Shown here: positions 1 through 64,000 of the stretch, one piece after another
How the letters are laid out: each line of letters starts with the position of its first letter
How positions within the stretch are numbered: position 1 is the stretch's first letter
Source: Planctomycetia bacterium
Lineage (GTDB): Bacteria; Planctomycetota; Phycisphaerae; Phycisphaerales; SM1A02
Assembly: GCA_005799495.1 (NCBI GenBank)
Contig: SYGP01000028.1
Coordinates: 6,913 to 70,912, forward strand
DNA length: 64,000 bases
Reading direction: 5' to 3'
Translations under genes and position numbers: made by a program
The notes under the pieces: generated by a model
The model's input: only the letters and a program-made list of their open reading frames with translations
Databases searched by the model: none
Told to the model about the DNA's origin: nothing

Positions 1-1
1 T

Positions 2-433
2 GCCACGCTTCCGACGACCATGCAGTTTTCCCAGCGGGACCTTGGCGTGAGGCGAGAGGTCTCGGGGTTCGTTCTTCCTCTCGGCGCAACGATCAACATG
101 AATGGCACGGCACTCTTTGAAGGCTGCGCCGTTCTCTTCATCGCACAGGTGTTTGGGATCGACCTGCCGATCTCCGACCAGATTCTCGTCCTCGTGCTGT
201 GTGTGATCAGTTCGGTCGGCGTCGCAGGAGTTCCCGGCGGTTCGTTACCGCTGCTGATGGCGGTCATGGCGCAGGTGGGTGTGCCGCCGACCGGCATTGC
301 GCTCATCCTTGGGGTGGATCGTCTGCTTGACATGGGGCGGACGGTGGTGAATGTGATGGGTGATGTTGTTGCTGCCGTGTGCGTCGAAGAGGCGATGCGG
401 CGCACCGACCAGCGACAGGGAAAGCCCGCCTAG
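2..433 (+). CDS. Dicarboxylate/amino-acid:cation symporter (SDF/GltP family), C-terminal fragment; the 5' end lies outside the window
   Basis: The frame is open from the window edge to TAG at 431-433. Motifs LPLGATINMNGTALFEG, GVAGVPGGSLPLL and GVDRLLDMGRTVVNVMGD are typical of the C-terminal half of this family. Confidence 0.8.
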   Translation, partial: ATLPTTMQFSQRDLGVRREVSGFVLPLGATINMNGTALFEGCAVLFIAQVFGIDLPISDQILVLVLCVISSVGVAGVPGGSLPLLMAVMAQVGVPPTGIALILGVDRLLDMGRTVVNVMGDVVAAVCVEEAMRRTDQRQGKPA

Positions 434-446
434 ACTCTTCAGTTCC

Positions 447-869
447 ATGCCGTCCCCACAGAAGCGTTCACTCGGGTCCGAAGCGGTGACCGAAGGCATT
501 CGGGTTCATGTCGAGCCAGCATTCCTCGATTCGCATTCCGATGCCGAACGGGGCAACTTCACATTCGCCTACAAGATCCACATCACCAACGAAGGCGCGA
601 TGGCGGCGCGGCTGGTGGGCAGGTTCTGGCGCATCGTGGATGCCGATGGGCACGAAAGTGTGGTGGAGGGCCCCGGCGTGGTTGGGCAGCATCCCCATCT
701 CGAGCCTGGGCAGACCTTTGAGTACTCCAGTTTCTGCCCCCTGAAGACGGCGTGGGGAACGATGGAGGGGTACTTCATCTTCGAGCGTGCAGATGGTGAG
801 ACATTCCGCGCCACGGTGGGTCGCTTCTATCTCGCCTGTCCAGAGGCTCGAGCGACGAGCCGCTCGTAG
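447..869 (+). CDS. apaG: ApaG (DUF525) protein
   Basis: ATG at 447 lies inside ORF 360..869. The sequence GIRVHVEPAFLDSHSDAERGNFTFAYKIHITNEG...VVGQHPHLEPGQTFEYSSFCPL...GTMEGYF is the characteristic ApaG pattern. Confidence 0.8.
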   Translation: MPSPQKRSLGSEAVTEGIRVHVEPAFLDSHSDAERGNFTFAYKIHITNEGAMAARLVGRFWRIVDADGHESVVEGPGVVGQHPHLEPGQTFEYSSFCPLKTAWGTMEGYFIFERADGETFRATVGRFYLACPEARATSRS

Positions 870-937
870 CGGGAAAGCAGTGAAGCGCCGCGGCGATCCC
901 ATCGCTCGCCTGAAGGGGCGCGAGTAGCCTTCGCCGC

Positions 938-1768
938 ATGACGACAACCTCGCAAGGCGAGAACAAGCTGTTTCGCGAGAAGGCGATGCAGGCGGTCGGT
1001 GGGAGGAACCGGCTCAACACATTGAGTCCCGTGATCTCGCCGCGCCTCTGGGTATTTGCGGCCGCGCTCGGATTCCTCATTGTGTCGGTGATCGCGTGGG
1101 GATTCCTTGGCGAAGTGCCCGTGGCCGTGTTCGGTACGGGAGTGTTCTTGAAGGGTGAACGGATCACTGCACTCGTTGCCCCCCTCGATGGACAGGTGTC
1201 GCAGGTCCTGAAGCGCCCTGGCGACGAGGTGCAGGCTGGTGATGTGATTCTGCGGCTCGAGAGTCAGGAGGCGCAGGGGGTGCAGGTCCAGGGAGGTGTC
1301 GTCGTTGCCGCCCAGGCCGGCCGCGTGACTTCGGTGAGTGTGGTCGAAGGCGATGCAGTGCGCGATGGTCAACATGTGTGTGCGTTGGTGATCGGCAAGG
1401 ATCAGCTGCGCTGCATCGCGTTCCTCCCGCTCGGCGATGCGAAGTTGATAGAGCCAGGGTTCGAAGCACTGCTGCACTTTGTGACTCGGACCGCGGGCAC
1501 CGACGGAGAAGCTCGCGGCAAGGTCGTTGCCGTCGAGTCGTTCATGACGACTGGAGACCGCATCCTGCAGCGCGTGCCGAATGCGGACTTCGTTCGCATG
1601 GTGCAGGAACGCTTCGGCACCGTCTGTGAAGTGGAAATCGAAGTGAAGGAGTCCACGCTTTCCGATCCAGTGACGACTGGTGTCCCATGCGACATCGAGA
1701 TCATCGTGGATCATGTACGCCCTGTGGAACTGGTGTTTCCCGGACTTCGATCCAAGTCGATCCGATGA
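938..1768 (+). CDS. HlyD-family membrane fusion/secretion protein, short form lacking the coiled-coil hairpin (NHLM-type bacteriocin secretion protein-like)
   Basis: The N-terminus LFREKAMQAVGG..LNTLSPVISPRLW is followed by one TM segment. Lipoyl-like half-motifs APLDGQVSQVLKRPGDEVQAGDVILRLES and GRVTSVSVVEGDAV are present. The stop overlaps the next start (ATGA at 1765-1768). Confidence 0.75.
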   Translation: MTTTSQGENKLFREKAMQAVGGRNRLNTLSPVISPRLWVFAAALGFLIVSVIAWGFLGEVPVAVFGTGVFLKGERITALVAPLDGQVSQVLKRPGDEVQAGDVILRLESQEAQGVQVQGGVVVAAQAGRVTSVSVVEGDAVRDGQHVCALVIGKDQLRCIAFLPLGDAKLIEPGFEALLHFVTRTAGTDGEARGKVVAVESFMTTGDRILQRVPNADFVRMVQERFGTVCEVEIEVKESTLSDPVTTGVPCDIEIIVDHVRPVELVFPGLRSKSIR

Positions 1769-3996
1769 GCGAAGCAAGCACCGAGTCCGCTGCCGTTGCA
1801 GAGCCTGAGGTGCCGCCGCCGCCCTCACTGCCGAGTGGACCGCCTCGTCGCGTTCGCTGCCCCACGGTAATGCAGGTTGTTGCAGCGGAGTGCGGTGCCG
1901 CGAGCCTGTGCAGCGTGCTCGGGTATTTCCGCGCGTATCGACCGCTCGAGGAAGTCCGCGAAGCGGTGGGCGTGGACCGAGACGGGTCCAACGCGCGCCG
2001 AATCGCCAATGCAGCGCGACACTTCGGACTCGAGGTGGAGGGTCTCAAGTGCGAAGTCGATGGACTCGGTGATGTGCAGCTTCCTGCGATCCTCTTCTGG
2101 GGACTCAATCACTTCGTGGTGCTGGAGGGGTGGAACACGCGCGAGTTCCTGCTGATGGATCCCGCCACGGGGCGACGCGCGGTCAGCCCCGAGGAGTTCG
2201 ATGAGGAGTTCAGCGGCGTGGTCCTGAATGTGCAGCCGAGTGATCGGTTCGTCGCATCCGGTGGACCGCCTTCGGCGCTGAAGTTGGTTCTCGGATGGAT
2301 GCGTGGATCGGGCGCTGCCGTCTGGCTCAGTGTGCTCCTCGGATTGCTGCTCGCCGTGCCGATGGTGACCGTGCCTGGACTCGCTGCAGCCTTCATCGAT
2401 CAGGTTCTGTCCGACCAACGCGATGGATGGACCTGGTCGCTCGTGGGTGTGGCGCTCGGTGCGATGGCGGTCGAGGCGATCCTGCTGTTGGTGCAGCGCA
2501 GCGTTCTCGCGCGCGTCGAGCAGCAACTCTCGCTGGAACGCAGCGTGGACTTCCTGCGCCAGATATTCCGTTTGCCATCCACATTCTTCGGTCAGCGGTA
2601 CCCAGGCGACATTGCTGAACGCGTCTCGGCAAATGATCAGGTGGCGTCGATGCTCGCGTCGCAGTTCGCGCCTGCCATCGTGCAGGTCCTCACGCTGGCG
2701 GCATTCCTGATCGCCATCTCGTTGATCAGTGCCACGATGGGGGTGATCGCATTCCTATCGGTCGCTGCAACCCTCACCATCCTGCTGCTCGCCGCGCGCG
2801 CTCGAGTGGATCAGGCACAGGCCTTGTCGCAGCAGGAGGGCATGAAGCAGGGAGCGATCGTGGCGGGACTGATCACGCTCGAGTCGCTGAAGGCGGGCGG
2901 GCGGGAATCGGACTTCTTCGCGCGTTCGATGGGATTCACCGCGCGTGTCGCGTCTGCGCGACAGCGTGCCGCACTGTTGTCCAACATGGTCAGCATCGTG
3001 CCCTCATGGCTGCAGTCGGTGGTGGTGTCCGCCATCGTGCTCGGCGTGGGTGGCCTGCAAGTGATGGAAGGTGAGATTTCCATCGGCACGCTGCTGGCAC
3101 TGCAGATCCTCGTGATGGGATTCATGTCTCCCGTGACTCACCTCGCTGAACTGCTGCGGGAGATCCAAACGGTGCGCGCGGATCTCGGTCGGCTCGACGA
3201 TGTGATGTGCCATGCGACGGATCCGCTGGCCTTGGAGCCGCGCGTGGATCACAAGGCGGATATCGAGTACGCCGCTGGGCAACTCGAACTGCGCAACATC
3301 ACCTTTGGATATGGACATGGACAGGCACCTCTGCTCAAGGACTTTTCACTGACGATTCGCGCAGGTGGGCGTGTGGCGATCGTGGGCGGAACGGGCTCGG
3401 GGAAGTCGACGGTGTCACGGTTGGCCGCGGGTCTGCTCGAGCCGTGGGAGGGGGAAGTGCTGCTCGACGGGTTCCCGCTGCGCGATGTGCCGCGTCACAT
3501 CCGAGCGGCGAGTCTGTCGACGGTCTTTCAGCGTCCGTCGTTCTTCGAGGGTTCCATCCGCGAAAACCTCTCTCTCTGGAATCCCGACATTCCCGATGTG
3601 TGGTTGCTCGAAGCGGTGGATGATGCGCAGCTCACCGAGGTCGTCCACTCGCGTGGAGGGCTCGATCATCCGGTGGCGGAAGGCGCATCGAACTTCTCGG
3701 GCGGAGAGGCGCAGCGCCTCGACATTGCCCGTGCACTCTGTCGGCGACCAGCTGTCATCGTCCTGGACGAGGCAACGAGCGCCCTCGATCCGACCACCGA
3801 GTTGGCGATCGATGCGGCGCTTCGTCGGCGGGGGACGACGTGCCTCGTGGTGGCGCATCGGCTGAGCACCATCCGTGATGCGGACGAGATCGTTGTGATG
3901 GATCAGGGCGAGGTGGTCGAACGCGGCACGCATGAGGAGCTGATCGCGAAGCAAGGGCGTTACCACGAACTGATCTCCGGGGGGTCGCACGCATGA
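1765..3996 (+). CDS. Bacteriocin-type ABC exporter with N-terminal C39 peptidase domain (peptidase/permease/ATPase fusion)
   Basis: C39 motifs are QVVAAECGAASLCSVLGYF (catalytic Cys), NHFVVLEG (His) and MDPATG. A 6-TM region follows, with Walker A GGTGSGKST, signature FSGGEAQRL and Walker B VIVLDEATSALD. ATGA overlaps occur at both ends. The start at 1765 was chosen over the ORF-track start at 1687. Confidence 0.9.
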   Translation: MSEASTESAAVAEPEVPPPPSLPSGPPRRVRCPTVMQVVAAECGAASLCSVLGYFRAYRPLEEVREAVGVDRDGSNARRIANAARHFGLEVEGLKCEVDGLGDVQLPAILFWGLNHFVVLEGWNTREFLLMDPATGRRAVSPEEFDEEFSGVVLNVQPSDRFVASGGPPSALKLVLGWMRGSGAAVWLSVLLGLLLAVPMVTVPGLAAAFIDQVLSDQRDGWTWSLVGVALGAMAVEAILLLVQRSVLARVEQQLSLERSVDFLRQIFRLPSTFFGQRYPGDIAERVSANDQVASMLASQFAPAIVQVLTLAAFLIAISLISATMGVIAFLSVAATLTILLLAARARVDQAQALSQQEGMKQGAIVAGLITLESLKAGGRESDFFARSMGFTARVASARQRAALLSNMVSIVPSWLQSVVVSAIVLGVGGLQVMEGEISIGTLLALQILVMGFMSPVTHLAELLREIQTVRADLGRLDDVMCHATDPLALEPRVDHKADIEYAAGQLELRNITFGYGHGQAPLLKDFSLTIRAGGRVAIVGGTGSGKSTVSRLAAGLLEPWEGEVLLDGFPLRDVPRHIRAASLSTVFQRPSFFEGSIRENLSLWNPDIPDVWLLEAVDDAQLTEVVHSRGGLDHPVAEGASNFSGGEAQRLDIARALCRRPAVIVLDEATSALDPTTELAIDAALRRRGTTCLVVAHRLSTIRDADEIVVMDQGEVVERGTHEELIAKQGRYHELISGGSHA

Positions 3997-6707
3997 GCAT
4001 CGCTGCGAATGACTTTGCAAGCGTGTTCGCCGCTCTCGGTGGCATACGACAGACTGCGGATCGTCGCGGAGGCGTTCCCTTGCAGGATGATTCGATCCTG
4101 ATCCTGCTCTCCGGTTCCGTGCAGGTGTTCGCCTATCGCAAGGGACATCAGCGCCGCCACCGAATCGGCGAACTGCTGCCGGGTTCTGCGGTGCAGGGAC
4201 CTCTCTTTCCCGTAGACCTGATTCCCGAGTCGACGGCGGAGTTCCTGCGCTTGCCCTCCGGCGCGCTGGCCGCGGCTGCGTCGGGCACTGCCGCGGAGGC
4301 ACTGCGGCTGGGCTTCGCCAAGACGCTCGCGGGGTGCGGTGGAACGCTCAGCCCGAAACTCTCGCTTGCGGATGCTGCGAAGCGTGTCACGGAGGAGTTG
4401 GAACGCCGTGGGCAGTCGACCGCCGAAGCGTCGTATGCGCGGCACATGCGTCGATTGGTCGATACGGCAAGCGGATCGCTTGCGTTCGAGCAGCGGATCC
4501 AATCGCTCGTCACGACGCGCACGGGTCCGCGTTGGATGTATCAGCCCGATACTCGCCTGCCGCCCGTGGTGCGCGCGTGCATTCAGTTGGCGGTAATGAT
4601 GGGCTACGAACCCGATCAGGTGCCGACGCGTGTCCCGCGGGATGTGACGAGAAAGCCCGAGCAGACCTTCGCACATGTGGCAGGGCTTGGCATTCGCACG
4701 GTGTTCCTTGATCCAGGGTGGTGGAAGCAGGACATTGGATCAGTGCTCGCGTTCCGTGCCGAGGATCAGGCCCCTGTGGCGGTGCTCGCCACACCCAAGG
4801 GATTGATGGCGTTTGTGCACTCCTCTGGTGCGATCGCGGGGCCTTTCCCGGTCGACGAAGCGTTCGCGTCGACGCTGGTCAAGACGGCATCGCAGTTCCA
4901 TCCCACGCTCGGACCACAGCGGATCAGCGTTTGGAAGTTCCTGCGCTTCATCACGAAGGGATCGGAGCATGACTTCCTGTTGGCGTTCATCATGGCTGGA
5001 CTCGGTGTGCTCGTCAGCCTCGCGATTCCCATCGGCACCGGGCTGCTCATTTCTCGGGTGATTCCGAGCGAGAATCGCTGGGGACTCTTCTTCGTCGGGA
5101 TGGTGCTGCTCGCGACGACAGTCACATCCGCCGCGTGCTCGTTTGTCGTCTCGAACCTGCTGCTCCGTGCCGAGACGCGCATGGATGGGCGGGCACTCGG
5201 AGGGATTCTCGACCGTTGCCTGCGCATGCCTGTCGAGGCGTTCCGAACCTTCACCAGCGGCGATCTCGCCGATCGCATCCTGTCGGTGGGCAACATGCAG
5301 CAGGTGCTCTCCGGCTCTGCGGTTGCCGCAATCATGGCGGGCGCGTTTTCCGTGGTTTACCTCTCGGTCATGGCAGCCGTGGATGTGAATGCGGCGATCG
5401 TCGGCTTCGCATTCATGCTGATCGCCGTGCTCGTCAGTGTGCTGATCAGCTTGAAGCGCGCGCGAATCTCGATGGATTCGCTCGAATCGCACGGCGGACT
5501 GTCCTCCGTCATGCTCCAATACATCGGCGGTATCGATGCGCTGCGGGGAGCGGCGGCCGATCAGTTCGCCGTACTCCGATGGCTGGAGCGGTTCCGCGTG
5601 GCGCGATCGTTCTCGATGCGAATCCACCTGCTGGATCGGTTTTATGAGGTGTTTACCGCTGCGTTCCCAGTGCTTTGCACGACCGTGTTCTGGATCATCT
5701 TTTCGCAGCGCTTCGCATCGCCAGGCGCCTTGCAGAGTTCGCCGATCGATGCGCCCGTTCGTGTCGCGCAGTTTGTGATGTTCATCGCGGCGTTCACCTC
5801 CGCGCTGTTTTCCTTGCTCGAAGTCGGGACGCGACTGGGCGATCTTGCGCTGCTGCAGTCCACATTCCGCCGCATCCGACCGATCCTCGATGCCGAGGTG
5901 GAGTCGTCGGGCGAGCGTGAGGTGCCGGGCGTGATCTCTGGACAGATCACGATCGCCGATGTTCGTTTCGCGTACCCAGGGAGTGCGAACGAGATTCTCT
6001 CCGGGGTCAACATCCGCATCGAGGCGGGGGAGAATGTCGCAGTCGTGGGCGCGAGCGGGAGCGGCAAGTCCACGCTGCTGCAACTGGTGCTTGGTCTTCG
6101 CAAGCCCACGAGTGGGAAGGTGCTGCTCGATGGCAAGGATCTCGACCGTCTCGACTTGGTCTCGGTGCGACGGCAGATCGGTGCCGTCGTTCAGAACACG
6201 CGCATCGTTCCAGGGGCCATCCTGGAGAACATCGTGGGAAGCACGCTCTACACCAGTACGGATGCGCAGCGGGCGCTCGAGGCAGCTGGTTTTGCCGACG
6301 AGGTGGAACGGATGCCGATGGGCCTTCACACCTATGTGACCGACCAAACTCTGTCGGGTGGACAACTGCAGAAGCTGCTCATCGCGCGAGCGCTGGTCGC
6401 GCGGCCAAAGATCCTGGTCTTCGACGAGGCGACCAGCGCGCTGGATGAGATTTCGCAGGCGCAGGTCGTGTCGAGCCTGGAGGGACTTCGCGCGACCCGC
6501 ATCATCGTCGCGCATCGACTCAGCACGGTGCGGTCGTGCGATCGAATCTTCGTGATGGAGGCGGGGCGTGTTGTGCAGACGGGAACATTCGACGATCTCG
6601 TCCGCATGGAGGGTCGCTTCCGTGAGATGGCTCGTCGACAGATGCTCGATGTGCCGCCCATCGATGCGCCTTCGAGCCCCTCCGCCGGATCTGCACGAGG
6701 AAAATGA
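3993..6707 (+). CDS. Second ABC exporter of the cassette (permease/ATPase) with a ~330-aa N-terminal extension (cNMP-binding-like plus C39-like, probably non-catalytic)
   Basis: The ATG overlaps the upstream stop (ATGA at 3993-3996). TM region starts about residue 330, Walker A GASGSGKST, signature LSGGQLQKL and Walker B ILVFDEATSALD are present. The N-terminus has no transporter motifs. Confidence 0.9.
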   Translation: MSIAANDFASVFAALGGIRQTADRRGGVPLQDDSILILLSGSVQVFAYRKGHQRRHRIGELLPGSAVQGPLFPVDLIPESTAEFLRLPSGALAAAASGTAAEALRLGFAKTLAGCGGTLSPKLSLADAAKRVTEELERRGQSTAEASYARHMRRLVDTASGSLAFEQRIQSLVTTRTGPRWMYQPDTRLPPVVRACIQLAVMMGYEPDQVPTRVPRDVTRKPEQTFAHVAGLGIRTVFLDPGWWKQDIGSVLAFRAEDQAPVAVLATPKGLMAFVHSSGAIAGPFPVDEAFASTLVKTASQFHPTLGPQRISVWKFLRFITKGSEHDFLLAFIMAGLGVLVSLAIPIGTGLLISRVIPSENRWGLFFVGMVLLATTVTSAACSFVVSNLLLRAETRMDGRALGGILDRCLRMPVEAFRTFTSGDLADRILSVGNMQQVLSGSAVAAIMAGAFSVVYLSVMAAVDVNAAIVGFAFMLIAVLVSVLISLKRARISMDSLESHGGLSSVMLQYIGGIDALRGAAADQFAVLRWLERFRVARSFSMRIHLLDRFYEVFTAAFPVLCTTVFWIIFSQRFASPGALQSSPIDAPVRVAQFVMFIAAFTSALFSLLEVGTRLGDLALLQSTFRRIRPILDAEVESSGEREVPGVISGQITIADVRFAYPGSANEILSGVNIRIEAGENVAVVGASGSGKSTLLQLVLGLRKPTSGKVLLDGKDLDRLDLVSVRRQIGAVVQNTRIVPGAILENIVGSTLYTSTDAQRALEAAGFADEVERMPMGLHTYVTDQTLSGGQLQKLLIARALVARPKILVFDEATSALDEISQAQVVSSLEGLRATRIIVAHRLSTVRSCDRIFVMEAGRVVQTGTFDDLVRMEGRFREMARRQMLDVPPIDAPSSPSAGSARGK

Positions 6708-6802
6708 AAAGCGATCGGCGGCCGTTCAGGAGCAGAGAACGGTCACCGACCGCGTGGTCATTCACCGAAACCGACAGGACGCCGGCCGGAGACTGGCGCA
6801 GA

Positions 6803-6952
6803 TCAGCGCTTTGGAGTCCGCGCTTGGCGGGCGGCGGTGGAGTTGCGAGAGACGCGGCTGGCGCCGCCTCCGCTCGCCTTCTCGAGATCCGCGTCCGAAA
6901 GCTTGGTGGACTTGGTCGTTGTCTTCGTCGAGTTCGCTGGTTTCGATGACAT
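6803..6952 (-). CDS. Candidate double-glycine-leader precursor peptide (49 aa): MSSKPANSTKTTTKSTKLSDADLEKASGG/GASRVSRNSTAARQARTPKR
   Basis: This is an internal ATG (6950-6952) of the listed ORF 6803..7087, with AAGGGA 6 nt upstream. By my count 38 of 49 codons end in G/C. LSDADLEKASGG matches the GG-leader consensus LSxxELxxIxGG. The ORF lies 96 nt from, and convergent with, the C39-ABC cassette. Confidence 0.5.
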   Translation of the reverse strand: MSSKPANSTKTTTKSTKLSDADLEKASGGGASRVSRNSTAARQARTPKR

Positions 6953-7061
6953 GATGTTTCCCTTCATGGTCGTCCAGCGCCTTGGCGTACGCAGCCGAAG
7001 AACTGAACAAGACAACCGTACGATACAGTTGGGAGATGGCAAGTCGTTTTGAGGTTTTCTT

Positions 7062-8105
7062 TTGAACCCCGCCACACTGTCTGCCATGGGGCCATTCGCC
7101 GTGGTGGGAGCAACGGGCGCGGTGGGTCAGGAGTTCCTGCGAATTCTGCAGGAATCGGGCGCGCCCCTCGATGGCCTGCGGCTCTTTGCCAGTCCGCGGT
7201 CCTCAGGCAAGACCGTCCGGGTTGGGACGCGGGAGGTCGGCATTGAACCGCTGCAGGAGGGCTGTTTCCGCGGAGTGCATATGGTGTTCTTCTCGGCGGG
7301 AAAGGGAGTCTCGCGTGAGTGGGCGCCGCGGGCTGTTCGCGATGGCGCGTGGGCGATTGACAACTCGAGTGCGTTCCGGATGGATGCTGCCGTTCCGCTG
7401 GTGATCCCGGAGGTCAACGGTGATGTGCTGGACACCTGTCGCACGCCGTGCATCGTTGCCGTGCCGAACTGTTCGACCATCGTGGCGCTCGTTGCGACGA
7501 CGCCGCTGCACCGCGAGGCACGCGTGCGTCGCATGGTGGTGTCGACCTATCAGGCGGTCAGCGGCGCAGGGGCGGCGGCGATGCGCGAACTGGAGCAGCA
7601 GGCGCGCGCGTATGCCGCTGGCCAACCGCTGGACATGAGCGTGTTCGGCCGGCAGTGTCTCTTCAATTGCTTCTCGCACAACAGTGCCGTGGGCGCGGAG
7701 GGCTACAACGAAGAGGAAGCGAAGCTGCTGCACGAGTCACGGCGCATCTGGAATGATCGGCAGCTCCGTGTCACGGCCACCTGCGTTCGCGTGCCTGTCC
7801 TCCGCGCGCACTGCGAGTCGATCGCGCTTGAGTTTGAGCGACCGCTCTCCGAGTCGCGTGCTCGCGAACTCCTTGCGGAAGCGGCGGGCGTGGAGATCGT
7901 CGACGACCGCATCGGCAACCGCTTTCCCGAACCGCTGTCCGCTGCAGGCCGCGATCCAGTCCTGGTCGGGCGGATTCGCCCGGATTGGAGCCTCGACGCG
8001 GGCTGCGGGCTGCAGTTGTTCGTGGCGGGGGATCAGATCCGCATCGGTGCCGCGCTGACGGGCTGGCGCATCGCCGAGCGTCTCTCGCCCGTCATTTGCG
8101 GCTGA
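7062..8105 (+). CDS. asd: Aspartate-semialdehyde dehydrogenase
   Basis: Motifs VVGATGAVGQEFL, VPNCSTIVAL and STYQAVSGAGAAAM are present. The TTG at 7062 has an upstream GAGG. ATG at 7086 (MGPFAVVGATG) is an equally plausible start. Confidence 0.9.
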   Translation: MNPATLSAMGPFAVVGATGAVGQEFLRILQESGAPLDGLRLFASPRSSGKTVRVGTREVGIEPLQEGCFRGVHMVFFSAGKGVSREWAPRAVRDGAWAIDNSSAFRMDAAVPLVIPEVNGDVLDTCRTPCIVAVPNCSTIVALVATTPLHREARVRRMVVSTYQAVSGAGAAAMRELEQQARAYAAGQPLDMSVFGRQCLFNCFSHNSAVGAEGYNEEEAKLLHESRRIWNDRQLRVTATCVRVPVLRAHCESIALEFERPLSESRARELLAEAAGVEIVDDRIGNRFPEPLSAAGRDPVLVGRIRPDWSLDAGCGLQLFVAGDQIRIGAALTGWRIAERLSPVICG

Positions 8106-8148
8106 CCGTGCTCGCCGCGGCGAGGTGCGCCGCCACGCCTGGCGGCAC

Positions 8149-8955
8149 TCACGCAGTCATCTCGCGCAGCGCCGTCCCTGGGTCTGGTTGTCGAAGCAGA
8201 TGCTCGCCCACCAACACGATGTGGATGCCATGTTCGCGGAGCCGACGAAGGTCATCGCCCGATGTGATGCCAGACTCGCTGACGAGCACGCGCGTGTCCT
8301 CGACCAGTTCAGCAAGACGGAAGGAGTGGTGGATGTCCGTCTTCATCGTGCGGAGGTTTCGATTGTTGATCCCGAGCAGCGAGTAGCCCGCGTGAGGGAA
8401 TCCGACATGCTGCATCGCACGGCACAGGTTGTCTGCGTCGTGCACTTCCAGCAGGGTGGTCATGCCGAGTTCGACGCTGAGGATCTGGAAGTCGATGATC
8501 TCACTTTCACGCAGTGCTTCGGCGATCAGCAGGATCGCATCGGCGCCCGCCGCGCGGGACTCCCAGATCTGGTAGGGATCGACGATGAAGTCCTTGCGTA
8601 GCACAGGCAGCGGGACTGCATCGCGAATCGCATGAATGAACTCAAGGCGTCCACCAAAGTCCACCTCATCGGTGAGGCAGGAGATCGCCGCAGCGCCTGC
8701 AGCGTGATACTTTCGCGCGATGGCAACGGGATCGAAGTCCTCGCGGATCAACCCGGCGCTGGGGCTGCTGCGTTTGATCTCGGCGATGACGCGTGTCCGC
8801 GATGCCTTGCCGCGATCCACCACCGACTGGAAAAAGTTGCGAGGGCGCCCGAGTTCCGAGATCTGCTCGCGAAGGCGTTCGATGGAAACGGCGGTTTGCG
8901 CTGCCTTCACCTCGGCACGCTTTCGTCGCAGGATGCTCTTGAGCCTGTCGTTCAT
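8149..8955 (-). CDS. trpC: Indole-3-glycerol-phosphate synthase
   Basis: Motifs VIAEIKRSSPSAG, AISCLTDEVDFGG, PVLRKDFIVDPYQI and GINNRNL are present. The internal start MNDRLKSILRRK at 8955 was chosen. The longer ORF-track N-terminus has no homology signal. Confidence 0.85.
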   Translation of the reverse strand: MNDRLKSILRRKRAEVKAAQTAVSIERLREQISELGRPRNFFQSVVDRGKASRTRVIAEIKRSSPSAGLIREDFDPVAIARKYHAAGAAAISCLTDEVDFGGRLEFIHAIRDAVPLPVLRKDFIVDPYQIWESRAAGADAILLIAEALRESEIIDFQILSVELGMTTLLEVHDADNLCRAMQHVGFPHAGYSLLGINNRNLRTMKTDIHHSFRLAELVEDTRVLVSESGITSGDDLRRLREHGIHIVLVGEHLLRQPDPGTALREMTA

Positions 8956-9034
8956 CGGTGCGGTGGCCTGCGTCTGTGCAGAGGGTAGGGCGGAAACGCC
9001 CCTCTCGCCCCACGATGCGCCGCAGAGCGCATGG

Positions 9035-9829
9035 ATGTGGGGCACGATCATCGTCGGTGGCTGTGTGGCGGGAGCGATCGCCATCTCGGGCGTCTGGCGG
9101 TCTGCGAGATTCGTGAGGAGCCGGTGGCAGCTCAGTGCGGGCAACTCGCTGCTGCTGTTCGTGACTCTTCAGGTGCTCGCTGCCCTGGGTGCTGCCATGG
9201 GATCGCGCATGGCGCCTCCGCAGACCGAGGGGAGTGCTCCGTCCATCGACGGCACGCTCTGGATGATCGGTTCGGCTGCATTGCTGCAGATGGTGGCAGC
9301 CCTTCTGTTTCTCATGCGATCCGACCACGTTGCACACTCGTGGAGCCGCGCGAAGGCTGCGCTGCTCGGTGCCGCGGCGCTGGCTGCAGCTTGGTTTCCG
9401 CTGCAGGCGATCGGCACCGTGGTCGCAAGCGTTCAAGTGGCGCTCGGCGGTCCCGCCGTCCCGCTCGAGGGTCACAGCACACTGCAACTGCTCGGCACGA
9501 GGCCGATCGACCTGCGGCAGTGGCTCCTGATGGGCTGTGTGGTGCTCGTTGTTCCTGCGGTCGAGGAGGTCATGTTCCGCGGCGCGATGCTTGGAGTGCT
9601 TCGGCGCGTTGGGCTTTCTGCCTGGACTGCCATCCTGCTCACCGCAGCGATCTTTGCGCTGGTGCACATCCCTGCGCTGGTTGGGGGTGCCGTTGCACCG
9701 GGACTGGCGATGCTCTTCGCGCTCGGTGCGCTCCTCGGTTGGTGCGCTGCACGAACGGGTTCCCTCGCAGCACCGATCATGGCGCACATGCTCTTCAATG
9801 CCGTGAATCTCCTGCAGTCGATGCGCTGA
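9035..9829 (+). CDS. CPBP-family (CAAX-type) intramembrane glutamic protease
   Basis: Motifs VEEVMFRG (EExxxR), FALVHIP (FxxxH) and HMLFNAVN (HxxxN) are present, with multiple TM segments. The start at 9035 was chosen so the gene does not overlap the divergent trpC. Confidence 0.75.
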   Translation: MWGTIIVGGCVAGAIAISGVWRSARFVRSRWQLSAGNSLLLFVTLQVLAALGAAMGSRMAPPQTEGSAPSIDGTLWMIGSAALLQMVAALLFLMRSDHVAHSWSRAKAALLGAAALAAAWFPLQAIGTVVASVQVALGGPAVPLEGHSTLQLLGTRPIDLRQWLLMGCVVLVVPAVEEVMFRGAMLGVLRRVGLSAWTAILLTAAIFALVHIPALVGGAVAPGLAMLFALGALLGWCAARTGSLAAPIMAHMLFNAVNLLQSMR

Positions 9830-9866
9830 GCGCAGCCTGCGCGCATGATCCGTAGCATCCCGCGCT

Positions 9867-10937
9867 ATGACCGCAGCCAGCGCGAAGCCACGCATCCTGA
9901 CCGGCGACACGCCCACGGGAACGCTTCACCTTGGCCATTGGGTGGGCAGTGTGCGCAGACGAGTCGAGTTGCAGTCGACGCACGAGTGCTACTTCCTGCT
10001 TGCGAACATGCATGCTTTCACCACGCGTGCCGAGCGTTCCGACGAGATCCGCCGCGACACCATCGAGATTGTGCGGGACTATCTCGCCATGGGGATTGAT
10101 CCGCGGCAATCCGCGATCTTCCTCCAGAGCGAGGTGCCGGCGATCGCCGAACTCACCTTCCTGTTCGCGATGCTGATTCCCTTCAATCGTGTGATGCGCA
10201 ATCCCACGCTGAAGGACGAAATCAAGATCAAGAACCTCGGCGACACCTATTCCTTCGGATTCCCGCTGTATGCCGTCGGCCAGACAGCGGACATCCTTGC
10301 GTTCAGGCCTGTCGGCGTACCCGTCGGCGAGGATCAAGTGCCGCATCTGGAGATGACGCGCGAAGTGGCGCGCCGTTTCAATCAGGTGTTCTGCGGCGTT
10401 TCCGAGCATGCCGAGGATGGCGAGCATGTGGCGCTTGGCGGAACCTTTCCGATTCCGAACGCGGATGTTGGACCCGTGGGAAGGCTGATGGGCATCGATG
10501 GCGTTCAAAAGATGAGCAAGAGCCTCGGGAACGCGATTTTCATCTCGGACTCGCCGAAGGAAGTCCAGAAGAAGGTCGGCAAGATCTTCACCGGCCGGCA
10601 GAGTCCGACCGATCCAGGGGATGTGACCAACGCGTTGTTCCAGTATGTCGAGGCGTTCATCCCCGATCCGGCGCGTGTGGCGGAACTGAAGGATCGCTAT
10701 GCGCGCGGGGACAACATCGGCGATGGACACATCAAGCAGGAAGTCGGTGAGGCCTTGAACGCCCTGCTCGAGCCGATGCGCGAGCGGCGCAAGCAGTTCG
10801 AGGGCAATGACGATGTCATCATCGACATCCTCCGCGATGGATGCCGCCGCGCGAACCGTGTCACCGAGGAGACGCTCGACCTCGTGAAGCGGGCGGCGCG
10901 ATTGCACTTTTTTCCGCGGCGGCTCGAGGTCGGCTGA
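9867..10937 (+). CDS. trpS: Tryptophan--tRNA ligase
   Basis: The class I signatures TGTLHLGHW (HIGH-like) and KMSKSLGN are present, and the length and layout are typical of TrpRS. Confidence 0.9.
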   Translation: MTAASAKPRILTGDTPTGTLHLGHWVGSVRRRVELQSTHECYFLLANMHAFTTRAERSDEIRRDTIEIVRDYLAMGIDPRQSAIFLQSEVPAIAELTFLFAMLIPFNRVMRNPTLKDEIKIKNLGDTYSFGFPLYAVGQTADILAFRPVGVPVGEDQVPHLEMTREVARRFNQVFCGVSEHAEDGEHVALGGTFPIPNADVGPVGRLMGIDGVQKMSKSLGNAIFISDSPKEVQKKVGKIFTGRQSPTDPGDVTNALFQYVEAFIPDPARVAELKDRYARGDNIGDGHIKQEVGEALNALLEPMRERRKQFEGNDDVIIDILRDGCRRANRVTEETLDLVKRAARLHFFPRRLEVG

Positions 10938-11859
10938 CGCGCGCCTCGCGAGGGTGGCAGTTCAACAGCGTCTCGCGCAAATGGTCGCGTGTGACATGCG
11001 TGTAGACCTGCGTTGTCGTGACATTCGCGTGCCCCAACATCTCCTGCACCGACCGCAAGTCCGCGCCGCCAGCCACGAGATGCGTGGCAAAGGAGTGGCG
11101 AAGCGTGTGCGGGTGGACATCCTTCAGTCCGGCGAGCGCCGCATGCTTCTTCACGAGTTGCCAGATCGCCACGCGCTCGAGCGGGCGCCCCGAGAAGGAG
11201 AGCAGCAGTCGAAAGTCATCCACGCCAGCTCCCGCCTCCGCCAGCCGCGGCCGACACTCTCGGAGATAGCGCTCGGTCCATTCGATGGCGGGCACACCGA
11301 TCGGTACCACGCGCTGCTTGCGTCCCTTGCCAGTGACGGCGAGAGAGCCGATGGTGGGATGGAAGTCGTTCACCTTGACCGTGCAGATCTCGCTCGCCCG
11401 AAGCCCGCCGCCATACAACAGTTCCAGGATCACCTTGTCGCGAAGCCAGAGAACGCCTTGTTCGGGATTCGGTGATTCCATCAGGCTCTTCATCTGCCGC
11501 GGCGTCAGCGTGCCGGGGAGCCGCTTCCACGCCGTTGGACGCTCGAGAAGTCTCGCTGGATCGCGAGGGATCGCACCCGTCGCATGAAGCCAACGGAAGA
11601 ACACGCGCAGCGTCGCAAGATGCCGCGTGACCGTCGTGGGTTCGTAGGACTTCTCTCGGGACATCCAACGGATATGGTCCGCGAGATCCGACATGCTGGC
11701 CATGGCCGGATCACTTGTCCCGCGTGCATCGAGCCAAGTGGCGAGCAGCGTGAGATCCCGCCCGTATGCCTCGAGCGTCAGAGGTGCGAGACCGCACTCC
11801 ACGCGGCAGAATGCGAGGAAGTCGCGTCGTCGTCGATCAGCGGCGGAGAGGCTTGCCAT
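10861..11859 (-). CDS. XerC/XerD-type tyrosine site-specific recombinase
   Basis: N-terminal FLAFCRVECGLAPLTLEAYGRDL is present. The catalytic region is HPHTLRHSFATHLVAGGADLRSVQEMLGHANVTTTQVYTHV. The start at M31 (11859) was chosen. A ~27-aa C-terminal tail runs antisense into the trpS 3' end. Confidence 0.85.
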   Translation of the reverse strand: MASLSAADRRRRDFLAFCRVECGLAPLTLEAYGRDLTLLATWLDARGTSDPAMASMSDLADHIRWMSREKSYEPTTVTRHLATLRVFFRWLHATGAIPRDPARLLERPTAWKRLPGTLTPRQMKSLMESPNPEQGVLWLRDKVILELLYGGGLRASEICTVKVNDFHPTIGSLAVTGKGRKQRVVPIGVPAIEWTERYLRECRPRLAEAGAGVDDFRLLLSFSGRPLERVAIWQLVKKHAALAGLKDVHPHTLRHSFATHLVAGGADLRSVQEMLGHANVTTTQVYTHVTRDHLRETLLNCHPREARVSRPRAAAEKSAIAPPASRGRASPR

Positions 11860-12103
11860 GGATGGTGGCTTGCATCGCGGCAGGAACGCGGTGGTTCTGC
11901 AGCATCGTGGGCTGATCGGGCTTCGTGACTGCGGCGAAGCGCTGCTCAAGGTTCAGCCGGTGGAACATGGCGCAGCCATGGAATCCGCCGCAACAGAACG
12001 CGAACATCTGCTCGACCTCGCCGAGCGAGAAGCGCGATGTGCAACGCGGGTCATGGCGATCAATGTGCGGGCAATGCCTTGGATCGGCGGTGGGTTCTGG
12101 CAT
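11837..12103 (-). CDS. Small Cys/His-rich hypothetical protein (88 aa)
   Basis: This is the C-terminal part of ORF 11837..12679. The sequence is MPEPTADPRHCPHIDRHDPRCTSRFSLGEVEQMFAFCCGGFHGCAMFHRL.... It has GC3-rich codons and lies in the only gap between the xer-like gene and pdxA. An alternative start is at 12148. I see no clear SD. Confidence 0.4.
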   Translation of the reverse strand: MPEPTADPRHCPHIDRHDPRCTSRFSLGEVEQMFAFCCGGFHGCAMFHRLNLEQRFAAVTKPDQPTMLQNHRVPAAMQATIHGKPLRR

Positions 12104-12199
12104 GCGTGACGGCGCGCGGTGACGCCACCGCACTGTACTGCTGCTCATCGTCCGTTTCCCAGCGATTCCAACGGTTTTACCCCGTAGCATCCCTCCGAA

Positions 12200-13300
12200 G
12201 TGAACGCCAAGCGTCCCACCATTGCCGTGTCGCTCGGTGACCCCTCGGGCATCGGAGCGGAAGTCACGGTCAAAGCACTGCAGGATCCCGAGGTCCGTGC
12301 GCTCGGGCGGTGGTTCATTCATGGATCGAACCACGCGATGCATGTTGCGGCGGAAACCAGCGGCATCCCCATTGACTGGGTTCGAGTTGCCGCGGGGGGC
12401 GACCGAGCGCAGTACGAGATCGATTCGGATTATGTCGTGCTGGACCATGGGCAGGTCCTGGGCCTCTTTCATGGAAGAGAACCTTCGAAGCCGGGCGGCA
12501 TCGCGAGCAAGGCGTATGTGGAGGCGGCGATCAGCGACGCGATGCGCGCCAGCGGCGACCCGCGCCGAGTCGATGCGGTCGTGACCGCGCCCATCAGCAA
12601 GGAGTCGTGGTCGCTCGCGGGCTACCGATGGCCAGGGCATACGGAGCTCTTCGCTTTTCGCGCGCGCGCTCGTCGTCACTGCATGGCGTTCGCCTCACCC
12701 CGACTGCGGGTGGCGCTCGCGACGACGCATGTGCCGCTCATGAACCTCCGCGACTTGCTGACGATCGGCCGCGTCTTCGACCCGATCGATTTGGGCAATC
12801 GCCTCTGCAAGGATCTCGGCATCGCCTCGCCGCGGATCGCCGTGTGTGGACTGAATCCGCATGCGGGCGAACACGGATTGTTCGGTGACGAGGAGGAGCG
12901 CATCATCCAACCTGCCATCGACATGGCGCTCAACGCCGGCATTCATGTCACGGGACCCTGGTCACCGGACGCGGTGTTCCGCGATGCACTGCTCGGTCGA
13001 CACGATCTCGTCGTTGCGCTGTATCACGACCAAGGCCTCATTCCGCTGAAGCTGGTGGCGTTCGATACGGCAGTCAATGTGACACTTGGAATACCGATCA
13101 TTCGAACGAGCCCTGATCACGGGACGGCGTTCGAAATCGCTGGCGAGGGGAAGGCGAATCCGAGCGCGATGAAGGAGGCGCTGCGGCTCGCCGCGCGGCT
13201 TGCTGCGAGTGGGCGCATGTCCGTCGGCACCGCATTCGGCAGTACGGCCGAGGGACCTGCGCGAGGCGAGTGGAATCAGGCCGGCCCGTGGACGCCCTGA
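12200..13300 (+). CDS. pdxA: 4-hydroxythreonine-4-phosphate dehydrogenase
   Basis: Motifs GDPSGIGAE, PGHTELF, GLNPHAGEHG, YHDQGLIPLK and IRTSPDHGTAFEIAG are present. The start is GTG. Confidence 0.9.
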   Translation: MNAKRPTIAVSLGDPSGIGAEVTVKALQDPEVRALGRWFIHGSNHAMHVAAETSGIPIDWVRVAAGGDRAQYEIDSDYVVLDHGQVLGLFHGREPSKPGGIASKAYVEAAISDAMRASGDPRRVDAVVTAPISKESWSLAGYRWPGHTELFAFRARARRHCMAFASPRLRVALATTHVPLMNLRDLLTIGRVFDPIDLGNRLCKDLGIASPRIAVCGLNPHAGEHGLFGDEEERIIQPAIDMALNAGIHVTGPWSPDAVFRDALLGRHDLVVALYHDQGLIPLKLVAFDTAVNVTLGIPIIRTSPDHGTAFEIAGEGKANPSAMKEALRLAARLAASGRMSVGTAFGSTAEGPARGEWNQAGPWTP

Positions 13301-13373
13301 TCCTCGATCGGACCAGCGAGCCACTGGATCGAACGGCTGAGGTCGAACTCCAGGTCGCACACCCAGCCGCAAC

Positions 13374-14549
13374 CTACGGCGCGATCAAGATGGTGCTGTT
13401 CGGTTCGGTCAGCAGTTCGTAGATCATCTCGACATCGCGGTCTCCCATTCGCACGCAACCCATCGATGCCTGCTTTCCGATCGAGTCAGGCTCGACCGTT
13501 CCATGGATGCCGATGCCCTTGAAGCCTTGATTGTGCGCTTCCACGCCCAACAGGCCGATCCACCGCTCACCGATCGGATTCTTCGGGTCGTCCGCTGCGA
13601 AGGACTCGCCGGTGCGCGGGTTTTTCCATTCGGGATTGATCAGTTTGCTCTTGGGTCGCACCATGAATACGCCCGTCGGGGTGGAGTCGAATTCGCCGAG
13701 ACCGACAGGGAATGCGGCGATCATGACGCGAGTCGGTCCCTCACCCGCATAGACGCGCATGATGTAGGAGGACTTGGATACTTCCGCATGGAATGCCGTG
13801 ACGGGGATCTTGATGGACTGTCCGACGCGCAGCGACTTCTCGCTCTTGAGTCCGTTGATGCGCTGGATGATGCGCCAGTCCGCTTGCACGCCGCTTCGGC
13901 GGGCGATCTTGGCAAGTGTGTCCCCGGATTGGACGGTGTAGCTCTTCGTCACGATGTCGCCGGGGGCAACCATCGGTGAGAAGAAGAGCTTGGCATTCAC
14001 TTCACGGATCGCCTGCAGCGCAGCGAGCTCGTCCGCCCCGCTCAGCTGGCGACTGTCGATGAGTTGCGTCAACGCGAGACGCGCGCCGACAGGATCGGAT
14101 GCAAGCAGAGTGCGCGCCGAAGCAAGGTTGGCTGCACCTGCCACCGGTGACGGCATGGTGGACGGCGGCTGCACGCTGCCCAGGGCGGTTTGCGTCGGTG
14201 CGGGCGATGGAACCACCGCTGTTGCGTTCGCTGCTGGGAGCGCAGGCGTCGCGGTCGCCGTCGCCGTTGTCGGCGCCGCCTGCACGAGCGCAACCTGCTG
14301 CTGCGGCTGCTGCAGCTTCACTTCGGGCATGACCTCGGGATTCGCAGGCGCGACGACCGCGGCTGGAGGAATGGGATTCGCAGCGACCTTGTCCGCCGAT
14401 GGCGTTCCCTCCGATCGACTGAAGTAATAGGTGCCGCCGACGACGGCGAGCGAGCCGACGATCGCAAGCGTGATCGGAATCAGTTTGCTGCGCGCAGCGG
14501 CGAAGGGCTGCACATGGGGAGTGCGGGGGACTTGGCTTTCGAGTGTCAT
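13374..14549 (-). CDS. LysM-domain L,D-transpeptidase (YkuD family), membrane-anchored
   Basis: The LysM domain reads YTVQSGDTLAKIARRSGV...INGL. The YkuD catalytic motif is IGIHGT...SMGCVRM. An N-terminal TM and an Ala/Pro-rich linker are present. ATG at 14549 is preceded by GGAAGGA. Confidence 0.85.
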   Translation of the reverse strand: MTLESQVPRTPHVQPFAAARSKLIPITLAIVGSLAVVGGTYYFSRSEGTPSADKVAANPIPPAAVVAPANPEVMPEVKLQQPQQQVALVQAAPTTATATATPALPAANATAVVPSPAPTQTALGSVQPPSTMPSPVAGAANLASARTLLASDPVGARLALTQLIDSRQLSGADELAALQAIREVNAKLFFSPMVAPGDIVTKSYTVQSGDTLAKIARRSGVQADWRIIQRINGLKSEKSLRVGQSIKIPVTAFHAEVSKSSYIMRVYAGEGPTRVMIAAFPVGLGEFDSTPTGVFMVRPKSKLINPEWKNPRTGESFAADDPKNPIGERWIGLLGVEAHNQGFKGIGIHGTVEPDSIGKQASMGCVRMGDRDVEMIYELLTEPNSTILIAP

Positions 14550-14595
14550 GGGTGAGGTTCCTTCCGTGGAGTGATGGACAATGTCTGTATCGGCG

Positions 14596-15258
14596 TCATG
14601 CGCCGTTCGACTGCTGAGGATTGGAGTGGTGCGGAAGCGAGAGCACGGGGTGCGACGCGCTGTGCTCGATCGCGCGGCGATCCGTGACAACCGCGTGGAC
14701 GGGAACATCGCCTGTCTGGCTCGGTATCTCGTCGACCAGTTGAAAGTCGAAGCAGATGCCGATCGTCGTGGTCCGCCGATGCGCCTTGGTCAGGAATCGG
14801 TCGTAGAAACCGCCCCCGCGACCGAGTCGTTCACAGCGCAGGTCGAATGCGATGCCTGGGGTGATCACCAGATCAATCGAGTCTTGCGGCATCGTGCGGC
14901 CGCTGCGCGGCGCCCGCACGCCCAGCGCGTCCGATGCCATCGATTCGTTGTCGATGGACTTGATCTCGACTGCGTGCATCGACTTGCCGCCCTCAGCCAC
15001 GCGGGGAACGCACACGGTCTTGCCGAGGCGAAACGCCTCGAGCACCACGGCGATCACATCGACCTCGCTGCGCAGTGGCATGTACAGCATCACGCAGACC
15101 GCAGACTGAAACGCAGGCGACTTCAGGATGCGCGCGCACGCTGCAGCTGAGCGAGATGCACGCTCCGCATCCGTCAACGCATGCAACTGCCCGCGCATGT
15201 CGGCGCGGACAGCATTCTTTCGTTCCGTGGTGGGGTCTTGTTTGTCCGGCGCATCCAT
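14596..15258 (-). CDS. 5-formyltetrahydrofolate cyclo-ligase
   Basis: Motifs RKNAVRADMRGQL, VMLYMPLRSEVD and DLVITPGIAFDLRCERLGRGGGFYDRFL are present. The start is uncertain (15258 or 15291). Confidence 0.8.
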   Translation of the reverse strand: MDAPDKQDPTTERKNAVRADMRGQLHALTDAERASRSAAACARILKSPAFQSAVCVMLYMPLRSEVDVIAVVLEAFRLGKTVCVPRVAEGGKSMHAVEIKSIDNESMASDALGVRAPRSGRTMPQDSIDLVITPGIAFDLRCERLGRGGGFYDRFLTKAHRRTTTIGICFDFQLVDEIPSQTGDVPVHAVVTDRRAIEHSASHPVLSLPHHSNPQQSNGA

Positions 15259-15431
15259 GCGTCGGTGTCTCCAAGCCGTCTTTCGATCCATCCGTCGCAC
15301 CATGCGTTGGACGAGTCGGTACGGTACCCTTTTTTTGTCCGCCGTTGCACTCGTTCCTGCGGACAATGTGCAGTTGACCGTCGTCTCTCGGACACCCTTG
15401 GGGCGGCGCGGATTCATGAGAGGACCACCCA

Positions 15432-17267
15432 ATGTGCGGAATCGTCGCATACATCGGACGCAAGCAGGCTCTGCCGATTCTCTTTGAGGGGCTCAAGCGG
15501 CTCGAGTACCGCGGATACGACTCGGCCGGTGTCGGACTCCTCGATGGCGAGGTCCATGTCTGCCGATCGGTGGGGCGCGTCCGCGTTCTTGAGGAGAAGG
15601 TGGAAGCGGCGGGCGGAATGCAAGGCACGATCGGCATTGCACACACCCGCTGGGCAACACATGGTGGCGTCACCGAGGCGAATGCTCACCCGCACCGCGA
15701 CGATCTCACGGCGGGACACCGCATCGCGATCATCCATAACGGGATCATCGAAAACTACTCGTCGCTGAAGAAGTACCTCGAAGAGAAGGGGCATACCTTC
15801 ACGAGCGAGACCGACACCGAAGTTCTGGCGCATCTCATCGGCGAGCTGTATCACGGAGATCTCGAGAAGGCCGTGCAGGCTGCGCTGCGCGAGGTCACGG
15901 GCGCCTATGCCATCGCAGTCATCTGTGCGGAGGAACCCGACACGCTCGTCGTTGCCCGCAAGGGATCGCCGCTGCTGGTGGGTGTCGGCAACGGCGAGTT
16001 CATCGTGGCAAGCGATTCCAGTGCGATCGTGGCCCATACGACGCAGGCGTTCACGCTGCCGGACTTCACCGTTGCCAAATTGACTCGTGACAACTTCCGA
16101 ACCGCGACCATTGATGATGTCCCGATCACCGCGGAGGTACGGGAACTGGAGTTCGAACTTGCCGAGATTGAGCTCGGTCCTTACGAGCACTACATGCTCA
16201 AGGAGATCTTCGAGCAGCCACGATCCTTGCGGATGACGATGCAAGGGCGCGCGGACAGCCGAACGGGTTCGATCGTCCTCGGCGGCATCGGCGAACATGC
16301 GCGGACGCTCGCCAATGCGAAGCGGATCGTGATGGTCGGACAGGGCACCGCGCTCCACGCGAGCATGGTGGGCAAGTACCTCATGGAAGATCTGGCGAAA
16401 ATCGCCGCGGAGCATGACTTTGCCAGCGAGTTCCGCTATCGAAATCCGATCGTCGATTTCGGGACCGCGGTGATCGCGGTCAGCCAATCGGGCGAGACCG
16501 CCGACACGCTTGCCGCCTTGCAGGAGGCGAAGCAGCGCGGTGCGCTCGCACTTGGGGTGGTGAATGTGGTGGGATCGACGATTGCACGCGAGACGGACGC
16601 CGGCGTGTATCTCCGCGTGGGTCCTGAAATCGGCGTGGCGAGCACGAAGGCGTTCACGGGGCAGATCATGGCGCTTGCCATGCTGTCGCTGTTCATCGGC
16701 CGACGCCGCTACCTCAGTCAGGATTTCGTCAGCAGCTTCATCGCCGAGATGAATGCGATCCCAGATCGCATCACGCGCGTGCTCGAGCGCAGCGATAGCA
16801 TTCGAAGCGCCACCGCGAAGTATGTGGATCGCGAGAACTGGCTCTTCCTCGGGCGTGGCGCGAACTATCCCGTTGCGCTCGAGGGGGCGCTCAAGCTGAA
16901 GGAAATCTCATACATCCATGCGGAGGGCATGCCGGCCGCCGAAATGAAGCATGGTCCCATCGCGCTCATCGACAAGGGCATGCCTGTGGTGTTCATCGCC
17001 ACGCGAAACTCGCAGTATGAAAAGGTGCTGGCCAACATCTCCGAAGTACGCAGCCGCGGCGGGCATGTCATTGCCGTCGCCACCGAGGGCGACGAGGAGA
17101 TCCGCAGCATGGCGGAGGAAGTGTTCTATGTGCCGCAGACCATCGAGGCGCTGCAGCCAGTGGTGAATGTGATTCCGCTGCAACTCCTCGCCTACCATGC
17201 TGCGGTGCTGCGTGGCAAGGATGTGGACAAGCCGCGCAACCTCGCCAAGAGCGTCACAGTGGAGTGA
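15432..17267 (+). CDS. glmS: Glutamine--fructose-6-phosphate aminotransferase
   Basis: The N-terminus is MCGIVAYIG. Two SIS domains are present (VSQSGETADT), and the C-terminus is KSVTVE. Confidence 0.95.
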   Translation: MCGIVAYIGRKQALPILFEGLKRLEYRGYDSAGVGLLDGEVHVCRSVGRVRVLEEKVEAAGGMQGTIGIAHTRWATHGGVTEANAHPHRDDLTAGHRIAIIHNGIIENYSSLKKYLEEKGHTFTSETDTEVLAHLIGELYHGDLEKAVQAALREVTGAYAIAVICAEEPDTLVVARKGSPLLVGVGNGEFIVASDSSAIVAHTTQAFTLPDFTVAKLTRDNFRTATIDDVPITAEVRELEFELAEIELGPYEHYMLKEIFEQPRSLRMTMQGRADSRTGSIVLGGIGEHARTLANAKRIVMVGQGTALHASMVGKYLMEDLAKIAAEHDFASEFRYRNPIVDFGTAVIAVSQSGETADTLAALQEAKQRGALALGVVNVVGSTIARETDAGVYLRVGPEIGVASTKAFTGQIMALAMLSLFIGRRRYLSQDFVSSFIAEMNAIPDRITRVLERSDSIRSATAKYVDRENWLFLGRGANYPVALEGALKLKEISYIHAEGMPAAEMKHGPIALIDKGMPVVFIATRNSQYEKVLANISEVRSRGGHVIAVATEGDEEIRSMAEEVFYVPQTIEALQPVVNVIPLQLLAYHAAVLRGKDVDKPRNLAKSVTVE

Positions 17268-17341
17268 TGCTGGACTGCCGGCGATTCGCATCGCCTGACC
17301 TCCCATCCTCCTCTCCCGGACCGCGCAACAAGGAAGGCAAC

Positions 17342-17980
17342 ATGATCCAGAACATCCGTCACGCCATCGTCGGTGCCATCTTGCTTGCGACGGGAGCCGC
17401 ATGTGCGCAGCAGGCTCCGCAGACCCCCGAACTCAACGAAAAGTGGAAGGACAAGAGCATGGACTCGATTCAGATGAAGGCGCTCGATGGTGCAGCCATG
17501 GACCTCGGGCAGTTCAAGGGAAAAGTGGTTGTCGTCGTGAATGTGGCGAGCCGCTGCGGTTACACGCCGCAATACGCGGGCCTGCAGAAGCTGTACGACG
17601 AAATGAAGGGGAAGGATGTTGTCGTTCTCGGTGTGCCGAGCAACGACTTCGGAGGTCAGGAGCCTGGAAGCGCACAGGAGATCGCATCCTTCTGCAGCAA
17701 GAACTACGGCGTCACATTCCCGATCACCGAAAAGAGCCAGACGGCTGCGGGGCAAGGGCAATCCGCCCTCTATGAGTTCCTCGGCACGCGAACAGGCAAG
17801 TTGCCGGGCTGGAACTTCTGCAAGTATGTGGTCGGGCGTGATGGGCAGCCTGTGCAGTTCTTCTCGAGTTCCACGAAGCCCGACAGCGCAGAGCTGCGCT
17901 CGTGCATCGAGAAGGCGCTCGAAGCCAAGGGGCCATCCGAGAAGTCCGCCGTACAGCAGACACCAGCGACCAAGTCATGA
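17342..17980 (+). CDS. Glutathione peroxidase (Cys-type), secreted
   Basis: Motifs NVASRCGYT and LGVPSNDFGGQEP are present. The signal peptide is MIQNIRHAIVGAILLATGAACA. AAGGAAGG lies upstream of ATG 17342. Confidence 0.85.
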   Translation: MIQNIRHAIVGAILLATGAACAQQAPQTPELNEKWKDKSMDSIQMKALDGAAMDLGQFKGKVVVVVNVASRCGYTPQYAGLQKLYDEMKGKDVVVLGVPSNDFGGQEPGSAQEIASFCSKNYGVTFPITEKSQTAAGQGQSALYEFLGTRTGKLPGWNFCKYVVGRDGQPVQFFSSSTKPDSAELRSCIEKALEAKGPSEKSAVQQTPATKS

Positions 17981-19830
17981 GCGCATCGGTTCGTCGCAGT
18001 GGCCACGGTCTGTCATTCGGTGCGATGGGCGTGCTGTTCCTGTGGGGCGTCGTCTTCGGCGCCACTCCCCCCGCCGCGGCAGACGCACTCGATGATGTGC
18101 TCGCGCTGATCCCGCCCGATGCGGCAAGCTTCATCGTCGTGCCGAACCTCGCTTCGGTGAACGCCGATGCGGAATCCTGCATCGCAGCGATGGACCGCAA
18201 GGAGTCTGTGCTGGTGGGACGGCCGATGGATCAGTTGCGGAGCGCGCTTGGGATCACGGAAGGTCTGGATGAACGCGGATCGCTCGTACTGTGGTCCGCT
18301 GGGACCCGCGGCAACGAGGGGCGAGCGTTCCTGTTGCTCGTGCCCGCAGAGAATCCGCCTGCGTTCATCTCGGCGAATCTCCCGCCGACCGCAGATGGCA
18401 GCGCTCGGATGCGTGGCGAGCCGGTCTTCACGCGGGCTCTGCAGCGGCATGTGCTGGTCGCGCGGTCGAAGGCTGACATCGATGGCTATGACGCGAAAGG
18501 CGGCATCGCTGGGCTGTGGACTTCGCGCGTCGGTGCGCGGGCGGTGGAGTTGTCGCGCCGCGGCGATGCGGTGGCGTGGGCGGGCGCTGAAGCCCTCGGT
18601 GAATCTCGTCGCTCCGCCGAGCAGAAGGCGAAGGATGCTGCGGGACTTGAGGTCTTTGCGCAGTCGGTCACTGCGCCCGCGAAGTTGCAGGCGTTGTTCG
18701 GTGGTGTGGAGAGCGGCGTACTCGTGCTCGATGTCGATGCGCTGGGGCTCTCGATTCGGAGCGTTGCGGTGTACTCGCAGGAGAGCGAGTTGCAGCGACT
18801 CTCGAAGGGATCCGCGCCGGTGGCTGGCAGCGGTGGAACGCTCGCGGGCTTGCCGCGCAATCCGTTCTATCTCGCAGGCGCCATCGATGCGCAGGCGCTC
18901 GGAGGCACCGGCAAACTCGATGAGCTCGCAGCAGCAGTCGGCGCGGATGGCATGCTGCCGGGCTGGCTTGCTGAGGCGAAGGAGGGAGTGAAGAGCGTTC
19001 GCTTCGCGTGCTACCCGTCGAAGTTGGGCGTGCTGGCGGGAGGTCTTCTCAATGACTGCGCCCTGCTGATCGAAACCGAAAAGCCGGAGGCAATCCGCGA
19101 CCTCTTCCGCACGTGGCTGCTCGCGCAGGTCGGCAAGCAGGAAGGCGTTCGGCGCGAACCCGCGTGGGAAGACGGGCGAACGCTCAAGAATGGCATCGTG
19201 GCGGATGCGTTTGAGTTGAAGGAAACGCCGCTCGGTGCAAGCGAGGCGGAAGGGGCAGATCTCAGCGGAGTCGCGATGCGTCAGTTGTCGAAGCAGGCGC
19301 TCTTTGGAACGCGCGGGATGCACGGACTCGTGAAGGTCTTGCCGACTGGAGTGGTCGTCACATTCAGTCAGCGCCCAGATGTCGTCGAGCGTGCCATCAA
19401 GGCGGCACAGGGCGGCGAATCACTCGATGGAGAGGCAACGCTCGTGGCGATGCGTCCATGGCTCGTGCCCGGCGCGCAGATGGAGGCATTCGTTTCCGTC
19501 GGGCAGATCGTCAAGGTGGCGCGTCAACTCGCAGATTCGTTCGGCGGTGGCGACATTCCGTGGCCCGCGATTCCCGCGCGGAGTCCGCCCATCGCATTGT
19601 CGCTTCGGGCAGATGAACGGTCTTCGGAGGCGGCCATCATGATTCCGACGCCGACGCTGGCCGCTGCGTACGACCAAGCTCTTGCATCCCGCATGCGCGG
19701 CGGATCGGAAGAGAACGCCGGCGCGGATGCACGCGAGGAAGGGGAAGCCACGAAACGTCCGAGCGATGCGCCTGACGCGAAGGACAGCAAGAGCACGCAG
19801 GGGAGTGCGAGTGACGGGAACGATTCCTGA
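17977..19830 (+). CDS. Hypothetical secreted protein (617 aa)
   Basis: The ATG overlaps the gpx stop (ATGA at 17977-17980). A signal-peptide-like N-terminus is present (GLSFGAMGVLFLWGVVFGATPPAAADA). Codon bias is consistent across the gene and the C-terminus is acidic low-complexity. I recognise no family. Confidence 0.65.
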   Translation: MSASVRRSGHGLSFGAMGVLFLWGVVFGATPPAAADALDDVLALIPPDAASFIVVPNLASVNADAESCIAAMDRKESVLVGRPMDQLRSALGITEGLDERGSLVLWSAGTRGNEGRAFLLLVPAENPPAFISANLPPTADGSARMRGEPVFTRALQRHVLVARSKADIDGYDAKGGIAGLWTSRVGARAVELSRRGDAVAWAGAEALGESRRSAEQKAKDAAGLEVFAQSVTAPAKLQALFGGVESGVLVLDVDALGLSIRSVAVYSQESELQRLSKGSAPVAGSGGTLAGLPRNPFYLAGAIDAQALGGTGKLDELAAAVGADGMLPGWLAEAKEGVKSVRFACYPSKLGVLAGGLLNDCALLIETEKPEAIRDLFRTWLLAQVGKQEGVRREPAWEDGRTLKNGIVADAFELKETPLGASEAEGADLSGVAMRQLSKQALFGTRGMHGLVKVLPTGVVVTFSQRPDVVERAIKAAQGGESLDGEATLVAMRPWLVPGAQMEAFVSVGQIVKVARQLADSFGGGDIPWPAIPARSPPIALSLRADERSSEAAIMIPTPTLAAAYDQALASRMRGGSEENAGADAREEGEATKRPSDAPDAKDSKSTQGSASDGNDS

Positions 19831-20725
19831 AAGCAACCGTCTGCGCGAGTGGCGCATCGGGAACGGCCGAGTGCTGAAGTGGTCGGTCGGTGGCGACGCG
19901 ACACCGTCGCGGTGCGTCTTGATGGCAATCGTCAATGTGACCCCCGACTCGTTTTCCGACGGCGGTGATCACGCGACGACCGACAGTGCGACCGATCATG
20001 CGCTGCGCTGCGCCGAGCAGGGGGCGCGCATCGTGGATGTGGGCGGGGAGAGCACGCGGCCGGGCGCTGCGCGGGTCACCGACTCGGAGCAGATGGCGCG
20101 CGTGCTGCCTGTCATCGAGCGGCTTTCGGCGAAACTGCCGAACCAAGTGTGCATCTCGGTCGATACCACTCGTGCGGCCGTCGCGCGAGCGGCGGTCGCC
20201 TCGGGTGCTGTGATTGTTAACGATGTGAGTGGTGGCACGGATGATCCTGAGATGCTGAGGACGGTTGCTTCGCTTGGCGTCGGAGTGATCCTGATGCACC
20301 GCATCTGCGAACCCGCGCAGGATTCCTACAGCGATCGCTACCTCCGGGAGCCTTTCTACGCGGATGTGGTGCAGGATGTGCTGACCGTTCTTCGGACACG
20401 ATGTGCGGCTGCGACGCAGGTGGGGATCGATGCCACGGCAGTCGCGGTCGATCCCGGACTTGGTTTTGGCAAGAGCGTTGCCCAGAACATCCAGCTCATG
20501 GATCGGTTGCATGAGTTTGCGGTGCTCTCGGCGCCGATCGTCGTGTCGGCAAGTCGCAAGTCCTTCCTTGGTGCGCTCACGGGCGAACGCGATCCCAAGC
20601 GTCGTGATGAGGCGAGTGTGCAGGCTGCGGTCGCCATGCAGTCGCGCGGCGCTTCCATCTTGCGAGTTCACGATGTGGCATTGCACGCGGCTGCGCTGCA
20701 CGCGGCGGGGTGCTGCTACCATTGA
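19811..20725 (+). CDS. folP: Dihydropteroate synthase
   Basis: Motifs MAIVNVTPDSFSDGG, IVDVGGESTRPGA and DPGLGFGK are present. GTG at 19811 is preceded by AGGGGAG. An alternative ATG is at 19922. Confidence 0.85.
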   Translation: MTGTIPESNRLREWRIGNGRVLKWSVGGDATPSRCVLMAIVNVTPDSFSDGGDHATTDSATDHALRCAEQGARIVDVGGESTRPGAARVTDSEQMARVLPVIERLSAKLPNQVCISVDTTRAAVARAAVASGAVIVNDVSGGTDDPEMLRTVASLGVGVILMHRICEPAQDSYSDRYLREPFYADVVQDVLTVLRTRCAAATQVGIDATAVAVDPGLGFGKSVAQNIQLMDRLHEFAVLSAPIVVSASRKSFLGALTGERDPKRRDEASVQAAVAMQSRGASILRVHDVALHAAALHAAGCCYH

Positions 20726-20774
20726 CCATTCGCAACAGCGCTCACTGAAGAGCGCATTTCAGGAGAAGACCATC

Positions 20775-21104
20775 ATGGCTGGCGCCAACACCCTCGAGTT
20801 CACCGACGCAAACTTCCAGAGCGATGTCCTGGAGTCCAAGGTTCCCGTGCTCATCGAGTTCTGGGCGGAGTGGTGCGGTCCGTGCCGTGCGCTCGGACCG
20901 ACCATCGATGAACTGGCCAACGACTACCAAGGGAAGGCAAAGATCGGGAAGTTGAACGTGGATAACGCGCGCGATACGGCGATGAAGTTCCAGATCCAAT
21001 CCATTCCAACGATCGTCATCATGAAGAACGGGCAGGTCCATAAGAAGTTGATCGGGCTTGTCTCGAAGAGCGTGCTCTCGGGTGCGATCGACTCAGCGAT
21101 CTGA
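20775..21104 (+). CDS. trxA: Thioredoxin
   Basis: The active site is WAEWCGPCR. The protein is 109 aa. AGGAGA lies upstream of ATG 20775. Confidence 0.95.
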   Translation: MAGANTLEFTDANFQSDVLESKVPVLIEFWAEWCGPCRALGPTIDELANDYQGKAKIGKLNVDNARDTAMKFQIQSIPTIVIMKNGQVHKKLIGLVSKSVLSGAIDSAI

Positions 21105-21179
21105 TCGGTTGCTTCTGTTAGACTCTCCAACGAACACGGTTGCCGCCGTCGCGGTTCCCGTGGGCTGAAAAGTTCTGCA

Positions 21180-21252
21180 GGGCCTGTAGCTCAATTGGGA
21201 GAGCGCTTCCATGGCATGGAAGAGGTCGTCGGTTCGAGCCCGATCAGGTCCA
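21180..21252 (+). tRNA. tRNA-Ala (anticodon GGC)
   Basis: I folded the cloverleaf by hand. The acceptor stem is GGGCCTG/CAGGTCC with the G3:U70 Ala identity pair. The D-stem is GCTC/GAGC, the anticodon stem is CTTCC/GGAAG with loop ATGGCAT, and the T-arm is GTCGG-TTCGAGC-CCGAT. CCA is not encoded. Confidence 0.9.
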
Positions 21253-21321
21253 TTTCGGCATCAATCCCGCGCCGATCGCGTGAGGCGTTTTGGGCCACAG
21301 ACGCCGCGAGCGTCCTGCCCG

Positions 21322-22848
21322 TCACCAGTTTCCATACCAGGGTCGGTTGGGGCACTCCACTTCGAACACGCTTCCTGCAAAGAGGGTGCAGTCAAGATCG
21401 CCGCGGACACCAAGCCGCAACTTCGGATTGCGTCGCAGCATCCACTGCGCGCTGAGTTCCCAATCGATCGCCTGCATGATCGAGCAGATGTACTGTCCAT
21501 AGGTTGATCCGGGGCGGCAGGCGGGGCCGAAGCAGATTTCAAGCTGTTCAGTCCTTGTCCGCGAGTTCGGCATGGCGGACGACTCCGCGACCCACGCGTC
21601 GGCCGCTTGGATGATCGCCGCATTGGCTCGGGAAGCGCTCACCCATGTCTCGCGGAAGTGTGCGGCTCGTCCGCAGAGTCCGAAGGCTCCGATGGCAACC
21701 ACGATCACGAGCGCCGCCCTTGCTGCAGCGCCGATGCTCCTCGCGCATTGGGCCGCATCGCATGCGCGAAGAATGAGCACCACGGAAAGCGCAGTGAGCA
21801 AGGCAAAGGCGACATTGAATCCGAAGCAGTACAGCTCGCTCACGGACTGCATGAGACAGGTGATCGCAGCGCTCCCGAATGTCGCCCCAAGCAGCAGCAA
21901 TCCCAGCCGACATGCGCGCCGATGTTCTTCGCTGCCGCGCAGGAACCCGAACTCCACCGCGGTCACGACGATCAAGCCCACAAGAATGCACGCCACGCCT
22001 GGCAGCGCGCGGAGGACGAGCGGGGCATCGCCGTTGGCGACGAGATGGAACGGGCCGGTGGTTGCTGCGCCGACGGTCGCCATGAGTGCGTTCATGGGCA
22101 GATTGATGCCGATTTCCAGCTTGTACGGATTGTCGAGCGCATCACCCTGCTCGTGCCCGAGCGCGCCCACCCCAATCCGGACGAGCAGCAGTGCCAACGG
22201 AACCGCAATCACGCCAAGAAGAATGGGCAGCATGCGAAGCGGAGCTGTCCGACCTTGTCGCAGCAGCACTGCCGAACCCCAAAGCGCACAAAGTCCGAGG
22301 CCGAAGCTCCAGCCGTATGCGGTCTCCTTGATGAGCCCCGACACGATGAAGCATCCTGCCAGGAGCAGACCGCTCACCCACGGCCAGCGACCAGACTGCG
22401 CTTGGGTGAAGCCGCGCCAAGCGATCACGCAACTCCACAAGCCGAGTGCGACACTCCATGTCTGCGAGCATGTATCCATTTGCCACAAGGCCGCGGTCGT
22501 CGCGGGCGAGAGCGCCAGCAGGATCAATGCAATCGGCGCAAGCCTGCGTTCCGACGGAAGGATGATGGCGGCAAGCACGCACACGGCCCAGCAGATCCAC
22601 GCGAAGCCAATCGCCTGGATCGGAAGGACCCAGGGGCAGCGCAGCGTTTCCGCATCACAGGTTCGTCCTACCCACACCTCCAGCGGGCGGAAGGACTGCG
22701 AGGTCCAGACCTGTCGCAGGTGATCCCCCAGAGGAAGATCGCAGGCGGGTGAACGAACAAACTTCAGGTCGTCATTCACGACCACCATGCCACCGAGAAG
22801 CGGCCAGAGGCACACCCCAAGCAGCACTGCCAAGACAGCGATACGCAT
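21322..22848 (-). CDS. Polytopic membrane protein, GT-C-like (ArnT/PMT-type) glycosyltransferase candidate
   Basis: The protein is 508 aa with about 11-13 hydrophobic segments. VVVNDDLKF follows TM1, where GT-C enzymes carry an acidic motif. The C-terminal domain is soluble. The functional call is an inference only. Confidence 0.6.
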   Translation of the reverse strand: MRIAVLAVLLGVCLWPLLGGMVVVNDDLKFVRSPACDLPLGDHLRQVWTSQSFRPLEVWVGRTCDAETLRCPWVLPIQAIGFAWICWAVCVLAAIILPSERRLAPIALILLALSPATTAALWQMDTCSQTWSVALGLWSCVIAWRGFTQAQSGRWPWVSGLLLAGCFIVSGLIKETAYGWSFGLGLCALWGSAVLLRQGRTAPLRMLPILLGVIAVPLALLLVRIGVGALGHEQGDALDNPYKLEIGINLPMNALMATVGAATTGPFHLVANGDAPLVLRALPGVACILVGLIVVTAVEFGFLRGSEEHRRACRLGLLLLGATFGSAAITCLMQSVSELYCFGFNVAFALLTALSVVLILRACDAAQCARSIGAAARAALVIVVAIGAFGLCGRAAHFRETWVSASRANAAIIQAADAWVAESSAMPNSRTRTEQLEICFGPACRPGSTYGQYICSIMQAIDWELSAQWMLRRNPKLRLGVRGDLDCTLFAGSVFEVECPNRPWYGNW

Positions 22849-22860
22849 CGATCTCGCGCG

Positions 22861-24666
22861 TCAACCCCACGCGCTCAGCAGCGCCGAGAGATCGGCGCCG
22901 TCGACCGAGCCGCTGCCATCGATGTCGCCGCTGCCCGAGTTGTTCCAGTTGCTCAGCAGTGTGGCGAGATCTTCTCCGTCCACGGCGCCATCGTTGTTGA
23001 TGTCTGCCGGGTTCGAGGGTGCCGATGGTCCTTGCACGGTGAAGGTCACGCTGCCCGGCGTGCCAGTGCGGAACAGCCCGAGTGTTGCTGTCACGGGGGC
23101 TGGCGGTTGCGTGGAGTCGAACCAGAAGGTGTACGCCGTCGCGAATCGAAGGGCATTGGCGTTGACATTCTGGGCGACGGTTTGGGTGGACCAGGTCACG
23201 GCACCGCTCGCGGTCGACGACGTCCAGTCCGCGCTCGAGAAGGGATCTCCCGAGTGGTAGTGAACATCGCGGAATCCGATGCCTGTGGCTTGAGCGCTGC
23301 TCGGCAGCGGCACGCTGAACGACTGCCCGCTGCGGTGGCTGTTCATGTTGAAGATCGCATAGTCGTAATGCCAGGTTCCATTGCCGTTGTCGCGCACGGA
23401 ACTTCCGATCACGAACCGACCATCGCTCGGCACATCGACATGCGTCACTTGCACGGCAGGCACGAATGTCTTCCATGCATCGATCGGGTTCTTCTGCTGG
23501 AAGGTGTTGCCCGTCGGTGTGAGTGTGTAGGCGCCGCTTGAAAGCGCGCCAACGGTCAGCTGTCGCCAAGAGCCGTTGTTGTTGTCCGTACCTGCGGCGG
23601 CATCGCCTGGGTGGACGTACTGCGCCTCCACGAAATAGACCGCGCCACCATTCTGGGCTGGGTCGAGATCCGTGGACACGACATTGATGCGACGCCCGAT
23701 CGTTGCTAGCGCCGATGGCATGCCAGCGTTGTAGGGGCATGGATGAAAACCAGTCGCGGCGTTCACTTCGTGCCGCGCGCCCAGCCCGTTCTGGCTGCCA
23801 TTGAGGCTCGCCGAGTAGGGATCAGAACAGCCCACGCCGAGGAAGCTGCCGCTGCTTGACGCTTGGCAGGTTCCGCAAAGGGTGCCTTGGAGCGCAGTGA
23901 ATCCGTGCTTTCCCCAACCCATCCCGATGTGCTCGAGTCGGTTCGCCTTGACACGGAAGATGTTCTGCGTGATGAACGGATGCTGATTGCTCGATCCGCA
24001 CGAGGACCAGGTGAGCTGCGCGCCGCCGATGTTGCAGCTGGTGGTGCCGACTGCGTACGCCATGGTGGTGACGCCACCCGCGGTCACGCCACCGTACTTG
24101 GAGATGTCGGGAAGCGCACCCACGATGACATCACTGACGGCCGAACCAGTGGAGCCGCTTGCTGCGAGGGTGACCGAGCCAATGCCGGCATCGTTGGTGT
24201 TGTATCCACCGACTGCGATCCGATAGGTCGTTCCTGCAGTCAGGCTTCGCGCAACCGATGACTGTTGACCGCATCCATCGTCGTTGCACGCGACAGGAAC
24301 GAGATTGCTTCCGCACGCCGTGAACACCGCAAGGCGTGTGTCCCAGTTGCTCGCGCCACAGGTCGAGATGGTGTAGACGCCAGTGGTGGCTGGAGTGAAG
24401 GAGAAGTAGTTGACCTTGTAGATCGTGTGGGCACCACAACCAACGGCGCTCGCCACGGTCAGGCTCGCCGTTGCCGAGGATGTATCGAAGGAGTTGCTGC
24501 CGATGACGAGTGCAGGTGCAGTGGCGCAGGTGGTGCCGCCGCCAGCCGTTCCGCCTTCGTCACCGCGGCGCGCAACGGCGGGAAGTTCAAGTGATGCGAA
24601 GTATGTCCCTGCGCACGCAGCCGAAAGCACCAGTGCGAGTGTGGTTCGAGACGTGTGGTGGGGCAT
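22861..24666 (-). CDS. Secreted protein with PPC-like N-terminal domain and C-terminal twin dockerin/EF-hand-like repeats
   Basis: The start MPHHTSRTTLALVLSAACAG at 24666 is signal-like. The segment TCATAPALVIG...YRIAVGGYN resembles a pre-peptidase C-terminal-type domain. The tail is DINNDGAVDGEDLATLLSNW..DIDGSGSVDGADLSALLSAWG-stop. Confidence 0.75.
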   Translation of the reverse strand: MPHHTSRTTLALVLSAACAGTYFASLELPAVARRGDEGGTAGGGTTCATAPALVIGSNSFDTSSATASLTVASAVGCGAHTIYKVNYFSFTPATTGVYTISTCGASNWDTRLAVFTACGSNLVPVACNDDGCGQQSSVARSLTAGTTYRIAVGGYNTNDAGIGSVTLAASGSTGSAVSDVIVGALPDISKYGGVTAGGVTTMAYAVGTTSCNIGGAQLTWSSCGSSNQHPFITQNIFRVKANRLEHIGMGWGKHGFTALQGTLCGTCQASSSGSFLGVGCSDPYSASLNGSQNGLGARHEVNAATGFHPCPYNAGMPSALATIGRRINVVSTDLDPAQNGGAVYFVEAQYVHPGDAAAGTDNNNGSWRQLTVGALSSGAYTLTPTGNTFQQKNPIDAWKTFVPAVQVTHVDVPSDGRFVIGSSVRDNGNGTWHYDYAIFNMNSHRSGQSFSVPLPSSAQATGIGFRDVHYHSGDPFSSADWTSSTASGAVTWSTQTVAQNVNANALRFATAYTFWFDSTQPPAPVTATLGLFRTGTPGSVTFTVQGPSAPSNPADINNDGAVDGEDLATLLSNWNNSGSGDIDGSGSVDGADLSALLSAWG

Positions 24667-24888
24667 CGGTCGTTTCTCCAGGGTGATGTCTTGCAAATCC
24701 GTGGATATTGGGGCGAAGCAGGCCTTGGATCCTCCTCCGCATGATGCCACAAATCTCAGGCTTCCGCAGCCGGACGGACCGATTCTGCGACAGATAGGTC
24801 TCCAGCCGACGCGCTCATTCTTTTGCGTCCGCACCGCGGGGGGGCATTCGTACGCAATCCTGTCGAGCGGATTAGACTCGAAAGCGCC

Positions 24889-25944
24889 GTGGCCCTGCGA
24901 TCACCGATCAATGTGCTCAAGACTCCGGTGGCGGGCGGTGCCTGCGCTGTGTCCCTGACGGCCCTTCTGGCCCTCGCGCAACCGCAGCAAATGGTGGTGA
25001 ACCCTTCTTGGGGGTTGGTGATCGAGGCAGCGCCCGACGCGGCAGTGGTGACGGAGGCGTCCGTTCGAGAATCCATTTCGAAGTCGGGGTTGCCTTGGAA
25101 GGTCCGCCACCTTTCGACGGGGATCGAACTGGTGCTTGTGCCAGCGGGGCGATTTCGAATGGGGGCATCGAGCGGAGATCAGGACGCTTCGAAAGCAGAG
25201 TCGCCCGCTCACGAGGTGGTCATCTCGAAGCCGTTCTACATCGGGCGCACGGAAGTGACGCAGCGACAGTGGCAGTCGGTGATGGGCAGCAATCCCAGCC
25301 GCTTTCAGGCGGCATACTTCCGCGAGGAGGCTGAGCAGCAGCGCAGTGCAGCGGTCGGGCGGATCACGGAGAGTGGTGTGACGAAACAAGAAGCGGAGGC
25401 GAAACTCGGTCCACGACCGATTTGGGTCGATGACACGAATGACTTCCCTCTCGACTCGGCACCGTTCGCAGAGGTGGAAGCGTTCTGCACGAAGGCTGGA
25501 TTGAAACTGCCGACGGAGGCTCAGTGGGAGTATGCGTGTCGGGCGGGCAGCACAGCACCGACATTCGGTCCTCTGGAGTCCGTTGCGTGGTGCGGCGAAA
25601 ACAGCGGTGATCGCACGCACGCGGTGGCAACTGCAGCGCCAAACGCATTTGGACTGCACGACACACTCGGCAATGTCTGGGAGTGGACGGCAGATTTGTA
25701 CATCCCCAACGCATATGTCCAGCGCAGCGCCAGCAGCGCAGATCCCGCGGTCACCGGCGCAGGTCCGCGCGCGGTGCGCGGTGGCAACTGGCTGAGTCTG
25801 CCGAAGACCTGCCGAGCGTCCTGCCGAATTCCAGCTGCCGAAGTGCGCACCCCACGCATCGCATCGGAGGACAGAATGATGGGCGCAACCGAAGGTCGCC
25901 CCCAGTATCCCGCGTACGGGTTCCGAGTGGTGCTGGAACCGTGA
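24889..25944 (+). CDS. FGE/SUMF1-fold (formylglycine-generating-enzyme family) protein, paralog 1, secreted
   Basis: Motifs LVLVPAGRFRMG, SPAHEVVISKPFYIGRTEVTQRQW, LPTEAQWEYACRAG, FGLHDTLGNVWEW and RGGNW are present. The start is uncertain (GTG 24889 or GTG 24913). The signal-like segment is AVSLTALLALA. Confidence 0.8.
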   Translation: MALRSPINVLKTPVAGGACAVSLTALLALAQPQQMVVNPSWGLVIEAAPDAAVVTEASVRESISKSGLPWKVRHLSTGIELVLVPAGRFRMGASSGDQDASKAESPAHEVVISKPFYIGRTEVTQRQWQSVMGSNPSRFQAAYFREEAEQQRSAAVGRITESGVTKQEAEAKLGPRPIWVDDTNDFPLDSAPFAEVEAFCTKAGLKLPTEAQWEYACRAGSTAPTFGPLESVAWCGENSGDRTHAVATAAPNAFGLHDTLGNVWEWTADLYIPNAYVQRSASSADPAVTGAGPRAVRGGNWLSLPKTCRASCRIPAAEVRTPRIASEDRMMGATEGRPQYPAYGFRVVLEP

Positions 25945-25972
25945 GTCCGACGACCATCACCCGAGATCCACC

Positions 25973-26998
25973 ATGTTCGCATCGAATGCATCGCAATACT
26001 TGACCGTCGGCGTGTTCGTCTCCCTGATCCTCGCCGCCTGTGCAACGACTGGTGGTGGGAGCGGCACTTCAGAATCGTCGACGCGTGCGGCGTCGATGTC
26101 ATGGGCCGAGGTCGTGGAACGCGCGCCGAACGCGGCCGTCATCGCCGATCCGCAGTGGCGGCAGCGCATCAGCGCAACGGGACTGCCGTGGCGCGTTCGA
26201 GATCGGGTGAGTGGGGTGGAGATGCTGCTCGTTCCTCCGGGGGAGTTTGTGATGGGCATGAGCCCAAGCGACATCGATGCGATGGAAGATGAACGCCCCG
26301 CGCATGTCGTTCGGATCACCAAGCCTTACTACCTCGGGCGCACGGAACTGACACAGGGTCAGTGGACCGCGATCATGGGATACAACCAAAGCTTCTTCCA
26401 GGATGTGAACTATCGAATCGTCTCCGAGCAGGAGGGACCGCGTCGTGTGGCGACCCTCATGCTCGGAGGAATGACCCGGGAAGAAGCGCAGCGGCAAGCA
26501 GGCGCAGGAACGCTCGAGGAAACGGGCGCATCGCAGTGGCCGCTGGAAACGATCACGCCGGATGACCTGCGGCCCTACCTCCTCAAGACCGGGCTCCGTC
26601 TGCCCACCGAGGCGGAGTGGGAGTATGCGTGCCGCGCGGGCACGCGCACACCGCGCTACGGGGAGATCGATGCGATCGCGTGGTACGCGGGAAATGCCAA
26701 TGGTCGGACCTATCCAGTCGCACAGAAGGCCGCGAACGCGCTTGGCTTTCATGACATGATCGGCAATGTGTGGGAGTGGTGTTCCGACTGGTATTCGGAT
26801 GCGTACTACGGCGACTGTGAGAACGGCGCGACCGATCCGCAGGGTCCGGGCGAAGGCAAGCCTGCGGATTTCCGCGTGGCTCGCGGCGGGTCTTGGGATC
26901 ATGTGGAAAAGAACTGCCGCGCGTCCTACCGCCAGAATCACTTCATGCCTGACCCGCGGGTGACGGACTTCGGCGTGCGTGTGGCGCGCGATCCGTGA
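25973..26998 (+). CDS. FGE/SUMF1-fold protein, paralog 2, lipoprotein
   Basis: A lipobox is present (VSLILAAC). Motifs LLVPPGEFVMG, ERPAHVVRITKPYYLGRTELTQGQW, LPTEAEWEYACRAG, GFHDMIGNVWEW and RGGSW are present. Confidence 0.85.
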   Translation: MFASNASQYLTVGVFVSLILAACATTGGGSGTSESSTRAASMSWAEVVERAPNAAVIADPQWRQRISATGLPWRVRDRVSGVEMLLVPPGEFVMGMSPSDIDAMEDERPAHVVRITKPYYLGRTELTQGQWTAIMGYNQSFFQDVNYRIVSEQEGPRRVATLMLGGMTREEAQRQAGAGTLEETGASQWPLETITPDDLRPYLLKTGLRLPTEAEWEYACRAGTRTPRYGEIDAIAWYAGNANGRTYPVAQKAANALGFHDMIGNVWEWCSDWYSDAYYGDCENGATDPQGPGEGKPADFRVARGGSWDHVEKNCRASYRQNHFMPDPRVTDFGVRVARDP

Positions 26999-27067
26999 GG
27001 GATACTGCCTTGGAGTCGTTGTCTTTGTCTGCATCTGCACTCGTCATGGCATCTGGAGGATTTCGGA

Positions 27068-28222
27068 ATGAACACCTCACCTGATCAGAAGTCTCGGTGG
27101 TTCCTGCTCGCGCTGCTCACGTTCGCTCCTGTCCTGTGGGCGGTGGCGGGGCAGACTTCGACCGTGCCAAGTCCATCCAAGTCCGTCGCGGCGCCCCAGG
27201 CGGCGCCAGCCGCCGCAGCAGGTGCCGCGCAACAATCGCCGAGTGCCGCGCTTGAGACGGCGAAAGCCGAGCAGGCCCGCATGGCGGGATTGATCGCCGC
27301 GGTTTCGGGCGGGAAGAACATCCCTGTCACCGCGTGGGCAGACATCCTCGAAGCAGATTGCGACGCGCGCGTGGTGACCGATGACAAGGCGCGTGCGGCC
27401 ATTCAAGGCACCGGACTGCCGTGGCGTGTTCGAGAGAAGATCACAGGCATCGAGATGCTGCTCATTCCCCCTGGGCAGTTCGTGATGGGAATGAGCGTGG
27501 GCGATGACGCTGCGAGCAGTGACGAGCGGCCCGCACACGAGGTGATCCTGACAAAGCCCTTCTATCTCGGGCGAACGGAAGTCACTCAGGAGCAGTGGAC
27601 TCGCATCATGGGCTGGAACGAGAGTTACTTCCAGGACTTCAACTTCGAGGCGATCCCCGCCGAGGACCGCGAGCAGCGGGTGCTTGAGTTGATCGAGGCG
27701 GGATACACCAGGCAGCAGGCGGAGGACAAACTCGGTCCGGTGCTCATGAACAAGGTGGAGACGGCGACGTGGCCCGTGGAAACGGTGGAGCCCGACACCA
27801 TCGAAGTGTTCTTGAGCAAGGCGGCGCTTCGCCTGCCGACGGAAGCGGAGTGGGAGTTTGCGTGCCGCGCGGGGACGAACACCTCTCGGTACGGCGATCT
27901 CGATCTCATCGCATGGCATTCAGGGAACGCGGAGGGGCGCACGCATCCGGTGGGAGCGAAGTTGCCCAATGGATTCGGTCTGTACGACATGATCGGCACT
28001 GTCTGGGAGTGGTGCTCGGATTGGTACGGAAGCGACTACTACAAGAACTGCGAACTCGGTGCGACGGATCCGCGGGGACCCGGCCCTGTCCCATTCCGCG
28101 TGCTGCGAGGGGGTTCTTGGGATCACCAAGCCGACAAATGCCGAGTGTCGTTCCGCCTGAACCACTTCATGGGTGATCCTCGCGTCACAGACTTCGGATT
28201 CCGCGTCGCACGGACGCCATGA
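27068..28222 (+). CDS. FGE/SUMF1-fold protein, paralog 3, secreted
   Basis: The signal peptide is WFLLALLTFAPVLWAVAG, followed by an Ala-rich linker. Motifs LLIPPGQFVMG, ERPAHEVILTKPFYLGRTEVTQEQW, LPTEAEWEFACRAG, GLYDMIGTVWEW and RGGSW are present. Confidence 0.85.
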   Translation: MNTSPDQKSRWFLLALLTFAPVLWAVAGQTSTVPSPSKSVAAPQAAPAAAAGAAQQSPSAALETAKAEQARMAGLIAAVSGGKNIPVTAWADILEADCDARVVTDDKARAAIQGTGLPWRVREKITGIEMLLIPPGQFVMGMSVGDDAASSDERPAHEVILTKPFYLGRTEVTQEQWTRIMGWNESYFQDFNFEAIPAEDREQRVLELIEAGYTRQQAEDKLGPVLMNKVETATWPVETVEPDTIEVFLSKAALRLPTEAEWEFACRAGTNTSRYGDLDLIAWHSGNAEGRTHPVGAKLPNGFGLYDMIGTVWEWCSDWYGSDYYKNCELGATDPRGPGPVPFRVLRGGSWDHQADKCRVSFRLNHFMGDPRVTDFGFRVARTP

Positions 28223-28240
28223 CGTCGTGAGAGTGCACGC

Positions 28241-29779
28241 GTGCAACTGACGAGCATCATTTCATGTGTCGGATTGCTGTGCCTTTGCACATCCGCTGTG
28301 GCTTTGCCGCAGTCACCTCCTGCCGAGAGCACCGACTTGCAGCGTGCGATCCGAGAGATCGAAGCGCTCCGATCGCGCCTGGATGCGATGGAGTCGCGGC
28401 ATCAGACGGACATCGAGGCGATGCAGCGGCGGCACGATGCCGAGCTGACTGCGCTTCGGAATGAGAGTGGCGACCGTTGGCTCTCGCAGGAGCGGGCGGC
28501 GGAGATTCGTGAAGTCGTTCGAGAAGTCATGGTTGATGCAGTGTCGCGCGCGGATCTGACGAGTGGCGGCGCTCGGACGCAGTTGGAGTCTGGGAACTTC
28601 GCCTTTCGCTCCTCGGACGGCAACTTTCTCCTCAACATCGGTGGACAGATTCAGGCGCGGTATGCGTACAACTATCAGGGTCCCGAGAATCAGGCACCAA
28701 CGCAGCAAGGCGAGACAAGCCTGTACGGATTTGGGCTCCGCCGAGTGCAGCTCATCTTCCGCGGGCATGTGCTCGATCCAAGCTGGACATATCGCATCCA
28801 GATGAACTTCAGTCAGAACAACCCGACTTACCAGGGACCGAACACGATTCAGCAGACCGTCAATGGTGCAGTCCTGGACATGGCGTTCATCCGCAAGGAT
28901 CTGGGTGACGGCTTTGGCGTGACCGTCGGCCAGTGGCGGTCGCAGTACAACTACGAAGAGTTGGTTTCATCGAGGCACCAGCAGTTTGTGGAGCGATCGA
29001 TGATTTCGCAGTACTTCACGACAAAGTTCATTCAAGGCATTCAGTTGGAGTATGGAGATGACTCGTGGCGCGCCTGGCTGAACACGAATGACGGTGGTGG
29101 AAACAGGAACCTTGGGATTGCCGGAGTCAACCAGATCGTCGAGTGGGCTTTTGCGGGGCGAGCCCAGTACAAGTTCATTGGCGAGTGGGATGACTTGCAG
29201 CACTATTACGCGCCTCGTGGAACGCCGCTTGGCGTGATGGTGGGTGCCGCGTTCAACTGGCAGCGCGGACAGTCGAGCGCTCAAAATGCGTTCAATGGCG
29301 ACTTCATCGGAAACTCGCCAGGTGTCAACGCGTCGTGGACCGCGGACGCAGCCTTTCGCTTCGATGGCTTCAGCATGTCGGGCGCGATACTGGGGAACAA
29401 GTACTACAGCCGTCCCGGCGGGGAAGCCCCGCTCAACTCGATCGGTGCCGTCGTGCAGGGGGGTTACTTCGTGACGAAGGATGTCGAACTCACTGCGCGC
29501 TGGGAATATCTGAATGTGTCGGGTGGAACCTCCTCCGACTACGCGAATCCGTCCGCGTCCAATGCCCAACACTTCTCGATCTACACAGCGGGCTTGAACT
29601 GGTATGTGGGAGGAGAGTGGGTGAAGGTCAACATGGATGCAGGGTTGACGGTGGGCGGCATCAACTTTTCCAACGGTATCTACAACCAGTCGGTGAACAG
29701 TGGCGATTTCCGTGCGGATACCACCTCAGGCGCGACTGGGCAGTTTGTCGCGCGATTGCAACTGGTATTGATGTTCTGA
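28241..29779 (+). CDS. Outer-membrane beta-barrel porin candidate (OprO/P-like) with N-terminal coiled coil
   Basis: The start is GTG and a signal peptide is present (CVGLLCLCTSAVALP). A heptad-like segment follows (LQRAIREIEALRSRLDAMESRHQTDIEAMQRRHDAEL). The rest is alternating aromatic/Gly-rich sequence ending in ...LQLVLMF, an aromatic terminal residue. Confidence 0.6.
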   Translation: MQLTSIISCVGLLCLCTSAVALPQSPPAESTDLQRAIREIEALRSRLDAMESRHQTDIEAMQRRHDAELTALRNESGDRWLSQERAAEIREVVREVMVDAVSRADLTSGGARTQLESGNFAFRSSDGNFLLNIGGQIQARYAYNYQGPENQAPTQQGETSLYGFGLRRVQLIFRGHVLDPSWTYRIQMNFSQNNPTYQGPNTIQQTVNGAVLDMAFIRKDLGDGFGVTVGQWRSQYNYEELVSSRHQQFVERSMISQYFTTKFIQGIQLEYGDDSWRAWLNTNDGGGNRNLGIAGVNQIVEWAFAGRAQYKFIGEWDDLQHYYAPRGTPLGVMVGAAFNWQRGQSSAQNAFNGDFIGNSPGVNASWTADAAFRFDGFSMSGAILGNKYYSRPGGEAPLNSIGAVVQGGYFVTKDVELTARWEYLNVSGGTSSDYANPSASNAQHFSIYTAGLNWYVGGEWVKVNMDAGLTVGGINFSNGIYNQSVNSGDFRADTTSGATGQFVARLQLVLMF

Positions 29780-29790
29780 CCGAGGCTGCC

Positions 29791-30831
29791 TCAGCGAAGT
29801 GGCACAACCTTGTAGGGTCGCTTGAGGAAGTCGCTCCACTCCTTGCCGATGACGCCAAGCGGAATGATGTCGCCATCATTCGTGGCATCAATGCTCGCGG
29901 CCTCGGCGAGCACATAGGTTCGCCCCTCATGCTCGATGGTGCGGTCACCTTGCTTGGCGGGGACTCGGATGCCGAGGATCGCATGTCCAGATCCATCCTT
30001 CATCTGCAGTGTCACCACGGCGCATTCGGCGAGGCACGCCGCGCGAAGCAGTGATGCCATGAGTACGGACTTCGAGTCGCAGTCGCCCCCACGCAGCAGC
30101 GTCAGCAGCGGCGTGCGCAGGCCGCAGCGGTCCTTGCCATCAGGAAGTTCGGGAATCGTTTCGTAGGGGATCGCCTGGATGAAGCGGAATACTGCTTCGA
30201 CGCGGTCTCGCACCGTCGCGGGGCGCGACCCACCGCGTTCCGAAAGGACGCGGTCGGTTTCCTTCAGCACGGCTTGCGCCACAGGGTTGATGTCGGCACG
30301 GCATGTGTCGATCAGCCACTGGAAGTCTGGCTCGAGCATGCCCACCTGCGCATCGTTCGTTGGCAAGAGGCGGAGTCCATGGCGCGCGAGCTTTTCCTGC
30401 TCAAGCCGCTCGAGCCGCTTGCCCTCGACTTCGGATCGGAAGGAGTACTGGAGCGCATCCATCGGAGCGCCGAAGTGCTGCTCGATCGCCTCGGCGCGCG
30501 CGACATCGATGCGAACCGAAACTTGGAAGCGCCATGGTTCGATGGATGGATCGCGCAGCCGACGGCCATTCTCGTACACGATTGCGGGGGTCACATCCGC
30601 CCAGGCGATGGTGTGCCGCACCATGCGCGGGGCAACCGATGGCAAGTCGCTTGGAGTCTTGAGCCAAGCTTCGAATGCAGCATTGGAGGGTGGTGATGCG
30701 CTGGCGGATCGTTCACGGTCTGGTGCGCTTGCGAGCAGGGGGACACACAGCAGCACCATCGCAGCCGCGCGAAGTGGATGTGCAGCTGAACACCTCTTCC
30801 AGAAATGGGTTGGCACGATTGGAACCCACAT
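29791..30831 (-). CDS. Transglutaminase-like (papain-fold Cys-His-Asp) secreted protein candidate
   Basis: This is the C-terminal 322-346 aa of ORF 29791..31338. It contains LLRGGDCDSKSVLMASLLRA...GSGHAILGIRV...LAEAASID. The signal-like segment is AAAMVLLCVPLLASA. The start is 30831 or 30759. The rest of the long ORF is antisense to the well-supported gene at 30854. Confidence 0.55.
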   Translation of the reverse strand: MWVPIVPTHFWKRCSAAHPLRAAAMVLLCVPLLASAPDRERSASASPPSNAAFEAWLKTPSDLPSVAPRMVRHTIAWADVTPAIVYENGRRLRDPSIEPWRFQVSVRIDVARAEAIEQHFGAPMDALQYSFRSEVEGKRLERLEQEKLARHGLRLLPTNDAQVGMLEPDFQWLIDTCRADINPVAQAVLKETDRVLSERGGSRPATVRDRVEAVFRFIQAIPYETIPELPDGKDRCGLRTPLLTLLRGGDCDSKSVLMASLLRAACLAECAVVTLQMKDGSGHAILGIRVPAKQGDRTIEHEGRTYVLAEAASIDATNDGDIIPLGVIGKEWSDFLKRPYKVVPLR

Positions 30832-30853
30832 AAGAGGAGGATAGGCTTTCGTC

Positions 30854-33130
30854 ATGGCCCGGAAGCTCGGAAGATCGTGGGGTGTCCTCGCGACCGTCGC
30901 TGTGTTGGCTGCGACACAGCCTTCGAGTGCAGGCATCACGCTCGCGAGTGCCGTGACTGTTCCGCTCGCTCCGCTGACCAATCCGACGCATGTGGTCGTC
31001 CAGGACATCGATGGCAACGGGGTCGTCGATCTGGTGATCACATGCCGCGATGCGGAAGGGCGCATGGGCATCCTGCGCGGGATCGGTGGCGGAGTGTTTG
31101 GTCCCGTGGAGGTCCTTCCGATCGAGATGCAGACGGATTGGTGTGATGTGGTGGACGGTGATGGCGACGGGATCGTCGATATCCATGCTTCGGTCCGAAC
31201 CGGGTGGGGTCGAGTCGCATTCCTGAAGGGACGCGGCGACGGCACCTTCGATCCGCCCACGACGACCACGGCTGGCCGCAGCGGTGCAGGTTTGGTTGCA
31301 CGGGATTTCAGCGGTGACGGTCGGGTTGATGTGGCCATGTTGAACTACACATCGGGCAGCCTGCAGTGGTGGCATGGGACAGGGACCGGTGCGCTGATCG
31401 ATCGAGCGAGTGTGCTCGTCACGCCGTGGACCGTTGGGGTTTCCTACCCGTTCCATGTTGCGAGCGGCGACTTCGATGGGGATGGTGATGTGGATCTCGT
31501 GTGCAGCGCGACGGGACCGACGCGGCTGGTGCTCTACCGCAATCAGGGGAACGGCAACTTTGACAGTGGCGAGGCGTGGGATGTTCCTGCCGTGGGGAAG
31601 GAGCGTCCGGCGCTGGCGAATCTGGCCGTTGCTGACATCGATGCCGACGGCGATCTGGACATTCTCGCCAATGGACTGCTGCTGATGTCCCCGTCGGTCA
31701 CTGTGATCTGGAAGAACGATGGGCTGGGCGGATTCGCGGTGCGGGAGACACGCCCTGCCAACGTGGAGGGATATGCATGGACCGTGCAGGTCGGCGATTT
31801 GGATGGTGACGGTGACGCGGATGTACTCGCGGGTTCTGCCTTGCCGGGTCGATTGACCATCGCCGAAGTCGATGCGCAGCAGGGCGGTGCGTACGTCGCC
31901 GTGACGACAAAGTCAGCCGGGACATTCCTGCGTGACATGGCGGTCGCAGACATCGATCAGGATGGAGACCGCGATGTTGTTGCGGTGGACATTGCTGCGG
32001 CGAATGTGCTGATCTACCGCAATCAAATGGGCGGTGTGGCGGGCGATGGCGGCGAGGAGGGTTCGCCTGCGACGCCATCATTCGGGAGCGCTCAGGCGGC
32101 GGTGAGTTGGCTCGCTGCATGGGAAGGTGCGCAAGGATCCGTCGCGGGCGAGCCGCCCATCGTGTGCGGAACGGGAGCCGGTCTCTGCGAGGAAGTGCAC
32201 GAGACACCGGGATGCGTCCGAACGCTGTGCTGCGAAGCGGTGTGTGCGTTCAATCCATTGTGCTGTGAGGTGTCGTGGGATCAGCCGTGTGTGGAAGCGG
32301 AGGAGGAGTTGTGCGACAACTTCAATTGTCCGAGCGCGGGCAGTTGCACAGAGTTCCATCCAACGCTTGCCTGTGACGATGAAGCATGTTGCCTGTTCCT
32401 GTGCGACTTTGATCCCTTCTGCTGTTCATCGATTTGGGATGCAGTGTGTGCGCGTGAGGCCACGATGTACTGCGGCGCATCGGCATGCGACATTGGAAGT
32501 GTGGCTGGAGCCATTCAACTTCCAGAGCCGTGCTACTCGCATTTGGACGATGGATGCAATCTGGCGGGCGGCGAGATCCACCCGCTTTGCCCAGCCGTCT
32601 ACGAGTCGACGCTCGCGAGCGATGTGCCGAGGGATACAGACTGGTTCAACTTGTCGGCTCTGCCCCATTCGTCGGTGCGCATTTCGTTCGCGACCGAGTG
32701 TCCGCTGATGGTGCAGGTGGTGCAGGGTGTGTGCTCGGGTCCGCTTCGGGTGCGGCAACTGACTGAAGTGCCACCGTGTGCGAGTGCGTCCATCGATGTC
32801 TCCGTGGAGCCAAACCTCTGGCTTGTCCTCGGTGTTGGCAACCGGGAGCGTGTCATCCGCGGTGAGTTCCCCTGCGATCTCACGGATCCCAATGATCCGC
32901 CTCCAGGTCCCGATGATCCGCCCTTCGTTCCCGGGTACTTCGGGTTGAACTACCGAGTTGAGTTTTCCGCTTGCCCACGCACGGGCGATCTGAACGGCGA
33001 TGGTGTCGTCAGCGGGGGCGATCTGACCGTACTGCTTGGGGCGTGGGGCTCATCGGGCAGCGCCGATCTGAATGAGGATGGAGTCGTCGGTGGCAGCGAC
33101 CTCACGATTCTGCTGTCGAACTGGGGCTGA
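30854..33130 (+). CDS. Secreted FG-GAP/VCBS beta-propeller protein with Cys-rich duplicated module, PPC-like domain and twin dockerin-like C-terminus
   Basis: AGGAGG lies upstream of ATG 30854 and a signal peptide is present. There are seven Ca-loop repeats (DIDGNGVVD, DGDGDGIVD, DFSGDGRVD, DFDGDGDVD, DIDADGDLD, DLDGDGDAD, DIDQDGDRD). The tail is DLNGDGVVSGGDLTVLLGAWG..DLNEDGVVGGSDLTILLSNWG-stop. Confidence 0.85.
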   Translation: MARKLGRSWGVLATVAVLAATQPSSAGITLASAVTVPLAPLTNPTHVVVQDIDGNGVVDLVITCRDAEGRMGILRGIGGGVFGPVEVLPIEMQTDWCDVVDGDGDGIVDIHASVRTGWGRVAFLKGRGDGTFDPPTTTTAGRSGAGLVARDFSGDGRVDVAMLNYTSGSLQWWHGTGTGALIDRASVLVTPWTVGVSYPFHVASGDFDGDGDVDLVCSATGPTRLVLYRNQGNGNFDSGEAWDVPAVGKERPALANLAVADIDADGDLDILANGLLLMSPSVTVIWKNDGLGGFAVRETRPANVEGYAWTVQVGDLDGDGDADVLAGSALPGRLTIAEVDAQQGGAYVAVTTKSAGTFLRDMAVADIDQDGDRDVVAVDIAAANVLIYRNQMGGVAGDGGEEGSPATPSFGSAQAAVSWLAAWEGAQGSVAGEPPIVCGTGAGLCEEVHETPGCVRTLCCEAVCAFNPLCCEVSWDQPCVEAEEELCDNFNCPSAGSCTEFHPTLACDDEACCLFLCDFDPFCCSSIWDAVCAREATMYCGASACDIGSVAGAIQLPEPCYSHLDDGCNLAGGEIHPLCPAVYESTLASDVPRDTDWFNLSALPHSSVRISFATECPLMVQVVQGVCSGPLRVRQLTEVPPCASASIDVSVEPNLWLVLGVGNRERVIRGEFPCDLTDPNDPPPGPDDPPFVPGYFGLNYRVEFSACPRTGDLNGDGVVSGGDLTVLLGAWGSSGSADLNEDGVVGGSDLTILLSNWG

Positions 33131-33178
33131 CGAATAGGGCTAAACGGCCCCCAAACGGGGTTTCAGTCAGCGTTCCAG

Positions 33179-33502
33179 TCAGGTGCCGTTGGCGACCGCT
33201 TCGTACGCCGTTCGCAAGCAGCGTTCCATCTCGGTTCGGATGTCCTGTTCGGATACTGAAATGCCCTTCGACTGCAAGTCTGCAGTGAGTTTGGCAACCA
33301 CATCGTCGTCGCCGGCCTTTTTCAGATCGTGTGCGATGAGTTCCTTCGCATAGGCGTCCACGCCGGCGGGGTCCAACTTGGCCTTGCTTCCAAACCACTC
33401 GGCGAGGAGTTTGTTGCGCCGCGCTTCCGCCTTGAAACGCTTTTCTGCATCGAATGCGAACTTCGACTCGAAACCTTCTTCGCGCTTTGAGAACCCGCTC
33501 AT
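33179..33502 (-). CDS. DUF1476 protein (F1-ATPase inhibitor zeta-subunit-like)
   Basis: The sequence MSGFSKREEGFESKFAFDAEKRFKAEARRNKLLAEW...AYAKELI...GDDDVVAKLTADL closely parallels the Paracoccus zeta subunit as I remember it. A perfect AAGGAGG lies 5 nt upstream of the ATG. Confidence 0.8.
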   Translation of the reverse strand: MSGFSKREEGFESKFAFDAEKRFKAEARRNKLLAEWFGSKAKLDPAGVDAYAKELIAHDLKKAGDDDVVAKLTADLQSKGISVSEQDIRTEMERCLRTAYEAVANGT

Positions 33503-33593
33503 CAGAACCTCCTTTTAGGGTCCAAGAGTGTAATGGACTCCTGCATGGCACGCGGTGCCCAACCGTTGGAGAGCGTTCCTGTTGTGAGATTCC

Positions 33594-33631
33594 AAAAAAG
33601 AAAACTGGCCAGAGCGTCCTGCTCTGGCCAG
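33594..33631 (-). terminator. Rho-independent terminator downstream of the small 2-TM gene
   Basis: On the minus strand the sequence is CTGGCCAGAGC-AGGAC-GCTCTGGCCAG, a perfect 11-bp stem with a 5-nt loop, followed by TTTTCTTTTTTGG. It starts 33 nt after the stop at 33664. Confidence 0.85.
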
Positions 33632-33663
33632 TCGTGTGATCCTAAGAAGCCTGATGAACTGGA

Positions 33664-33903
33664 TCAGGTCGTGGACTGCTTCTTGGTGAACACGGCAATG
33701 ATCACCAACAGGGCGATCAGACCGACAAATCCACCATTGCCAAGCTGGCTGATGAAGCTCGTCAGATTGGAGGTGATACCGCCGAAGAAGCCGGTGTTCG
33801 TTGTACCGAAGATGATCTGCACAAGGACGCCAAGCCCGATGAAGAGCAACATGATGTCCATGAGTTCGCGAGCCCAACCCTTGATCCAAGTGAATGCCTG
33901 CAT
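33664..33903 (-). CDS. Small hypothetical membrane protein (79 aa, two TM helices)
   Basis: ATG at 33903 is preceded by AGGAG with a 9-nt spacer. The sequence is MQAFTWIKGWARELMDIMLLFIGLGVLVQIIFG...GFVGLIALLVIIAVFTKKQSTT. The gene is flanked by an AT-richer upstream region and by the terminator above. Confidence 0.65.
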   Translation of the reverse strand: MQAFTWIKGWARELMDIMLLFIGLGVLVQIIFGTTNTGFFGGITSNLTSFISQLGNGGFVGLIALLVIIAVFTKKQSTT

Positions 33904-34194
33904 GTCTTGAAGCTCCTGAGGATTCCTGAACACGGCAGTCGCACCTTGCCACTGCCAATATCTGCTTATCGGCAAATGGACAGAAGTCAGTTCGCAGATT
34001 GGAACGACACCATAGTCCTATAATATTCGGAAGGTCGTTAGTGATTGGCAGAAGTATCACTTTTCGATCGAATAATCCATTCTTTCGAGGCACATGGCGG
34101 GCCAAAATTTTTCTGCTCCGCCGTCGTTCTTCATGAAGATTGAAGGACTTTTTGGGCGATATTCTTCCCCCCAACGCTGGAGTTCTTTGCATTC

Positions 34195-34947
34195 ATGGCA
34201 CCCCTTCTTCATGCTGCAAATCTGACGAAACGCTTTGGGGCAATCGAGGCGGTCCGTGGTGTCACGCTTGAGGTGGCAGCGGGTGAAGTAGTCGGGTTCC
34301 TTGGGCCAAATGGTGCGGGCAAGACCACAACCATGCGGATGATCACCGGGTTTCTCGAGCCGACCGAGGGGCAAGTGACTCTCGGAGGATTCTCCCTCGA
34401 TGAGGCGCCCATTCAGGCGAAGCGCAGCTTTGGCTATCTGCCTGAGGGTGCGCCCGCGTATCCGGACATGAGCGTGCTCGACTATCTGCAGTTCATTGGG
34501 CAGGTGCGCGGCCTGGCGGGTCAGACGCTTCACGACCGAGTTGCGGCGGTGATCTCTCAGGTTCATTTGGAGCGGGTGGAGCAGCAAACCATCGAAACGC
34601 TTTCGAAGGGGTTCAAGCGGCGTGTGGGCATTGCCCAAGCCATCCTGCACGACCCGCCGATCCTGATCATGGACGAGCCGACCGATGGGCTCGATCCCAA
34701 TCAGAAGCACGAGGTCCGGCAACTGATCCGCAGCATGGGTTCCACCAAGGCCATCGTCCTGTCGACCCATATCTTGGAGGAAGTGGAGGCGGTGTGCACC
34801 CGCGTGATCTTGATCGCAGCGGGCAGGATCGTGTTCGATGGACGACCGCAGGAGTTCGAGGCTCGCGCCCCAGCCTCCGTGCAGCGCAACCGCATGGATC
34901 ATGTCTTCCGCGAAATGACGGCCGCGGGATCGGAGGTGCAATCATGA
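34195..34947 (+). CDS. ABC transporter ATP-binding protein (ABC-2/GldA-like)
   Basis: Walker A is GPNGAGKTT. The signature-region sequence is LSKGFKRRVGIAQA and Walker B is ILIMDEPTDGLD. Confidence 0.9.
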   Translation: MAPLLHAANLTKRFGAIEAVRGVTLEVAAGEVVGFLGPNGAGKTTTMRMITGFLEPTEGQVTLGGFSLDEAPIQAKRSFGYLPEGAPAYPDMSVLDYLQFIGQVRGLAGQTLHDRVAAVISQVHLERVEQQTIETLSKGFKRRVGIAQAILHDPPILIMDEPTDGLDPNQKHEVRQLIRSMGSTKAIVLSTHILEEVEAVCTRVILIAAGRIVFDGRPQEFEARAPASVQRNRMDHVFREMTAAGSEVQS

Positions 34948-34963
34948 CGAGGGGGGGGCAGCC

Positions 34964-35710
34964 ATGACGATGGGCGTGCAGCCATGGCGCGCGATCTTCC
35001 GCCGCGAGTTCCGCGCATACTTCGCCACGCCGCTCGCAGCGGTGTTTCTTGTCGTGTTTCTGTTCCTCGCGGGCATCTTCACCTTTTCACTCGGCGGTCT
35101 CTATGAACGCGGCCAGGCGGATCTTCGGCCATTCTTCGATTTCGCGCCGTGGTTGTTGCTGTTTCTCGCGCCCGCCGTTTCGATGAGGCTTTGGGCGGAG
35201 GAGCGCCGCCTCGGCACCATCGAGGTGCTGACCACGCTGCCACTGCCGCTCTGGCAGGCGGTCCTCGGGAAGTTTCTCGCAGCGTGGGCGTTCAGCGTGG
35301 TGGCCATCGCGCTGACCGTGCCGCTCTGGATGACGGTGTCGTGGCTCGGCGATCCTGATCAGGGAATGATCGTCGCGGGCTATGTCGCCACGGCGCTGAT
35401 GGCGGGACTGTTCCTTGCGCTTGGTGGGGTGGTCTCCGCGCTGACGAAGAATCAGGTGATCGCCTTCGTGGTGACGGTGGTCGCGTGCTTCCTCTTGATG
35501 GTGAGCGGTTTCCCCGTCGTGCTTGATTTTCTCCGCGGTTGGGCCGTGCCCGGCGTGGTCGATGCGGTAGCCAGCCTCAGCATCCTGACGCACTTCACGA
35601 GCCTCACGCGCGGAGTTCTGGATCTTCGCGACATCGCGTACTTCATCGTCGGTATGTCGGCGTTGGTGTATTCGACTGCGTTCCTGATCGATTGGAAGAA
35701 GAGTGCCTGA
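34964..35710 (+). CDS. ABC-2 type transporter permease (GldF-like)
   Basis: The protein is 248 aa with six hydrophobic segments. The N-terminal FRREFRAYFATPLA is typical of ABC-2 permeases. The gene immediately follows the ATPase. Confidence 0.8.
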   Translation: MTMGVQPWRAIFRREFRAYFATPLAAVFLVVFLFLAGIFTFSLGGLYERGQADLRPFFDFAPWLLLFLAPAVSMRLWAEERRLGTIEVLTTLPLPLWQAVLGKFLAAWAFSVVAIALTVPLWMTVSWLGDPDQGMIVAGYVATALMAGLFLALGGVVSALTKNQVIAFVVTVVACFLLMVSGFPVVLDFLRGWAVPGVVDAVASLSILTHFTSLTRGVLDLRDIAYFIVGMSALVYSTAFLIDWKKSA

Positions 35711-35711
35711 C

Positions 35712-37568
35712 ATGCCCCGATCGACCAAGTCATCCATGGCACTGAAGGCGAGCGCGCTGCTGCTGGTGGTGTGGGTGTCGTTGAGCGCACTCCTGTCGAT
35801 CGTGCCGCTGCCGATCCGAATCGATCTCACGGAGGGTTCCGTCTACACGCTCTCTCCTGGGGTGCGGACAATGCTCGCTTCGCTCGACGAGCCCGTGCGA
35901 TTGGAGCTTTTCTTCACGGCCGAGGGCTCGCGCGATTTGCCGCAGATTCGCAATCATGCGCTGCGCGTGCAGGAGTTCCTTGAGAGTCTCGTTGCATCCT
36001 CGAATGGCAAGGTGGATTTGAAGGTCATCGATCCGCAGCCGTTTTCGGAGGCGGAGGACAACGCCAAGGCTGCGGGGATTGCGCCGATTACCGCCGATGG
36101 CGCCGGGCGAACGCTGATGCTCGGTCTGCTGGTCTCCGGCGCAACGGACCAGCGAGAGTGCCTGCCCTATCTCAACCCGCAGGAGGAGGCGTTCCTCGAG
36201 TACGACGTATCGCGTGCGATCATCAGTGTCTCGCGCACACAGCGAGCGAAGATCGCGCTCGTCACGGGACTGCCCATGGACAGCAGTTTCGATCCACGCT
36301 CGCAGCGCATGACGCCACCCTGGCAGGTGATGGCGCAGCTGCGCAACCTCTTTGAGTTGGAGGTGGTGCCGCCGAGTGCAGAGAAGTTGCCCGATCAGTT
36401 CGATGCGCTGGTCGTTGCACATCCCAAGGGACTTGCGGAGCCGCTCTTGCGCGCCATCGACGCCTACGCACTCGCAGGCGGGCGGATGCTGCTGTTTCTC
36501 GATCCGTTCTGTGAGAGCGATTCGGCGCCGATGGGGCCCGGCGGATTCGGATCGGGCGGAACGCCCAGCGATTTCGGCACACTGCCATCGGCATGGGGGA
36601 TCGCGTGGAAAGCGAATGAGGTGGTTGCGGACAGGACTTTTGCACAGCGCGTGCGTGCGCGGAGCGATACGGGACTTGCCACGGTCGACTTCGTCGCCTG
36701 GTTGAACCTGAACAAGGAGGCGATTCGCCGCGATGATCCGGCGTTTGGCGTCTTGCAGACGCTGATTCTGATGTCCGCTGGATCGCTCGATCGGACCGAG
36801 GAGTCGAAACTGGAGATGGTGCCGCTCGTGCAGAGTTCAGCGGACTCGATGCTGATCGACGGTTCGAAGCTCGGCCCGTTCGCCGATCCGTCGGCGCTCC
36901 TTCGCGACTTCAAGGCGGATGGAACGCAGCGCGTCATCGCGGCGCGGTTCACCGGCGTGGTACGAAGCGCGTTCCCGCCGACGCCCGCACCCGTGGAGGG
37001 AAGCGCGCCCGCGAGCATCGTGGTTGTCGCGGACGCAGACATGCTTCGGGATGAGACATGGATTCAAGAAGAGCGACTGGGCAACTTGAGTCTTGGGTGG
37101 CGCGCGTTCGCCGACAATGGTTCGTTGCTGTTGAATACGGTGGAGCAACTCAGTGGCAATCAGGCGCTGCTTGGGCTGCGCGCGCGCGGCAGCAGCCAGC
37201 GCCCCTTCGATGTGGTCCGAGCGCTGCAGCGCGATGCGGAACAGCGGTTCCGAGCCCGTGAGGATGAACTGCAGAAGCGGATCAGCGAAACGCAGCAGCG
37301 CATCACCAGCATGCAGCAGCAGAAGACTCCCGATCAGATGCTGCTTCTGACGCCGGAGCAGCAGGCACAACTTGAACGCTTGCAGCAGGAAGTGGCCGAG
37401 GCGCGCAAGGAACTTCGCCAAGTGCAGTTCAGCCTGCGCGAGGATGTGGAGGCGCTCGGGCACCGACTGATGCTGCTGAATGTGTTGCTGTGGCCATCGG
37501 TGGTTGCGGTGGCGGCGGTGTTCCTGGGAGTGCGTCAGCGGAGTCGATCGGCGAGGACAGCGGCATGA
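35712..37568 (+). CDS. GldG-like ABC-transporter auxiliary protein
   Basis: An N-terminal TM, a large extracytoplasmic domain, a C-terminal coiled coil and a final TM are present (LNVLLWPSVVAVAAVFLG). The position after the ABC-2 pair fits the family. The ATG at 35712 lies 1 nt after the permease stop; the ORF track uses GTG at 35703. Confidence 0.7.
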   Translation: MPRSTKSSMALKASALLLVVWVSLSALLSIVPLPIRIDLTEGSVYTLSPGVRTMLASLDEPVRLELFFTAEGSRDLPQIRNHALRVQEFLESLVASSNGKVDLKVIDPQPFSEAEDNAKAAGIAPITADGAGRTLMLGLLVSGATDQRECLPYLNPQEEAFLEYDVSRAIISVSRTQRAKIALVTGLPMDSSFDPRSQRMTPPWQVMAQLRNLFELEVVPPSAEKLPDQFDALVVAHPKGLAEPLLRAIDAYALAGGRMLLFLDPFCESDSAPMGPGGFGSGGTPSDFGTLPSAWGIAWKANEVVADRTFAQRVRARSDTGLATVDFVAWLNLNKEAIRRDDPAFGVLQTLILMSAGSLDRTEESKLEMVPLVQSSADSMLIDGSKLGPFADPSALLRDFKADGTQRVIAARFTGVVRSAFPPTPAPVEGSAPASIVVVADADMLRDETWIQEERLGNLSLGWRAFADNGSLLLNTVEQLSGNQALLGLRARGSSQRPFDVVRALQRDAEQRFRAREDELQKRISETQQRITSMQQQKTPDQMLLLTPEQQAQLERLQQEVAEARKELRQVQFSLREDVEALGHRLMLLNVLLWPSVVAVAAVFLGVRQRSRSARTAA

Positions 37569-38584
37569 ATCGTCAAGCGGTGCGTGTCCTTCTGGTGTTG
37601 GCTGTCGCTGCAATTCTCGTGACCGCACTCCTTCGGATGAATCGCAGTACGGCGACGCCCGGGGTGGATCAACCGCTGGTGTCCTTCGCATCGGATGCGT
37701 CGGCGATTGACCGTGTCGAAGTGGAGCAGGGCAGCGATCGAATCGATGTGCAGCGCAAGGATGGGCGGTGGGTTCTCCTTTCGCGCGACGGATTTCCCGC
37801 CAAGGCGGACGCGGTACAGGAAGTGGTGCGCGGACTCGACGGACTTCGGAAGTCCCAGCGCATGACGGCGAAGCCAGAGCGGCACGCCGATCTCGGCATT
37901 GCCTGGCCAGACCCGACCGGAACTGCACGGCGGGTGCGCGTGTTCGCTGCGGGCAAGGAGAAGCCACTCGCAGACCTGGTGATCGGAAAGGCCGCATCAT
38001 CTCCCGTTGGCGTGTATGCGCGCGGCAGTGATGACCCGCAGGTATGGCGCTGTGTGGGTGCGTGGAATGTTCCGAGCGGAGTATCCAACTGGTTGGCTTC
38101 TCCCGTTGCAGACTTCGCCTCCGATCAGTTGCAGCGAATCACGCTTTCGGATGTCACGCTCACGCGTTCGGCGACGGAATGGAACATGACGGGAACGGAT
38201 GGGCAGCCAGCAACTGCAACGCCGCGGCTCGATGCGATCAAGAGCACCTTGCCGTTCCTGCTGACTGGGTTCACGCCGGAGGATGTACGGCGCGAGAATG
38301 CGGAGGACGCGTCGCGTCCAGGCGCGGTGGAGGCGCAGGCGTGGGTCGATGAGACAAACGCCGTTGCCATTCGCATGTGGATGCAGGACGGGAGAGTGTG
38401 GGTGCGCTTGGCTCCCGGTGCATGCGGTGCGCAGCATGATGCGCGCATCGATGCGGCAGCGAAGACATGGGACGGTTGGGTGTTTCAGCTGCCCTCGTGG
38501 CGCAGCGATTACCTGAAGCCGATGTTCGAATCCGCTGCGCCCACGGATGCCTCCTTGCCCGCCACCGTTCCTGCCGTGCCATAA
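37565..38584 (+). CDS. DUF4340-like protein (conserved partner of GldG-like systems)
   Basis: There is an ATGA overlap with the upstream stop (37565-37568). The N-terminal TM is VRVLLVLAVAAILVTALL. The family call rests on position and architecture only. Confidence 0.6.
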   Translation: MNRQAVRVLLVLAVAAILVTALLRMNRSTATPGVDQPLVSFASDASAIDRVEVEQGSDRIDVQRKDGRWVLLSRDGFPAKADAVQEVVRGLDGLRKSQRMTAKPERHADLGIAWPDPTGTARRVRVFAAGKEKPLADLVIGKAASSPVGVYARGSDDPQVWRCVGAWNVPSGVSNWLASPVADFASDQLQRITLSDVTLTRSATEWNMTGTDGQPATATPRLDAIKSTLPFLLTGFTPEDVRRENAEDASRPGAVEAQAWVDETNAVAIRMWMQDGRVWVRLAPGACGAQHDARIDAAAKTWDGWVFQLPSWRSDYLKPMFESAAPTDASLPATVPAVP

Positions 38585-38591
38585 TGGTGGC

Positions 38592-39338
38592 ATGGCACGA
38601 ACCACAACATCAAGCGCGAAGAAGGATGCGCCCACTGGCGGTGGGGCACGCATCTACGAAGGCGATGGCGACCGCTTGGTCGAGATTCCCGCAGCGGGTC
38701 CGAAGGTGACGCTGCTTCCCGCGGGCGATCCGCGTGCTGCCGATGCGTCGAGGCGGATCCGGGTTCCATGGGGGCAGCATCTGCTCGATGATCTCGTGGA
38801 TGGTCGTTACCGCACGCTCATCTGCGGCGTGAATGAACAGGACAACGCGCACGGCATCCTTGGCGAGATACTGAAACTGATTCCGACGAGCCAGTGGACA
38901 CTCAGCTCCGCAACGAGCTATGCGCAGATGTTTCGCAGCGCAGTGCAAGTCCATGCAAAGGAGGATCGTGAGCCGTACATCCTGAAGTTCGACTTGGATC
39001 GATTGCTGGTCCTTGCGCTGCTTCGACCGCACGGGCGCGATCACTTCACGCTTGAAGACATTTATCGAGGCTTCCGCACTGCTGCGCGCATGCTCGAGGG
39101 TCGTGCCGACCGGCTCCCTGTCGCCACGATCTCGTTCCTTGGTGCAAAGAGCAACCGTCTGCTGAACCATGCGGGGGAGGAGCCGAGCCTGGAAGCGGTA
39201 CTGAAGGCGATGCATGATGCGGGCTTCCACGGCGACTGCTATCCGCCCGTGTCGCTCTGGGACTGTGCGCGGACGGGCGTGTTCGCGCGGTATCCCTTTC
39301 CCGCTGGCGTGGACCGCATGCGAGAAGGCAGCAGCTGA
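38592..39338 (+). CDS. Hypothetical protein (248 aa), weak macro-domain-like features
   Basis: ATG at 38592 lies 8 nt after the upstream stop. Coding bias is consistent. LICGVNEQDNAHGILGEI and VATISFLGAKSNRL vaguely resemble macro-domain strands. The stop overlaps the next start (TGATG). Confidence 0.6.
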   Translation: MARTTTSSAKKDAPTGGGARIYEGDGDRLVEIPAAGPKVTLLPAGDPRAADASRRIRVPWGQHLLDDLVDGRYRTLICGVNEQDNAHGILGEILKLIPTSQWTLSSATSYAQMFRSAVQVHAKEDREPYILKFDLDRLLVLALLRPHGRDHFTLEDIYRGFRTAARMLEGRADRLPVATISFLGAKSNRLLNHAGEEPSLEAVLKAMHDAGFHGDCYPPVSLWDCARTGVFARYPFPAGVDRMREGSS

Positions 39339-40081
39339 TGTCTGCTCAGGCACCATTCAGCCTGCCCACCGTTGCATTCTTCGGGCGGACGCTCGCGGAG
39401 TACCTGCAGTGTTTTTGCCTTGACGCGAAGGAACTGCGGGGACTGCGCATCCTTGACTGTCCAGGCGGACCGGGGTCCTTTGCAGCAGAGGCGACAGCGC
39501 TGGGCTGCGAGGTGATTGCCGTGGATCCCGCCTACGACGTCGGTGCCGATGAGTTGGAACGGCGCGCGAGTGCAGACATCGATGCGTGCATCGCGCAGAT
39601 GCGAGCGAAGCCCTGGGCTGCCCCTGTCGGCGATTTGGAGGCTTACGCGGTGGCGAAGCGTGAGGCGCTTGCGCGTTTCATCGACGACTTCCGTGCGAAT
39701 CCACAGCGTTACCGCGCTGCGTCCTTGCCCAAGCTTCCGTTTGCGGACCGCCAGTTCGATCTGGTGCTGTCGGGTCACTTGCTGTTTCTCTACTCGCCGC
39801 TGGTCGAGGATGGACTCCTCGAGGGGCATCGGTTCGATCTCCCCTGGCATCACCAGGCAATCGGTGAATTGGTGCGGGTGTGTGCGACGGAGATGCGTCT
39901 GTATCCGACGTTGGCACTGAACTCGGCGCCGCGCCGCCACTGCTATGCATCACCGATCGAAGCGGATCTGGAGGCTCGCGGTTGGCGCTGCAGTTTCCTG
40001 CCGTCGATGTACGCGCAGTACCCGCTGAGTTGGAACGATTGCCTCGTTGCTCGTCGCCTCAGCGTCGGGGCAACGACATGA
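39338..40081 (+). CDS. Class I SAM-dependent methyltransferase
   Basis: Motif I is RILDCPGGPGSF and motif II is EVIAVDP. The post-I/III region is FDLVLSGHLLFLYS. Confidence 0.75.
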   Translation: MSAQAPFSLPTVAFFGRTLAEYLQCFCLDAKELRGLRILDCPGGPGSFAAEATALGCEVIAVDPAYDVGADELERRASADIDACIAQMRAKPWAAPVGDLEAYAVAKREALARFIDDFRANPQRYRAASLPKLPFADRQFDLVLSGHLLFLYSPLVEDGLLEGHRFDLPWHHQAIGELVRVCATEMRLYPTLALNSAPRRHCYASPIEADLEARGWRCSFLPSMYAQYPLSWNDCLVARRLSVGATT

Positions 40082-41744
40082 GGAGTGCCGTTGCCGGCAG
40101 CGCAACGACTGCGCCGCGCACGCAGCTGAAGATGCCGAGGGCCGTTCCAAAGGCGTCGTGAAACATTCCTTCCAGCGGCGCCCATGCGGCGATTGCCACG
40201 AGGACTGCAACAGCGGCAGCTGCATCAGGGAGGCGTGCGCGTCCCCGAGCGAGCAGAAGCACCATGCTGCCGGCGACGGCAGGGAGCAGCAGGGGATGCA
40301 CGGCGCCTGGTGCGAGGATCAGCACGATGGATGCAAGCAACAGCGAGAGCGCATTCGCCGCAATCATCGTGCTCCACAGTTCGGCCGCTGGCGGAGCATG
40401 GTGGGCGGGTGCAGTGAAGCGACGGTGTGAGATGGGTTGCCATGCGATCAGTCGCGGTATCCACGTGACGAGTGCGCCGAGGGCAAGTGCCACCAGCACC
40501 CATGCGGTTGTCGCAGGTGGCCACGGGAAGGAATCTGCGGCGATCCACCGCGATGCGGCCGAGAAGATCCAGCCCACGCACGCCGCGAGCGCAACACCTG
40601 CGGCGAGCAGGAGTGTGTCTCGCAGGATCATGCGCAGAGGAACATCGCAGCAGCGGCGTGCAGCAGTGACCGTGGCGAGCACTGCGAAAGCGAGAAGGGC
40701 GATGGAGACCGAGCCATCCCAGCGAACGATCGGACCACCAAGTGCATTGAACCAGACCGCGCCTCGCCGTGCGGCTGCGCCCGATTCGCGCGTCCATGAG
40801 GCGTGATCGGTCGGTAGCGGCATCGGTGTCGATCCTGCTGCAAGCGAACGAAGCAGCGCGAGTGCGGTCGAGCCCATCTGTCCGACCGTCGCGATGTCGA
40901 TCTGATCGACGCGGTCGTTCGCGGTGTGATAGTTGCGCGGCGATCCAAGGAAGGCGATGTTGAAGCCTGCGCGACCCGTGCGTACGGCCACCGTGAAGTC
41001 GGTGTTGTTGGGCATCAGTCGATACGCCTCGGCTGCCAGGCTGGTGGAACAGACTGGGGCATCCACGGATGCAATGAGGCGTGCATGAGCCGGCGTATCA
41101 GAACCCGTTTCGAAGAGGATTGCGGGACCGCTGCTTCCGCGTGCATCGAGATTCACGATGGCACCTGCGCGCATCCACCAAGCATGTTCTTCCGCAAGTC
41201 GCCGCGCACCCCAGAGGCCAACCTCCTCGCCATCGGTGAAGACAAAGAGCACAGTCCGCTGCGGCGGATCCGCCACGAGTGCGCGAATGCACTCGAGCGC
41301 GCAAGCGACGCCCACGCCATTGTCGCCCGCCGCGGGGCCGCTGGGCACGCCGTCCCAGTGCGCCCAGAGCATCGGCAGCGGTGCGTCCATCGCTTCCTGC
41401 CCTCGGACTTCAACCAGAATGCTGTGCATCTCGACGGCGCTTCTGTTCCACCCGCGTGCGAAGAATCGATGGGTCGTTGGGGTGACACCCAGCTCGCGCA
41501 GTCGACGCAGCAGCCGCTCTTGCGCAGCATCGTGGCCTGCAGTGCCGACCGCGCGCGGCGTTCCATCACCAACGAATCGCACCAACTCCTCGTGGGCACG
41601 GCGCGCGGAGAAGCAACCCAAGCTGTCGACATCGGAGGGCAGTGGAGGGGCTGACTCCTGCACGCACCAGACGGACAGCAACCAGGAGAGCAGGAGTGTC
41701 GCGAGACGCCACGGACGATCGGGCGCTGCCGGAGGCTCACTCAT
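40059..41744 (-). CDS. M28-family metallopeptidase with C-terminal polytopic membrane domain
   Basis: Motifs HWDGVPSGPAAGDNGVGVACALE, FVFTDGEEVGLWGARRL and NLDARGSSG are present, followed by about 8 TM segments. The ATG overlaps the upstream stop (ATGA at 41741-41744). Confidence 0.8.
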   Translation of the reverse strand: MSEPPAAPDRPWRLATLLLSWLLSVWCVQESAPPLPSDVDSLGCFSARRAHEELVRFVGDGTPRAVGTAGHDAAQERLLRRLRELGVTPTTHRFFARGWNRSAVEMHSILVEVRGQEAMDAPLPMLWAHWDGVPSGPAAGDNGVGVACALECIRALVADPPQRTVLFVFTDGEEVGLWGARRLAEEHAWWMRAGAIVNLDARGSSGPAILFETGSDTPAHARLIASVDAPVCSTSLAAEAYRLMPNNTDFTVAVRTGRAGFNIAFLGSPRNYHTANDRVDQIDIATVGQMGSTALALLRSLAAGSTPMPLPTDHASWTRESGAAARRGAVWFNALGGPIVRWDGSVSIALLAFAVLATVTAARRCCDVPLRMILRDTLLLAAGVALAACVGWIFSAASRWIAADSFPWPPATTAWVLVALALGALVTWIPRLIAWQPISHRRFTAPAHHAPPAAELWSTMIAANALSLLLASIVLILAPGAVHPLLLPAVAGSMVLLLARGRARLPDAAAAVAVLVAIAAWAPLEGMFHDAFGTALGIFSCVRGAVVALPATALLMSLPRR

Positions 41745-43735
41745 GCGCGCGCCTGAACGCCGTGCTGGATGCCAGTGAGTTGCGTGTGACGCTGCAGGTA
41801 GCGCAGGGCGGTCGTGATGAACGCCGCATGGGACCACGTGAGCGGACTCACCGAAAGATGTGCGCCCGAATAGGGATCAAACTGCTCCGCGAGCACGCCC
41901 GAGGCGGATGCGCGCTGGCATACCCATTCCAGCAGTGGAACGGCCTCCGCAAGTTCCTCCGCATGATGTGCGCGCGCAATCAGCCACTGCGCATACCACA
42001 GCGTGGTGATGATCCATGGATTGCCGGGAACACGCTGGAGGTCATGCCGTTCCACCTGGTGGTAATGGTCGCCGGCGTATCGCGCCATGCCCCCGATGTC
42101 CGTGTGCACCCAAAGCCTCTCTCGCAGCATGCGCATGTGACTCGTGACGCGTGGGTCGTTCGCCTCAAGCGCTCCAAACGCAAAAAGTCCGCATGCGCTC
42201 GCGTCCGGGGTGAAGTCGAGGTGATAGCCACCGGCACCATCGGGAGTCGCCATGCGCGCGAAGCAGCCTCGTTCTTCGCTCCACATGTGACGAATCATCG
42301 CCTCGCGCATTCGTTCAGCACCGAGTTCGAACTCCGCGCCACGATCCGCGGCACCCACCTCGTCGGCGAACGCAGCGGCAGCCTTGAGCGCACCGATCAC
42401 CGATGCGACCGTGAAGAGATGAATCCCGCGCCGCTCCTCCCACAAGTCCCAGGAAGGCTGCGGCAGACCATTCGAGTCGCGGTAGCGCAGCATCCAGCCC
42501 GCGGGTTCGATCACGAGCGGGTTGTAGAGGTCGCGGATGAATTCGACATCGCGAAATGTCATGAAGTGTCGGCGCAGCGCCCAGACCACCAGCGCCGTTT
42601 CATCCTCTTGAATCGGAAGAACCCGCTTCCCATCCAGCATCCATGGATGCCAACTCGACGCGACCGTTCCAGTCGGGTTGTACTTGTGCAGGAAATAGCC
42701 GGCGGGCTCGATCACCTTTGCGGCGAATCGGAAGAACGCCTGCGAGAGTTCGCCTTGCCCCGCCAACACCAGTGCATGCGAGACAAGCGCGCCATCGCGC
42801 GGCCAGAGGTAGGAGTAGGTGTCGCCTGCGTATCGCGTAATGTCGTAGTCGTTGGCTGCGATGATCGCACCACCCTGATCGATCTGCGTACGAATGATGA
42901 GTTCGCTGCGCACGAAAAGATCGCGGACGGGCGCGGGCAGGGGTGAGAAGTCGATCCCTTCCTTGGTCGCCCACAGTCGCCAGTAGGCTTCGGTTCGCAG
43001 CATCATGCGCTGCGGTGTCTTCGCGCGGACCTTGTCGTCGAGCGCCTTGACCGCTGGGTAGTCGCGTCCCGCACAGATCCAGTAGGTCACGAGCGCGCTG
43101 CCGCGCGAAGGAACGCCGAGCGTGAATCCCACGGTGGAGTCGACGGACCCTTGCGCGATGGAGTTTCGACTGAGCGCGCCATCCTCTGCATCGCGCCAGG
43201 TCCCCTCGGCATCGCGGATGCGCTTCTGTCCAGTGGACCAAGTATCGACGCCGGTCGCGCGCGCGCCCGAGCCATTGAAGAGGAAGTAGGTGTCGTCCTT
43301 GAAGTGCACCAAGCCACCCGTCTGGGGGTCGTAGTGCACCGTGTCGCCGATGGCGTTCTCGCCAATCGAGAGATCTTGGTGGAAGAAGAGGCGCACATCG
43401 CGTGCATGATCATGCAGGTTGTGAACTCGAACCTCACGGAAATACGCAGGACTCCAGAAGTCGACGGCATCGCGGCAGTGCAGTCGTATCCCGAGGCGAT
43501 CATTCTGCAGGTGGACTTCGGTGACGAGCGAATCGCGTGTGTACATCAACTCGCGTGTCCATCCCGATGCGTCGACCCACGCGAACTGCCCATCGACCCA
43601 CACGCCGAATCGCTGGAGATGTCCACAGGTGTGGTTTGGCATGCCGACCCGCGGCCAATAGAGATCGCGGATGCGGTACAAATCGTCGAACGCAACGAGC
43701 ATCTCGCCGTTGCCGACAGGAATGTTGCGCGGCAT
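41741..43735 (-). CDS. Glycoside hydrolase family 15 (glucoamylase/trehalase-like)
   Basis: Motifs GNGEMLVAFD, YSYLWPRDGALVSHALVLAG and LAEQFDPYSG...SPLTWSHAAFI are present. Confidence 0.8.
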   Translation of the reverse strand: MPRNIPVGNGEMLVAFDDLYRIRDLYWPRVGMPNHTCGHLQRFGVWVDGQFAWVDASGWTRELMYTRDSLVTEVHLQNDRLGIRLHCRDAVDFWSPAYFREVRVHNLHDHARDVRLFFHQDLSIGENAIGDTVHYDPQTGGLVHFKDDTYFLFNGSGARATGVDTWSTGQKRIRDAEGTWRDAEDGALSRNSIAQGSVDSTVGFTLGVPSRGSALVTYWICAGRDYPAVKALDDKVRAKTPQRMMLRTEAYWRLWATKEGIDFSPLPAPVRDLFVRSELIIRTQIDQGGAIIAANDYDITRYAGDTYSYLWPRDGALVSHALVLAGQGELSQAFFRFAAKVIEPAGYFLHKYNPTGTVASSWHPWMLDGKRVLPIQEDETALVVWALRRHFMTFRDVEFIRDLYNPLVIEPAGWMLRYRDSNGLPQPSWDLWEERRGIHLFTVASVIGALKAAAAFADEVGAADRGAEFELGAERMREAMIRHMWSEERGCFARMATPDGAGGYHLDFTPDASACGLFAFGALEANDPRVTSHMRMLRERLWVHTDIGGMARYAGDHYHQVERHDLQRVPGNPWIITTLWYAQWLIARAHHAEELAEAVPLLEWVCQRASASGVLAEQFDPYSGAHLSVSPLTWSHAAFITTALRYLQRHTQLTGIQHGVQARA

Positions 43736-43741
43736 GAACGA

Positions 43742-45016
43742 TCAGTCCCGCAGCGATCCGAAGACGAGCGAGGTGTTGTGGCCGCCGAAGCCGAAGGAGT
43801 TGTTGAGGGCGATACGAAGAGGGCGCTGCTGCGCGGTGTTGGCGACAAAGTTCAGATCGAACCCTTCGTCGGGCTGATCGAGGTTGATCGTCGGCGGAAG
43901 CGTTCCCGTCTGGAGCGCCTTGATGGTGGCGATGCTCTCCACGCCGCCTGCTGCTCCGAGGGCATGCCCCATCACGGATTTGGTGGAACTCATCGCCAGC
44001 TCATACGCATGGCTGCCGAAGAGCCGTTTCACCGCGTTCACTTCAGCGGCGTCGCCCAGTGGCGTGCTCGTGCCGTGCGCGTTGATGTAGCCGACATCGG
44101 TGGCGTTCACTTGAGCATCGGCGAGGGCGTTCTGCATCGAGCGGAAGGCCCCAGCGCCTTGTTCTTCTGGCGCGGCGATGTGGAACGCATCTCCCGAGCA
44201 GCCGTAGCCCAGCAGTTCCGCGTAGATCGTGGCACCGCGCTTTCGTGCATGCTCGAGTTCCTCGAGAACGATGACGGCCGCACCCTCACTCAGGACGAAC
44301 CCATCGCGGTCCTTGTCGAACGGACGGCTCGCCAGCGTGGGGGCTTCATTGCGCGTTGACAGCGCCTTCATCGACGCAAAGGCACCGATGCACAGCGGCG
44401 TCACCGCAGCTTCTGCGCCACCTGCGAGCATGACATCCGCATCGCCACGCTGGATGATCTGGAACGCCGAGCCAATCGCGTGCGACCCCGAGGCGCAGGC
44501 GGTCGCCGTTGCAATGTTGCTCCCCCGAAGGTTGAATCGGATGGACACCTGCCCTGTACCCGCGTTGACCATGAGACGCGGCACGGTGAACGGGTTGATC
44601 TTCCGATTTCCCGAGGTGACCATTCCGCGAACGCCCGTTTCGATCGTGCCGATCCCACCGATGCCCGATCCGATGGCAACCCCGTGGCGATATGGATCGC
44701 CCGTTTGAAAATCGATGCCGCAATCGCGGACGGCTTCGTGTGCTGCCCCAAGGGCAAAGATCGCAAACCGATCGATGCGGCGCTGCTCGCGGACATCCAG
44801 GAACGAGGATGGATCGAAGTTGCGAACTTCGCCGGCGAATCGAACTCCCCAGTCCTCGTTCGCATCGAACTGGGTGATGCCTGCAATGCCCGAACGGCCC
44901 TGGATGAGACTCTCCCAAGTGTTCGCTGCGGTGTGACCTACGGGCGTGATGGCACCGAGCCCGGTCACAACCACGCGTCGGAGTGTGATGGTCCTCACGG
45001 CAGGAATGCGCAGCAA
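43742..45016 (-). CDS. fabF: 3-oxoacyl-ACP synthase II
   Basis: Motifs RRVVVTGLGAITPVG, ATACASGSHAIG, NAHGTSTPLGD and NSFGFGGHNTS are present. The ORF-track start at 45016 is TTG. GTG at 44998 is also possible. Confidence 0.9.
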   Translation of the reverse strand: MLRIPAVRTITLRRVVVTGLGAITPVGHTAANTWESLIQGRSGIAGITQFDANEDWGVRFAGEVRNFDPSSFLDVREQRRIDRFAIFALGAAHEAVRDCGIDFQTGDPYRHGVAIGSGIGGIGTIETGVRGMVTSGNRKINPFTVPRLMVNAGTGQVSIRFNLRGSNIATATACASGSHAIGSAFQIIQRGDADVMLAGGAEAAVTPLCIGAFASMKALSTRNEAPTLASRPFDKDRDGFVLSEGAAVIVLEELEHARKRGATIYAELLGYGCSGDAFHIAAPEEQGAGAFRSMQNALADAQVNATDVGYINAHGTSTPLGDAAEVNAVKRLFGSHAYELAMSSTKSVMGHALGAAGGVESIATIKALQTGTLPPTINLDQPDEGFDLNFVANTAQQRPLRIALNNSFGFGGHNTSLVFGSLRD

Positions 45017-45025
45017 ATGCGCGGG

Positions 45026-45298
45026 TCAGCCAGTCTTTGCTGCGCCGCCCTTGCCACTGCCAAAGTTGGTCTTGATGTAGTCGATCGCGGAACCGACGGT
45101 CTGGATCTTGTCGCCCTGATCATCGGGGATGGATGTCCCAAACTGGTCCTCGAACTCCATCACCAACTCGACGATGTCGAGGCTGTCGGCATTGAGGTCG
45201 TTGGTGAAACTCGTTTCGCGCTTGATCTCAGCCTTGTCCACCCCCATCTGCTCTGCAACGATGGCGATGACCTTCTCTTCGATCTCTTTTTCAGTCAC
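45026..45298 (-). CDS. acpP: Acyl carrier protein
   Basis: The phosphopantetheine site is [16 protein letters not shown]. The protein is 90 aa with a short Gly/Lys tail. Confidence 0.95.
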
Positions 45299-45514
45299 GG
45301 GAGGCTCCTCTAGAGGTGTTGGAAGTTGCTGTCGATCCGTCGAACGACCAAGAACATCGGCAATCTATGCCGCGCGGGAGTATAGCCGCCGCATCGATTT
45401 CTGTGCGGATGCGTGGAAGGTGACGGGTCGAAGTGGTCGTTCGGAGTGATTGGCCCATCGGTGATCGTTCCGAAGTGGGGGCGGCTATGATCGCCGCCCT
45501 GCAAGGAGGCAACC

Positions 45515-46249
45515 ATCGAAAAGCGTGTCGCCATCGTCACTGGAGCAAGCCGCGGAATCGGTCGGGCTATCGCCCTGCGACTCGCCGCCGATGGCAAGCA
45601 TGTGGTGGGAGTCGCCCGAAATGCAGAACATTTGGCTTCGCTGCAGGGTGAAATCGCGGCTACTGGTGGGAGTGGCGAGGTGGCGGCATGCGATGTGGGT
45701 GATGGGGCTGCGCTTGCGGCGCTCATCGATGGCGTTGCAGAGCGACTCGGGCGGCTCGACATCCTGGTGAACAATGCGGGCATCACCAAGGATGGGTTGA
45801 TCCTCCGCATGAGCGATGAGGACTTCGATGATGTCATCCGCGTGAACCTTCGCAGCGCGTTCGTGGCGTGTCGATCCGCGGCTCGCCCGATGATGCGGGC
45901 GCGCTTCGGGCGCATCATCAACATGGGGTCGGTCGCGGGCGTCATGGGGAACCCAGGGCAAGCGAACTACGCCGCCGCGAAGGCAGGACTGATTGGCATG
46001 ACCAAGTCGATCGCGAAAGAGCTTGGCGGGAAGGGGATCACCGCGAATGTCATCGCGCCAGGTTTCATCGATACGGACATGACCGGCGCGCTCGGCGCGG
46101 CGGTCAAGGAGGCAGTGCTTCCACACATTCCACTGAAGCGATTCGGGCAAGTGGATGACATTGCCGCCGCGGTGTCGTATGTGGCATCCGATGGCGGTGG
46201 CTATCTGACAGGGCATGTCCTGTCGATCGACGGCGGATTGGCCATGTAG
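45515..46249 (+). CDS. fabG: 3-oxoacyl-ACP reductase
   Basis: Motifs KRVAIVTGASRGIGRAIA, NNAGIT and YAAAKAGLIG are present. An in-frame TGA at 45488-45490 leaves no ATG, GTG or TTG before the Rossmann motif. AAGGAGG at 45503-45509 is followed 5 nt later by ATC at 45515, which I take as the provisional start (see findings). Confidence 0.85.
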   Translation: MEKRVAIVTGASRGIGRAIALRLAADGKHVVGVARNAEHLASLQGEIAATGGSGEVAACDVGDGAALAALIDGVAERLGRLDILVNNAGITKDGLILRMSDEDFDDVIRVNLRSAFVACRSAARPMMRARFGRIINMGSVAGVMGNPGQANYAAAKAGLIGMTKSIAKELGGKGITANVIAPGFIDTDMTGALGAAVKEAVLPHIPLKRFGQVDDIAAAVSYVASDGGGYLTGHVLSIDGGLAM

Positions 46250-46271
46250 ACCATGGAGAGCCGGGTCCGGC

Positions 46272-46311
46272 AAGAACTCGGACGAAAAGAACTGGGACGA
46301 AAAGAACTGGA
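46272..46311. repeat. Tandem direct repeat, 15-nt unit AAGAACTSGGACGAA, about 2.7 copies
   Basis: Read directly: AAGAACTCGGACGAA / AAGAACTGGGACGAA / AAGAACTGGA. It lies in the convergent gap between the fabG stop and the lipoprotein stop and is followed by the palindrome TCGCCGCGGCGA. Confidence 0.8.
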
Positions 46312-46364
46312 TTTCGCCGCGGCGAGAGCGAGTCGCGAGGGCAAATCGGCTGGAAGACAACCGA

Positions 46365-47168
46365 TCAGTCTGGAATCGGCGCGCGCTTCTGCTTTTTCAG
46401 TGAGCCGCCACCCGTGCCGCTCGGTGGCGTTGGCGTGCCGCCACCGCCACTGCCGCCCTCACTCGATTCTTCGCTTTCCTCGACCTTCGACTGAGGGATC
46501 TCGACCTCCTCATCGGGGAGGTTCGCGTACTTCTCGAACATGTCATTCACATACTTCTTCCAAGCGGCGATCGAGTCAGTGCCTGAAAGGTGATCGAGAA
46601 TGTCTGGAGGACCGGGGAAGGATGTGAATGTGATCTTGCCATCCTCGTCCGAGCCGTCCCACAGGAGAGCTCGATCAGGAAGGGCGCTCGTGATGATCGC
46701 AAAGGTCGCGAAGCCATTCGAGTCATTCTTGCACTGCACTTCGATGGACTTGATGCCCGCGGTTGACTTCGCCCAGCCGCCGCTGTCGACCAACTTCTTC
46801 AGGACGGTGGCATCGCGCTCCGACATCATCCCGCGAGCCGACGTTTCGTCGCCCTTGGCGAACGCGTTCCAGAAGAGCAGCACCGCCTTGCGTTCTTCCG
46901 TGGTCTTTGGCGCAAGATCCTCGGGCAGGCTGATGCGCTCATCGATCGACAGCGCCTTCATGAGCGATGCGATGTCCTCCACCGTCGGCTCAGGTGGCGG
47001 CGGTGGCGGTGGTGGAGGGGCTTGAACCACGGGAGCCGCTTGCTGTGCTTCCTCCTCACTGCATGCGCCGAGCAGGATGATCGCAGCGGCACATGCGCTC
47101 CACACAGCGCAAGCCACCACTGGCTGCGGGTCATACTTTCGATGCATCGACAGTGTCTGGCTTGTCAT
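46365..47168 (-). CDS. Hypothetical lipoprotein with poly-proline linker
   Basis: A lipobox is present (IILLGAC), followed by QAPPPPPPPPPEP. The C-terminus is acidic and Gly-rich. An alternative start is at 47147. The gene overlaps the fabD 3' end. Confidence 0.65.
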   Translation of the reverse strand: MTSQTLSMHRKYDPQPVVACAVWSACAAAIILLGACSEEEAQQAAPVVQAPPPPPPPPPEPTVEDIASLMKALSIDERISLPEDLAPKTTEERKAVLLFWNAFAKGDETSARGMMSERDATVLKKLVDSGGWAKSTAGIKSIEVQCKNDSNGFATFAIITSALPDRALLWDGSDEDGKITFTSFPGPPDILDHLSGTDSIAAWKKYVNDMFEKYANLPDEEVEIPQSKVEESEESSEGGSGGGGTPTPPSGTGGGSLKKQKRAPIPD

Positions 47169-48090
47169 GGGTGGTCACCTCGCATGTTCGATCGATACGC
47201 CGCATCAGCCCCTTCAGCACCGCGCCAGGAGCCAATTCGTGCAAACTCGGTCGTGCTTCGCCCGAAGGAAGCCCGGCCGAGAGAGCGGCCATGCTCTGGC
47301 TCCACTGTACAGGGCGAACGATCTGGTCCACAAGCAGTGTGCGAAGCAGCGCGGCATTCGCGGGATCATGCGGACGCGCAGTGACATTGCTCCAGACGGG
47401 CAACTTCAGCGGCTGCAGCGCAACGCGATCGAGAACGGCAGACATGGCTTCGGCAGCCGGTGCCATCAGCGGCGAGTGGAACGCGCCAGCGACCTGCAAC
47501 CTGGTGGCTCGGCAACCGACTGTGGACGCAGCTTCGACCGCGCGGTCGCATGCGGAGGCGTGACCCGACAGCACGATCTGTCCGGGCGCATTGAAGTTTG
47601 CGCAGACGAGTACCTCGCCTTGCGCGGCGGCATCGCAGACCGCCTGTGCTTGTGCTTCGTCCGCACCGATCAACGCGACCATGCCGCCCTTGCTCGCCCG
47701 CGCGGCAGCCTGCATCTGCCGGCCACGCTCGGCAACGAGCTGCAATCCATCTTCAAAGGAGAACGCTCCCGCAATGTGCAGCGCTGTGTATTCGCCGAGC
47801 GACAGTCCAGCCGCCGTGCAGATGTTCGCGCAGACGCCGCGTTCCTGCAAAGCGTGCAGCGATGCGATGGCGCAGGTGTACAGCGCAGGCTGACTCACAT
47901 CGGTCCGGTGGACCGTGTCCGCTGCTCCTTCGAACGCAATCTTCGAGAGCGGTTCACCATCGATGCGGATGATCGCGTCGGCGCGCTGGAAGATGCCCGC
48001 GGCCGCTGTGCTGGACTCGAACCAAGCGCGACCCATGCCGGGTGCTTGCGCGCCTTGGCCAGGGCAAAGAATGATCTGCTGTTGCGCCAT
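47131..48090 (-). CDS. fabD: Malonyl-CoA:ACP transacylase
   Basis: Motifs MAQQQIILCPGQGAQ, AAGLSLGEYTAL and VAGAFHSPLM are present. Confidence 0.9.
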   Translation of the reverse strand: MAQQQIILCPGQGAQAPGMGRAWFESSTAAAGIFQRADAIIRIDGEPLSKIAFEGAADTVHRTDVSQPALYTCAIASLHALQERGVCANICTAAGLSLGEYTALHIAGAFSFEDGLQLVAERGRQMQAAARASKGGMVALIGADEAQAQAVCDAAAQGEVLVCANFNAPGQIVLSGHASACDRAVEAASTVGCRATRLQVAGAFHSPLMAPAAEAMSAVLDRVALQPLKLPVWSNVTARPHDPANAALLRTLLVDQIVRPVQWSQSMAALSAGLPSGEARPSLHELAPGAVLKGLMRRIDRTCEVTTHDKPDTVDASKV

Positions 48091-48171
48091 GGTGGAATGA
48101 AGTGTCCGGGTTCGTTGGGGCGGAGGGTCGTTGTGCAAGTTGTACCGCACGGGGGCGGTTCGGACGAGCGA

Positions 48172-49176
48172 TCAGACTCGCCACACCGAGCTTGCCCAGG
48201 TCAGCCCGCCGCCGAACGCAACCATCACGAAGGGGCGCTCGCGCTCGATCTTTCCGTCTCGCCACAGTTCATCGAGGCAGAGCCCGACGCTGCCTGCCGA
48301 TGTGTTTCCATACTTGTCGATGTTGACGAAGACCTTTTCCCGCGGCAGGCCGAGACGCTCACGCGCGGCTTCGATGATCCGCAGGTTCGACTGATGGCAG
48401 ATCACTTGTCCAACGGATTCCGCCGTCAGATTGGTGTGATGCATCGCATCCTCGAGCACCTCGCGAAACTTGGTGACGGCGAAGCGAAAGACGTCCTTGC
48501 CATTCATGCGGATGTTGCCGAGGCGGATTGGATTGTCCGCGTCCGAGGCGGGAACATCGCGCTCCTTGCGAGGTAGGTAGAGCGAATGCCATCCTGTGCC
48601 GTCTGCGCCCATGGTCTGATAGAGGCATCCGATGCGAGGGTCGGGATCGCGCCGCAGGATCGCCGCGCCCGCCGCATCCCCAAAGAGGATCGAGACGGAA
48701 CGATCCGTGTAGTCCACGATGCTGCTCATGTTCTCTGCGCCGATGACGCCGATCGTGCGGAACATCCCCGCGCGGATCAAGCCCTGCGCCACATTGATTC
48801 CGTACAGGAACCCACAGCATGCCGCGGAGACATCGAAGGCGGCGGCTGGCACGGCGCCGACAGCAGCTCCCACGCGCGCAGCGACCGAAGGGCAGGTCAT
48901 TTCAGGGGTGACGGTGCCGACAATGATCAGGTCGAGATCGGAACCCTTCATCTGGGCGCTGTCGAGTGCGCGCTCGAGTGCGGTCCGCGCCATGAGAAAT
49001 GTGCTTTCGCGCGACGGATCGCAGATGCGTCGTTCAGAGATCCCCGTGCGCTGGACAATCCATTCGTCGCTCGTGTCGAGGATCTTCGCGAAGTCCGCAT
49101 TGGTCATGCGTCGCTCCGGCACAAAGGAACCCGTCCCACAGATGCGGACTCCGCATGCGGGCAGATCGCTACTCAT
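48172..49176 (-). CDS. fabH: 3-oxoacyl-ACP synthase III
   Basis: Motifs RICGTGSFVPERRMTN, DEWIVQRTGI, SAACCGFLYG, CHQSNLRII and GNTSAGSV are present. The ATG overlaps the plsX stop (ATGA). Confidence 0.9.
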   Translation of the reverse strand: MSSDLPACGVRICGTGSFVPERRMTNADFAKILDTSDEWIVQRTGISERRICDPSRESTFLMARTALERALDSAQMKGSDLDLIIVGTVTPEMTCPSVAARVGAAVGAVPAAAFDVSAACCGFLYGINVAQGLIRAGMFRTIGVIGAENMSSIVDYTDRSVSILFGDAAGAAILRRDPDPRIGCLYQTMGADGTGWHSLYLPRKERDVPASDADNPIRLGNIRMNGKDVFRFAVTKFREVLEDAMHHTNLTAESVGQVICHQSNLRIIEAARERLGLPREKVFVNIDKYGNTSAGSVGLCLDELWRDGKIERERPFVMVAFGGGLTWASSVWRV

Positions 49177-50189
49177 GCGATGAGGTGCTGCGCCGCTGCG
49201 AGCCGTTCCACGATTTCGTTGTTGACACCGAGGTCGACGAAACTCCGTGCGCGGCGAACGGCGCTCGTGATGGTTCGTGCCACGCTGGAGCCGTGGGAGA
49301 TGAGGCACACGCCGTTGACGCCCATGAGCGGGGCGCCACCATGCTCGTGGTAGTCGTACTTTGCGTAAAGACTCTTGACCACAGGCTCGAGCCGCGATGC
49401 AAGCGTCGGATCGATCGCAAAGACCTCCTTCGCAAGCGCCTTGAAGATGCCCGAAGAAAGGCCTTCCGCCATCTTCAGCATGACATTGCCGACGATGCCG
49501 TCCGTGATCACGACATCCGCCTCTCCGTCGAAGACACCCCGTCCTTCGACGAAGCCGCTGAACTGCAGCCCGTCTGTCATGCGCAGAAGGTCGCGCGCAT
49601 CGCGCATCTCCTGCGTTCCCTTCTGCTCTTCGCCGCCCACATTCATCAGCGCGACGCGGGGACTCGCGATGCCCAGCACTCGACGCGCGTAGATGTCTCC
49701 CATGACGCCGTACTGCGCGAGATGGTGCGCCTTCGGTTCGATGTTCGCACCGACATCGATGAGCACGATCGGGCCGGCGAAGGTCGGCACGGTCACGGCG
49801 ATGCCTGGTCGGATCACTCCCTCGAGGCGACGCATGTGCAACTGCGCGGCCGCCACACAGGCCCCGGTGTTCCCTGCGGAAATGACCGCGTCGAGCCGGT
49901 TGGGCTGCTTGGGCGATGCCATGCGACCCATCACCACGATCGACGAATCCTTCTTGGCTCGGACCGCATCGACGGGCGGTTCGTCCATCCCGATGACTTC
50001 GGTTGTTGGAACGACTTCGATCATCGCACGGTCGATGCCGCGCTCGCTGATCGCTTCGTCGATCATCGGGCCATCGCCGATGAGAACCAACTGATCTCCT
50101 GCAGCCATCTTGGGGATGGCAGCGAAACAGCCTTTCAGGATCTCATCGGGGGCGTTGTCGCCTCCCATCACATCGACGCCGATGCGCAT
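49173..50189 (-). CDS. plsX: Phosphate acyltransferase PlsX
   Basis: Motifs MRIGVDVMGGDNAP, SAGNTGA and GVNGVCLISHGSS are present. Confidence 0.9.
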   Translation of the reverse strand: MRIGVDVMGGDNAPDEILKGCFAAIPKMAAGDQLVLIGDGPMIDEAISERGIDRAMIEVVPTTEVIGMDEPPVDAVRAKKDSSIVVMGRMASPKQPNRLDAVISAGNTGACVAAAQLHMRRLEGVIRPGIAVTVPTFAGPIVLIDVGANIEPKAHHLAQYGVMGDIYARRVLGIASPRVALMNVGGEEQKGTQEMRDARDLLRMTDGLQFSGFVEGRGVFDGEADVVITDGIVGNVMLKMAEGLSSGIFKALAKEVFAIDPTLASRLEPVVKSLYAKYDYHEHGGAPLMGVNGVCLISHGSSVARTITSAVRRARSFVDLGVNNEIVERLAAAQHLIA

Positions 50190-50198
50190 CAGGAGTGG

Positions 50199-50384
50199 TC
50201 AGGCGTTCGCCTGAAAGCCCTTCAGCTGCAGCCCGGGGCGGACGTAGCCGCAGGAGTTGCACGCGTGATGGGGGCGCTTGGCCGCGCCGCAGTTTGGGCA
50301 GGTGACCGCATGGGCCGCACGAAGCGCCTGATGGTTTCGGCGCCGACGGGTTCGTCCTGGACTGGTTCGAAAGACGGGATTCAT
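50199..50384 (-). CDS. rpmF: 50S ribosomal protein L32
   Basis: The protein is 61 aa: [21 protein letters not shown]...[19 protein letters not shown]. It is the only genuine part of ORF 50199..50819. Confidence 0.9.
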
Positions 50385-50531
50385 GGGGGGTGTGTGCCTC
50401 GCGAGCCCCGACTTGGGGCGAATAGGAGAGTGTAGCGGGGCTGTCCGCTCTGTCAAGATTGTGCGAGGCAGCGGGTTGCCGCCGCGGGCGCGTTCCTGTA
50501 CCTTATGCGACTCCCCACTTGGGAAGTCCTC

Positions 50532-50924
50532 ATGCCGACCATCAACCAGCTCGTTCGTAAGCCACGCCGCGACCCCGCCACCAAGAGCAAGGTCACGGAT
50601 CTCGCCGCGTGCCCGCAGCGCCGCGGCGTCTGCCTGCAGGTCAAGACGGTCACCCCAAAGAAGCCGAATTCTGCGCTCCGCAAGGTGGCGCGAGTTCGCC
50701 TCTCCAACGGGCGTGAAGTGACGGCCTACATCGGTGGTGAGGGGCACAATCTCCAGGAGCACTCGATCGTGCTCGTGCGCGGAGGGCGTGTTCGCGATCT
50801 TCCTGGCGTGCGTTACCACGTGGTTCGAGGCACGCTCGACTGCCTCGGTGTGGATGGACGCAAGAAGGGTCGCTCGTTGTACGGCGTGAAGCGCAAGGCT
50901 GCCGCCGCAGCGAAGAAGAAATGA
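50532..50924 (+). CDS. rpsL: 30S ribosomal protein S12
   Basis: Motifs [28 protein letters not shown] and [14 protein letters not shown] are present. Confidence 0.95.
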
Positions 50925-51119
50925 ACGCGTTCCGCCGGCAGGCCGCTTGACGGCAGTCGGCAGTTCGCATCAGGTGCGCCGATCACCTTCCTCGGCTGCG
51001 GGACGGACGGTCCGCTCGCAAGGCAGTAATCGGGTCGCCTCGCTCCGGAGATGCCCAACCTCCAGCGGCCCGGTGAACAACGCGTGCTTTTCGGCACGCA
51101 AGCCCCGAAGGAGAGTGTC

Positions 51120-51614
51120 ATGCCAAAGCAGTTCACCGCCAGCGAATCGCAACTCAAGCCCGATCCGCGCTATCAGGATCTGACGGTCGCCAAGTTCATC
51201 AATTGCATGATGCGCGGCGGCAAGAAGGCGACTGCGCAGCGTGTGGTGTACGACGCGTTTGATGCGCTGCAGTTGCGCCTCGACAAGGAAAAGAGCGATG
51301 CGCTGCCCAAGACATCGATCGAGCTGTTCCACAAGGCGATCGAGAATGTGCGCCCGAGCGTGGAAGTTCGTTCGAAGCGAGTGGGCGGAGCCAACTACCA
51401 GGTTCCGATGCAGTTGAATCGCCGCCGAGCACAGAGCCTGACTTTCCGATGGATCATCGAAGCTGTTCGCGACGAGAAGGGGAAGCCCGTGGCGATCCGT
51501 CTCGCGAAGGAGCTCTTTGATGCCGCGAAGAATGAAGGCAAGGCTGTGACCACGCGCGAGAACACCCATCGCATGGCGGATGCCAACAAGGCGTTCGCGC
51601 ACTTCGCTTGGTGA
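51120..51614 (+). CDS. rpsG: 30S ribosomal protein S7
   Basis: GAAGGAGAG lies upstream of ATG 51120. Motifs KFINCMMRGGKKATAQ, VEVRSKRVGGANYQVP and HRMADANKAFAHF are present. Confidence 0.95.
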   Translation: MPKQFTASESQLKPDPRYQDLTVAKFINCMMRGGKKATAQRVVYDAFDALQLRLDKEKSDALPKTSIELFHKAIENVRPSVEVRSKRVGGANYQVPMQLNRRRAQSLTFRWIIEAVRDEKGKPVAIRLAKELFDAAKNEGKAVTTRENTHRMADANKAFAHFAW

Positions 51615-51646
51615 CATCCTGACATTCCAGATTGTCCGCGTCGAAT

Positions 51647-51678
51647 GGCGGCGGCACGTTCCGCAGTCCGTGCCGCTG
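51647..51678 (+). terminator. GC-rich hairpin 33 nt after rpsG (possible terminator or mRNA stabiliser; no U-tract)
   Basis: The arms are GCGGCGGCACG and CGTGCCGCTGC, giving 11 bp including one G:U, with a 10-nt loop. I paired it by hand. Confidence 0.3.
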
Positions 51679-51729
51679 CGGGGGAGCCCATGCATTCGCT
51701 CGATGCGTCCGCCGATGTAGCCTGCAGGG

Positions 51730-52224
51730 ATGCAAACTGGTCTTGCCATCGCCCCGTCGCTTCGGATGACGCTTGGTTACGCCGAAGAGCTCGTTCGCAC
51801 CATCCCCGCGGATCGCTTTTCGCACATGCCGTGCGCGGACATGAATAGCCCTGCGTTCTGCATGGGGCATTTGGCGATCTACGCGTCGCGCGCGGGTGAG
51901 GCCATGGGTGTCGTGATCGCGCCGGCGCCGAGCGGCTGGATGGACTTGTTCAAGAATGGTGCGCCGTGCGTGGACAAGGCGGGGCACTACCCGAACAAGG
52001 ACGCATTGGTGGCGGAATTCATGCGCGGCTGGAGCGAGGTTGCGGAAGCACTGCCATCGGTTCCCGCTGCGACCTTCGACGAGCCGAATCCCGTGGCATC
52101 GCTCGCGCAGCGGCTACCGACGAAGGGAGCACTGCTGACCTTCTTGTGCCTTGCGCACAACATGGTGCACTTGGGACAGGTCAGCGCGTGGCGCCGAGTT
52201 GTGGGGCTTGGATCCGCGATGTGA
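51730..52224 (+). CDS. DinB-family (DinB_2-like) protein
   Basis: The protein is 164 aa. It has the His-containing helices typical of the DinB four-helix bundle (FCMGHLAIY ... LAHNMVHLGQVSAWRR). Confidence 0.65.
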   Translation: MQTGLAIAPSLRMTLGYAEELVRTIPADRFSHMPCADMNSPAFCMGHLAIYASRAGEAMGVVIAPAPSGWMDLFKNGAPCVDKAGHYPNKDALVAEFMRGWSEVAEALPSVPAATFDEPNPVASLAQRLPTKGALLTFLCLAHNMVHLGQVSAWRRVVGLGSAM

Positions 52225-52250
52225 GCGGGCCTTCGGCCGAGCGAGGTTGC

Positions 52251-54764
52251 ATGCCGCGCGCCGTGTCGCGCGCGCTCCTCGGCCTGTGGTGTCTGTGCCT
52301 GAGCGCGACGGTCGGCTGGCAATCCCCAGCGCCGCAGTGGTTCGCGGATCCGATCTCGCTCGGCGATCTCATCACGCTGCTCGAGCGCTCGGGAGCCGGC
52401 GGGGTCGCTCGCACCGCTGCTGTGGAAGCCGCGTATGCGCAGTATGAGCAGGGGTGGAGAACGCTGCGCAGCGGCAGCATGGGAAGATTCGAGTCGGCGA
52501 GTGCAGATGTCCCCCGCAGCATGGTTGGCGTCGATGCGGAGCGACTCCGTTCGGTCGTGCCGCAGTGGCAGGCGCTCTGCGCAAGCCGCGATCGCATCGA
52601 ATCTGCGCTTTTCGATGGGGTGAGCCGTGCTGCCGATGCGGCAGAACGCGATGCGGTGGATGCGGCGCGTGCTGCAAGGCGTCGGACCGTCGTGCGACTG
52701 GATGTGCGGCTCGATCCGCCGACGCTGACGAGACTGGTGGACTTTCGCGATCTGCTGTGGGCAATCCCGACCTTGGAGTGGAGTGCGCAAGACCCGAAGA
52801 TGCAGCAGGCTTGTGCAGACGAGATGCGGAAGAGTGACCGGAACCTCTTGGGGTGGCTGGAAGGGCGTTCGACGGCCTGGGGCGTCGGCGTGCTTCAGTA
52901 CGCGGCGGATCCACGGAGCAAGCCGCTGCCGGATGATGCGAAGGAAGATGAGGCGCGTGTCCGTGAGTGGATGAGTGGCCATCGCGCTGCGTTCGAGGAG
53001 GCGTTCGCGGAGGTCAGTCGACAAGAGGCGAGTTATCTCCGAGCCAACGGCAGTCTGCTCAGCGCAGTGGAGGGGGTCACCAAGCCGCTTCCCGTCTCAG
53101 TGCAGAACGGCGTTCGTGAGGCCTACCTGGAGGTTGCACATCCCGAGATTCGGGTTCCAACTTCCCTCGGCGTGCAAGCCTGCGCTGCGCGGGCGATCCG
53201 CGCGAAGTCGCTCTCCCATGTGAACGACTCGCGTCTGACCATCCGCCAGTTGTTTCAGGATTGGTCGACGCAGGACCGTCGCCTGACGGATGCGCTCATG
53301 GCATTGGATATTTCGCTTCACTCGCCGGCGCGGTACGTGCTCCTTCCCGATGGCGATCGAGTGCAGCCGCCGATGGATCCGAAATGGCGATCGCTCGAGG
53401 ATCGTCGCACGGCTGCAGCGCAGGCGATCATGAATCAGATCCGAGGGATGCTGAGTGTGGCAGAACGCGCGGCGTTCGATGACGAGTTGTCTCCGGAGCA
53501 GGACGTGCACTTTCTTTCGTCGGATGTGGTCTCGCTGGATGCGGAGAAGGTGCATGTTCGCGATGCTGTCACCGCGGTGCCCGCATGCCCCACGATGCCG
53601 GAGCCGGAGGGTCGGGATGTGGCTCGGGTTCCGATCACGCGGGCGATGGGTGTCGAGTGGGTGTCGTGCATCGCGGCCGCGTTGCAAGCGGATGCTGCTT
53701 CTTCCGAGGTGCTTGAAACACTCCACCGCGACTACATCGCTGAATGGGAGCAGCGTCTGAAGGAGCGCGTGAGGACGCTGGAGGACGCCGCGCGAGGCGA
53801 GTCGATGCGATCGGAGGAGGAGGTGGAGCAGCGCATGGAGGAGTCGCGGCTGCTGGCGCTTGAGCAGCGTGCACTCGATGAGACGCTGCTGACGGACGCA
53901 TCCGTGGCGCTGCTGAAGCGCGGTGATGAGCCGATCGTCGAGCTCATGCGGATCGCGCGATTCTGCGGAGAGCCGCAGTGGGGAATCGACAGTGTGTTCG
54001 ATCGGCAATCGGGCGGCGAAGAGAACTGCAATGTGCCGCTGGTCGTGCTGTCCGCCGGTTTGGACCATGATGCGCTGCTTCGCGCCGCGCATGTGATCGA
54101 GTCGGAGCGGCTTGCGTTGGAAACTTCGGCTGCGAAGTTCGCCGCGATGCAGGAGCGATACTGGATCTGGAGGATGCAGGCGCCGATCCTGTGGCAGCGG
54201 GGATCGCAACTCACGGATCCTGGTCGGTGGGGCGCGATGCAACGGCAATTGAATGCACGCGAGGAGCAGTTGATGATGGAGGGCAGGGCAGCCGCGAGGG
54301 CAAAGGCGGCGGCGCAACGCCACGCTCTCGAGGCGGTGCTGTTGGTGATTCCTGCGGCGGCACGCCCAGTGGTCGAGGCGAGATTCCTCCGATCGGCCTA
54401 TCCAACCGCGTTCTCCACGACGGAAGCGGCGGCGATCGCGATTCGCAAGGCGCTGCAGTTGGAGGGTCTCACCGAGGGGCAGCGGGTCGCGCTCTCGGTG
54501 GCTCGAGATGCGTTCGAGGAACAACGCGCGACGCTGACCAAACGACTTCTGGCACTCGTGAGCGAGGAGAGTGTGCCTCAGAGCAGTGGGGTGGATGCAG
54601 CATCGGTTGCAAAGGCGGTGCAGGATCGTGTGCTGGCGATCGAACAAATCACGGTCAAGCGGGATGAAGCGTGCGTGCGAGCGATCGATGCGGTGTGCAA
54701 CGCATTGGACGCGGCGCAGCTGCGGCAGATCGACCTGAAGTGTGCGGTGCGTCCGCAGGAGTGA
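52251..54764 (+). CDS. Hypothetical secreted protein (837 aa), Ala/Arg/Glu-rich, predicted helical
   Basis: ATG at 52251 lies after the DinB stop. The signal-like segment is ALLGLWCLCLSATVGW. Coding bias is uniform over 2.5 kb. I recognise no family. Confidence 0.65.
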   Translation: MPRAVSRALLGLWCLCLSATVGWQSPAPQWFADPISLGDLITLLERSGAGGVARTAAVEAAYAQYEQGWRTLRSGSMGRFESASADVPRSMVGVDAERLRSVVPQWQALCASRDRIESALFDGVSRAADAAERDAVDAARAARRRTVVRLDVRLDPPTLTRLVDFRDLLWAIPTLEWSAQDPKMQQACADEMRKSDRNLLGWLEGRSTAWGVGVLQYAADPRSKPLPDDAKEDEARVREWMSGHRAAFEEAFAEVSRQEASYLRANGSLLSAVEGVTKPLPVSVQNGVREAYLEVAHPEIRVPTSLGVQACAARAIRAKSLSHVNDSRLTIRQLFQDWSTQDRRLTDALMALDISLHSPARYVLLPDGDRVQPPMDPKWRSLEDRRTAAAQAIMNQIRGMLSVAERAAFDDELSPEQDVHFLSSDVVSLDAEKVHVRDAVTAVPACPTMPEPEGRDVARVPITRAMGVEWVSCIAAALQADAASSEVLETLHRDYIAEWEQRLKERVRTLEDAARGESMRSEEEVEQRMEESRLLALEQRALDETLLTDASVALLKRGDEPIVELMRIARFCGEPQWGIDSVFDRQSGGEENCNVPLVVLSAGLDHDALLRAAHVIESERLALETSAAKFAAMQERYWIWRMQAPILWQRGSQLTDPGRWGAMQRQLNAREEQLMMEGRAAARAKAAAQRHALEAVLLVIPAAARPVVEARFLRSAYPTAFSTTEAAAIAIRKALQLEGLTEGQRVALSVARDAFEEQRATLTKRLLALVSEESVPQSSGVDAASVAKAVQDRVLAIEQITVKRDEACVRAIDAVCNALDAAQLRQIDLKCAVRPQE

Positions 54765-54774
54765 ACGGAACCCC

Positions 54775-56268
54775 GTGCGCCACCTCATTCTTGCGATGGA
54801 TCAAGGGACCAGCAGTTGCCGGAGCGTGGTCGTCGATGAGGCGGGAATCATGCAATCGCGTGCGCAGGAGGAGTTGTCGACGCAGTTTCCGAAGCCAGGT
54901 TGGGTGGAGCACGATGCGCAGGAGATCTGGTCGCGGCAACTGTCGACCGCACGAGCGGCGCTGAAGGCGTGCGGAGCCGATGCAAAGGATGTTGCCGCGA
55001 TTGGCATCACGAATCAGCGGGAGACTGTGGTGGTGTGGGATCGACAGAGCGGTGTTCCCATCCATGCCGCGCTGGTGTGGCAGGATCGCCGTACAGCCGA
55101 TGCCATGGAACGTCTTGCGGCGGAGGGCAAGACCGATTTCGTGCAGCAGCGCAGCGGACTCGTTCTGGACCCTTACTTCAGCGCATCGAAACTGGCCTGG
55201 GTGCTCGATCATGTGCCGCAGGCGCGTGCGCGCGCGGAGCGCGGCGAGTTGGCAGCGGGCACGATCGATGCGTGGCTCGTCTGGCAGTTGACGGGCGGCC
55301 GCGTGCATGCCACGGATGTGTCGAACGCGTCTCGCACGATGCTGATGAGTCTGACGACGCTCGACTGGGACGATGCGTTGCTGGATCTGCTGCGAGTCCC
55401 TCGTGCGGTGCTGCCGCGTATCGTGGATTCGAGCGGCGTGTGTGGCGAGAGCGATGCATCGGTGCTTGGCGCATCGATCCCTGTTGCTGGCATCTGCGGC
55501 GATCAGCAGAGCGCGCTGTTTGGGCAAGGCTGCACGGAACGGGGACAGACCAAGATCACCTATGGAACGGGGTGCTTTCTCCTGGCCGGCACGGGGTCGG
55601 AAGTCGTGATGAGTCGGAACAGATTGCTGACGACAGTCGCATGGCGCTTGCAGGGACAGCCCGCAGCATTCGCGCTCGAGGGCAGCGTCTTCATGGGTGG
55701 CGCGGCGGTGCAGTGGCTGCGCGACGGGCTTGGGATCATTCGGACCGCCCGCGAGGTGAACGATCTCGCAGCCTCGGTGTCCGACTGCGCCGGCGTGATG
55801 ATGGTGCCAGCGTTCACGGGACTGGGAGCGCCCCACTGGGATCCGACTGCGCGCGCGTGTGTGCTGGGCATGACGCGCGGCACCACTGCCGCACACCTTG
55901 CACGGGCAACGCTCGAGGGCATCGCGCTCGAGGTGTGCGATGTGGTGGAGGCGATGGAAGCGGATCTCGGGGCACGCCTCCGCATGCTGCGCGTCGATGG
56001 AGGGGCATGCGCGAGCGATCTGCTGATGCAGATGCAGTCTGATTTCCTGGGTGCGGCGGTGGAACGCCCTCGGCAACTGGAGACAACCGTGAGAGGCGCG
56101 GCGTTCCTCGCTGGTCTTGGTGTCGGCTTGTGGAAGCGCGTGTCGGATGTCGCGGCGTTTCGGTCCGTGGATCGGACATTCACCCCGTTGCTGGATCCGG
56201 CGACTCGTGCCACCATGCGCCGGCAATGGAAGCGAGCGGTCGATTGTTCGAAGGGGTGGCAGGCGTGA
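54775..56268 (+). CDS. glpK: Glycerol kinase
   Basis: Motifs ILAMDQGTSSCRS, GWVEHDAQEIW, IGITNQRETVVVWD, YGTGCFLL and GGAAVQWLRD are present. The GTG start at 54775 lies 10 nt after the upstream stop. Confidence 0.9.
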   Translation: MRHLILAMDQGTSSCRSVVVDEAGIMQSRAQEELSTQFPKPGWVEHDAQEIWSRQLSTARAALKACGADAKDVAAIGITNQRETVVVWDRQSGVPIHAALVWQDRRTADAMERLAAEGKTDFVQQRSGLVLDPYFSASKLAWVLDHVPQARARAERGELAAGTIDAWLVWQLTGGRVHATDVSNASRTMLMSLTTLDWDDALLDLLRVPRAVLPRIVDSSGVCGESDASVLGASIPVAGICGDQQSALFGQGCTERGQTKITYGTGCFLLAGTGSEVVMSRNRLLTTVAWRLQGQPAAFALEGSVFMGGAAVQWLRDGLGIIRTAREVNDLAASVSDCAGVMMVPAFTGLGAPHWDPTARACVLGMTRGTTAAHLARATLEGIALEVCDVVEAMEADLGARLRMLRVDGGACASDLLMQMQSDFLGAAVERPRQLETTVRGAAFLAGLGVGLWKRVSDVAAFRSVDRTFTPLLDPATRATMRRQWKRAVDCSKGWQA

Positions 56269-57857
56269 AGGACACCCGAGCGTTTTCCCGTGATGACATG
56301 ATCGCGCGATGTGACGGAGCGTCCTTCGATGTGCTGGTGATCGGCGGGGGCGCGTCGGGTCTGGGCATTGCGGTCGATGCGGCGCAGCGCGGCTACAGCG
56401 TCTGTTTGCTCGAAGCGGAGGACTTCGCCAAGGGCACATCGAGCCGCAGCACGAAGTTGGTGCACGGTGGCGTTCGCTACCTCGAACAGATGGACATCGC
56501 TCTCGTCATCGAGGCTCTCCGAGAGCGCGGCCTCATGCATGAGAACGCGCCACATCTCGTGCACGATCTGGCGTTCATTGTTCCCCGCTACAGCTGGTGG
56601 GAGGCACCGTTCTATGGCGTCGGGCTGAAGTTGTACGACCTGCTCGCGGGAAAGCGCAATCTGGCTCCGAGCCGCATCTTGTCCCGTGACGACACGCTTG
56701 CGGCGATCCCGAATGTTTCGGTGGAAGGACTGCTCGGCGGGATCGAGTACCACGATGGACAGTTCGACGACGCGCGCATGGCAATCTCGCTGGCCCGCAC
56801 GGCCGCATCGCATGGCGCGGTGATGGTCAATCACTGTCGTGTGGTCGCGCTCACACAGGATGCGGATGGGGCGGTGCATGGTGCTCGCGCAATCGACGCG
56901 GAATCAGGGCGCACGCTGGATCTCCGAGCGAGGGTGGTCGTGAATGCATGCGGCATCTTTGCGGACTCGGTGCGAGCGATGGCGGATGCAAGCGCTCGAC
57001 CGATGGTCGAACCTGCGCAGGGAGTTCATTTGGTACTCGATCGTTCGTTCCAGCCGAGTGATCGTGCGATCATGGTTCCGCACACGGATGATGGGCGCGT
57101 GCTGTTCGTGATCCCATGGCATGGACGGATCGTGGTGGGCACGACGGACACGCCGATGGAGAACGCGCTCATCGAGCCGCGCGCACTCCCCGAGGAGATT
57201 GACTTCATCCTTCGCAACGCGGGGCGTTATCTCGAGCGGCAGCCGCAGCGCGGTGATGTGCGCGCGGTCTTCGCGGGAATGCGCCCGCTCGTTCACGAGG
57301 GTGGGCGCGGCGGTGCAACCAAGTCCATCTCGCGGTCACACAAGGTGCTCGTCGATCCGAGCGGGCTAGTGTCGATCCTGGGTGGGAAGTGGACCACCTA
57401 CCGCAAAATGGCGGAAGACACGCTCGACCGCGCGATCGATGTCGGAGGGCTCGAGAGACGCGCGTGCGCCACCGAGTCGCTGCGGGTCCATGGTTGGATG
57501 GCACGGACCGACCCTGCACTGCCTTCTGAGGATTGGTTGCGTGTCTTCGGTGCGGATGCGCCGCGGGTGCGCGCGGTGTGCGCGGAGCGAGCCGAGTGGA
57601 GTGCTCCGCTCCACCCGAACCTTGCGGTTCCGATGGGAGTCGTGGCCTATGCAGCGCGCCACGAGATGGCGCGGACCGTGGATGATGTACTTGCCCGTCG
57701 CACGCGCTGTCTCCTGCTCGATGCGCGCGCGGCGCATTCCTGCGCAGGAGCAGTGGCGCAGGTGCTTGCGCAGGAACTCGGTCGGGACTCCGCGTGGGCC
57801 ATCCGCGAGCGCGAGTCGTTCGAGTCGCTCGCCAACGGCTACATGCTTGGGGAGTGA
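56265..57857 (+). CDS. glpD: FAD-dependent glycerol-3-phosphate dehydrogenase
   Basis: The sequence DVLVIGGGASGLGIAVDAAQRGYSVCLLEAEDFAKGTSSRSTKLVHGGVRYLE is present. GTG at 56265 overlaps the glpK stop (GTGA) and has GAAGGGG upstream. An alternative ATG is at 56298. Confidence 0.9.
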   Translation: MKDTRAFSRDDMIARCDGASFDVLVIGGGASGLGIAVDAAQRGYSVCLLEAEDFAKGTSSRSTKLVHGGVRYLEQMDIALVIEALRERGLMHENAPHLVHDLAFIVPRYSWWEAPFYGVGLKLYDLLAGKRNLAPSRILSRDDTLAAIPNVSVEGLLGGIEYHDGQFDDARMAISLARTAASHGAVMVNHCRVVALTQDADGAVHGARAIDAESGRTLDLRARVVVNACGIFADSVRAMADASARPMVEPAQGVHLVLDRSFQPSDRAIMVPHTDDGRVLFVIPWHGRIVVGTTDTPMENALIEPRALPEEIDFILRNAGRYLERQPQRGDVRAVFAGMRPLVHEGGRGGATKSISRSHKVLVDPSGLVSILGGKWTTYRKMAEDTLDRAIDVGGLERRACATESLRVHGWMARTDPALPSEDWLRVFGADAPRVRAVCAERAEWSAPLHPNLAVPMGVVAYAARHEMARTVDDVLARRTRCLLLDARAAHSCAGAVAQVLAQELGRDSAWAIRERESFESLANGYMLGE

Positions 57858-57879
57858 ACGCGTCTCGTATCCTCGCGTC

Positions 57880-59904
57880 ATGTGGATGAACGGTCATCGT
57901 GCATCGGTGCGGGGCGTGCTGATCGTCTGCGCAGTCGCCATCTTCGCCGCGATGCCTGTGCGGGGACAAGAGCCGCAAGTCCAGGGCCAACCGATTCCGA
58001 TGCCATGGCCGATGAAGATCGGACTGCAGTCCTATCAGGTGTCGATGCGGCTGCCCGTCGTCGATCAAGTGGTGCTCGTACCCGATGGGGCGACCTACAT
58101 CGATGAGATCAGCCGCTGGGATCTTCGCGGACGCTGGCCCGTGCTGATCGACGATGCGAAGTATGCACCGATGTTCGTGCGGGCGTTCAAGCCAGCGCGC
58201 GTCGTGCGCCGTGCATCGGTGGGAAGCATGCCCGTAGGTCGCGCCGAACGCGAGGCGCTTTCGCAGCAGGCGATCCTGCGTGCATGGTCCATGCCGGGCA
58301 AGGACTCTGCTGCGAAGACGCCTGCCGAGGCGTACGCATCCGTTGGATTCCAACCATTTGGAGCGGTGTTCGCAAGCATGGACGACCCCGCATGGACCGC
58401 CGGCGTCGCGTTGGCCGCTGGGAGAGGGCAGGCAGCGTTCTGGGTCGATGGGTCGCTCGGGCAGCCGAGTGACACGCTGGGTTCGGAACAGTTTCGCGCG
58501 CTCGCCAAGCAGGTGGAGGATGCAGTGCGTTCCACTGGACTTCCTTCGATGCAGCTCGGCGACGCGATCGATGCGGTGACGATCTGTCTGTCGATGCCGC
58601 TGAAGGCGGAACCGCCGCGCGGCAGTCGTGCGCAAGCAGTACCGCAGGGCATCCCATCGAAGGCGGGCGAACCTGTCGCAACCGTCGATGGACTGTGCCG
58701 AAACGAGGATGGCAGCCGCTGGGCCGTTGCATCGAACATCTTCGGCGATGAGGTCCGAAGCGCGTATGTTGCGATGAGCAGCCTGTTCTTGTCGCCACGC
58801 TCCGCATGGCTCGTCAACACCTACGCATCGGATGGTGACTGGGCGAAGTACGGATTGGCGAACGCGGCAAAGCTGCTTCGGACGGCGCAGTTCGATGTCT
58901 TTGAACTGTCGGGCGCGAAGGCGTCCGTGGTCGGTTGGCTGAACATGCTGATGAGCGGGTGCAAGGCGGAAGTTCTCTTCATGAACTCGATGGGGAACAT
59001 GGACTTCTTCAAGATGTGGCAGGAAGTCGAGTGTTGGCCGGAGGATGTTCCGGTGTTGCATCATCCACTGGCGCTTCACTTCATTCATTCGTGGAGCATG
59101 ACGAGTGCTCAGGTGCGCGAGACCGTCGGTGGTCGATGGTTGGAGAGCGGTACCTATGCGTACGCAGGAAGCGTGTACGAGCCGTATCTGGTTGCGTTCG
59201 TGCCGCCGGAAGTCGTGGCTGCGCGCGCGGCGGACCTGATGCCTTTCCTCGTGGCAAGTCGTTGGCTGGAGGGGCCGGTGGATGCAACATGGCGCGTGAC
59301 GCTCTTCGGGGATCCCTTGATGGTGCTGCCGCCGCCGTCACAGCCACAAGTGGCGCGCGTGCCGCCGCCTGAACTCGATGCGGCGAAGGGTGAGATGGAT
59401 CTCCGTGCTGCGGCGCGTGCTTCACTCGTTGCTGCGAGGGGATCGGGCGCGGCGATGGACTATGCCGCGGCGATGTCCGATGTCGTACGGAGTGGCGACG
59501 ATGCCCTGGCGGTGCAGTTGTGGTCGCTCGCCTCCACCAAAGGCGATGATGTTCGCGCGGCGTGCGCTTCATCAGCGCTCGGTCCGCTCTTCCGCGCGCG
59601 AGAGTCCGATGCGTTTCTCGATGCCTACAAGGCGCTCACTTCACCGACGCCGCAGGAGCAGGACATGTTGTGGCAACTCTGGACGCAGCAGCTTGCATCG
59701 ATCAAGGATGCGCAGACACTGGGGTGGTTTGCACAGCAGGTGCGACCTGTTCGACCCTTCGTGGATCTTGGACGGCTTGCCCCAGAGATCAAGCGCGTGA
59801 GTGGCTCGAATGCCGCACTCGAGGTGGTGGGTGCGTGGCTGCTGAAGGAGAAATCCGAGTCGAATCGAACGCGCCTCAAGGAGCTGATGGCGAAGATTCC
59901 TTGA
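57880..59904 (+). CDS. Hypothetical secreted protein (674 aa)
   Basis: ATG at 57880 lies 22 nt after the glpD stop. The signal peptide is GVLIVCAVAIFAAMPVRG. Coding bias is uniform. I recognise no family. Confidence 0.65.
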   Translation: MWMNGHRASVRGVLIVCAVAIFAAMPVRGQEPQVQGQPIPMPWPMKIGLQSYQVSMRLPVVDQVVLVPDGATYIDEISRWDLRGRWPVLIDDAKYAPMFVRAFKPARVVRRASVGSMPVGRAEREALSQQAILRAWSMPGKDSAAKTPAEAYASVGFQPFGAVFASMDDPAWTAGVALAAGRGQAAFWVDGSLGQPSDTLGSEQFRALAKQVEDAVRSTGLPSMQLGDAIDAVTICLSMPLKAEPPRGSRAQAVPQGIPSKAGEPVATVDGLCRNEDGSRWAVASNIFGDEVRSAYVAMSSLFLSPRSAWLVNTYASDGDWAKYGLANAAKLLRTAQFDVFELSGAKASVVGWLNMLMSGCKAEVLFMNSMGNMDFFKMWQEVECWPEDVPVLHHPLALHFIHSWSMTSAQVRETVGGRWLESGTYAYAGSVYEPYLVAFVPPEVVAARAADLMPFLVASRWLEGPVDATWRVTLFGDPLMVLPPPSQPQVARVPPPELDAAKGEMDLRAAARASLVAARGSGAAMDYAAAMSDVVRSGDDALAVQLWSLASTKGDDVRAACASSALGPLFRARESDAFLDAYKALTSPTPQEQDMLWQLWTQQLASIKDAQTLGWFAQQVRPVRPFVDLGRLAPEIKRVSGSNAALEVVGAWLLKEKSESNRTRLKELMAKIP

Positions 59905-60976
59905 CGGGCTGGGGCTGTGGCCTTGCCGCCTTCGCTTCGAGGATCTTGCCGCGGATCTCGTCTGGATCGAAACGGAACGGCGCGGGGTCATCTGAGTCGA
60001 ACGCTCGTGCGGTGTCGATGAGTGCGGAAGCGATCGCGACCGTGCCCACAAAGGTTGGATGCAGTTGATCGTTCTGCAGCAGTGGAACCTCGTCGGTGGA
60101 AGTCCACTCGCGCCCACCGAGTCGCACGGGTCTTCGCTCGCGGAGTCCAGCCTGCACTTCCGAGAGGGGAAGCAGTCGGGCCGAGGGATGATCACGGATC
60201 CATGCTCGGATGCGTTCGTTCGCCGTGGTGATCGTCTCGACATCGGGCACCTGCGCCTTCGAGAGCATGCGTCCAATCGATTCTCGCATGTCGGGAATGT
60301 CGCCGAGCACGATCGGTGCGCCCGCATCGATGATCCGCTGCAGTTGCTGCAGGCCGCGCTCGAGATTCTCCAGTCGCTGCGCCCCCCCGTGCATGGGTGC
60401 GCCCTCGGCGTTCACGGTGCCGTACGCGAACCAGAAGAGGTAGTCGAGCGCAAGGACCAGCGTTGGTTGCGCATCCATCGCGCGGTCGACTTCGCTTCGG
60501 GCCACGGGACCAGGATTGGCGAAGAAGAAACCACTGGTGAAGTGACGGATGGTCGGCAGGTTGGGCGCAGTGTCTGGCGTGGGCAGATCGGTCGCAGCAG
60601 GTGTGGAGCGCGCGCCAGCATGCCGCAGAATCATCGCGAGTGAGACGCTGACGGGCGGCACGCGCCGCGGCTTCGCGGACGCTGCGCCTTCGGGTTGCAT
60701 GGGCGGCTTGGTGGCCTCGGACGACTCGGTCGGGTGGATGAAAACCCCAAACCCATCGGATGCGCTCGCGCCGATCACGACGATGCGCTCGTACAGATTG
60801 CGCGTCTGCGGTGGAGATGATTGCGTGGAAGGATCGGCAACAGGAGTCTGTGCCGGGACCGCCGTGGCGAACGCGAGAGCGAACGCCAGAGCAACAGGCG
60901 AGGCAACAATCCGTGCGAAGCGCGCGGCAGTTCGCGAAAGGGCGTGGGGACCGGCGCGCAGGGCGTGGTGGTTCAT
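59876..60976 (-). CDS. SGNH/GDSL-like hydrolase candidate, secreted
   Basis: The signal peptide is [17 protein letters not shown] block-I-like motif ([12 protein letters not shown]) and a block-V-like motif (NDQLHPT) are present. The ATG overlaps the sucD stop (ATGA at 60973-60976). Confidence 0.5.
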
Positions 60977-61920
60977 GCAAGCGCGGGGACATTCACACGC
61001 AGGGCTTCCGCGGTGAGGCGCCCCATGTCCGCAGGGCTCTCCGCCACGATGACGCCGCAGGCGCGCAGCGCTTCGATCTTCGCCTGCGCCGTGTCCTCAG
61101 CGCCGCCGATGATCGCGCCGGCGTGGCCCATGCGGCGACCGGGCGGTGCGGTACGACCTGCGATGAAGGCGATGACGGGCTTGCGCGAATGCGCGCGAAT
61201 CCAGCGGCCGCCGATGACCTCTGCGTTGCCGCCGATTTCACCGATCATCACGCTCGCGTCGGTCTGTGGATCGGCTGCGAACAGTTCAAGGACATCGAGG
61301 AAATCGAGTCCCTTCACGGGGTCGCCGCCGATGCCGACACAGGTGCTTTGCCCAATGCCTCGCGCCGAGCACTGCCAGACCGCTTCGTACGTCAGTGTGC
61401 CCGATCGACTGACGATGCCCACCGACTTGCCGCTCGGCGCATCATCGCGGTGCGTGTGGATGTAGCCGGGCATGATGCCGATCTTGCAGCCGCCCGCGAA
61501 GCGCCCATCGTCCGTCCTGCGGCCAGGCGTGATCACGCCTGGGCAGTTCGGGCCGACAAGCGTGACCGCTGGAGAGTGGTGGAGCATCGAGCGCACGCGG
61601 ATCATGTCCTGCACTGGAATGCCCTCGGTGATGGCGCAGATGAGTGAGATGCCTGCATCGGCTGCCTCGAGGATCGCATCGCCCGCGAAGGGTGGCGGGA
61701 CGAAGATCATCGTTGCGTTCGCGTCGGTTGCCTTCACCGCATCGTGCACCGTGTCGAAGATCGGCAGTCCGTTTGGATCGACCTGACCACCCTTGCCCGG
61801 CGTGGTGCCGCCCACCATCCGCGTTCCGTAGTCGAGACACCCCTTGGTATGGAACGCGCCCGCTGCACCTGTGATGCCCTGACAGATCACGCGAGTATTG
61901 CCGTCAATCAATATGGACAT
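60973..61920 (-). CDS. sucD: Succinyl-CoA ligase (ADP-forming) alpha subunit
   Basis: The N-terminus is [18 protein letters not shown]. Motifs [25 protein letters not shown] and [12 protein letters not shown] are present, and MGHAGAII carries the phosphohistidine. Confidence 0.9.
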
Positions 61921-61988
61921 GGGACGGAGAAGCATAACCATTGCCGAGCCCGTAGACCGATCTGCCCTGCATCGTGTGTAATGCGCCG

Positions 61989-63077
61989 ATGACGGCGATT
62001 CCTGCCCGCAAGGGCCTGACCTACCGAGATGCGGGCGTGAACATCGATGCGGGCGATGAAGTGGTGGAGCGCATCGGGCCTGTCCTGAAGCGCACGCAGG
62101 ATGCGCGCGTGCTCGGTCGCCATGGGGGATTTGCAGGAATGTTCCGCCTCGTGCGCGGCAAGGGCAGCGGCAAAGGTTCGCGCCGCTGGCGGAAGCCCGT
62201 GCTGGTTGGTTGCACGGATGGCGTCGGGACGAAGGTGCTGTTGGCGGTGGAGCGACGATCGTTCGCGGGCATCGGCATCGACTGCGTCGCGATGAACGTG
62301 AACGACCTCATCGTGCAAGGTGCGGAGCCCCTGTTCTTCCTGGATTATCTCGGCCTGTCCCGACTGCAACCTGATGAGACGGCGCAGCTGATCGAGAGTG
62401 TGGCACGCGGATGTGAGATCGCCGGTTGTGCGCTGCTCGGCGGCGAGTGTGCGGAGATGCCGGATATCTACAAGCCCGGCGACTTCGACATCGCCGGATT
62501 TTGCGTCGGCGCGCTGGAAGAGGGACGAATCATCGACCCAGGCCGTGTGAAGCGCGGTGATGTGGTGATCGGTCTCGCCAGTTCGGGGGTTCACTCGAAC
62601 GGGTACACGCTTGTCCGCCGCATCGTGCGTGATGCAGGGCTTGATCTGGGTGCTTCCTATCCCGACTGCGCGCGCGATCGGACACTCGCGGATGTGCTGC
62701 TCGAGCCGACGCGCATCTATGCGCGCACCGTGCTCGGTCTGCTGGGTGATTCGCGCCTGCGCAAGTCGATCACGGGCATGGCGCACATCACGGGCGGTGG
62801 GCTTCCAGGCAATGTGTGTCGAGCGCTGCCATCGCGCGTGGATGTGGTGATCGATCCGAAGTCATGGGAGGTGCCCGGGATCTTCCCATTCCTGCAGCGG
62901 CACGGTCAGATCGACACGGAGGAGATGTTCCGTGTGTTCAACATGGGCATCGGCTACACGATCCTGTGCCGCGCCGACGCAGCGAGTCGCATGCTGAAGA
63001 GGCTCCAACGCCTGAAGGAGAAGGCGTGGGTGATCGGTGAAGTCGTGAAGGGCAGTGGCGAGGCGCGGATCGGCTGA
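61989..63077 (+). CDS. purM: Phosphoribosylformylglycinamidine cyclo-ligase (AIR synthetase)
   Basis: Motifs [32 protein letters not shown] and [12 protein letters not shown] are present. ATG at 61989 is preferred over the GTG at 61974 used by the ORF track. Confidence 0.9.
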
Positions 63078-63087
63078 TCCGCGTCCG

Positions 63088-63582
63088 TCAACCCGCGTCG
63101 CCGCCGCGCATTCGCTTGCGCTGCGATTGGATGCGCTTGGTCTCGAGTCTTCGCTCTCGGGATGCCCGAGTGGGCTTCGTCTTCCGTCGGCGTTTCGGAG
63201 GGACCGCTCCTTGCAGCACCAGCAGCCGCAGGCGATCAATGCAGAGATCATGGTTCGCGCGCTGCGAGCGGTGTTCGTCGCAGGCGAAGAGCAATTCCGC
63301 CTCGGCGGGTGGTGGTGAGCCATGGGGCGGTGCATCCGCGCCCACAAGATGGGAACCTGCGAGGCGTGCGATCCGCGCGCGCGCTGCGTCGTCCACTCCT
63401 GCGATGGCCACCAGCGCCACGCGCAACTGCGCACGCGACTCAATCTTGTTCACATTCTGTCCGCCGGGTCCGCCCGAGCGGGAAAAGGTGAATCGAAGAT
63501 CGTGCGGTCGTACCCAGGCGCGTGGACCGAGCGCGATGGCGTTCGGTGGTCGATCGGCTGGCGGTAGGCTCACGATGTGCAT
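63088..63582 (-). CDS. arfB: Alternative ribosome-rescue factor ArfB (peptidyl-tRNA hydrolase, RF-1 domain)
   Basis: The GGQ motif is SGGPGGQNVNK. The C-terminal tail is basic (KRRRKTKPTRASRERRLETKRIQSQRKR). The start at M43 (63582) was chosen. Confidence 0.85.
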   Translation of the reverse strand: MHIVSLPPADRPPNAIALGPRAWVRPHDLRFTFSRSGGPGGQNVNKIESRAQLRVALVAIAGVDDAARARIARLAGSHLVGADAPPHGSPPPAEAELLFACDEHRSQRANHDLCIDRLRLLVLQGAVPPKRRRKTKPTRASRERRLETKRIQSQRKRMRGGDAG

Positions 63583-63600
63583 TGGAGCAGCAAATCGTCG

Positions 63601-64000
63601 GTGGTGTCGATCGTCGGTGGTCGCGCAGGAACGATCGGGGTGGCCCTGATCGTCGGCAGCCTCGCCCAGACGCGCGCGAATGCACGGCAAGACGCGCCGC
63701 CGTCGCAAGCGGCGTCGGCGACGGAGGGTGCGGTGTTCCAGAGCGATGTGACAACGATGAAGAGCGTGCCGTTGCTCGGGCCGAAGGAAGATTCCGCGCT
63801 GCGCATCGACTTTGCACCTGCCGCGTGGGCAGCGCGGGTGCGTGCGGACAGCTCGCTTGGAGGTCCGACTTTCAGCGTCGATGGGGACCTTGGGCTGAAC
63901 GGCTACGAAGCGGCGTTCAATGGTGAGTTGGCGATTTCCTGGGGCGAGTTCTGGCGCGTGCAGCTGACGGGTTGGACCTTTTCGACCGATGCGTCGATCA
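63601..64000 (+). CDS. Hypothetical secreted (possibly outer-membrane) protein, N-terminal fragment running off the window
   Basis: This frame is not in the ORF track because there is no stop before the window end. I read it by hand. It opens VVSIVGGRAGTIGVALIVGSLAQTRANA, which is signal-like, and continues ...LRIDFAPAAWAARVRADSSLGGPTFSVDGDLGLNGYEAAFNGELAISWGEFWRVQLTGWTFS. GTG starts are possible at 63577, 63601 and 63604. Confidence 0.5.
   Translation, partial: MVSIVGGRAGTIGVALIVGSLAQTRANARQDAPPSQAASATEGAVFQSDVTTMKSVPLLGPKEDSALRIDFAPAAWAARVRADSSLGGPTFSVDGDLGLNGYEAAFNGELAISWGEFWRVQLTGWTFSTDASI

Follow-up and report, generated by a model that had tools for sequence, protein, structure and literature searches.

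A conserved double-glycine-leader peptide encoded beside a C39-ABC exporter in Phycisphaerae, with copies in phages: a candidate extracellular signal

Peptidase-containing ABC exporters are, to our knowledge, widespread in Gram-negative and environmental bacteria, and most of them have no known cargo. The cargos that are known are mainly toxins or Gram-positive pheromones. In Streptococcus, the short double-glycine precursor ComC is cut and exported by ComAB, a C39-ABC transporter with an accessory protein, as the competence-stimulating peptide (CSP), an unmodified cationic peptide of 17–21 residues that is a signal and not a toxin and is sensed by the adjacent ComDE two-component system. Class II bacteriocins and microcins that use peptidase-containing transporters (PCATs), such as PCAT1-CtA and the LahT substrates, have a leader consensus and an adjacent transporter and are cleaved after Gly-Gly by the C39 domain (PMC6959990; PMC6363468). 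The export trio TIGR03794/03796/03797 of NHLP/Nif11 systems has been linked to Gly-Gly precursors and has a wider distribution than NHLP (Haft et al., 2010; PMC2887384); a 'Motif 2', the 13 residues up to Gly-Gly, is shared with TIGR01847 leaders (PMC2887384). RaxX of Xanthomonas is a Gram-negative GG-leader precursor that uses the peptidase-containing ABC transporter RaxB/PctB (bioRxiv 10.1101/442517); its product is a hydrophilic signalling peptide, not a bacteriocin, which depends on RaxST for tyrosine sulfation and imitates a plant hormone. Phages also encode short precursors, the arbitrium AimP/RRNPP propeptides; AimP has a Sec signal, is released by host machinery, is processed by extracellular proteases to a 6-residue product and has AimR encoded next to it (PMC10075063).

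The gene considered here lies in a 64-kb stretch of Phycisphaerae DNA (the window), at positions 6803–6952 on the minus strand, and consists of 49 codons and a TGA stop (6803–6805). It translates to MSSKPANSTKTTTKSTKLSDADLEKASGG (leader) followed by GASRVSRNSTAARQARTPKR (core). The initial annotation had placed its start at an internal ATG of a listed ORF (6803–7087), with AAGGGA 6 nt upstream and with 38 of 49 codons ending in G or C. These details hold: the ATG is at 6950–6952, AAGGGA is at 6959–6964, and the resulting GC3 of 0.78 compares with 0.72–0.78 for the neighbouring genes. Other details needed correction. The ORF was called unlisted, yet NCBI MAG annotations already contain it as the hypothetical proteins P0001 (77 aa, with an over-extended start) and P0002 (49 aa). 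It does end close to the stop of the second ABC gene (6707), at 95 nt rather than 96 nt, and the overlapping plus-strand ORF 6704–6949 does use AGA and AGG (three and two codons, respectively), but at a GC3 of 0.59 instead of about 0.55. An exact-sequence look-up of P0003 returned nothing on record, and the peptide matched no family in Pfam, NCBIfam, PHROGs or PADLOC.

That this ORF is a real protein-coding gene is virtually certain. Among four close genomes (the window and L001–3), third codon positions account for 14 of the 15 variable columns, and there is a single non-synonymous change. Estimates of dN/dS range from 0 to 0.28 with dS up to about 1, in lineages whose synonymous sites are near saturation; the frame is thus conserved at dN/dS below 1, as the initial annotation had asked of a genuine precursor. 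Length differences among the peptide genes are in-frame 9-nt indels, and start, stop and length are kept across distant lineages. Purifying selection is seen in this frame only. The other frames over the gene vary (13–15 variable residues) or carry stops in relatives, the plus-strand frames among them, and stops in L054, L057 and L048 interrupt the antisense frame with which the gene shares third positions. We rejected the plus-strand ORF 6704–6949 as a gene that an ATGA overlap would couple to ABC2 (13–14 variable residues, register shifted in L002) and the antisense ORF 6837–7052, which has stops in distant relatives and extends into an indel-rich region. An upstream start, giving a 94-aa or 77-aa version, was also rejected on account of in-frame stops in relatives: a stop lies four codons before the ATG in L001, L038–L040 and L044, and the extension to 7087 is not conserved.

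The peptide gene appears to be its own transcription unit, judging by its ribosome-binding site and by a covarying hairpin with a T-run. The Shine–Dalgarno-like AAGGGA (6959–6964, minus strand) has a purine-rich equivalent in all relatives (AAAGGGA, AAGGAA, GAGGAG) and has travelled with the ORF into the phage contig L044. Downstream, at 6711–6753 on the minus strand, is a terminator hairpin with a 16-bp stem and a 9-nt loop containing an invariant UGCUCCUG. In an RNAalifold alignment of seven lineages the 16 pairs are kept, with one pair broken in two sequences, and compensatory double changes occur at pairs 63/103, 64/102, 68/98 and 76/90; the minimum free energy is −28.5 kcal/mol (z −5.0). 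The T-run TTTTCATTTT that follows (6701–6710, minus strand) extends over the stop codon of the oppositely oriented ABC2 and is found on the peptide's strand only. G.U pairs do not by themselves make the hairpin strand-specific, as both strands fold well (−28.5 vs −26.1 kcal/mol); only the T-run does so. The hairpin is present in a single copy in the window, so it is not a repeated element, and no Rfam family was found at 6600–7200, hairpin included. Phage copies of the gene are without the hairpin.

Upstream, in the 133-nt divergent intergenic region, two blocks on the minus strand (7014–7043), CTTGCCAT (7036–7043) and CTGTATCGTACGGTT (7014–7028), are invariant in the four close genomes, where 66 of 154 upstream columns vary, and they are still recognizable in L047 and L057. 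They are candidate promoter or operator elements. A promoter scan found no sigma-70 consensus promoter. There is one terminator-like match at 7013–7031, inside the upstream conserved block.

The gene converges on a three-gene export cassette, with which it is not co-transcribed. On the plus strand this comprises a short (276 aa) HlyD-like periplasmic adaptor (938–1768; Pfam HlyD_3, 1.8e-8), ABC1, which joins a C39 peptidase to an ABC permease/ATPase (1765–3996; Pfam Peptidase_C39, 5e-30), and ABC2, an ABC permease/ATPase without a peptidase but with an extra N-terminal region of ~190–300 residues (3993–6707). The listed ORF of ABC1 starts at 1687; its likely start is the ATG at 1765, where start codon and HlyD stop form an ATGA. 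Counted from this ATG, the C39 domain takes up residues ~25–175 (window ~1840–2290). The NHLP-type trio gives the best match for each protein, although every score is below the curated cut-off: TIGR03794 for the adaptor, a partial match (121.9 bits; cut-off 156.2), TIGR03796 for ABC1 (812 bits; cut-off 853.3) and TIGR03797 for residues 191–884 of ABC2 (645.8 bits; cut-off 709.4). Gene order and domain content fit. The best solved relative of the ABC1 C39 domain is LahT150 (6mpz, 2e-34), and ComA structures match it at E 3e-10. Its Gln, Cys, His and Asp are intact when aligned with PCAT1 and LahT150, and a C39-ABC with its catalytic residues is thus encoded with the precursor, as for PCAT substrates. 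The scores below the NCBIfam cut-offs, the shortness of the HlyD-like protein and the convergent orientation of the gene count against export by this cassette.

The N-terminal region of ABC2 may, with low confidence, adopt a cyclic-nucleotide-binding-like fold over residues ~5–140. In a shallow AF2 model (mean pLDDT 51.5) these residues reach a pLDDT of 70–80, and the top 50 Foldseek matches in the PDB are all cyclic-nucleotide-binding/CRP-type domains (E ~1e-4). A homologue search with the N-terminal 316 residues yielded two fragments only, and the region has no sequence relative in the PDB. PADLOC matches of the ABC proteins were discarded as generic ATPase similarity.

The leader (residues 1–29; 6866–6952, minus strand) has a variable, hydrophilic N-terminal part (residues 1–16) and a recognition segment, K17–G29 (KLSDADLEKASGG), that is conserved in the host and phage alignments. 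The double-glycine consensus read by the initial annotation is borne out, with Leu at −12 and −7, Asp at −8, Ala at −4 and Gly at −2 and −1. There is also an Asp at −10, position −4 is Ala in host and Val in phage versions, and position −15 is Ser, not hydrophobic. The leader has the hydrophobic, acidic and Gly-Gly positions of PCAT substrates, whose leaders have ~15–30 residues, end in Gly-Gly (or Gly-Ala/Ser) and carry hydrophobic residues at −4, −7 and −12, often at −15 too, with acidic ones around −8 to −10. A loose regular expression for double-glycine leaders matched once in the six-frame translation of the window, at this ORF, whereas shuffled sequences gave a mean of 0.05 matches (n = 100), so the motif is more than chance. 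The phage version of the peptide has weak, leader-only matches to ComC (E 0.11), Bacteriocin_IIc (E 0.12) and Mersacidin (E ~0.1).

The predicted core (residues 30–49; 6806–6865, minus strand) is as cationic as first described, with five Arg, one Lys, no acidic residue and no Cys; it has a GRAVY of −1.39, a pI of ~12 and no hydrophobic stretch. Its calculated average mass would be 2170.4 Da if the cut falls after G28–G29, although three consecutive glycines leave the exact site uncertain. In all host and phage homologues seen, G30, S32, R33, R36, N37, S38, R42, R45, P47, K48 and R49 are invariant; Q43 is replaced by His or Arg, and T46 by Arg, in single later matches. The core is rich in Ser/Thr, N37-S38-[TS]39 being invariant, and its conservation among host lineages and phages exceeds that of the leader.

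The initial annotation had set the peptide apart from NHLP/Nif11 precursors. This stands for the leader, which has 29 residues against ~70–85 and no nitrile-hydratase-like or Nif11-like domain, and no match at E ≤ 1 was found to TIGR03793/03798 or any other NCBIfam model with either the 49-aa or the 94-aa version, nor any in Pfam. It does not stand as unrelatedness. The locus has the same three-gene cassette architecture, with model scores under the curated cut-offs, and the NHLP precursor P0013 (PF02979), which carries KLSDADLKAASGGG, matches this leader over the 13 residues before Gly-Gly, KLSDADLEKASGG corresponding to Motif 2 of P0013, KLSDADLKAASGG. NHLP/Nif11 cores are hypervariable and rich in Cys, Ser and Thr, whereas the core here is conserved and without Cys and has no tailoring enzymes nearby. 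From these similarities the peptide is best regarded as a substrate with a short leader for an NHLP-like exporter.

The gene order ApaG, HlyD-like, C39-ABC, ABC2, peptide, asd is found in all related Phycisphaerae loci that include the downstream DNA (L001–3, L037–43, L046, L047 and L054–58). The frame and its GG motif stay beside orthologous exporters even where these have diverged; in L047, identities are 83% for the peptide, 72% for ABC1, 70% for Asd, 63% for ABC2 and 45% for HlyD. Three loci (L054–56) contain a tandem paralogue whose leader is the same (MPQKPSKKSKASKTPGKSVRLSDADLKRASGG) but whose core, also cationic, is unrelated, a modular layout that points to leader and cargo. Selection, synteny, the C39 residues and this paralogue thus favour the original proposal of a double-glycine substrate with an atypical cationic core, and the peptide is probably cargo of the adjacent cassette. 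The locus sits among housekeeping genes; its direct neighbours are asd and ABC2, and no immunity-like gene is adjacent. No outer-membrane component or receptor was found near the peptide gene in the host loci; this, the Ser at −15 of the leader and the ambiguous cut among three glycines weigh against the reading of an exported signal.

Homologues of the peptide also occur on two kinds of phage or phage-like contig. In L048–53, with genes for a large terminase (phrog_675, 2.5e-52), a DNA ligase (4e-70) and the N-terminus of a tail fibre, a 41-aa homologue (P0005) begins 5 nt after the preceding gene and ends 2 nt before the next, and its GC content (45%) is that of the contigs (44–46%). Its neighbours in a late or virion-type cluster are the terminase and putative structural genes, and such a position might indicate a function in the phage particle and not in signalling. 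The second kind, L044 and L045, comes from two samples, has 43% GC and encodes an HNH endonuclease; both contigs belong to the Lake Tanganyika series from which L038–L043 were also obtained. It holds a 174-nt segment of 63% GC that is 94–95% identical to the host loci L038/L040. This segment begins 19 nt ahead of the ATG and ends 5 nt past the stop, and no other host-like DNA occurs in the contig. L044 is classed as phage-like on limited evidence, namely the HNH gene, PHROG N-terminal matches, ORFans and a protein family shared with the terminase-bearing contigs. An assembly chimera was rejected, since phage-like DNA flanks the insert on both sides and the same junctions recur in the second sample at 99.9% identity.

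In both phage types the peptide copy is similarly placed, next to genes of the MIKIANNLQ family. The recovered phage stretches encode no exporter, no recognizable modifying enzyme accompanies the copies, and no receptor-like family is found among the flanking genes. A family-alignment scan of IMG/VR viral contigs found no relatives of the peptide, and tblastn of the phage version against 50,697 GenBank phages gave no match. The phage terminase has relatives only 24–29% identical in GenBank phages, which indicates an uncultured lineage. The presence of a near-identical peptide gene in two kinds of bacteriophage suggests that phages copy a host signal.

We propose the following model. Residues 18–29 (LSDADLEKASGG) would form the double-glycine leader that is bound by the C39 cysteine-peptidase of ABC1 and cut after Gly28-Gly29, and the 20-residue basic, hydrophilic core would be pumped out by ABC1/ABC2 and the HlyD-like adaptor. 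Outside the cell, the core would act by sequence-specific recognition as a signal or ligand and not as a membrane-active toxin. Phages carry the precursor and would leave export to the host pump, so that an infected cell may release the host-type peptide, in mimicry or hijacking of the host signal. Cleavage, its site and export are predicted here from homology and gene order; the extracellular action, the signal function and the benefit to the phage are likewise proposed. We put the probability of this reading as a whole, a C39/ABC-exported, sequence-specific extracellular peptide that is a signal rather than a toxin and is mimicked by phages, at roughly 55%. That the peptide is a signal or ligand rather than a weapon is itself a tentative call, on which we stop a little short of even odds; it draws on the greater conservation of the core than of the leader, the hydrophilic core, and the housekeeping locus without an adjacent immunity-like gene.

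The described signals resemble this peptide in part. Like ComC, it is a short double-glycine precursor with a cationic core of comparable length, here a predicted 20 residues. CSP, however, has a hydrophobic patch and diversifies into pherotypes, whereas the core here is entirely hydrophilic and nearly invariant, and ComDE has no counterpart, there being no histidine kinase or response regulator within ~9 kb in any host locus. The setting also differs from that of ComAB, being a diderm Planctomycete with a two-ABC, NHLP-type cassette. With RaxX the peptide shares the GG leader and the peptidase-containing ABC transporter in a Gram-negative setting, but its core has no Tyr, no sulfotransferase is encoded nearby and the two sequences have no similarity. 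AimP is likewise a short phage-encoded precursor that relies on host machinery for release; here, in place of a Sec signal and an adjacent TPR receptor, we find a GG/PCAT leader, no hydrophobic signal segment and no recognizable receptor. Unlike AimP, the peptide is also a conserved chromosomal gene of the host. In our literature search we found no earlier account of the family, no GG-leader peptide described from Planctomycetes and no GG-leader precursor described from phages.

Among the alternatives, the best placed, although unlikely, is an exported, unmodified cationic antimicrobial peptide of bacteriocin or microcin type, which phages would use against competitors of the host or for lysis. 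A GG leader with a PCAT cassette is the classical export route of bacteriocins, and the core is strongly cationic. In every host locus a CPBP/Rce1-like membrane protease gene lies two genes from the peptide, and this family is often tied to bacteriocin immunity. Between that gene and the peptide, however, lie asd and trpC, and common descent alone may account for the synteny. The initial annotation had already noted that the core is unlike class II bacteriocins, and the present data agree: it has no hydrophobic or amphipathic segment, it is highly conserved instead of hypervariable, its place in the core genome is fixed and lacks a neighbouring immunity gene, it has phage-borne homologues, and bacteriocin models of Pfam and NCBIfam do not match the host peptide.

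Another possibility, which we consider slightly less probable again, is that the peptide is a RiPP precursor whose Ser, Thr or Asn residues, for example in the conserved Asn-Ser-Thr/Ser, are modified by enzymes encoded at a distance, the core being conserved for enzyme recognition. The Ser/Thr-rich core with its invariant triplet would suit this, as would the frequent service of NHLP-type cassettes to precursors with distant tailoring genes (PMC2887384). RiPP cores under one leader are usually variable, however, and no host locus has a tailoring enzyme within ~9 kb in either direction, nor is one recognizable with the phage copies. Lanthipeptides combine Cys in the core with a LanM/LanB/LanC/LanKC/LanL enzyme; the distinction from them drawn at the outset is upheld, as Cys occurs in no homologue and no lanthionine synthetase was found in the neighbourhood.

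The product may instead stay in the cell or enter the phage particle as a small arginine-rich RNA or DNA binder, comparable to arginine-rich-motif peptides or to phage internal head peptides, with the leader-like segment and the exporter unrelated to its function; we judge this improbable. A 20-mer so rich in arginine might just as well be an intracellular nucleic-acid binder, a point against the signal reading, and the composition of the core is one that we take to resemble nucleic-acid-binding peptides of this kind. The virion-type cluster of the phage copies would fit, and the invariant UGCUCCUG of the host terminator loop could be a binding site, but the phage copies lack that hairpin. Against this reading, both host and phage copies conserve the GG-leader segment, the paralogue keeps it while swapping the core, and the C39 exporter invariably lies alongside the host gene, even in lineages whose synonymous sites are saturated. 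The notion that the ORF is a chance open frame in GC-rich intergenic DNA, where high GC gives many spurious ORFs, or that a real gene lies on the plus strand, where ORFs 6704–6949, 6568–6954 and 6837–7052 overlap it, is already refuted by the codon-position, dN/dS and frame-stop evidence, by the conserved start, stop and length, and by an ATG at 6704 that is out of register in L002.

If the signal model is followed further, a freshwater Phycisphaerae clade would secrete the conserved, arginine-rich 20-residue peptide as a cell-to-cell signal through an NHLP-type C39/ABC exporter, and its phages would have acquired the precursor and tuned it to the host, so that infected cells broadcast the signal through the host pump; one phage lineage would hold an ameliorated copy and the other a freshly captured one, ~95% identical to the host gene. 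This extended scenario is doubtful. At this locus an NHLP-type exporter stands beside a short, hydrophilic, highly conserved peptide that looks unmodified, which offers a concrete hypothesis of extracellular peptide signalling, or of surface or nucleic-acid binding, in Planctomycetes that is testable with synthetic peptide. The phage copies link uncultured phages to Phycisphaerae hosts in the same lake and are a possible case of a host secretion leader borrowed to release a host-identical peptide. If this is true, phage–host peptide communication would reach beyond the Sec-dependent arbitrium/RRNPP systems of Firmicutes, and, as far as our literature search could find, phages would here be using a double-glycine/PCAT-dependent peptide, and Planctomycetes would gain a proposed peptide signalling system, each for the first time.

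The minus strand at 6803-6952 translates to MSSKPANSTKTTTKSTKLSDADLEKASGGGASRVSRNSTAARQARTPKR followed by a stop codon, and on comparative sequence evidence this 49-codon ORF is a protein-coding gene. The initial annotation was correct that its ATG (6950-6952) is an internal start within the listed ORF 6803..7087, with AAGGGA (6959-6964) 6 nt upstream, and that 38 of its 49 codons end in G/C (GC3 0.78, against 0.72-0.78 in the three cassette genes and trpS). Only two figures changed: the ORF does end close to the stop codon of the second ABC transporter gene, ABC2, at a distance of 95 nt rather than 96, and the overlapping plus-strand ORF 6704..6949, which does use AGA (three) and AGG (two), has 59% rather than 55% third-position G/C. 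The ORF had also been called unlisted; in some NCBI MAG annotations it is already a hypothetical protein, as P0001 (77 aa, with an over-extended start) and P0002 (49 aa). Among four close genomes (the window and L001-L003) the region is only 81-85% identical whereas the peptide is 98-100% identical; 14 of the 15 variable columns inside the ORF are third codon positions, 66 of 154 columns vary upstream of it, and Ala6 to Thr is the sole non-synonymous change. Four of the five alternative frames carry 13-15 variable residues in the same genomes. Against more distant lineages, dN/dS for the peptide frame was 0.05-0.28 at dS 0.6-1.2 (Nei-Gojobori), below 1 as the initial annotation had anticipated for a conserved frame, and length differences between lineages are due to an in-frame 9-nt indel in the N-terminal part. 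With such a pattern of substitution, a chance ORF retains next to no probability and is refuted. Two other candidates were rejected: the antisense frame with shared third positions has internal stops in L054, L057 and L048, and an upstream extension to 7087 meets an in-frame stop four codons 5' of the ATG in L001, L038-40 and L044.

The loose double-glycine-leader pattern [LIVM][STN]xx[ED][LIM]xx[IVALT]xGG matches once in the six-frame translation of the 64-kb window, at this ORF, with 0.05 matches expected (mean of 100 composition-preserving shuffles). The leader residues are as first read, with Leu at -12 and -7, Asp at -8, Ala at -4 and Gly-Gly at -2/-1; Asp also occupies -10, the phage version has Val at -4, and position -15 holds no hydrophobic residue. 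The leader of P0013, an NHLP precursor (PF02979) from the profile search, ends in KLSDADLKAASGGG and resembles the leader end of the peptide, so the recognition segment is that of bona fide clients of an NHLP-type cassette. In every host locus reaching downstream of ABC2 (L001-3, L037-43, L046, L047, L054-58) the peptide gene has the same place and orientation, in the fixed order ApaG, HlyD-like adaptor, C39-ABC, ABC2, peptide (convergent) and asd (divergent). Even in L047, the most distant locus, KSTKLSDADLEKASGGGASRV is unaltered and the peptide is 83% identical, compared with 63% for ABC2, 72% for ABC1, 45% for HlyD and 70% for asd. The most telling single fact is a tandem duplication of the peptide gene, promoter region included, in L054-L056, where the second copy (L054:9453-9620) keeps the leader MPQKPSKKSKASKTPGKSVRLSDADLKRASGG and has an unrelated cationic core, RRLGGGTKAPAARGSGIPISILK; the same leader with a different core implies a modular layout, as a secretion leader predicts. 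A remnant of the terminator-loop motif lies 3' of the duplicate. The peptide is thus probably the cargo of the adjacent cassette (probability about 0.8), the substrate relationship proposed initially being supported by the fixed synteny, the intact C39 active-site residues and this leader-sharing paralogue.

The cassette lies on the plus strand, downstream of a sodium:dicarboxylate symporter fragment and ApaG (360-869), and comprises a short HlyD-like adaptor (938-1768; best NCBIfam model TIGR03794, 122 against a cut-off of 156 bits), the C39-peptidase ABC transporter ABC1 (listed ORF from 1687; TIGR03796, 812 against 853 bits) and ABC2, an ABC permease/ATPase without peptidase (3993-6707; TIGR03797, 646 against 709 bits). 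The three models form the 'NHLP bacteriocin export' trio, and all three scores fall below the curated cut-offs. As listed, ABC1 overlaps the HlyD-like gene by 82 nt (1687-1768); its true start is probably the ATG at 1765, in an ATGA overlap with the HlyD stop, which would give a 743-aa product in agreement with relatives annotated at 740-765 aa. Among solved structures LahT150 (6mpz, 2e-34), a PCAT double-glycine protease, comes nearest to its peptidase domain, and all four active-site residues of PCAT1 (Gln, Cys, His and Asp) are conserved in the alignment. The study that defined this export cassette observed that it is wider in distribution than NHLP and Nif11 precursors, so that further peptide families were to be expected (Haft et al., 2010; PMC2887384). 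The peptide had been described as unlike NHLP/Nif11 precursors, and it belongs to neither family, having no long leader domain and no NCBIfam model match; the leader end, however, is NHLP-type, and so, by its best-scoring models, is the exporter. This and the existing hypothetical annotation are the two corrections to an interpretation that is otherwise supported. ABC2 has an extra N-terminal region (residues about 5-140; 3993-4420) with no match in Pfam or PDB sequence searches; its AF2 model is shallow (pLDDT 70-80), and the top-50 Foldseek PDB hits are all cyclic-nucleotide-binding/CRP-type domains (E about 1e-4), which hints, at low confidence, at a CRP-like beta-barrel and that export might be ligand-gated.

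We propose that the C39 domain of ABC1 would bind the precursor through the leader helix and cut after Gly28-Gly29, a site uncertain by one residue because of the GGG run. The core would then be translocated by ABC1 with ABC2, probably a heterodimer since the genes are paired, and would cross the periplasm via the HlyD-like adaptor and then some outer-membrane channel.

The peptide gene has its own terminator. The block between its stop and that of ABC2 is nearly invariant among close relatives and forms a hairpin with a 16-pair stem (6711-6753, minus strand; RNAalifold, seven lineages), with compensatory double changes at four pairs, for example G-C to A-U in three sequences, and broken pairs at one stem position only. 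A T-run (6701-6710, minus strand) follows on the peptide strand only. The minimum free energy is -28.5 kcal/mol (z -5.0), and because the opposite strand likewise folds well (-26.1) the hairpin might also stop ABC2 transcription. The 9-nt loop holds UGCUCCUG (6727-6734, minus strand), invariant where synonymous sites are saturated while the stem covaries, an unusual feature for a terminator, and may be a binding or regulatory site. The loop sequence includes CUCCU, the anti-Shine-Dalgarno core. The element is unique in the 64-kb window and matches no Rfam family. Upstream, CTTGCCAT (7036-7043, minus strand) and CTGTATCGTACGGTT (7014-7028, minus strand) are kept within an otherwise variable spacer. 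The latter, in the divergent peptide/asd intergenic region, is near-palindromic (ACTGTA-TCG-TACGGT; the palindrome is lost in L054) and may be an operator. No sigma-70 consensus promoter was found upstream, by a scan whose rules do not cover this phylum's promoters.

Homologues are also carried by phages. The 41-aa P0005 (MAKKLSKKLTDEELKKVTGGGNSRVARNSTKVRQARTPKRA), the most divergent member, lies outside any bacterial locus; examination of fourteen contigs (up to 47 kb) gave six places (L048-L053). The L048-type large terminase (PF05876; phrog_675, 2.5e-52) is 24-29% identical to cultured-phage terminases, and these contigs also encode an ATP-dependent DNA ligase (phrog_114, 4e-70) and a tail-fibre N-terminus, the rest being ORFans. 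The peptide gene starts 5 nt after the preceding gene and stops 2 nt short of the next, with 45% GC against 44-46% for the contig, and we regard it as a long-resident, compositionally adapted copy. The second type, L044, is phage-like (43% GC; PHROG-only N-terminal matches, other proteins without a Pfam family) and was recovered again, 99.9% identical, from a second sample (L045). Directly downstream of an HNH endonuclease, its peptide gene occupies a 174-nt insert (63% GC) with 94-95% identity to host loci L038/L040. The insert starts 19 nt 5' of the ATG, taking in the ribosome-binding site, and extends 5 nt past the stop; it is the only similarity between L044 and any host locus. An assembly chimera was rejected because phage-like DNA flanks both sides and the insert recurs in two samples. 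This copy represents recent capture or replacement, the source being a host lineage whose contigs bear names from the same metagenome series. In both phage types the peptide gene adjoins runs of genes whose products start with MIKIANNLQxxLxK(Q)A (L050:9288-14576; L048:9288-13168; L044:10157-12075); one 303-aa protein has two internal copies, one product is DUF6321, and several contain membrane-like segments rich in Gly. The common N-terminus resembles a signal for targeting or assembly. The recovered stretches of these incomplete contigs showed neither an exporter nor a C39 peptidase, and searches of IMG/VR and GenBank phages returned no member of the family.

The family is small: 1.84 billion representative proteins searched exhaustively with HMMER, and 5.8 billion searched with a profile, yielded only about ten distinct sequences and, among the matches, no larger protein containing the core. 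The N-terminal 16 residues vary across the family and the leader end and core are conserved (core consensus G-x-S-R-[VT]-[AS]-R-N-S-[TS]-x-x-R-[QHR]-x-R-[TR]-P-K-R). This is the reverse of bacteriocin and RiPP families, with their conserved leaders and hypervariable cores, and such conservation suggests that a specific partner recognises the core. Hydrophilic by its GRAVY of -1.39, the core has a pI of about 12 and no Cys, Tyr or hydrophobic stretch. Our tentative preference, at slightly short of even odds, is for a signal or ligand over a weapon, acting outside the cell in a sequence-specific way. The reasons are the conserved, hydrophilic core, the stable core-genome position of a locus that has no immunity gene, and the retention of host-matching copies by phages. 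The analogy would be with ComC/CSP-ComAB and RaxX-RaxB, in which a PCAT removes a GG leader from a signal.

A cationic antimicrobial peptide is an unlikely alternative: the hydrophilic core and lack of an immunity gene exclude the peptide from class II bacteriocins. The surroundings of the peptide gene in the window include no gene for a tailoring enzyme, immunity, a kinase or a regulator; on the asd side the neighbours are housekeeping genes (asd, ATG 7086 to 8105, divergent from the peptide gene, then trpC, a CPBP/Rce1-like membrane protease, trpS, a XerC/D-type recombinase and pdxA). The CPBP/Rce1-like intramembrane protease (about 9390-9790, plus strand), two genes from the peptide beyond asd and trpC, keeps its place in all host loci; proteins of this family are often linked to bacteriocin immunity, and here the linkage may reflect no more than shared descent. 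A little less likely still is a RiPP precursor whose modifying enzymes are encoded far away; the invariant Asn-Ser-Thr/Ser offers a lead, and lanthipeptides are excluded by the absence of Cys and of a synthetase. All host and phage homologues have this tripeptide (N37-S38-T39; 6836-6844, minus strand), which conforms to the N-x-S/T sequon of some bacterial N-glycosyltransferases, none of which was seen near the peptide gene. Two unrelated proteins from the representative-protein search, P0007 (276 aa) and P0006 (295 aa), each have 5-6 tandem repeats resembling GG/AG leader ends (VEVVELSDADLEAIAGAG...NHNET and KLEDxxLPKASGGLDTAAE) and may be multi-core precursors. Least likely of the three alternatives is a peptide that binds nucleic acids and either remains intracellular or goes into the virion; leads here are its richness in arginine, the virion-type context in phages and the invariance of the hairpin loop.

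Nor is the favoured signal or ligand an arbitrium-type phage peptide, as it has no Sec signal and no adjacent receptor, and PADLOC gave generic ATPase similarity only, so the locus is no recognised defence system. A GG-leader peptide with a PCAT is a well-known kind of system. Neither this family, nor double-glycine peptides in Planctomycetes, nor GG-leader precursors carried by phages turned up in a literature search, an absence that is no proof. The nearest relatives of the window are uncultured freshwater Phycisphaerae (Planctomycetota), several of whose MAGs and contigs bear names from the Lake Tanganyika series. What is new is the pairing of a conserved, arginine-rich and purely hydrophilic core with an NHLP-type cassette as its probable exporter, in a peptide family that is confined to one freshwater Phycisphaerae clade and is present twice in phage genomes.
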